From Zygophlyctis sp. KS116 (lineage: Eukaryota > Fungi > Chytridiomycota): a stretch of DNA of 32,000 nucleotides. The stretch is from contig BAAFSQ010000071.1 in NCBI GenBank assembly GCA_054661495.1, positions 11,370-43,369 on the forward strand, in the 5' to 3' direction. Shown here piece by piece: positions 1-32,000 of the stretch. Both the position numbers and the translations under genes were made by a program. The notes below the pieces were generated by a model. That model worked only from the letters and a program-made list of their open reading frames with translations, did no database searches and was not told the DNA's origin. Numbering within the stretch: the first letter of the stretch is position 1; every line of letters starts with the position of its first letter.

Positions 1-409
1 GTTAAAATATTTACTTCTTTAAAAAACTTGGAAAAGAAAAGGTTGGCACAAGGTGGACGAATGGCTACAGAAATTGAACCTTCAATCACTGACGAATCAA
101 TTTTGAATCAAGCAAATGGTAAAATAATGTCTTTAATTATAGATCCCTCTACAATACAGTCATTGATGTCCAAGGTTAATTCAGCTCTAACACTTACAGC
201 TGCATATAGATCAACAATGCAGGAAGAATGGACAACTAGAGAAAATTTAATGTTTGAATTAAGAAAAGTTGTCAAGGAATTGGAAACTTCTCAAGCCCAA
301 TTAAATGGATTAAAAGCTGTACTAAAGATTTATCTAAATTTTATAGAATATTGAAATGATTGAAAACGAATTCTTATCTACAAAGAGAAAATTAGGAGAA
401 AAATCTTAA
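1..409 (+). CDS. 3' part of a coiled-coil protein of unknown function (5'-partial)
   Basis: ORF 28-354 is helical/coiled-coil-like. A 28-nt GT-AG intron (319-346) joins it to a final exon NIEMIENEFLSTKRKLGEKS* ending at TAA 407-409. Confidence 0.6.
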
Positions 410-437
410 TGTTTTTTTATTTTTTGAACAAGACCAG

Positions 438-1356
<919 letters not shown>

Positions 1357-1421
1357 TTTATCACCGACCTCTGTCCCACCCCTGTGTATGTCATCCGGTC
1401 ATTAGACGATTACTACCAACC

Positions 1422-1488
1422 ATGATGAATGATGCATTACCGGCCATGATGAGCTATAGATGATGAATGCATGATAGATGAATGATCC
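1422..1488. repeat. Low-complexity GATGA/ATGAATGA-type degenerate repeat in the ERV29-HAUS6 divergent intergenic region
   Basis: catgatgaatgatgc...catgatgagc...gatgatgaatgcatgatagatgaatgatcc is seen directly. Confidence 0.5.
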
Positions 1489-1556
1489 AAAAGCATTCGT
1501 CGGTCTTGACAATCTACAGATCTGTCCGATCGGACTTTGTTTTCTAATTTTCTGAA

Positions 1557-3115
1557 ATGTCAATGACATTATTAAAACTACTGGAATTCAAGTCTTTAAA
1601 AACTCAAAGAAATAATCATGCTAAGCCTTTGGATGAGATTATGTACTTTTTGCTTTCTAGAATTGATCCAATTGGAATAAAGGTAATTTACTAATTCTAT
1701 AAAGTATAGGAGACTCATTTTTGTTGGCCGATTTATGATGCAAAACAGTCGCAGGAATTTAAGTCTGTATGTTTAAAACTACTAGACAAACTACACGCAC
1801 AAGGCAAAATTAAGACTCAATTCAAGAAATTCAATTATGATATAACCAAATGTGAAAATAATATTATTGAACTATGTTTATGTTTGATAAAGTCTAGAAT
1901 CAAGCAGGATAATAATATGACGGTAATTTAACAATTTTAAATTTCTCAAGGTTGATGAATTAAAGCAGTCTGTTCACAAGACGATTGAGACTAGATCATG
2001 TCTAGAAAGTAAAGTGAATCAACAGACCGAATTGCTTAATCTTGAAATTCAAAAATTAGATCAAAAATTGGTAAGTGTTTCTATTTTATGGTTAGAAATC
2101 AGTGCAGGAAGATGTAAATCTTGAAAATGAGAAAAGAATTGCTCTTCAAAATCAAAAGGAGCATTTGTCTACAAAACTAAAAGGAGAATTGGAAATGTTG
2201 GAATGTTGTATTGCAAGGATGAATAAAGGTAATTTCATAAAAATATTAATAAATAGCAAATGGTCATTTAGTTCATTTACTTGATGATAAAAATATTCTA
2301 GGGAGGATGGATCTTGTATTTTCTGAAGGGAAGACTGCAGCAGATTTTCAAAAATATATGGAAAAGGTAATTATCAAGTACGAATAAGCTTAGGAATCCA
2401 TGGAACCTTTTAAAGATGGAAAACTAGATCTTGTGGTATTTTTAAAGTTATACAAGTTGCTTTTAATGGAAATGATTGAAGATGCAAAGTCTGCAGAGAC
2501 AGAAACAAGTCTGGGAGTTGAAAGTAACTCAAAAAATTATTTTAAATTTTGTAGGATTACCAGATGCTCTATTCAAGTTGAAAAATCTATCAGAATTAAT
2601 TCAGTCATCTAATTTAGATTTAAGTAATAGTATTTCAAGAGAAAACAAAATTATGGAAAGGTTTAAAAGGTATTTTATTTACAATTTAAGTTTTCAGTCT
2701 CTTGAATGATTCTGAGACCGAAAAGAGCGTCACAAGGTATTTCTATTGAATTCATTATAGGTCATTTTTAATGAGTTCTCGTATTTCTATCTTTGATGAA
2801 CATATTGAACCTCTGGAATTGAAAGACAGTCATCAGTTAAATTCTCATCTTATTGAATCTTTAAACTCTTCGATCGAGTCAATGATTAAAGAAAAAAAGG
2901 AAAACATTCTTCCAGCAAAAAAATCGGATATTTTTAAGAAATGTATTCATTTTAGATTAGAATTGATTTTTGTAGTGGCACGCAGCATTTTGTCGAGTAG
3001 AAAGAAAAACGATATGGAGACTGATAACATTTTTGGTATTATTATCGTCAATTTAATGCTAGATGAAAATTGTCCGTCTTTTATAATGAATGACGATGAT
3101 ACTTTAATCTTGTAA
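1557..3115 (+). CDS. HAUS6: HAUS6/Dgt6 augmin-complex subunit-like, multi-exon
   Basis: After removing intron 1683-1709 the N-terminus reads IMYFLLSRIDPIGIKETHFCWPIYDAKQSQEFKSVCLKLLDKL, resembling the HAUS6_N 'YFLF..LD....FCWP..D.K....FRK.C' motif. Downstream coiled-coil exons are joined by mini-introns. Internal exon boundaries and the 3' end are approximate. Confidence 0.7.
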
Positions 3116-4120
3116 ATATTCGCTTTGTAAGGTTTTTGTAACACATTTCTTAAGCTGAAGGCAGCAATTACTTGAAAGAATATTTTGTAGTGATCTTACT
3201 ATATCTGCTCTTTTATATGATTTCCGTGCATTGGATTGTAAGGCGCATTGCTTTGTTAAAAGTGGTAATAGAGATATCAATCCTTGCAGAAAATCTTCTT
3301 TATCTAAATCTGTACTGTCTATTTCACGTATTGTAACGTCCAATAATACAATTACATCATTTGTATAAAAGAATTCTTGATCTTTACAATCTTCCAAGAT
3401 TCTTCTTGTAAATTGTACCAATTGTCGCTTTAAGGAAAAATCCATCGATCTATTCATTAAAAATATAATATTTTCTGATAGAGTCTTTGTGGACTTTCTT
3501 CTTGATATCATTATAAGATTGATCTTGTTGCGCAAACTAGGCACAGAAGTGCATTTGCTATCGAATTGATCTTGGATATTTAACTTGGATTAATAAATAA
3601 TGATCTTTACTAGAAGCTTGAGTAGTTCATAACTGTAATCATCATTGTCACGCTCCAATTCAATTTCGTCCAATAGCTTGGTAAGGAATGAATCATCAAA
3701 TTCTTGAACTTCATTAATAGACAACTGCTGAACTTTAAGAATTTCATTCATGAGCAATGTATTCGTCCGCTTTCCTGAACGACTGCCGTCGAGGAAAAAT
3801 TGAATGCAGTCACTGATGCACAGATTTTTGAATAGATTGTTAAAATAACTGCGTCCGATTTTCAGATATAATAGAAAAATAATTTCTTTCAATGATGCAC
3901 TATTAATGCATTGAAGTTTTTCGACAAAATCATACATGGTGTCATCATCAAGTCCGGTTAAGAAATAATTGACTAACTTATCCATGTTAAAATCACTTTC
4001 CAGCAGAATGCTCAAGCTCCTTGCTGTGTCTTCATTTACTTTAGACAATGCATTCTCTTGGAATTTAATTGAACTAAAAATACCAACAATTGTGCTTTCT
4101 GAATCAGATAATAACTCCAT
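3104..4120 (-). CDS. LDB17: SPIN90/Ldb17/Dip1 (DUF2013) Arp2/3-activator family protein
   Basis: ORFs 3590-4120 and 3104-3544 join in frame through intron 3584-3610. The signature FFYTNDVIVLLDVTIRE and the preceding LSENIIFLMNR match the SPIN90/Ldb17 leucine-rich domain. Confidence 0.8.
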
Positions 4121-4641
4121 ACTAGACTTTTGTGTGGATTATAACCGAGACGTGTTATAACTGCCGACCAATTCATGATTTTCGTCCGATTCAATAAATA
4201 TTAGCACTGAAGAGGAGAAACTTGATTCTAAACATCTCTTCTCGGACACAGATTCTTATGCAGAGAAGACAATTTCTCAATATCAATTTGATCTGGGTTG
4301 GATGTATAGACTATCGATTTTTTAAAAAGATAAATTGCACATTATATTATTTTGTGTCGGTTAGAGATGCATCAAAAATCTTTACAACCAGGAGCAGCAA
4401 CTGAAAAACATTCTAGCAGAAAAAGGTAAGTAGATGTAATCTGTATAGGTAGGGATCGTAGATGCAGAGTTATTATCTGCAGCCGGGGAACCCATATACA
4501 TAACTTATCGGAGATTGCAATCAGACAATTATCATTAACTACATCTGTTTAGTTGAAGAGATGGTTGTCATTTGCGATGGCGTTACTCTTATTTTTAGTT
4601 TATAGATTCGTACCTCAAATACCAAGTTCAAAATTAAAATA

Positions 4642-5678
4642 CTATCCTATTTTCTGCTTTATGATTTTTGGTGTAGAGTCATTATTAAAATTCGGCGAGG
4701 AATACTTTAGAGTATTTAATATTCTACTTGAGAATTCTTGATCAAGACCAATATTAAATAGCAGATCAACTACTGATTTCATCTATTTTTAAAAAAAATA
4801 AAACTTACATCAATCTTGCTAGTTTTTGCAAAAACACCATTTGGATCAATGTGATCATATATAATACAACAAATTGTCATTATTTTACATTTACTATGGA
4901 TATTAATCTGATTCTGATCAGTGTTTTTGTGTTTAGATAAAATTAAGTAACAGGCTGCAGCAATCGTAAAGAATACTTGTAGAATGCTAGATGCTTTAAT
5001 TTCTACCTTTATATAAACTTTTTAAAAATTACTTTTTGAATTCCATTTTTTAAGTTTGAGATGATTTTGACAGTCATTGGATTCATTTGAGCGAGAAATA
5101 ATGAAATATAATTGGTTTCTTCGTCTGGTATAATGATTATATCTGGCTATTGTTTTTAGATTTCAATACTTACAGACTTGGATTCCTTGATTTTTGATAA
5201 TGATCTTCTATAATAACTGAAATCATTCTGCAATGCTGGATTAGATAATTTTAACCAATCAAATTCAGCATAAAATTCCAAGAGCGCTGAAAGTCTCTCT
5301 AGATCTAGTCTGTGAGATTCTATTTTTGATTGAAAATCGTCTGCTGATAATCTCTTGATAATTTGATAAAAGCTAGTGTCTAATTTTTTAAAATATTATA
5401 ATACCTATTTCACATGAAATTTGATAATATTTTCGAATGTCCAGAATACAAGGATTAAGCTTTTTACAAACCGCTGCATCATTTACGGAACTCGGATTAG
5501 AAATCGCTTCTTTGATATAAGTAGCGCAACCGGTGTAATTCCTTTGCGAGTTTAAAATTTCAACGAGGTGAGCTGGAATATCTATGGGTGGTAAAAGATC
5601 AATATCAATAGATTCTATCTCTTTCCATGATGTAGTATCGGTATAGATTGATTTGAAGAATGAGAAGATATTTCCCAT
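4642..5678 (-). CDS. FAM49: CYRI/FAM49 (DUF1394) Rac-interacting protein
   Basis: Starts MGN (myristoylation-type start). Motifs IKEAISNP, FDWLKLSNPALQNDFSYYRRSLSK, IIYDHIDPNGVFAKTSKID and ILNTLKYSSPNFNNDSTPK are spread across mini-intron-separated exons. Stop TAG at 4642-4644. Confidence 0.88.
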
Positions 5679-5702
5679 TTGTTGCGAGCGTCAGTCACGA
5701 AA

Positions 5703-5722
5703 ACGCCAACGCCAAACGCGCG
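5703..5722. promoter_or_regulatory. ACGCCA-repeat GC island immediately upstream of the FAM49 start
   Basis: acgccaacgccaaacgcgcg lies in a ~58-nt intergenic gap. The same motif recurs at other gene starts. Confidence 0.5.
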
Positions 5723-5736
5723 TCCCTTGCAAAAAA

Positions 5737-7167
5737 TTATGAGACATGTTCTTCAGGCTGCCTTTTTTCCTGATCATATTCTGAGAGAAAGTTTATTACT
5801 TTTTTCCTCTTGAATTTTTTGGCAATTTTCATGGCAGTTGTAATATTTTTGGAGAAATCCATTTTGTAATTTACCAGCAAGAATTTTAGAGCAACCAGTC
5901 TACCAAATTTCACAGCATCAAATATTGAGTTTAGTGTTATTTTCATTCTAGTATCTTGTAAAAGTCTCTTTAAAAGTCTTAAATCCCCGTTCTTACTAGC
6001 AATCACCAATGGGTTATAATCTGCTAGTTGAGGATCAATACTAGTTTCATTCAGCAAGAAATCAACCACTTGTATTTGCCCTTCTTCACAAGCAAACTTT
6101 AGTCCCTGATTCAACTCTACTGCTAGATCCTTTGCAGTACGCCCCTTTATATATCTAGAATCCTCGAAGAGCCTCTTTGCCATTTTTACATTCCCAATTT
6201 TACAAGCAGCACCGAATGCTTTATCTCGTGTCATTTCTGGATCTACACTTGTATTTTTCAATAAAATATCGACAATTTCAAAATAGTTTAGGCTAGACGC
6301 TGTTGTTAAAGAACTATTCAACTCTTTTTGACTATGCATTCTTGGATCTTGTAGTAGAAATTGAACCAATGCTAAATTATTATTACTGCAAGCGTATTTT
6401 AGTATCCCTTTTGGAGAAACTCTAAAATCTTTAAGTAATATTTTAACAATTTCCCCATGATTATTCTGACAAGCCGCCTTGATTGCATAATTATCCAAAT
6501 CAGAAGGATTTATCCTAGAATCTTTAATAAGAATTTTGACAATTTCATAATGACCATTTTCAGCAGCTAGCCTAAATCCCTTATTTGATTGAGATCCAGG
6601 ATCAACTCTAGAATCTCTTAATAAATCCTCAACCCGACTTTTAAACCCATATTGACAAGTCTTGTGAAAAGATTCATCATTTACAAATTCATTAATGACT
6701 CTATCGTCTTCCAGTAATAATTTCTTAATTTGAGAAATCCTTGCATTATAAATTGCCTGATCTTGTAATGCCTGAGGATTAACAAAAGGATTCTTTAATA
6801 GCAATTTCACCAATTCAGGGCTATTATATCTAACAGCTGTCCGAATTGCAAGATCATAACCATAAGATGCGTCAACCTGATTAAAATTCCCATGTTTGAC
6901 TGTCAACCAAAGTAATTTTAGATTTTTTTCATGTAATGAAATTCGAAGTGATTTAGCAATTTTGTCAGTTGATATATTGAAGAAATCATTGCTCAGTAGT
7001 CTGATCAGGAGCCTCATATTCCTTTGACGCAATGCAACATCAAAGATTGCATCTGCATTCCTTATTTTTAAGATTCTATCGGTAATTATTCTTTCCGGAC
7101 ATGCATTGACTGACGATCGGATTGAAGATTGATATATAGTTTGAGCAGATGCAGTGATGTTTTTCAT
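5737..7167 (-). CDS. Intronless ankyrin-repeat protein (476 aa)
   Basis: Repeated units such as FRLAAENGHYEIVKILIKDSRINPS, IKAACQNNHGEIVKILLKDFRVSP and LKFACEEGQIQVVDFLL. Confidence 0.9.
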   Translation of the reverse strand: MKNITASAQTIYQSSIRSSVNACPERIITDRILKIRNADAIFDVALRQRNMRLLIRLLSNDFFNISTDKIAKSLRISLHEKNLKLLWLTVKHGNFNQVDASYGYDLAIRTAVRYNSPELVKLLLKNPFVNPQALQDQAIYNARISQIKKLLLEDDRVINEFVNDESFHKTCQYGFKSRVEDLLRDSRVDPGSQSNKGFRLAAENGHYEIVKILIKDSRINPSDLDNYAIKAACQNNHGEIVKILLKDFRVSPKGILKYACSNNNLALVQFLLQDPRMHSQKELNSSLTTASSLNYFEIVDILLKNTSVDPEMTRDKAFGAACKIGNVKMAKRLFEDSRYIKGRTAKDLAVELNQGLKFACEEGQIQVVDFLLNETSIDPQLADYNPLVIASKNGDLRLLKRLLQDTRMKITLNSIFDAVKFGRLVALKFLLVNYKMDFSKNITTAMKIAKKFKRKKVINFLSEYDQEKRQPEEHVS

Positions 7168-7275
7168 GATTGCCCCTTGGTTAGTTCCTTACCAGCCGTT
7201 TGCCTCGGCCTTGATCGATGTTTGTGGCTTAATCGACTGCAGGCGCAAACTATTGACTTTTTGACTTGTTTTTTG

Positions 7276-7896
7276 ATGACGATAAGCCGATGCATGTAAG
7301 TATTATGATTTAATATCAGTAGTAATACAACACTTGCATTAAAACGGTTTTATTCTTTCAACAGGAATTCTAGCATGTACGACAGACTGGGAGTGTCTCA
7401 ACATGCATCGTTAAAGGAAATCAAATCTGCATATTATAGCAAGAGTTTACAATGTCATCCAGATAGAGGTGGTTCAACAGAGGAGTTTCAGTTGATAAAG
7501 GAGGCATATGAAATTCTATCAAGTCCGGATAAACGCTCAAGTTATAATGCTACCGGTAAGCATGATTTTACTGGATTTAATTCTGGAAATGATAATGAAT
7601 CAATGGATGCAACAATAGATGAATATTCTCCTGCTCTTGTAATTACGATTGGAATACTTTTAGCAACTGGAGCAGCAGTTGGAGTTGGAATTTATTATCA
7701 TACATTTATTGAAAAGTCTCCTAGTGAAATGGAGCAAGATTTAAATTATTACAAGAGTAGAGCATTTGTATTAGAGACTACGCCTCAAGATTTCTATAAA
7801 GTACATTATGGATCAGGTTGGAAATATAAAAAGAATCATATATCACAAGTTTCTAAAGAAAAGTTAAGTGAAGGGAATGATAAGCTGTACAAATGA
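7276..7896 (+). CDS. DnaJ-domain membrane protein, probably mitochondrial
   Basis: J domain with HPD motif (YDRLGV...IKSAYY...CHPDRGG...IKEAYEILS) and one hydrophobic TM segment. Exon 7276-7295 plus intron 7296-7322 adds an in-frame presequence-like MTISRCINTTLALKRFYSFNR. Confidence 0.85.
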
Positions 7897-9193
7897 AGTT
7901 GTAAATCATAGCTTAATACAATGAGTAATACACGGTTCAAACATGGGTCTTCTTGATCAAAAGAAGATTTAAATGAGATTCCAAGAATTGGGCAAACTGG
8001 TAAATCTAACCATGTTTCTAGTCTCATTCCATATTTTGGATTTTTAAAATCTGATGATCTAATCTTAGTAAAAAATAAACATACTTTACGATTCTAATAA
8101 TTCCTACAAGACCTACTTGAGATACAACAATTGCAATACTTAATTCTTTTATCCATTTTATAATTGAAAATCTATCAAGATCTCTATATCGATGATTATC
8201 TCTTTCTGATAATTCTTGAATACACGCTTCTACTCTTAGATTATGACCATATTGTTGTGATAGATAAAGACTTGTAACACTACTTGATAGTATTAAATCA
8301 TTAGATAAAAATTTAGAGTCTTGAATGCAATCATAATAATTTATAATTTCTAGAGATTCTTGAGCTGAATACCATGAGTCAATTGAATAATCAGTCATGG
8401 ATTCATCGTCTTCACTTAAAAGTCTAGAATCCATTGTTTCCTCGCAAGAATTTCTAATACCTTTGAAAAACTTTGAAAAGTCTTTGATCGGTTGCACATC
8501 TTCTATTCTTATAAATTGAGCAGTCCAATGCCATTCATTTGATATTATATCATTTGCAATCAAATCACCTGTATCGATATTCCATATACGACAGCTCCCA
8601 TCAATTGAACACGAAACTAGAAAATCACCATTAGAGCTGAAATCTATTCCTGGAATATTATGCTCATGACCTTTTAATACAAATGATTGAAGTGTAGCCA
8701 TATCATACACACGAATGATCCATTCATTTGATGAAACAGCAACTAATTTCTTTTTAGATGAAATAGCGATCCCCTATTTTATAAAATACTAGATTATTAC
8801 CCAAGAAGAAATTTGATTATCCATTACTACAGCAGGGCAAGAAGACGATAAATAATTAATGATTACTTCTCCAGCATCATTAACAGCAACGAGAATATCA
8901 TCATTTTCAAGATTGCCAATCTTGATTGCATTGATGGCAAAGTTCTAGAATTCATTTCAGTAAAAGATACTATTCCTAGCGGTTTAATGTGTTGAAATTG
9001 CAACTTTCTAATCAGCTGTCCAGTCCATAGATCAACTTGAATAATCTCATCATTGACAGCAGCAAAAAAGGAATCATCAAGCATCTCAATCAGATTAAGT
9101 CTCTGTAATTAAATACATTATCTAGATTACCCATGGAAAGCATCCCTCTAGCAGTGGGACTTTGTATGATTTCATGACTCGAACCTCAATCAT
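7836..9193 (-). CDS. CRT10-like WD40-repeat protein
   Basis: Spliced exons give WRLNL, INAIKIGNLENDDILVAVNDAG, SSWGIAIS...VAVSSN and LKGHEHNIPGIDFS...SCSIDGSCRIW, typical of CRT10-family WD proteins. The start is at 9193 or 9175. Confidence 0.7.
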
Positions 9194-9225
9194 TTCGCAA
9201 AACTTAAAGTTGAAATTTATAGATT

Positions 9226-12200
9226 TTAAGAGTTTTTTAACGGAGATAATGAAAATGATGGATCAGATTCATGCGATCTATGAATAAGATGTAAATGCTT
9301 ACCTATCAGACACAGATGAAAGAGATAAATCTTGTTCGGCGTGTACCATTGATCCTTTTTCGGATTTGGGAGATGTGGTATTTTCTTGTTTAGAGGCTTT
9401 TGTATTTGTTTTTGCTTTTCTAACCACCTCTTGCGCTCTGGAAATGGTTGCATCTATATCTTGAGAAAGTTCGCCCAGAGAATCAAGTGAAGAAATCTCT
9501 CCTAATGAAGTCTGATCATCTGTTTTTGTATGGATTATCATTGGTGGTATTAATTTAAATTCATTTGGGCCTTGGATCATGTTTCCTAGAGCGTGCCTTT
9601 GAATCATTCCAATGACTTCTCCTTCACTACTTGTCAATTTATATAATTTTTACCTATACAAGTTTGTAATTACTTCTCCGTCAGAGAGCATTGTTGATAA
9701 AATAGATGTTCCAACAGATGTCGAAGATTGGGACGATTTAGTTTTTGAAGATTTGTTACTTTTAGAGGAATTTGTCTCCTTAATATCACAATAATTGTTA
9801 ATCATACCTTTTCTAAAGATTTTTCTACCAACAAGGGCTCTTGCCCAATATGTATAAAAGATGATTTAGTTGGAGCTTCAAATGTCTTTTCTTCAACAAT
9901 GGAAACAATTGGTTTTCTTTCCACAACAATCTCTTGCTTTTTTAAATTGGATTCTAGTTCAATAGTATTGTTTTTAGATTTGATATTTTCATCCAATGAC
10001 AGACTGTTTTTATCGCTACTCAGGGCTTCATGTGTCATATCTGAGACGGATTCTTTTTGAATACTACTTGTGCCTTCAAAAGATAAATTAGGTATCACAC
10101 TCTGTATGGCTTGATCCTTGACTAAAACTTTGATGGGAGAACTGGTAATGGGGCTAGTTGATTCAAGTTTTTGCTGTAATATAACTAGTGCCTCTTCTTG
10201 CTGGCTTGAAATAAATACTGATTTATCATTTGAATTCTTTTGGGCTTCTCTAATTTCTTCTATTAGCTTTTGCCTTTCTAGGTTAAATTCCATCAGCATT
10301 TTTTGTCGCTCTAGTTGATCTTCCTTTCTTTGGGCCTCAATAGCCTCTAAGAATTGATTTCTACCCAGTGACTCTTGATTTAATTTGTTCCACAATCCCT
10401 CTTCGAACAACTCTGAATGAACATACTTACCAATTTTTCGACTTTCTTTACTAATAACCTCATCCAAGATGCATTCTGAAATTCCACGCGCAAAAGACAA
10501 AATGTTTTGTGTCATTTCTTGAGGGAAAGATTCAATGATATGCGCGGTCTGGACAATCTCGTCCTTTGTTGAGTTTGTTATAGCAATTTCATCCGCTTGC
10601 ACACCTGCTTCTGTCTTTACTACTATCTTAGATTCAAATTCATTTTTATGCGGAATGACTTCAGGCACGTTTTTAACTGATGGAAGCTGAGATACAGCCT
10701 CAAACTCATCAGCTTTTTTGATTTTAGTCTGCATTTTTTTGGATCTTTCATCCAATAACTTCAGCAAAATTTCATTTTGTATCCATTCAACCATTTTCTC
10801 CTCTAGTTCGGGATTACTTATATCATCAGAGCTAAAATTTTAAGTGAATTTTTGTATCTTACATATCAGCCTCTGTTGGCTCGACATAATCCAATTTTTT
10901 CTTCAAAATTGCTCGTGGTTGAGATTTCTGAATCGTCGTCTAATTTTCAAAATGCGATAATTACATATTGTTCATTAACAAAAACAGAGCTCTCATCTAA
11001 TATTTCTTTACTTTCCTCCAACTCAATTTTATTACTTAAAGTCTGAGTTTTGATGGTTTTTCGAGGCATTACTACTGTTAATCAGAATTGGAATTAAATA
11101 CCTGAAATATCTGAAGCTTCACTATCATACGGAGTCATTTGCGTTCCATGAGTTTTTTTAAGCGGGCCTGTCTGAACCGATTCATTGATAAGCTTGATTA
11201 TATTTTCTTCTATAATTTTCTGCTCTTCAGCCGTAGAATTGAACTGATTTTTAATAGGATTTGCTGGAGCATCTCTTTTCTGAACGAAAACTTCTTGTCT
11301 AACAGGGGATTGTCCACGGCTAGCTGGTGATCGACTGGAGCTTCGTTCTACTGGGCTAGGAGATCTCCTTGGACTTGGCGTCCTGTTAAGGAATTCTAAA
11401 GTTGGTGGTCTTAAAGTAGTCCTTCGCAAGAAGATAGGAGCGTTAGATAATCGAACTGTATAAAAAGGTGGAGGCCTCAGTGGAGATTTGGGCCTCATCG
11501 GTTCTGTAGCTCTTGATTCTGCTGGAGATGGTGCTCTTTTTTGAGTTGAATTGCTAAATGATTGTGCAGCATGTTTGTTTATCAATTTACTGGGTTTATC
11601 CACTGAATCCACTCTAACTGGCTCTTTGGATTGATTTTCGCTTTTCGAAAGATGGCTGTCGCCAATTATTTCTTCTCTTCCCAAAAGTGTACGTGTTACA
11701 GCCTTGTTTCGTTTTGGCAATAAATGCTGGCCTTTATGTAATTGACTGACATGAACGTTGGCTTCTGAAGGCGGTGGCTTAAATTTGTGTAAGTTCTCTG
11801 CGGTTTGATATGACTCATATTGCTACCATTAGTTTTGAGCCATAGTACCTTTTCAAACAATGCCTGTTCTATTTTTTGATCGACTATCGCTTTAATCCTA
11901 TCCAATTCCAGCAACTCATTACAAGGCTCCAGGGCTGATTTTTGCGAATTACTTAATAGCGTCACCATTGGACTACTATCCACATTTTCGATGCTTTGGT
12001 TAACGACTTGATTCCATTTCTTATGTAGATCATTTGCGGTTTTACCAAGTTGACTATAATCTAATGGACTTGCTAGATGCTTATTTGATTTCGATGTCGG
12101 ATTCTCCTTGATATTAAAGACAAAATATAAATTACCTTCTGCTTTGATTTTAAAGATTGTTTTTCATTGTTCGCAGCCTTTTGAAACGCCTGAGAGTGCT

Positions 12201-13283
12201 CCATTATGTCATCTAAAGGAGACCAATTGAGTGTTTTCTTCATTTCTTGTGCCCCTATTCTCCAATCCACAAACTTCTTATCAAAATTCTCATCATCATG
12301 ATGACTCTTGTCTGAAATATTGTGCGGCTTAGAGTATGCACCGATTTCTTCTTTGATTCCTTTAATTTCTTGCAAAAATGCTTGAAAATTGACATTTATA
12401 GACTCAAACTTTGAATCGATTAATTTAGCAACCTTGTCTTCGAGCATATTTGAGCGAAAAACTTTTAAATCTTTCACTATAACTTTAGGCACACTTTGAT
12501 CATCAGCATCCTTTATATTATCGATTGAAGAATCTCTAGAATCTGCAGATCTTTTATTTCTTTCAAATTTTGAGTTTATGTCCGGAACTACTGCGCCTTG
12601 AATAATTTGCTGCATTTTCTCAAGATAATCCATCTAAATATTAATTAAAAATTAAATACCTGGTGACTCATTTGCTCATTCTGAATTTCGTGAAGATTTT
12701 TGATTTGTTTGATTGCCTTGACTTTTAGATTTGACCAAAATACCTGAACATGGATAGAATCCACTTGATTATTTAAAAGAGCCTGCTGATCTTTAATTAT
12801 TTTTCCACTTATAGCTTGGACTCGAGATTGAAAATCTTCGACTGACGCTAACTGCTACGTTTTGAGATATCGAATGCTTACAGAATTCAGCATATAATTA
12901 GCGTCTGGTGAATTCATAGATTTAAGCGGAGATGTACCAGTTGATATTTTGACATTGAAATCCTTTGAGTATTTCGCATCACTTTGCTTTAGCGGTGCTT
13001 TGAATGCTTCGCCGAAAGTTTCGTCTCGAACTTGGCTTCTAAACTTTGTAATAGTAGAATCCAGAACAGATGATGCATCTCCTAGTTGATTCAAAGATGG
13101 TGGAATTATCGTTTGTATATTCTCTTGCTCCTGATCCTGGAATGGCGGGATGCGCGTTGGGACTTGCTGAATCTCTTCAGGAAGAAGAGTCATTGATTGG
13201 TTGAGAGACCTTGAAGCGGCTCTTTCAAGCAGGTTTTGGGCTTCCTGCAAACTCTTCTCGGCAGAATTGTCAACTGAAAACAT
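9226..13283 (-). CDS. Large multi-exon coiled-coil/low-complexity protein, TALPID3 (KIAA0586)-like centriolar protein
   Basis: The minus-strand ORFs from 13283 to 9226 chain through mini-introns. Motifs FLRRTTLRPP, LEEKMVEWIQNEILLKL and C-terminal LSDGEV/YSEGEV/SLGEIS resemble conserved TALPID3 blocks as I recall them. The single-gene model is well supported; the identity is tentative. Confidence 0.5.
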
Positions 13284-13429
13284 TTAAAAAAAGATGACAC
13301 GCTTTTTCTGAGAGAGAGAATGACTTTTTATAGACAAAATTCAATTCAAGAAAGACATTTATCCTCTAACAAAAACTCAAATGACCTCACTTCAAAAGTA
13401 TGGCTAAATCTCACAATTTTAATGATAAT

Positions 13430-15213
13430 TCACTTTCTACCATTGATCCAGTAAGTCGTCATTGTACCTTTTCCCTACAAAATTAATAAATAGTAATTAC
13501 CTTGATTTGCATCACATCAGGCTCACTGCAGTTAATGTTTGTATTCTTGATCAAGTTATATGTAGTTTCAGAAATATGGATCATCATGGGTTTTGATGAG
13601 GACTCCATACGTGATGCAGTGTTCACTGTATCTCCGACAATGCACCAGTGAGGATTTAACTCACCCAGAACTCCTGCAGTAATTGGTCCAGAGTTTAGAC
13701 CAATACGAATCTGAATAGCATCGCCCATAGCAGTTTTAAAGGTTTTTATCATTTCGATGATATCAATGGAAAAATTTACTGCACGGAAAGCATGATCGGC
13801 TGCTTTTTCAGGACAACCGGTCACAGCTAAATACGCATCACCAATTGTTTCGACTTTGTATACTCCCCATTTCCTTGCAATGGCATCGTATTCAATCCAC
13901 AATTTGTTTAGTGTACTCAACATATCTTTAGTAGATGTCTTTCCAGAAAGTACAGTAAAGTTTGCAATGTCAGAAAAGAATACAGTAACGTTTTCATATT
14001 CTTGAGCCTCGGTAGATTTTCCAGATTTGATTTGTTGGATTACTCTAAAAAATTATAAAATAAAATTACTCTTGAGGCATCATTCTCTCCAAAAGTTTTT
14101 CGGTATTTCCCATTTCAGTTTCCAAATCTTGGGCAATACCAGACAATAAATCGACTTTTTGATTCTGAGCTTCATCAACCGAAGCATTTATCAAAATCAG
14201 GGTCAAAAAGACCTTTGCAACAATGTCAATGCCTACATAAAGTGCTTCACCTTGACCAAAAGTAATATAGTTATATCTAACAAGACCATATACAACAGGG
14301 ACTTCAAAATTATTTAAGGAAAACTTACAACAGTTCCATGCAAACATGCAAGCTAGTCTTGAAAGTTTTAATGCTGTTTTATCCAAATTACAAGCAGTCT
14401 TTCCTTCAATTGCATCAGTAAACATATCATAGAGTCCAGTAACGACAATGCAATGCGATCCGCAAGAAATGATCAAGCAAATTTCAGACCATGGTTGCTT
14501 GAGGATCGAGGCAAGAAAGCCAGTGATGACAAGAATGTAATCATGAGTCATGGTTCGCTTTACTATCGAAGTATTTCGTGTTACATTTCCAATGAGAGCT
14601 ATCAAAGATGGGCAGCAAGTTAACCATTCTATAAATCGGCCGACATCCACAGGATATCCATTTGAATCCTTCAATGATGGAGATAGTCTCAGAAAATGTA
14701 GTACATATGTACTGGTGGCCACAATATCCACCAAAAGCAAAACCATCGCTAATCCTTTCTTCTCAGCAGTTTTTGCCGAGTTGTATCCCAAAATGGCGAA
14801 TCCTATCCCGATAATAAAGGCCGAAATGGCACATAAATAACCATAATCGGAAATTCCTCGATCAAACTTTGTTTGATATGAATATTTTGACAATGCAAAT
14901 GTAGCCAGACCCACAGTTGCCAAAAACCAGTAGGCGGTTGCGCCCTTTTGATAGCGTGCAAGAGCATTACTCTTTCTACTGCTCTGTTTAGTAGCTTGAT
15001 CTACTTTATCTCTCCAATTGAGCTTTTTCTTTGTATTAGCTGTCTGAACTTCATCTAGAATCAGTAATGATTAAAATTACCATAGTTTTCCTCTCTGTGT
15101 TTATTTGCTTTACATCCGCAATCCTCACATTTAAAAGATCCCTTTACAATAGAAAACTCAGTACAATCACAAGCATTGCAAGCACCTCTCATCACCTCAT
15201 TCATGTCCTTCAT
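13430..15213 (-). CDS. Rhodopsin-guanylyl cyclase (CyclOp/RGC family), paralog A
   Basis: N-terminus MKDMNEVMRGACNACDCTEF...CEDCGCKANKH (BeGC1-type Cys-rich start). Microbial rhodopsin with TM3 RFIEWLTCCP and TM7 DIVAKVF (Schiff-base Lys), coiled-coil linker, and class III cyclase motifs VFFSDIANFT, KVETIGDAY, PHWCIVGDTVNTASRMES, KGKGTMTTYW. Introns 15055-15080, 14302-14328, 14045-14069, 13475-13500. Confidence 0.95.
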
Positions 15214-15349
15214 ATTTTTTAATGTAAACAAACAACAATGGATTGACGGTAGGCGCCACTATGACGCACGATTACTGAAATAGATACCACATGTCTGGGT
15301 CTAGAATTACTCATGTCTTCATAAAAAATTATTTTCATGTAATGCATAT

Positions 15350-17121
15350 TTATGAATATTCTCTACCGTAAATCCAGTAAGTGTTCATAGTCCCTTTCCC
15401 CTTGATCTCCATGGTATCTTGATCAGACAAAATAAATCCACTGTCTTTGATAAGTTCATATGTTGTTTCTGATATATGTATATTCATTGCCTTGGAAGTT
15501 GATTCCATCCGTGAAGCTGTATTTACTGTATCTCCTACAATGCACCAATGAGGATTCAATTCACCTAAAATACCAGCCGTAATGGGTCCAGAATTTAAGC
15601 CAATTCGAATTTGAAGGGATTCTCCCGCGGTTGTTCTGAATTTTTTCACCATGTGAATAATATCTATTATGATTAAGCAGTCGATTCTTACCAAGAGCAA
15701 AATTAGCCGCTCTAGCAGCATGGTCAGTCGATCTTAGAGGACACCCCGTAACAGCCAAGTATGCATCTCCAATAGTCTCAACCTTGTATACACCCCATTT
15801 TTTTGCAATGGCATCGTATTCAATCCAAAGCTTATTTAAGTTAATGAGCATTTCTTTATTCTGATTATCAGTCAAGATATAAAAATACCGATAATTTTCC
15901 TGCCAGAACTGTATAGTTTGCTATATCAGAGAAGAATACTGTAACCGATTCGAATTCTTGAGCGGTGGCACTTTCACCAGATATGATTTGACTAATGACA
16001 CTAAAGTTTATAAAAGAAAATTACTCTTCGGGCATCATTCGACCTAAAAGCGTCTCAGTTTTATCTAAATCTTGAGACATTTCTTCAGCGATTCCAACCA
16101 AAACTTCAACTTTGTTGTTTTGTAGCTCTTCAACAGACGCATTTATAAGTAACATTGTAACAAAAACTTTAGACACAATATCCGCCATAGCAAACAGAAG
16201 CTCTCCAATTGGAAAACTAACAAGCTTAAATCTAACTGAAAAGAAAATGACTGGAAAGCTGGTCCAAGATAACACAGTTACTCCTCTAGTCACCAGCAAT
16301 GATAAACGGTCCAGTTTGCACATTGTTCTACCATAAATCGCATGATTAAACATCTTAAATAACCCAGATATAACATAAAAGTATGCACCAACAGCTACTG
16401 CTAATGAAATATAAGAATAGGGAGAGCGCAAAATAGCACCTAGGAACCCAGCTGAAAGTAAGATATAATCAATAGCAACTGTTTTCTTTCCATGAGTTAT
16501 ATCTCTTGTTAAGACTGAAATAAGAGAAATATATGTTGGACATGTTGCATTCCATTCAAAGAATCTGGCAAAATCTACAGGATACCCATTAACATCCCTT
16601 AGACTAGGAGTTAACCGGAAATATTTTAAGAGATGACTTAGCATTGCAATCATGTTTACAATGATTAGTATTTCACTCAGTTTCTTTCGATCATCCTTGG
16701 AGGAGAGGTATCCCATTGTAGCAAAGAATATACCCATGAAAAACACCGAGGATGCATACAAATAGACACCATCACTTATTCCTCTTCCAATCTTTTCTGG
16801 ACGATTTTGAAAAGAAGTATATGCCCAAATACTTGATGTAATCAGCCATATCATTGCAATCCTCCTTTGTGAAGCCAATAAGGCTGCCGTTCGCTGGTTT
16901 TCCATGATCTTTACAGAGTTAACTTTTTCCATATATCCCTTCTTATTGCTATTTTTCCTACCCAACAATGGCATTTGACTCTCATCCTTTGACGCAATCA
17001 GGTTCTTATGTTTTGCAGATTTACATCCGCAATCAGAGCATCGATGAGTACCATCAAATGTAAACTCTACACAGGTGCAAGACATACAAGCACCTCTCAT
17101 GACTTCCCTCTTATCTTTCAT
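15350..17121 (-). CDS. Rhodopsin-guanylyl cyclase (CyclOp/RGC family), paralog B
   Basis: N-terminus MKDKREVMRGACMSCTCVEF...CSDCGCKSAKH; TM3 RFFEWNATCP; TM7 DIVSKVF; cyclase motifs VFFSDIANYT, KVETIGDAY, PHWCIVGDTVNTASRMES, KGKGTMNTYW. Introns 16001-16024, 15861-15887, 15664-15691. Confidence 0.95.
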
Positions 17122-17303
17122 TCCGAGCCAACCGTAAACAAAGGGGTGGAAATCGGACACGGAAAGAATTGACACTTTTTATATGAGTACTCTCCAACAT
17201 ATGATGATCAGTATTATAAATATTTAATTATAAGTGATACAGATGGAGTTAATATGAAATATATATTGCAGATCTTAAATCAGCTGCAACGATCATAAGA
17301 ACC

Positions 17304-17321
17304 AAACGCCACCACGCCGCC
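17304..17321. promoter_or_regulatory. ACGCC-repeat GC island just upstream of the ATG at 17338
   Basis: aaacgccaccacgccgcc in an otherwise AT-rich divergent intergenic region. Confidence 0.5.
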
Positions 17322-17337
17322 TTATCTTATCTTCTAA

Positions 17338-17799
17338 ATGTCTGCGAAATCATCAACCGGACAGAACAAGGCTTCATGCAAGAGGTCATTCTCTTCCTTT
17401 AAAAGTGAGAATACTGAAGATGTTTTTCATGATGATAATGTCTTTGGGTTTATGGATGATAGTGATAATTGTCGGTCAAATCTCAAATCAATTGACGATT
17501 TTCCTGTTCATGATCTAACAGAAAACCCAACGTATCTGATGGAATTTGGATTCTGTAATGGATTTTTATGGAATGAAGAAGTTTTATTGGTAATATCTAG
17601 ATTTTAATCATAGTCCCCTCCATTTTCAAACTCTACGTCTTCGTCGTACTATTCATCCCAAATATCTAGTAACTCTAATCACATAATGCATTCTTCTTCA
17701 TATCCAAATAGCAAAGCCTTTCCATCATTGTTGGCAGAAAAGTTGCGTAAAAAAAGGATATCACAAGAAACAAAAGTTGCAGAAATTAGAATTGATTAA
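17338..17799 (+). CDS. Hypothetical Ser-rich protein with a basic C-terminal tail
   Basis: ORF 17338-17589 splices (intron 17590-17613, 24 nt) in frame to SPPFSNSTSSS...LLAEKLRKKRISQETKVAEIRID*. Confidence 0.55.
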
Positions 17800-19258
17800 G
17801 AATTTAACCATTCTTTTAAGCTTTCTAAACTTGTTAAATGAGATACTCCAAGTGCATTTGCAACGATTTGCCAAACAGAAGGGTCAGCATCAATCCAAGT
17901 TTTACCAAACATTTTTGAATTTTGCAGCGATAATCGCCCTATGAGATAAATGTAGTATGAATGAGGATATCTAGCAACAGAGAGCAAATTAATCGCTTGT
18001 CGAAAACTTCCAAGATTTAAGAGACATTTTAGGATTTTATCCATACATGAGCGCTCCGAATAGATTGCTAGAGCTAATTCAGGATCAATTGGGAATACAA
18101 GGTCTCCAATTTCTTCGGTAATTTGAATGTCAGACCCGAAAAATCTCCAAATACGTTCAACTGCATTCATTCCAATCAGTACTTTAGAAAACTCTAAAGA
18201 TTCAAAATCAGTCCAAGAATTTTCATTCTCATTTCTTATAGTGACTAAAAGTTCAAAATATTCTGATTGTGCAGGCTCTATGGATGCATGTAATTGATTA
18301 TTAGCATGCTTATTATACCTGTTCCAGATTGTAGGCAGAATTTCAGAGTTCCTAAATGGGCCATATGCAGGAGTTTTAACCACCTTTACTATTAAATTAA
18401 ACGTTTTACATAATCATAAAGATCCTTAAAGTTATTCTCAAAAGATTCGACTATAGCAAGAGCTTGAGAATGCGAAATTGGAGGATCAGTTGCAAAACTT
18501 GGAGAAACTCCAAGATTTTTACATTCTTTGATCATCATACTTGAGAGATACGGAGTAGATTCACTTAATGGAATCCCGTATATTTCTACTTTTTCAAGAA
18601 CAGTATACCATAAATCATCTGCCATTTGTTTCTGTTGTCTTTTATGTAAAACCAACTTTATAGAATCCCCCATTACACAATACTCTGACATATCCAACAT
18701 TTTAAGATCTGGCATATTCAGAATACTAAATATAATTGGCACTTTAATCCAATTCTTTGAATTTATTCCTACATATACTTGAATTTCCTGCGGTGCATAA
18801 ATCGGACTTGTTGCCTGATAAGCGGCTCGATATGGTCTTACTTTAACACAAGATACTAATGATAATCCAATCAGAGAAATCACAATTTCCTCATTAGAAT
18901 TTATATCCGCTGATCCAGAACTAGACCAAAAACTTGAATCATTCAATAGAATCTTGCTCACAGACTGTTGTATATTATCAGTTGATGATGCAAAATCAGC
19001 AGATTCGGCTAGAGATATCCAATCACCAATTCCTAATTTGGAAAGAGAATATAAATCCTTGAATGCTTTGTCAGGCTCTTCAAATGAATTACCAGGAAAT
19101 CGTTTATACCTTTCCAGTCTTGATATGAGCGATCGCCAAATTGGTTTTGATCGGACAGCCTTATGAAAGTAAGAATTAATCAGACTGATTTCTAGAATAG
19201 ATTCTATACAGCAATATTCCAGAATTTCTTGTAAAAGTTCAAGTGGCAATTGATTCAT
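17796..19258 (-). CDS. F-box protein with a beta-sandwich middle domain and a clathrin-heavy-chain-linker-like C-terminal domain
   Basis: F-box (MNQLPLELLQEILEYC...W) followed by ASSTDNIQQSVSKIL...SFWSSSGS...VRPYRAAYQATSPIYAP (At4g00755-type F-box domain). Intron 18384-18409 joins it in phase 0 to ORF 17796-18383 containing ESLEF...TEEIGDLVFPIDPELALAIY. Confidence 0.7.
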
Positions 19259-19270
19259 TGTCAAATTTGT

Positions 19271-20777
19271 ATGCTAAAGTTTGTGGATCTTCCAGTTGAT
19301 GTGTTATTTCTGATCGCAAAATGCATTGATGCAGGATCAATAGCAAGGCTAGCTTCTACTTGTAGAACATTTAAAACACTCTTGCAATCATTTTCCAACT
19401 TGATCTATAGAAATATCGCTAAACGAGACTTTGATTTATCCTTGCTTCCAAGGAATTTCACTTCATATCATCAGTTAGTATTAGTTCATGAATCTTTAAG
19501 AAGAAATCATTGTTTTCCAATTGAAACAGGCGAGAAAAAGAAGGTGCCACAATTCGCACATTTCTTAATTGCATGGCCGGTACATGAAAGGTCAGCGTAT
19601 TTGATTGCACTTTCAGGAAATTATCTGATATGGGTAGAATTTGAAAATATGAAGAAATTGTATGTAAAGGATCTTGGGAATTTTGACTGGGAAAAAGATG
19701 ATGTTTTACATAGAGATTATACATTAAGGGGACATACAGCTAGGATTGGGCTGATTCTGGCAAATAATGATGGTCTTTTGGTTTCATTTGATATAAGTTG
19801 TGATATTTATGTATGGGATTTGGCGGCAAAAAGATTAGAGAGAAAGATTAATACTAGAGATGAATTGGGAATGATAATGTCTATGAATTTTCAAAATGAT
19901 CGTGTTGTTTGCGCTGGTATAAATGGGAGGATTGCTGTTTGGAATGCTTTAAATGGACTCTTGATTCATTCATTTTCTATTCAAAGTACTTATTTAGATG
20001 TTTTAGATGAACACCAGTTAAATGTTAGTATATATGGTGATTTGGTTGCATTTGGTCTTTCAGATGGAAAGTTTTACATTTATAACATCTCTCAAAAAAG
20101 AATTGTCATGAGTTTTGATGTCACAAAGGAAAAAAGTCAAAGAATGTTGAGGCATGAACAAGAGCTGAATGTAATTTACGGGGTATAAGTAATCATAGGC
20201 TATTTCACCTGAACCAGGAAATTATGCACGTCAAGATAACGCCATTGAATTAAATTCAGATAGTTTGACTGGAAATAATCTTGTAGAAACTGAAGTTTTA
20301 GAGAATAATGTAGAAATTGAAATGAATATTGCAACTGATGAACATTTGGAAGACTTACAAATACTTGACGAACAAGACAATGATAGCGGCTCTGAAGACA
20401 CTGATATGATGGATCTGTTTCCTCAAAATGATTCCTCAGTTCCGTTAACTCTCTCCCTATCATCTCACTTTTTGCTTACAAATGGTCCTGATGCTTCCTG
20501 TTTGGCTCTTTGGGATCTTCGAGAAGGCAAATTAATCGGATTTCTCGACGATATGAGAATTAGTAGGATAAATCGATCAAATATAGGGCCGTTGAGATTT
20601 GCTGAAATTTCAGCGGATAGCAGTATGATTTATTCAGTAAGTGGAGATTTGATGGTTTGGAATTTTATGGATTTACAGCATTCGGAAATGAAGGGCGTTC
20701 AAAGATATTTTAGACAAGTAAGTCTTGCTTCCGGAGATGATGTTTGGATTGGATATGAAACTCATGAAACAGCATAA
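19271..20777 (+). CDS. F-box/WD40-repeat protein
   Basis: F-box FVDLPVDVLFLIAKCID..SIARLASTCRTF plus WD repeats (LRGHTARIG...IYVWD, IAVWN, LALWDL, LMVWNF). Intron 20171-20198 joins the two ORFs in frame. Confidence 0.85.
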
Positions 20778-20819
20778 AATATAATAATTCCAGAAAAATG
20801 TTGGCATACATAAAACTTA

Positions 20820-22896
20820 TCATAGATTCGGTGGCCGATTAAAAGATGGGAGAGATCCTTGCAGTTGCGCAAGCAATAGTGATACGTTTGCAGCAGGGGC
20901 GAGCTGTTGTTGAGGCAGAGGGCGCCCAGAATATAAAGGCTGTGGCTGTCCTCTCGAAGTTCCAGACATGAGATTAGCTAGCAGACCTGACCTATTGCCA
21001 TGAATATAAGATTGAGTTTGCTCTACAAGGTTAATTGGTGGCTGAGCTCTAATCTTTGGTACTGCAGGGGGATTTGGTGCATATGAACTCGAAGATGTTG
21101 GAGCTGAAGATCCAATCTTTGACCTCTTGGTGGAAGTAGAAGATGACCATGTCTGATATTTGAAAACTAATACAGCTAGTAAGGAGTCCGAAACCCTTGG
21201 AACACTTTCCTGAATAGATACATGATTCAATACTCGGACAAAATCTGGTAAGGGATCATCTTTTCCCAATGGCACTAGGTACATATCTTTTAGATTTTCT
21301 CCACGATTCGGAAGAACTCCATATCGTTGCCGGCTTGAAAAATAATCAAGCAATGTCCTATATTCTATTAAATCTTGTGAACTAGAGGAAGATTCCTCAT
21401 CATCTGGTGATCCCGGTAAGAATTCTATAACTACTATTTCCTTTGACGAAGCCTGACCACGAATATAATCAGACGCTCTTGAAATTGGAATCCGTCCTTC
21501 AATTATCAAAGAATCAGAGATGAATTTAAGCCAGTTTTTCTCATTCCCAACCCATCTGCCACCCACTTGCCGGGCATATCCGGTGAATTTACCAACTTGA
21601 GGCATTGATATCCGCCCTACATATCAATAAATATAATATTTTACCTTTCCATATGACTTCATTTCTGTCTAGCGGCTCTTCATCTACAACTTTTGGTCCT
21701 GAATACTCCGTTTCAGGTTTTGCCTTTACAGTCGAGTTCTTGTCCATTTTCGCCAGAATTTCATCCAGCGTTTCTACTTTTTTACTAATTAATGCAACAC
21801 TAGCAAGTGAAACTTGATTTATTTTTTTCTTATCGGGAACATTCACTACAGCCTCTTCAATTCTTGGTTTTTTGTAACTTGGATTAGTAGTACTTTTCAG
21901 ACTGGAAGGTTTGAAAACTGTTTTCAGAGTTGCTTCTTGTATTGATTCCACAGCACTTTTAATTTCCTTTGAAGCCAACTCCTCTGACGGTAAGCTAACT
22001 AATGAAGCAGGATTCAGTTCCCCCCTTATTATTCTTTCCTTTAATCGAATATTCCTTTTGTCCTTTAGATTGAATTGCAGACTGCGATATCGGTCTTTAT
22101 ACTACGTATTAGTAAATTAAGCGAAAATTATTGATTGAAATAGGAACCGAGCCTTATCAAAAACGCAAGTACCAAATGTATTTGTAAATTCAACAAGGCT
22201 CACTACCGTTTTAACAATCTTCATATCTTTTGCTAAGCTCAGATATGAATATTTTCTCAGAAATAAAAAATATTACAGCTGATCCACATTCCACACTTTT
22301 GTCAGGTTTAACAACAGCTAACTGATTAAAAAGTTCCTCTTCTAATTCAATTGCAAAAGCTCTAGGATCATTCAAGTCTAAAGTTTCATCAATTTCATAC
22401 TTCTTCATATCCCCTTTAACATCATCAAAAATGCCCCTAAGAGTAGCTTCAAATCCTTTCCTTGCCAATGCCCTCGCAGCAATATCATTAGTAGATTTTG
22501 GTTGTTTTTTTTCTTGAGCACCTGCCCTTCTTTTAATCTGAACCAGAGAGGCAGCATCTGAGAGCACAGGAGCATGATCTTTCCTCCTCAGAACTGAAGG
22601 CGGTGGTGGTTTCTTAACTTTTTGAATTTTGGTTTCTTGTTCGTCCGATTCTGACCCTTCATTTGCAGACTCATCAGAATGATAGACCTTCCTCTTCTTA
22701 ATAGTGTCCCATGGAATTCCGGCACAAGTTGGGCAATGATATTTTTCTATATTACGGCCTTGTGCAGCACTAATTCCCACACACCTGCCATGATACCTAA
22801 TTAACATTAATGCAAAGTATAATACCACTCTTGACAGTCATCACACTGGATCATGAATTTGCCATCATCTTCTTTTCTACAAATGCAATAATTCAT
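20820..22896 (-). CDS. BYE1: PHD finger + TFIIS central domain + SPOC domain transcription factor (BYE1/DIDO1/PHF3 family)
   Basis: [31 protein letters not shown]...YHCPTC (PHD); AIELEEELF...YKDRYRSLQFNLKDKRN...EELAS (TFIIS_M); VIWKG...MPQVGKF...IEGRIP...YFSSRQRYGV...KDMYLVP (SPOC). Confidence 0.88.
22102..22276 (-). ncRNA. Candidate structured intronic RNA inside a 175-nt intron of the BYE1-like gene
   Basis: GT-AG intron joining ECGSA to YKDRYRSL in phase 0. It contains nested inverted repeats (22220-22228/22241-22249; 22149-22160/22190-22201; 22133-22137/22215-22219). The RNA family was not recognised. Confidence 0.4.
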
Positions 22897-22971
22897 CTCA
22901 AACGGAAAAAACTCTGGACCTAAAACTGAAACAAAATCAATTTCACAAGATTTCCTAACCAGGCATCATGA

Positions 22972-25346
22972 CTAATGATTATTTGTATCATTAAATGCTT
23001 GTGCCATTTCAATTATTGAATCTGGTATACCAGCAGACCTTGCAACAAGTAGTCCCCAACTAGATCCTGATCGTCCTTGAACAGCACGATACAAGTAGCA
23101 ATGCGAATCAGATGTTGAGAGAAACTCCATCATCCATTCCGAAACTAAAAGATCGGGAAGATTCAGATTTAATGAGTAAATTTCTAGATTTAAAGTGAAA
23201 AAAATACCGTGAAAATGTGTTGCTGCAATCACCTTTGGGCAGTTTGTTCCTCTTCCTACAAATGCTTCAATTATGGCACAAAATAATCCAATACCGTCAA
23301 AAGATGTAGTACCTTTGCCAAATTCATCAATTAGGATTAGAGATTTACTGGTTGAATTTTTAAGGGCTTTTTGGGTCTGATACTGATGGTTAACTTTTTT
23401 CTTCTTACCAAATCAAGCATGAATGAACTGGCTGAATCGGTCACTGATTCTCTGGTAGTAATTCTTGTCAAGATCTTGTCAGTGATTCCAATTACGCTTT
23501 CCTTTGCTGGAACAAAGGATCCAATATGTGCCATATAGACAATTAGAGCTATTTGTTTCAGATATACAGATTTTCCTGATGAATTCGGACCAGTTAAAAT
23601 AATAAGTCTTGGTCCTTCTTTATTCAAATGGATATCATTTGGAATAAACGTATCAGTTATTTGCTCCAAAAGTGGATGTCTGCCTTGCGTAATATTCAAA
23701 ATATTTTCATTAGTCATAGTGGGTCTGGTGTATCTATACTTTCTTGCGGCATTAGTCAATGAGACCAGGCAATCCAATTCTGCAAAGGCATTCGTCATTT
23801 CTGTTAATGCGTTTTTGTACTCTAATATTGTTTCACACAGACGATGCATAATTTCAATCTCTCTGTCTGAAATATTAGAATGAAGATCACCGAGATTTTC
23901 ATCCAGTTCGTACATTCTTTCATTCTTGTAGTAAGCATTTGAGTCTGTAGCAAACTAATTGTTAATGAAATTATTGAAATACCTGGAATAAAAGCAGCTC
24001 TATATTATAGTCATCAGTTTCAATCATGTAATCATTTAATGGAAGGCTTATCAGATACCCCAGCTGTGGGAAGTAGACGACATTTAGAGTTTTTCTCCAC
24101 TCGATAGGAACTTTTTGGATTTCATCTCTGGCGACTTGTGAAAGCAAATCATCTAAACCAGCATATGCTCTCTTCATCTCGTCAAGCTCTTCATCTACAT
24201 TCGCTTTAACTACAAATCGATCTTCAGATTCAGATTCATCGAAATCAACATACGTATTGATCATTGTTCCTACATCCCTCAAATCGTTAGGCGACAATTG
24301 TTCCAAAATACGTTTCAAGTAGTCAGATTGTAACTCGGATTCCAAGAGATGTGAACGCATTTTTAGACCATAATAAGAAAATTCCATCAAGACTTTCCAA
24401 TCGTTCGGTCTTGGTTTCTTTTTCATCATATCTAAAACTCTTGGAATATGTTTAATGTGTCTAAGCCCCAAAGATAATTGATCGCACAAATATTTTTGGT
24501 CTGGCAGTATCAGAAAGGAAATCGCATCATGTCTGATATTAATTACATCGATATCAATGCATGGATACATAAACCAAGATCTTAGCAGATTTTTCCCTAA
24601 TGGAGATTTGGTTGAATTTAAGAGTTTGAATAAAGAAAGGCCTTCCCTAACTTGAGAATTGTGCATGTTTGGACTATTCTTGAAAATATAATTAATTACT
24701 GCGCTTGATCTAGAAATATTTGCAATGACATTATCGTATCCTTATTTACATGCATAAAAGAATTTGAATTAAACTGTTCAATACCAGATACAATAATTGT
24801 GTCCGAAATTCTGCTATAGTTTCTTTCTAAAAATTGTAAAATTGCTCCAGCACACCCAACCATTTGACGATGATTTAGATTAACAATACTAGATAAATAA
24901 TGCATAAAATCAGACCCACGCATCCATTTTACCTGATCATCATTAATCTGCAAATGCATTAATCTCTTTTTACCATTATCATAAGAAAATTCAGCTGACG
25001 GCCTTGTTTCAATCTTAATTTGTTCTTTGAGCATTAAATTATAGACATACCTGCATTAATATTCCTGGTTAGATCCAATTCTGACCGTGCAGATACCAAT
25101 AATACAATTGGCTTAACCTGAAATACAACTACCAAATTACAATTAAACTTTACTTAAATCCAAAATCCCCAAACTTGTATTTTCGACTGTATCTTCCATT
25201 AAAAATAGAATATCTTGTGCTGGATCATAATACGCTGCGCCCAAAAGACTCTTTGACAATGAGACTGCAAGCACAATCGGTGGACTAGAAAACTCAAGAG
25301 ACTAAAAAGAATTTATTAAAAGAAAATATACTGATTCTTCTTCCAT
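22972..25346 (-). CDS. MSH5: MutS homolog 5 (meiotic crossover protein)
   Basis: SLQIF...REGLSLF; LNVVYFPQLGYLI; Walker A TGPNSSGKSVYLKQIALIVYMAHIGSFVPA; TRESV...SSFMLDL; LIDEFGKGT..DG; CPKVIAATHFH. These are MSH5-type motifs. Multi-exon, with first exon ATGGAAGAAGAATCA at 25332-25346. Confidence 0.92.
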
Positions 25347-25460
25347 TGATCTTACCTGTTTTTAATTTTAGGTTTTAGTCCGAATTACACAAGTATTTTA
25401 AGATCATTATCAGACGGATCATCCAACATATCCTTTAAATCATCTTTGCTAGGAATTTGA
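25325..25460. repeat. Left copy (136 nt) of a direct duplication flanking the nuclease cassette
   Basis: Nearly identical to 26561-26702. It differs by a 1-nt indel, one substitution and a 5-nt deletion. Confidence 0.95.
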
Positions 25461-26560
25461 GTTAGTTTATCATATCTACTTCGGCTTTTCTGAGTCCACC
25501 CATCTGCATTCCTAGAATACGATTTTCATGAAACCTCAGGGAGAGTCTTACGGTGCATTTGCTGCTAGATCTTACAATTCTCATATAATTAGCGATATGT
25601 CTACTAAATCACTTTCTGATCTACCCGCGCCATGCGTCTTCGCCCCCCATCTAATGGACGGAATACTCAAAATTCTCAACGATCTCACTGAAGAAGAAAC
25701 GAGCCAGCTCTCAGACAAGCAAAAGAAAGCAGTGAAAGCTCTCATTAGCTCCAAACCTTGCGTTCCATTCCACAAGGCTACTCTCAACGACTGTGTAAGA
25801 CCCGATGGTCTGGCTTTGAACATTGACTGCATAAGAGTAAAAGCTCCAACTCTTCATATTCCTGTGGATTTTGCTGCTCCTATTGCGAGTGCACACTTGT
25901 GTGAAACTTTGGCAAATATTGATAAAGTTTGGGTACTGGACAATGAAAAGTCTTGTAGAATTGTCATTGATGTAATTCTTACTGAAGTTCTATTGGATGA
26001 AACTAACCATGAGCTTATGGGATTTTGTGAAGTAAAGAATGATTGGGAAGGAACTGGATTCGGCTATACTGGTGATGTGGACTATATGTTTGGGTCCTCT
26101 AAAACCAAATCTGTTGATACCATGGACTCTTTTCTTTTGATTGTGCAAGCAAAATGTGAATGGCCAGCCAAGTCAGTCGCCCAAACTCTTGTCGAAGCTG
26201 GTTGCTTGCTTAAGAAACGTCTGGCTGCTGGAAAAAACACCCCTGTGTTTGCCATTTTAACCAATGGGACAGACTTTCGCTTCTTTGCCATTGACACTGA
26301 TGGTGTTGTGTATGCTTCTGATAAAGAAGTCCTTAAACTTGGAGAAGACGGAACTTACAAGTCAAGCTCTTCTTTGTCTGAAATTCTTCGTTGGTTCACT
26401 TGGTTTATGACTGCTATCATATCTGTCTCTCCCAGTAACGTAGATCTGACTAATGATTCCCTTACTAAACTCAGAAGCTGCTTTGGTCCAAATAATACAA
26501 CTTCAAGCAAAAAATTAAAGATTCAAAAGTAGTATTTCATATCAACATATTACTTACTTG
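25461..26560 (+). mobile_element. 1100-nt insertion carrying a restriction-endonuclease-fold ORF, flanked by a long direct duplication of host sequence
   Basis: Bounded exactly by the two repeat copies, intronless, and visibly more C/G-rich than the flanks. No terminal inverted repeats or poly(A) tail were seen. Confidence 0.6.
25528..26532 (+). CDS. PD-(D/E)xK restriction-endonuclease-fold protein, Crinkler (CR-REase)/HsdR_N-like
   Basis: NEKSCRIVIDVIL (first helix), GDVDY, LLIVQAK (E replaced by Q), AQTLVEA, PVFAILTNGTDFRFF, and a C-terminal basic NLS-like SKKLKIQK. Confidence 0.7.
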   Translation: MKPQGESYGAFAARSYNSHIISDMSTKSLSDLPAPCVFAPHLMDGILKILNDLTEEETSQLSDKQKKAVKALISSKPCVPFHKATLNDCVRPDGLALNIDCIRVKAPTLHIPVDFAAPIASAHLCETLANIDKVWVLDNEKSCRIVIDVILTEVLLDETNHELMGFCEVKNDWEGTGFGYTGDVDYMFGSSKTKSVDTMDSFLLIVQAKCEWPAKSVAQTLVEAGCLLKKRLAAGKNTPVFAILTNGTDFRFFAIDTDGVVYASDKEVLKLGEDGTYKSSSSLSEILRWFTWFMTAIISVSPSNVDLTNDSLTKLRSCFGPNNTTSSKKLKIQK

Positions 26561-26702
26561 AATATACTGATTCTTCTTCCATTGATCTTTACCTGTTTTT
26601 AATTTTAGGCTTTAGTCCGAATTACACAAGTATTTTAAGACTCTTTCATTATCAGACGGATCATCCAACATATCCTTTAAATCATCTTTGCTAGGAATTT
26701 GA
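26561..26702. repeat. Right copy (142 nt) of the direct duplication
   Basis: Contains the intact 3' end of the cupin gene plus an orphan copy of the MSH5 start exon. Confidence 0.95.
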
Positions 26703-27118
26703 TAATCTTGAACATCAAATCCAGGCGACACTGTACATCCCAATAATGCATAATCTCCCTGATCACTAGAATCAATAAACGCACCAAACCAAATCCCACC
26801 AGGCACCACTGCCTGAATTACTTGATTGTCCTTGATATCATGTCCTAATTTAGTTATTTTAAGTTTATTATTCTCTATAGTAACCAGGCTTACTGGTGCA
26901 TTTCCAGAATAGTAGTGCCACATTTCATCTGATTTGATACGATGCAATCTAGATTTTTGACCAAACGATAATAGATAAAGGATAGACGTAGAGTAATTCT
27001 TTTTATCTGAACCAATAGTAAATGATCCTGTATTGCGATAAGTCTCTCTATAGTATCCTCCCTCAAAGTGTGGGGACAGATTATAGTATTTGATCAATTG
27101 GCTGACGGTTGGATTCAT
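26612..27118 (-). CDS. DUF985/cupin_5 family protein
   Basis: LSPHFEGGYYRET, STSILYLL, SRLHRIKSDEMWHYYSG, QAVVPGGIWFGA, ALLGCTVSPGFD. ATG 27118 is preferred over 27184, which would overlap APC11. Confidence 0.9.
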   Translation of the reverse strand: MNPTVSQLIKYYNLSPHFEGGYYRETYRNTGSFTIGSDKKNYSTSILYLLSFGQKSRLHRIKSDEMWHYYSGNAPVSLVTIENNKLKITKLGHDIKDNQVIQAVVPGGIWFGAFIDSSDQGDYALLGCTVSPGFDVQDYQIPSKDDLKDMLDDPSDNERVLKYLCNSD

Positions 27119-27145
27119 TGCGTAGGGCGGTGGGTAGAATTCATC

Positions 27146-27464
27146 ATGAAAATCTCGGTTAAAAGTATGTTGCTGTTTATTCATTTTTAGAATGGGAGGC
27201 GGTTGGATTTTGGAAATGGAATATCGCTAATAATGAATCTGTTTGTGGAATTTGTAGAAATGCGTTTGAAGCAACTTGTCCAGGATGTAAAACGCCAGGG
27301 GATGAATGTCCATTAAGTATTTTTTACTATTAAATTGTACAGTGTGGGGTGAATGTAGTCATGTTTTTCATCTACATTGTATACTAAAATGGATTTCTTC
27401 TAGTTCATCAAAAGGAACATGTCCGATGGATAGACTAGAATGGAAAACTGCAACATCAATTTGA
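27146..27464 (+). CDS. APC11: Anaphase-promoting complex RING-H2 subunit 11 (not in the ORF track)
   Basis: Three exons separated by two mini-introns give MKISVKKWEAVGFWKWNIANNESVCGICRNAFEATCPGCKTPGDECPLMWGECSHVFHLHCILKWISSSSSKGTCPMDRLEWKTATSI*. Confidence 0.93.
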
Positions 27465-27488
27465 AAGTATGAATTCTGGTTTCTTTAT

Positions 27489-28630
27489 TCACATGATAAT
27501 CTTTGGCTCTGGAACACTAGTGCTTACACTTTTATGAGGTAGGATACATGCTCCGTTCAAGTAAATCTAGTTTTCTTTAAAAAAAATTAAAAAAATTACT
27601 TCATCAGACACTTGTACATCTTCTCCCAAAACACTTACACCTTCTACTCTAGCCCATTTCCCAATACATGATTTCCATCCAACAATTGTAGAATTTAACC
27701 ATGCATGATCACGAACTTCAGACTCTAATTTTAAATTTTGTTGAAATTACTCTCTAAAATAACAGTCTTTGACATTCGAACTCCATCTCCAATGACTACA
27801 TTAGGACCAATGACTACATTAGGACCAATTTTACAATTTTTTCCAATAACTGCAGTTGGGTCTACTAAAACATGTCCTATAAATTCAGGTCCAAAAGATA
27901 AAGCCTGAGGATCAGATTTACTCGTAGAAGTCAAGTATAATCCTATTCCTGTAAGAAAATCTTTAGGTTGTCCAACATCCATCCAAAATCCTGGTAATTC
28001 CATTGAATGTAATTTCTTTTCTGCAGCTAATTTTGGGAAAATTACTTTTTCCATTGATGTAGGAACTGGTTCTATTAAATCCAAGACTTTAGCACTAAAA
28101 ATGTACATTCCTGCATTAATCTTATTAGAGACAAAAGTTTTTGGTTTTTCAACAAATTTATCAATGATTGAACTCTCTGGAAAATTCACAACTACACCAT
28201 ACTTTGAAGGTTCTTCGACGCGAGTAACAAGAATAGTCCCCATCCCACCAGATTTCTTATGAAAATCTGCCAATTCAGCAAAAGGAAATTCACAAATTAC
28301 ATCTGAATTCAGTACAAAGAATGGCTCATCATCTTTTCCTAAAATCTCTTTGGCAAGGGCCAAAGGACCAGCAGTGTCCAGAGGCTCATTTTCGACTGAA
28401 AAATGAATCTTGACGTTAAATTCTTCTTCATATTTTTTCATGAAATCTACCATTGCTTCAGGTCTGTAATTTACAGCAAGTACAATATCAGTAACTCCAA
28501 CTTTTACCAATGCTTTAATTTGATGAAGTATCATTGGACGATTAGCAAATTCAACCAATGGTTTTGGGACAGTCAGAGTCAATGGCCGAAGTCTAGTACC
28601 AAAACCACCAACAAGAATCAATGCTTTCAT
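27489..28630 (-). CDS. PSA1: Mannose-1-phosphate guanylyltransferase (GDP-mannose pyrophosphorylase)
   Basis: [30 protein letters not shown]; EPSKYGVV; FVEKP; [12 protein letters not shown]; hexapeptide LbH; spliced C-terminal exons ending ...[17 protein letters not shown]. Confidence 0.96.
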
Positions 28631-28679
28631 TCTAAAAAAATTTAAAACACGCTCAAAGACCCCGCAAACTACGCCTACT

Positions 28680-29406
28680 TTAAATACTCTTTAGACTTAA
28701 CACAGATCGTACATCATGTGTAAATCTTAATGCATCTAGAAATAATATCAACTCTAATAAACATTCATCATTCTGATCATCTGTCCAGGATTCAATCAAA
28801 ATTCCATTATGAGGTTGAAGTAAAAATGCTGATGGAGAATTATCTACTAATACTACTGATGATAGATCAGGTTCAATCATTGATATATTCTTTAGAAATG
28901 CATGTCCAGTTGATAAACAAGACTAAAAATTATTCAGTTTAGAAAAATTACATCTCTAAAAAACCTTTTAGATATGACTGTACAAGAATCTAACCAATCA
29001 ATTACAGGATCAGCATATTCAGGAACAGAAGCAGTAAATATTACAATTTTATACCATTCAGAAACCTATAATTATTTAAATAAAAACATACTTTTTTTAA
29101 AAAGAAATCAACATGAGGCCTCTTATATACATAATATAAACAGACATGTTTTTCAATTAAAACTTCAATTAAATGACAGTTTTTATCATGGTATCTAGAT
29201 CCTTTTGATGTAGAATGCACAAGAGTTTCATCTAAATCTAAAATTAATAATTTCTTCTTTTTAGGCGCTGATAAGAGCTGTTTTAGAGCTATTGTTGCTT
29301 TTGATTCCTTGTTTTTTAATCTTCGTCTTTTAAGTTTTTGGGATCTTGACTGTATTGTTCTTTGAGGTTTCCATAATCCACTCAAGAGTTGATAAATGAA
29401 ATCCAT
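28680..29406 (-). CDS. NIF/FCP1-family HAD phosphatase, NEM1/Dullard-like
   Basis: [15 protein letters not shown]; [15 protein letters not shown]; [18 protein letters not shown]; VVLVDNSP...[33 protein letters not shown]. Confidence 0.88.
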
Positions 29407-29426
29407 TGCACAAGATTGAAATTCCA

Positions 29427-29460
29427 CACGCCACGCCACGAACGCCAACGCCAACGCCGC
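29427..29460. promoter_or_regulatory. Tandem ACGCC(A) array in a 68-nt divergent promoter
   Basis: cacgccacgccacgaacgccaacgccaacgccgc lies between divergent ATGs at 29406 and 29475. Confidence 0.6.
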
Positions 29461-29474
29461 AAAATTGACGCAAA

Positions 29475-31621
29475 ATGACGATTAAACTGACGATATCTTT
29501 TGAATTTGATGATGATGCGTTTAAAAAATTAGATTCTGATCTTCTCCGCTGTATTATATTTACAAATTTACCTAAATTGTCCTTGTCAAATAATGATAAT
29601 ACTCAAGATTGGGGAGAAATCGGACACACGGAATGGAAAAAAATTAGAAAAATAGTAATTCATTCTATTAAGTATAGATTGATTTTGAGAAAATTATGCT
29701 TTTGAATCATGATGAATTAAAAATTCAAATTGAATCAATGACTTTGGATCTGAAAAGGACGCGAACCAGCCTAGGAATAAAGTCTCTTAAATTATTGGAT
29801 CAAGAAACGTTTCTTTTTATAAGGGATGTGGATGGGTATGTAGTTGGGAAACTATTTTTGCAAACGTCAAGTTTTAATGATATAATTCAGAATTGTTTTA
29901 GATTCAAGTCTAATTCAGGTTGGATTATTGTCAATGTTAAAGAGTCAAAAATGATTGATTCATTAAAGACTCAAAAGATGCTTTTATCAAGTTTGATCTC
30001 TTATAGCAATCATATTATAACAAATTGGAAAGATTATCCATCATTAAACGGTTGCTTAAATTTGATTCGTGATTCATTACTATGTGGATTTAGAATTCGA
30101 ATGGATAAGTGTCAGCATTGGTTGGAAAATATTGATCAGTTTCAAATAATGGAATCAGGTTCTGAAAATATGGTTTATGAGACTCTAATTGATATTGATG
30201 GGGTGGATTCTTGCCAAATTTCAACGATTTTTTGGAATTTTTCTTGGATAAAGGAACAATCTAGGATTTGGTATCATTCAGATGCAGCAAATTTAGCACA
30301 AATATTTATAAAACAATCAGTGTCTCATTTGTCAGATATTCTAAAGAGAAAAGTTTTTGCAATACAAAACGAAATCAAAAAGATTGAATTAGCAGCAAGT
30401 CTGGGTTCTGAAAATTTTGATATTGTTTACAAGGCTAAAACAAATTTATACGAAATTTGTATAGAAATCAATGAACTTGTATCAGTGATACTCTTAGAAA
30501 TTTCAAAGAACCAAGACATACCAGCTTCATGGACAGAAGATATATCACTATTAATGACAACTATTCATGTTCAAATTCTTCCCAATTTATGCCAATCTTC
30601 AAAAGTCTCTCAAATTCCTTTTGGAAAAATTCTAAATCAAGTTACAAACTTTATTCATGAATTGATTCTTAGAGTAGAACGTATTTTGAAAATTCAACTC
30701 ACATATCTAACTGAATCTCCTTTTGATGGTAGGCTAACTAAACGTGCATGGTGGAGTGGCTTATTATATGAAAAAGAGTTTATGACTTTGCTGCAAATTA
30801 TTTCCCTTATGATGCAGCGAATGATACAAAATTTCTTGATACATGAAGCTGATTTCACAGGTATCTTTAATCTAATTTTCAAGACTGGATTTTTATTTGT
30901 GTTGTACAGTGATATACAGCCAGATAACAATAGCATTGGAATGTTTGAAGATCTATTTTATCGATTACAAGAGATCAGAATGAGGATCAGGTTAAGATTT
31001 CATTCTCAGTCTGAATTAGATGATGTTAAATTTAAAATCAACCCACTATACATAATCATGTCGTTCCCACTACCTGATAGAGCATATTCATGGCTAACAA
31101 GTATGAATTTACAACGGTCAAATTTGGATATCACACCACTGCTTTTTATTCCCAAAGATGAATCTATAAAGCATTTATTCTCAGATGATGATGATCAAAA
31201 GAAGGCGGATTTAAGTTCTCGTATTTTTGCTATCAATGATGCTACATTTACGAATTTAGATTCATACGTACAAAAAATTACAAGAATTGAACACTCCAGC
31301 AATTATAAATCAAGACGATCTTTAGGCAATAACATCCATATATCACTGAAACTACTAAAGTCTGAAATCTATGGAACATCAATTCATTACTATGCTCCAG
31401 CAAATTCTAAAGATCTTCAATTAACATTATTAGCAAATCGTTGCATTAGGGAGATTGGAATATCCCTAGCAAATAATTACTCTGAATCAAGTGAATTTTC
31501 TCTGCTGATTGGTGTTTGGATGCAGGACGGCTCAACGAAGTCCACCTTTCATCATGGAGCGATTGCGCAGATAGAGGAATCATTTGGAATATTTATAGAT
31601 AGAAACTTGTCCAAAGATTAA
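29475..31621 (+). CDS. Large protein resembling a degenerate inositol polyphosphate 4-phosphatase (INPP4), lacking the CX5R motif
   Basis: Exon 29475-29654 splices via a 23-nt intron (29655-29677) in frame to the 641-aa ORF. N-terminal C2-like WGEIGHTE; C-terminal blocks GFLFVLYSDI...IGMFEDL, ITPLLF, AINDATFTNLDSY and KDLQLTLLANRCIR follow the order of INPP4 blocks as recalled. Confidence 0.45.
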
Positions 31622-31626
31622 TTTAT

Positions 31627-32000
31627 TCATATACCGGCTTCTTTAAATGACCAATCACTTCTAAACTTTTCCTTCAAGATTGTTTCAGTCCAATCCCACA
31701 TTTTTTTAGCTTTAGTCATGTCACAACCATTTTTATTAGGTGATGCTAGAGCACAGTAAGGAACAAAATATTTGCCCTTGATCTTATCCTTTTCAATTTG
31801 TGATGCTGCTGCAACATATATCTGAGTCAATGCTCCATATTTGGAATCTACGCTCAACTTTCCAATCATCCAACTTGTAAACCCTCTCTCAGCCATATTT
31901 CGAGTCAATTCTGTTTTGACGATAGTAGTATAGATAGAGCACCGAATGATACCATTTTTCATACGGAACTTTTTTAGCTTCTCATCAATAGACAAATGGT
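31627..32000 (-). CDS. C-terminal part of a short-chain dehydrogenase/reductase (retinol dehydrogenase/WWOX-like), 5'-partial
   Basis: VKTELTRN...GALTQIYVAA...KGKYFVPY...AKKMWDWTE is the typical C-terminus of this SDR subfamily. Confidence 0.75.
   Translation of the reverse strand, partial: HLSIDEKLKKFRMKNGIIRCSIYTTIVKTELTRNMAERGFTSWMIGKLSVDSKYGALTQIYVAAASQIEKDKIKGKYFVPYCALASPNKNGCDMTKAKKMWDWTETILKEKFRSDWSFKEAGI

Follow-up and report, generated by a model that had tools for sequence, protein, structure and literature searches.

A stand-alone nuclease-fold gene inserted with a 142-nt target duplication between two host genes of a chytrid

In the lake chytrid Zygophlyctis sp. KS116, an insertion has placed some 1.5 kb of DNA, with an intronless gene for a stand-alone nuclease protein of the restriction endonuclease (REase) fold, in the 30-nt gap region that separates a cupin gene from an MSH5 gene. 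The 142-nt host segment duplicated on either side of the insert is a true target duplication, because a more distant relative (locus L092: cupin, some 30 nt, MSH5) has the empty site, with a single copy of the segment and no nuclease gene. The family to which the inserted gene belongs is spread among zoosporic fungi, and its full copies end in a fixed terminus, which also bounds unrelated cargo genes. No standard transposon class fits the way in which the cassette family moves. Our best reading, to which we give slightly better than an even chance, is that a mobile cassette integrates as a copy, in target-primed fashion, where the two strands have been broken at widely staggered positions.

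The features of the locus are placed in Table 1 by their positions in the window, i.e. the whole stretch of 32,000 nt that was analysed. The two direct repeats are copies of a single host segment; three differences separate them, namely one substitution and two indels, of 1 nt and of 5 nt (CTCTT), and exactly 1100 nt lie between them. The repeat is made of the final 91 nt of the cupin (Cupin_5) coding sequence, a 29-nt spacer and the initial 22 nt of the coding sequence of the MutS-family (MSH5-type) gene. A scan of the 32-kb window found no second repeat of this type, except for two tandem paralogous genes. In the MSH5-side copy lie the start codon of MSH5 (minus strand, 25346-25344), 114 nt of sequence upstream of that gene, and a redundant cupin 3′ fragment that has suffered the 1-nt and 5-nt deletions, both strain-specific; the 5-nt one is so because locus L091 and the contigs of runs X6 and X7 carry both copies at full length. 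The preliminary description of this DNA had proposed an insertion with a target duplication far above ordinary length and with both neighbours intact, and both the comparison of the repeats and the empty site bear this out. It had also seen no terminal inverted repeat (TIR), LTR, reverse transcriptase (RT) or transposase inside the insert; there is indeed none in the 1100 nt, nor is there an inverted repeat at its bounds. The 3′ joint to the target lies at a 6-nt microhomology (AATATA). The GC content of the ORF (0.38-0.46) exceeds that of the flanks (0.30-0.37).

Table 1. Features of the insertion locus, in window coordinates
Feature	Position	Strand	Remark
Host MutS-family (MSH5-type) gene, 5′ exons	23971..25346	-	start inside the left repeat copy
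Target duplication, MSH5-side copy	25325..25460		136 nt; from repeat comparison and strain contigs
5′ leader of the insert	25461..25653	+	unlike other family copies
Intronless ORF, stand-alone PD-(D/E)xK / REase-fold protein (predicted)	25654..26532	+	292 aa from M43; mechanical ORF start 25528
First 28 nt of the family 3′ UTR	26533..26560	+	ends at the AATATA microhomology with the target
Target duplication, cupin-side copy	26561..26702		142 nt, intact; gives the cupin its last 30 codons and stop
Host Cupin_5 (DUF985) gene	26612..27184	-	intact
29-nt core of the shared terminus, from another element	31925..31953	-	host flank T-AT-CG-T

The filled site is not limited to this genome. Locus L091, from another sample, has two 142-nt copies in the same order as the window, the strains of runs X6 and X7 have the insertion too, and contigs of four runs include none that skips the insert, so that close strains gave no sign of an empty allele. 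The insertion had been thought recent. It is not, because strains 2-4% divergent, from other lakes, have it in common and one of them holds the gene as a pseudogene. It took place after the split of the L092 lineage and before that of the lake strains of today, and the window copy has been decaying since. That duplication and insert could together be a repeat misjoin of the assembly is extremely improbable: short-read unitigs do stop within a 57-nt identical core of the repeat, which unitigs of k=31 cannot bridge, but the same order was obtained by independent assembly of L091, each copy has distinguishing variants tied to its own flank, the left junction is crossed by record 19 of run X6 (25319-25815), and the insert has a depth similar to that of its flanks. 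Both junctions are also found in independent unitigs of run X2, the left one in record 2 (25431-26055) and the right one in record 6 (26314-26675). On a modest reading, the locus is a clean natural case of a 142-nt target duplication, with its empty, filled and decayed states present in wild populations.

The insert holds one long ORF (25528-26532, plus strand), the likely start of which, from the family alignment, is M43 at window position 25654. Its REase fold, already recognized from the sequence, is upheld by structural comparisons of an AF2 model (pLDDT 80). VIA-align matched this model to the BpuSI nuclease domain (Z 11.8, 159 aligned residues, rmsd 3.5), to DrdV (Z 10.9) and HsdR (Z 8.4), and also to mitoribosomal chains (Z 15-16), which we take to be REase-like proteins; the Foldseek matches agree with the same fold. 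The core alpha/beta fold is present in the model, and by this predicted structure the product is a PD-(D/E)xK / REase-fold nuclease protein. Pfam and NCBIfam assign no family to it. Its motifs comprise a GDVDY strand and IVQAK, where Q replaces the E of the family consensus VVEAK, in a column that varies between E, Q, G and V; D185 is invariant in the family alignment. The C-terminal tail KKLKIQK is conserved. In the L091 ortholog the strand bearing the (D/E)xK motif is deleted. The leader of the window copy had no match in the other sequences compared in the analysis; that of L091 is 417 nt longer and includes, besides part of an LRR gene in antisense, a basic N-terminal extension that is in frame.

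The family of this ORF is found solely in chytrid, Rozella and aphelid genomes and in metagenomes. Its 322 representatives are nearly all stand-alone proteins of at most 420 aa that match over their whole length, and they begin about 45 aa ahead of the fold. The dS between the Rozella copy and the lake-chytrid copies is only 0.65-0.99, and the Rozella 3′ UTR can be aligned to those of the chytrids; both observations point to horizontal spread, short of proof, the family tree being too poorly resolved and too mosaic for that. The gene had been named a 'Crinkler-type effector', a label that we abandon: the ORF has no Ubl header (LFLAK-type) and no Pfam match, and the stand-alone format of almost all representatives argues against it. 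Crinkler (CR) effectors with REase domains, as reported by Zhang et al. (2016) in the terms in which PMC5289972 cites that work, do share with our family the REase-fold nuclease, a basic tail of nuclear type and an occurrence in chytrids, and genes with Crinkler-like N-terminal headers and HNH domains are bounded by the very terminus discussed below. Unlike them, the present proteins are solo, of about 300 aa, with no Ubl/LFLAK header, NTPase/kinase partner domain or delivery signal.

No two copies of the family share a locus. At five of 12 independent family loci (the window, L002, L003, L015 and L020) the copy is flanked by direct repeats of 95-543 nt, the long repeat being absent from the other seven, and none of the ~70 other called genes at these loci is so flanked. 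Within this genome, two of three close paralogs have the duplication: the C7 paralog (locus L002), with repeats of 543 nt that are 100% identical as assembled, and the C199 paralog, with ~360-390 nt. Two loci of other organisms have repeats of 135 and 95 nt. The check on paralogs proposed in the preliminary description is thus positive as regards long flanking duplications; as regards shared ends it is not, for those of the window copy match no paralog.

What the preliminary description overlooked is the terminus of the canonical copies, common to other cargo families. In such copies a 3′ UTR of 170-230 nt closes in a sharp and fixed end of ~36 nt, conserved in this genome, in Bd JEL423, in Globomyces and in metagenomes, with sequences diverging directly beyond it. 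At least 35 copies of the terminus are present in this genome, against none for a control pattern, and 33 metagenome contigs have it. It recurs at no fewer than six independent insertions of the family, in different organisms. Its neighbours include unrelated cargo, namely HNH, Crinkler-type and NTPase genes, and genes for HNH_2, retropepsin-like and coiled-coil proteins, and the cargo ORF may be in either orientation relative to it. The number of TAC units at its tip differs among copies, and tandem units occur (Bd L011, L062 and L066). The adjoining host DNA shows a preference for T-NN-CG-T: among 56 unique flanks, +1 is T in all 56 and CG stands at +4/+5 in 21, against 2.2% in the background. 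The terminus is followed directly, at L002 and at L015, by the start of the downstream copy of the repeat. For loci with just 1.5 kb of cassette interior, the sequence is too short for repeats around other cargo to show. The terminus was not found in viral contigs, nor is it mentioned in the searchable literature. A comparison of the UTRs with Rfam yielded neither a ribozyme nor any other RNA family, and folding of 3′ UTR and terminus, as RNA or as DNA, did no better than shuffles (z 0.0-0.4), with no hairpin predicted. The window copy is without the canonical 3′ UTR and its terminus, and without a T-NN-CG-T site.

The other end of the cassette is variable. L015 has a 5′ truncation with a 16-nt filler, L020 a 90-nt templated inverted filler, while the window copy and L003 are truncated at their 3′ side at a microhomology. 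Host break repair alone, with no dedicated element, might do as much, random staggered breaks or collapsed forks capturing the available DNA or copying it by template switching, and the microhomology, filler and truncations seen at both ends of the window, L003, L015 and L020 junctions are in its favour, together with the mosaic leader that includes an LRR-gene fragment. A precedent is known: target-derived repeats flank transposed genes in Arabidopsis, where, as here, non-transposon genes have moved, host repeats flank them and the segment is single-copy in a relative (PMC2869330). Nicks on opposite strands, too, yield duplications through fill-in of the staggered break, an established route (PMC5730883) that the copy-in reading below also draws on. 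Those cases, unlike ours, have no conserved terminus, flank consensus or family-wide recurrence across species. Repair alone leaves unexplained a ~36-nt terminus repeated at independent family insertions of different organisms, the T-NN-CG-T preference, and long repeats at three of four paralogs of a single family when the ~70 neighbouring genes have none, and we hold it to be rather unlikely. Were it nevertheless correct, nuclease and effector genes would be seen only since such insertions are tolerated.

The richness of the cargo in nucleases (REase, HNH_2 and, in L016 and L020, a GIY-YIG-like small ORF divergently upstream of the REase gene) suggests another mechanism, in which the REase, or a GIY-YIG or HNH neighbour, would nick both strands at distant T-NN-CG-T sites and insert its own gene; the short flank consensus does imply a sequence-selective cut. 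This is improbable, as the terminus also bounds non-nuclease cargo (NTPase, retropepsin-like and coiled-coil proteins) and the E of (D/E)xK is not conserved, being Q in the window copy and lost with its strand in L091. There is a likeness to free-standing homing endonuclease genes and to the one-ended transposition of IS91-ISCR elements, in the small nuclease genes placed in intergenic gaps between conserved genes and in the single fixed end with a short adjacent flank motif, the other end being variable. Homing operates on a single target site and leaves no duplication; here all copies are at different loci, five of them with long duplications. A TIR transposon, which would give a short TSD of fixed length, does not fit either, as there is no bounding inverted repeat and the duplications are of 95, 135, 142, ~360-390 and 543 nt. 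With its one constant end, cargo placed either way, tandem units and invariant flanking base, the cassette could recall a one-ended rolling-circle element (Helitron or IS91-like), the terminus being the origin end and the variable end a missed termination, and Helitron Rep-helicase genes are present in this genome. Helitrons are marked by 5′-TC, by 3′-CTRR with a subterminal hairpin, by a target between A and T and by the lack of a target site duplication (TSD); neither they nor IS91 elements duplicate their target, and both need a Rep gene. The 5′-TC, 3′-CTRR and hairpin are all absent from the cassette, the end of which reads CTAC-T with no predicted hairpin, TSDs are present, no Rep-encoding copy with the cassette terminus was found in this genome, and none of 15 Helitron-like matches in this assembly lies within a terminus-bounded unit. 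We consider the rolling-circle alternative, too, improbable.

Integration of the target-primed type would proceed as follows. The cassette, copied into linear form as cDNA or DNA, would have one end joined or primed at a nick, at the fixed terminus in canonical copies and at an internal microhomology in the window copy. The second strand would break 95-543 nt away, leaving two long single-stranded flaps that, when filled in, would give the giant duplication; the far junction is where filler DNA and 5′ truncations would arise. Candidate enzymes might be an RT acting in trans, a repair polymerase, or one among the cargo nucleases in the role of a nickase. In compact genomes, insertions that duplicate an entire short intergenic region would survive because both neighbours are left functional. 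In favour of this copy-in reading are the empty (L092) and filled (L091) sites, the finding of both junctions in independent contigs and of the insertion in the strains of runs X6 and X7, the recurrence at five of 12 family loci, the downstream repeats that start at the terminus, the terminus itself with its flank logo, the variable far end, the variable TAC units and the signs of horizontal spread. The fill-in duplications that follow opposite-strand nicks (PMC5730883) are a precedent. Distal second nicks in target-primed insertion of L1 are known to give duplications above 100 bp and 'tailless' inserts (PMC5223499), and our cassettes resemble these LINE-1 events in the copy-in, the target duplication above 100 bp, the 5′ truncations, the inserts without their normal 3′ tail and the short sequence preference at the first nick. 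Retrocopy (TPRT) features of the family are its intronless genes, the fixed 3′ terminus with variable TAC units, the 5′ truncation and the TSDs; on the contrary side, the window copy is tailless and cargo orientation is mixed, antisense cargo being odd if the copies derive from mRNA. Unlike LINE-1, where long duplications are rare, the cassettes have them commonly, without poly(A), with cargo that may be antisense to the fixed end, and with no RT or partner LINE found to share their tail. At least 151 RVT_1 matches are present in this genome, none within a terminus-bounded unit, a weak result in so fragmented an assembly. Also against copy-in are the L020 filler at the terminus-side junction, unusual for target priming, the seven of 12 family loci with no long repeat, and the fact that the window copy is tied to the canonical mechanism by family membership only, because it has neither terminus nor T-NN-CG-T site.

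In broader terms, and tentatively, the cassettes may form an undescribed class of mobile gene cassette, at home in zoosporic fungi (in chytrids and, where the REase family is concerned, also in Rozella). Such a cassette would have one fixed end of ~36 nt and one free end, prefer T-NN-CG-T as its target and give rise to giant duplications of variable length; it would carry nuclease genes and Crinkler-type toxin genes to new places, in the same species or in another, while leaving compact genomes undisrupted. If real, this system would account for the multiplication of Crinkler-type and nuclease genes in chytrids, to which the amphibian pathogen Batrachochytrium belongs, and for their passage from one species to another. 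A further mode of insertion would thereby be added, one where a whole intergenic region is duplicated and both neighbours are spared although the genome is dense with genes. The idea is testable, since searches can be made for the fixed terminus and the flank consensus, from which a sequence-selective nick is predicted.

A candidate conserved 5′ end (ATCAACTTGGCACC...) was rejected: it is the reverse complement of the C-terminus of the neighbouring GIY-YIG-like ORF and occurs once in the genome. As for the terminus core of another element in the window, contig C71 ends 47 nt past it.

The window carries two direct copies of one host segment (see the table), exactly 1100 nt apart, which differ by one substitution, one 1-nt indel and one 5-nt indel; comparison of the whole window with itself gave no further repeat of this kind, barring two tandem paralogous genes. 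The Cupin_5 gene (26612-27184, minus strand) draws its final 30 codons and stop from the right copy. A MutS-family gene has its start codon (25346-25344) and the region upstream of it in the left copy. This gene has MutS_III/IV domains, and its first exon is labelled MutS5_N in gene calls of relatives. The gap between cupin stop and MSH5 start being just 29 nt, a plain insertion there would disrupt one or the other.

Orthologous loci were fetched after a search with the cupin protein. One of them, L092 (a Logan contig; cupin 72% identical, nucleotide identity about 75%), has the gene order NIF, GMPPB, RING, cupin, about 30 nt, MSH5, with a single copy of the duplicated segment and without the nuclease gene; beyond the MSH5 start it resembles the MSH5-side copy of the window. 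It is the empty site. The other, L091 (ENA GROS21 scaffold_227, 95-97% identical to the window), carries the insertion and two full 142-nt copies, 97.9% alike. The preliminary description, which had proposed an insertion with target duplication, was right on this point. It had also called the insertion recent, which does not hold: the insertion is common to the strains of L091 and of X6 and X7, contig sets from separate freshwater studies (2-4% divergent), and it is decaying. Contigs, not raw reads, of four public freshwater runs were placed on 24800-27300; unitigs of one run (X2) cross both insert junctions, and no contig of the four bypasses the insert. The site being empty in L092 and filled in the sampled strains, the insertion came after the L092 lineage split off and before these strains separated. 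The left copy of X6 and X7 retains a T and a CTCTT, both missing from the window strain; the frameshifting 5-nt deletion is a later change private to the latter. In L091 the insert ortholog (3484-4919) is a pseudogene, with a frameshift and a 52-nt deletion that takes out the strand bearing the (E/Q)xK motif. Its leader retains 417 nt lost by the window strain, in which part of an LRR gene lies in antisense and the N-terminus is extended in frame by basic sequence; the LRR fragment resembles an LRR gene family of the window genome (L054:1038-1134).

Pfam and NCBIfam searches of the window ORF gave no match. A word-index search yielded 126 relatives at 45-80% identity, in the zoosporic fungi Globomyces, Boothiomyces, Batrachochytrium, Obelidium, Kappamyces, Synchytrium, Rozella and Amoeboaphelidium, in one liverwort assembly and, for the remainder, in metagenomes. 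Since the N-terminus of this restriction-endonuclease-fold (REase) family reads MNxLFxKPLNxLTEEEK, M43 (25654) is the most likely start of the window ORF. An AF2 model of its protein (pLDDT 80) matched the REase-fold nuclease domains of BpuSI (Z 11.8), DrdV (Z 10.9) and HsdR (Z 8.4), likewise NucC and Cas4, and also mitoribosomal chains (Z 15-16). D185 is invariant across the family; the E of the (E)xK motif varies and is Q in the window copy. Between copies, dN/dS is 0.2-0.4. A profile search among 1.8 billion representatives gave 322 family members, almost all of them at most 420 aa long and matched over their full length. The family is therefore a stand-alone one and does not represent a C-terminal Crinkler domain. 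In four of four lake metagenomes, contig depth over the conserved ORF core (window 25976-26479) exceeded flank depth by a factor of tens to hundreds, so that the family is abundant across organisms of those lakes.

The window genome (12.7 Mb, 1175 contigs) holds three close REase paralogs and one distant one, which resemble each other at the DNA level within the ORF only. Long repeats flank 5 of 12 independent family loci and none of about 70 further genes called alongside them; they are absent from the fetched loci of Rozella, Globomyces, Amoeboaphelidium and three others. Each time (5/5), the duplicated segment spans a short gap between close genes, or gene ends. This fits the survival of insertions that spare both neighbours; alternatively, it could reflect nick positions.

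Coordinates and dimensions of repeats, inserts, termini and associated ORFs
Feature	Location	Strand	Details
Left repeat copy	window 25325-25460		136 nt; direct copy of 26561-26702
Right repeat copy	window 26561-26702		142 nt; direct copy of 25325-25460
Sole ORF between repeat copies	window 25528-26532	+	GC raised
Window cassette	this genome, C71		repeat 136 / 142 nt; insert 1100 nt
L002 cassette	this genome, C7		repeat 543 nt, 100% identical as assembled; insert 1400 nt
L003 cassette	this genome, C199		repeat 356-361 nt at 91.5%, to ~390 nt with indels; insert 1087 nt
L004 cassette	this genome, C15		no flanking repeat
L015 cassette	metagenome		repeat 135 nt, 97.8%; insert 1175 nt
L020 cassette	metagenome		repeat 95 nt, 98.9%; insert 1534 nt
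29-nt terminus core	L002:1335-1363	-	
29-nt terminus core	window:31925-31953	-	abuts short-chain-dehydrogenase-like ORF fragment
Retropepsin-like ORF family	L004:805-1326	+	weak gag-asp_proteas matches
Retropepsin-like ORF family	L025:878-1429		weak gag-asp_proteas matches
Retropepsin-like ORF family	L030:342-935		weak gag-asp_proteas matches
GIY-YIG-like ORF, ~90 aa	L016:3639-3911	-	divergent; upstream of REase gene
GIY-YIG-like ORF, ~90 aa	L020 upstream of 4001		divergent; upstream of REase gene
GIY-YIG-like ORF remnant	L002:2539-2781		C-terminal end only

A 3′ UTR is common to L002, L011 (Bd), L013 (Globomyces), L015, L016 and L020 and, in part, to L003, L012 (Rozella) and L021. In the first six it is closed by a stretch of about 36 nt, beyond which the sequences are unrelated. 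This conserved terminus is a new observation. Its end is also the point where the downstream repeat copy begins in L002 and L015. At least 35 copies of its core are present in the window genome, against 0 for a control pattern; several lie 47 nt from contig ends, which indicates that the repeat breaks assembly. A further 33 metagenome contigs carry the core. Position +1 of the outer flank is T in 56/56 unique flanks; +2 and +3 vary, even inside one cargo family; +4/+5 read CG in 21 of the 56 (CG background 2.2%) and, in a further 15, TG or CA; +6 is T in 35. Such a T-NN-CG-T host flank hints at a sequence-selective nick, and the frequent TG or CA at decay of CG, that is, CpG decay. Some terminus copies have extra TAC units at their tip, tandem copies occur (L062, L066), and in L071 the terminus lies directly against a 5′-truncated REase unit. 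In Bd JEL423 (L011, DS022304.1:1651360-1660650) REase units with the same terminus follow each other head to tail in tandem, one every 1.99 kb or so; an array of this sort would result from unequal crossing-over between long flanking repeats. In L063 an 83-nt direct repeat (oriented 2026-2108, 3525-3602), its first copy exactly at the terminus end and its second 1.5 kb on, encloses a segment with an ankyrin-like ORF, which may represent a second insertion beside the first.

The inner side of the terminus holds several unrelated sequence families, with ORFs in either orientation: HNH_2 proteins, P-loop NTPases, a coiled-coil protein, the retropepsin-like family, and N-termini that resemble Crinkler Ubl headers by eye, with no Pfam match. 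The C15 REase paralog stands tail-to-tail with one retropepsin-like member. The GIY-YIG-like ORF of the metagenome loci L016 and L020 matches PDB 1ywl (E 2e-4) and, weakly, a group I intron endonuclease model. That HNH, Crinkler-type and REase genes are bounded by one terminus, in the genome as in metagenomes, argues for a shared mobile system, and not for unrelated repair accidents.

Absence of TIRs and varying duplication lengths rule out a cut-and-paste transposon; a canonical Helitron is a misfit, lacking TC/CTRR and hairpin and showing duplications, and so is a homing endonuclease gene, given the many loci and, again, the duplications. Most cassettes are known from one end, and the far end varies between copies. 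L015 begins 45 nt ahead of the ATG, preceded by 16 nt of filler; L003 is truncated within the UTR at a GCGCC microhomology, and the window copy 28 nt past the stop, at an AATATA common to family UTR and target. In L020 an inverted copy of host DNA (90 nt, 100% identical, source 465 nt away) lies between terminus and repeat. Taken together, the fixed end, flank consensus, truncation series, variable tip repeats and variable duplications resemble target-primed copy-in. In L1, a distal second nick is known to give duplications above 100 bp and tailless inserts (PMC5223499), and it is well established that duplications arise by fill-in of breaks from opposite-strand nicks (PMC5730883). A simple retrocopy model has against it the lack of poly(A), the mixed cargo orientation, the filler at the terminus-side junction of L020, and the fact that, among at least 151 RT matches in the assembly, none is an RT element with a terminus tail. 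One-ended, rolling-circle transposition would account for mixed orientation and tandem units, but it leaves the duplications unexplained and a search of the assembly for a Rep partner found none; we consider it quite improbable. The best reading is a family of mobile cassettes that integrate by copy-in where breaks are widely staggered, with the window insertion as an old, terminus-less, microhomology-joined member.

Vertical descent is hard to reconcile with the distances that the family covers, which points to horizontal spread. Between the Rozella copy and those of lake chytrids dS is 0.65-0.99, similar to that between paralogs within the window genome (0.43-0.58); the non-coding UTR can be aligned in part between Rozella and the chytrids, and the terminus is conserved across Bd, Globomyces and lake chytrids. 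The tree of REase proteins is poorly resolved and has a mosaic character, with the window-genome paralogs scattered over it. At the Rozella allomycis locus (L012, KE560848.1) the REase copy adjoins a Copia-type gag/pol fragment, and an upstream stretch of about 135 nt resembles an internal part of this gene (3772-3906 against 4353-4481, 85%).
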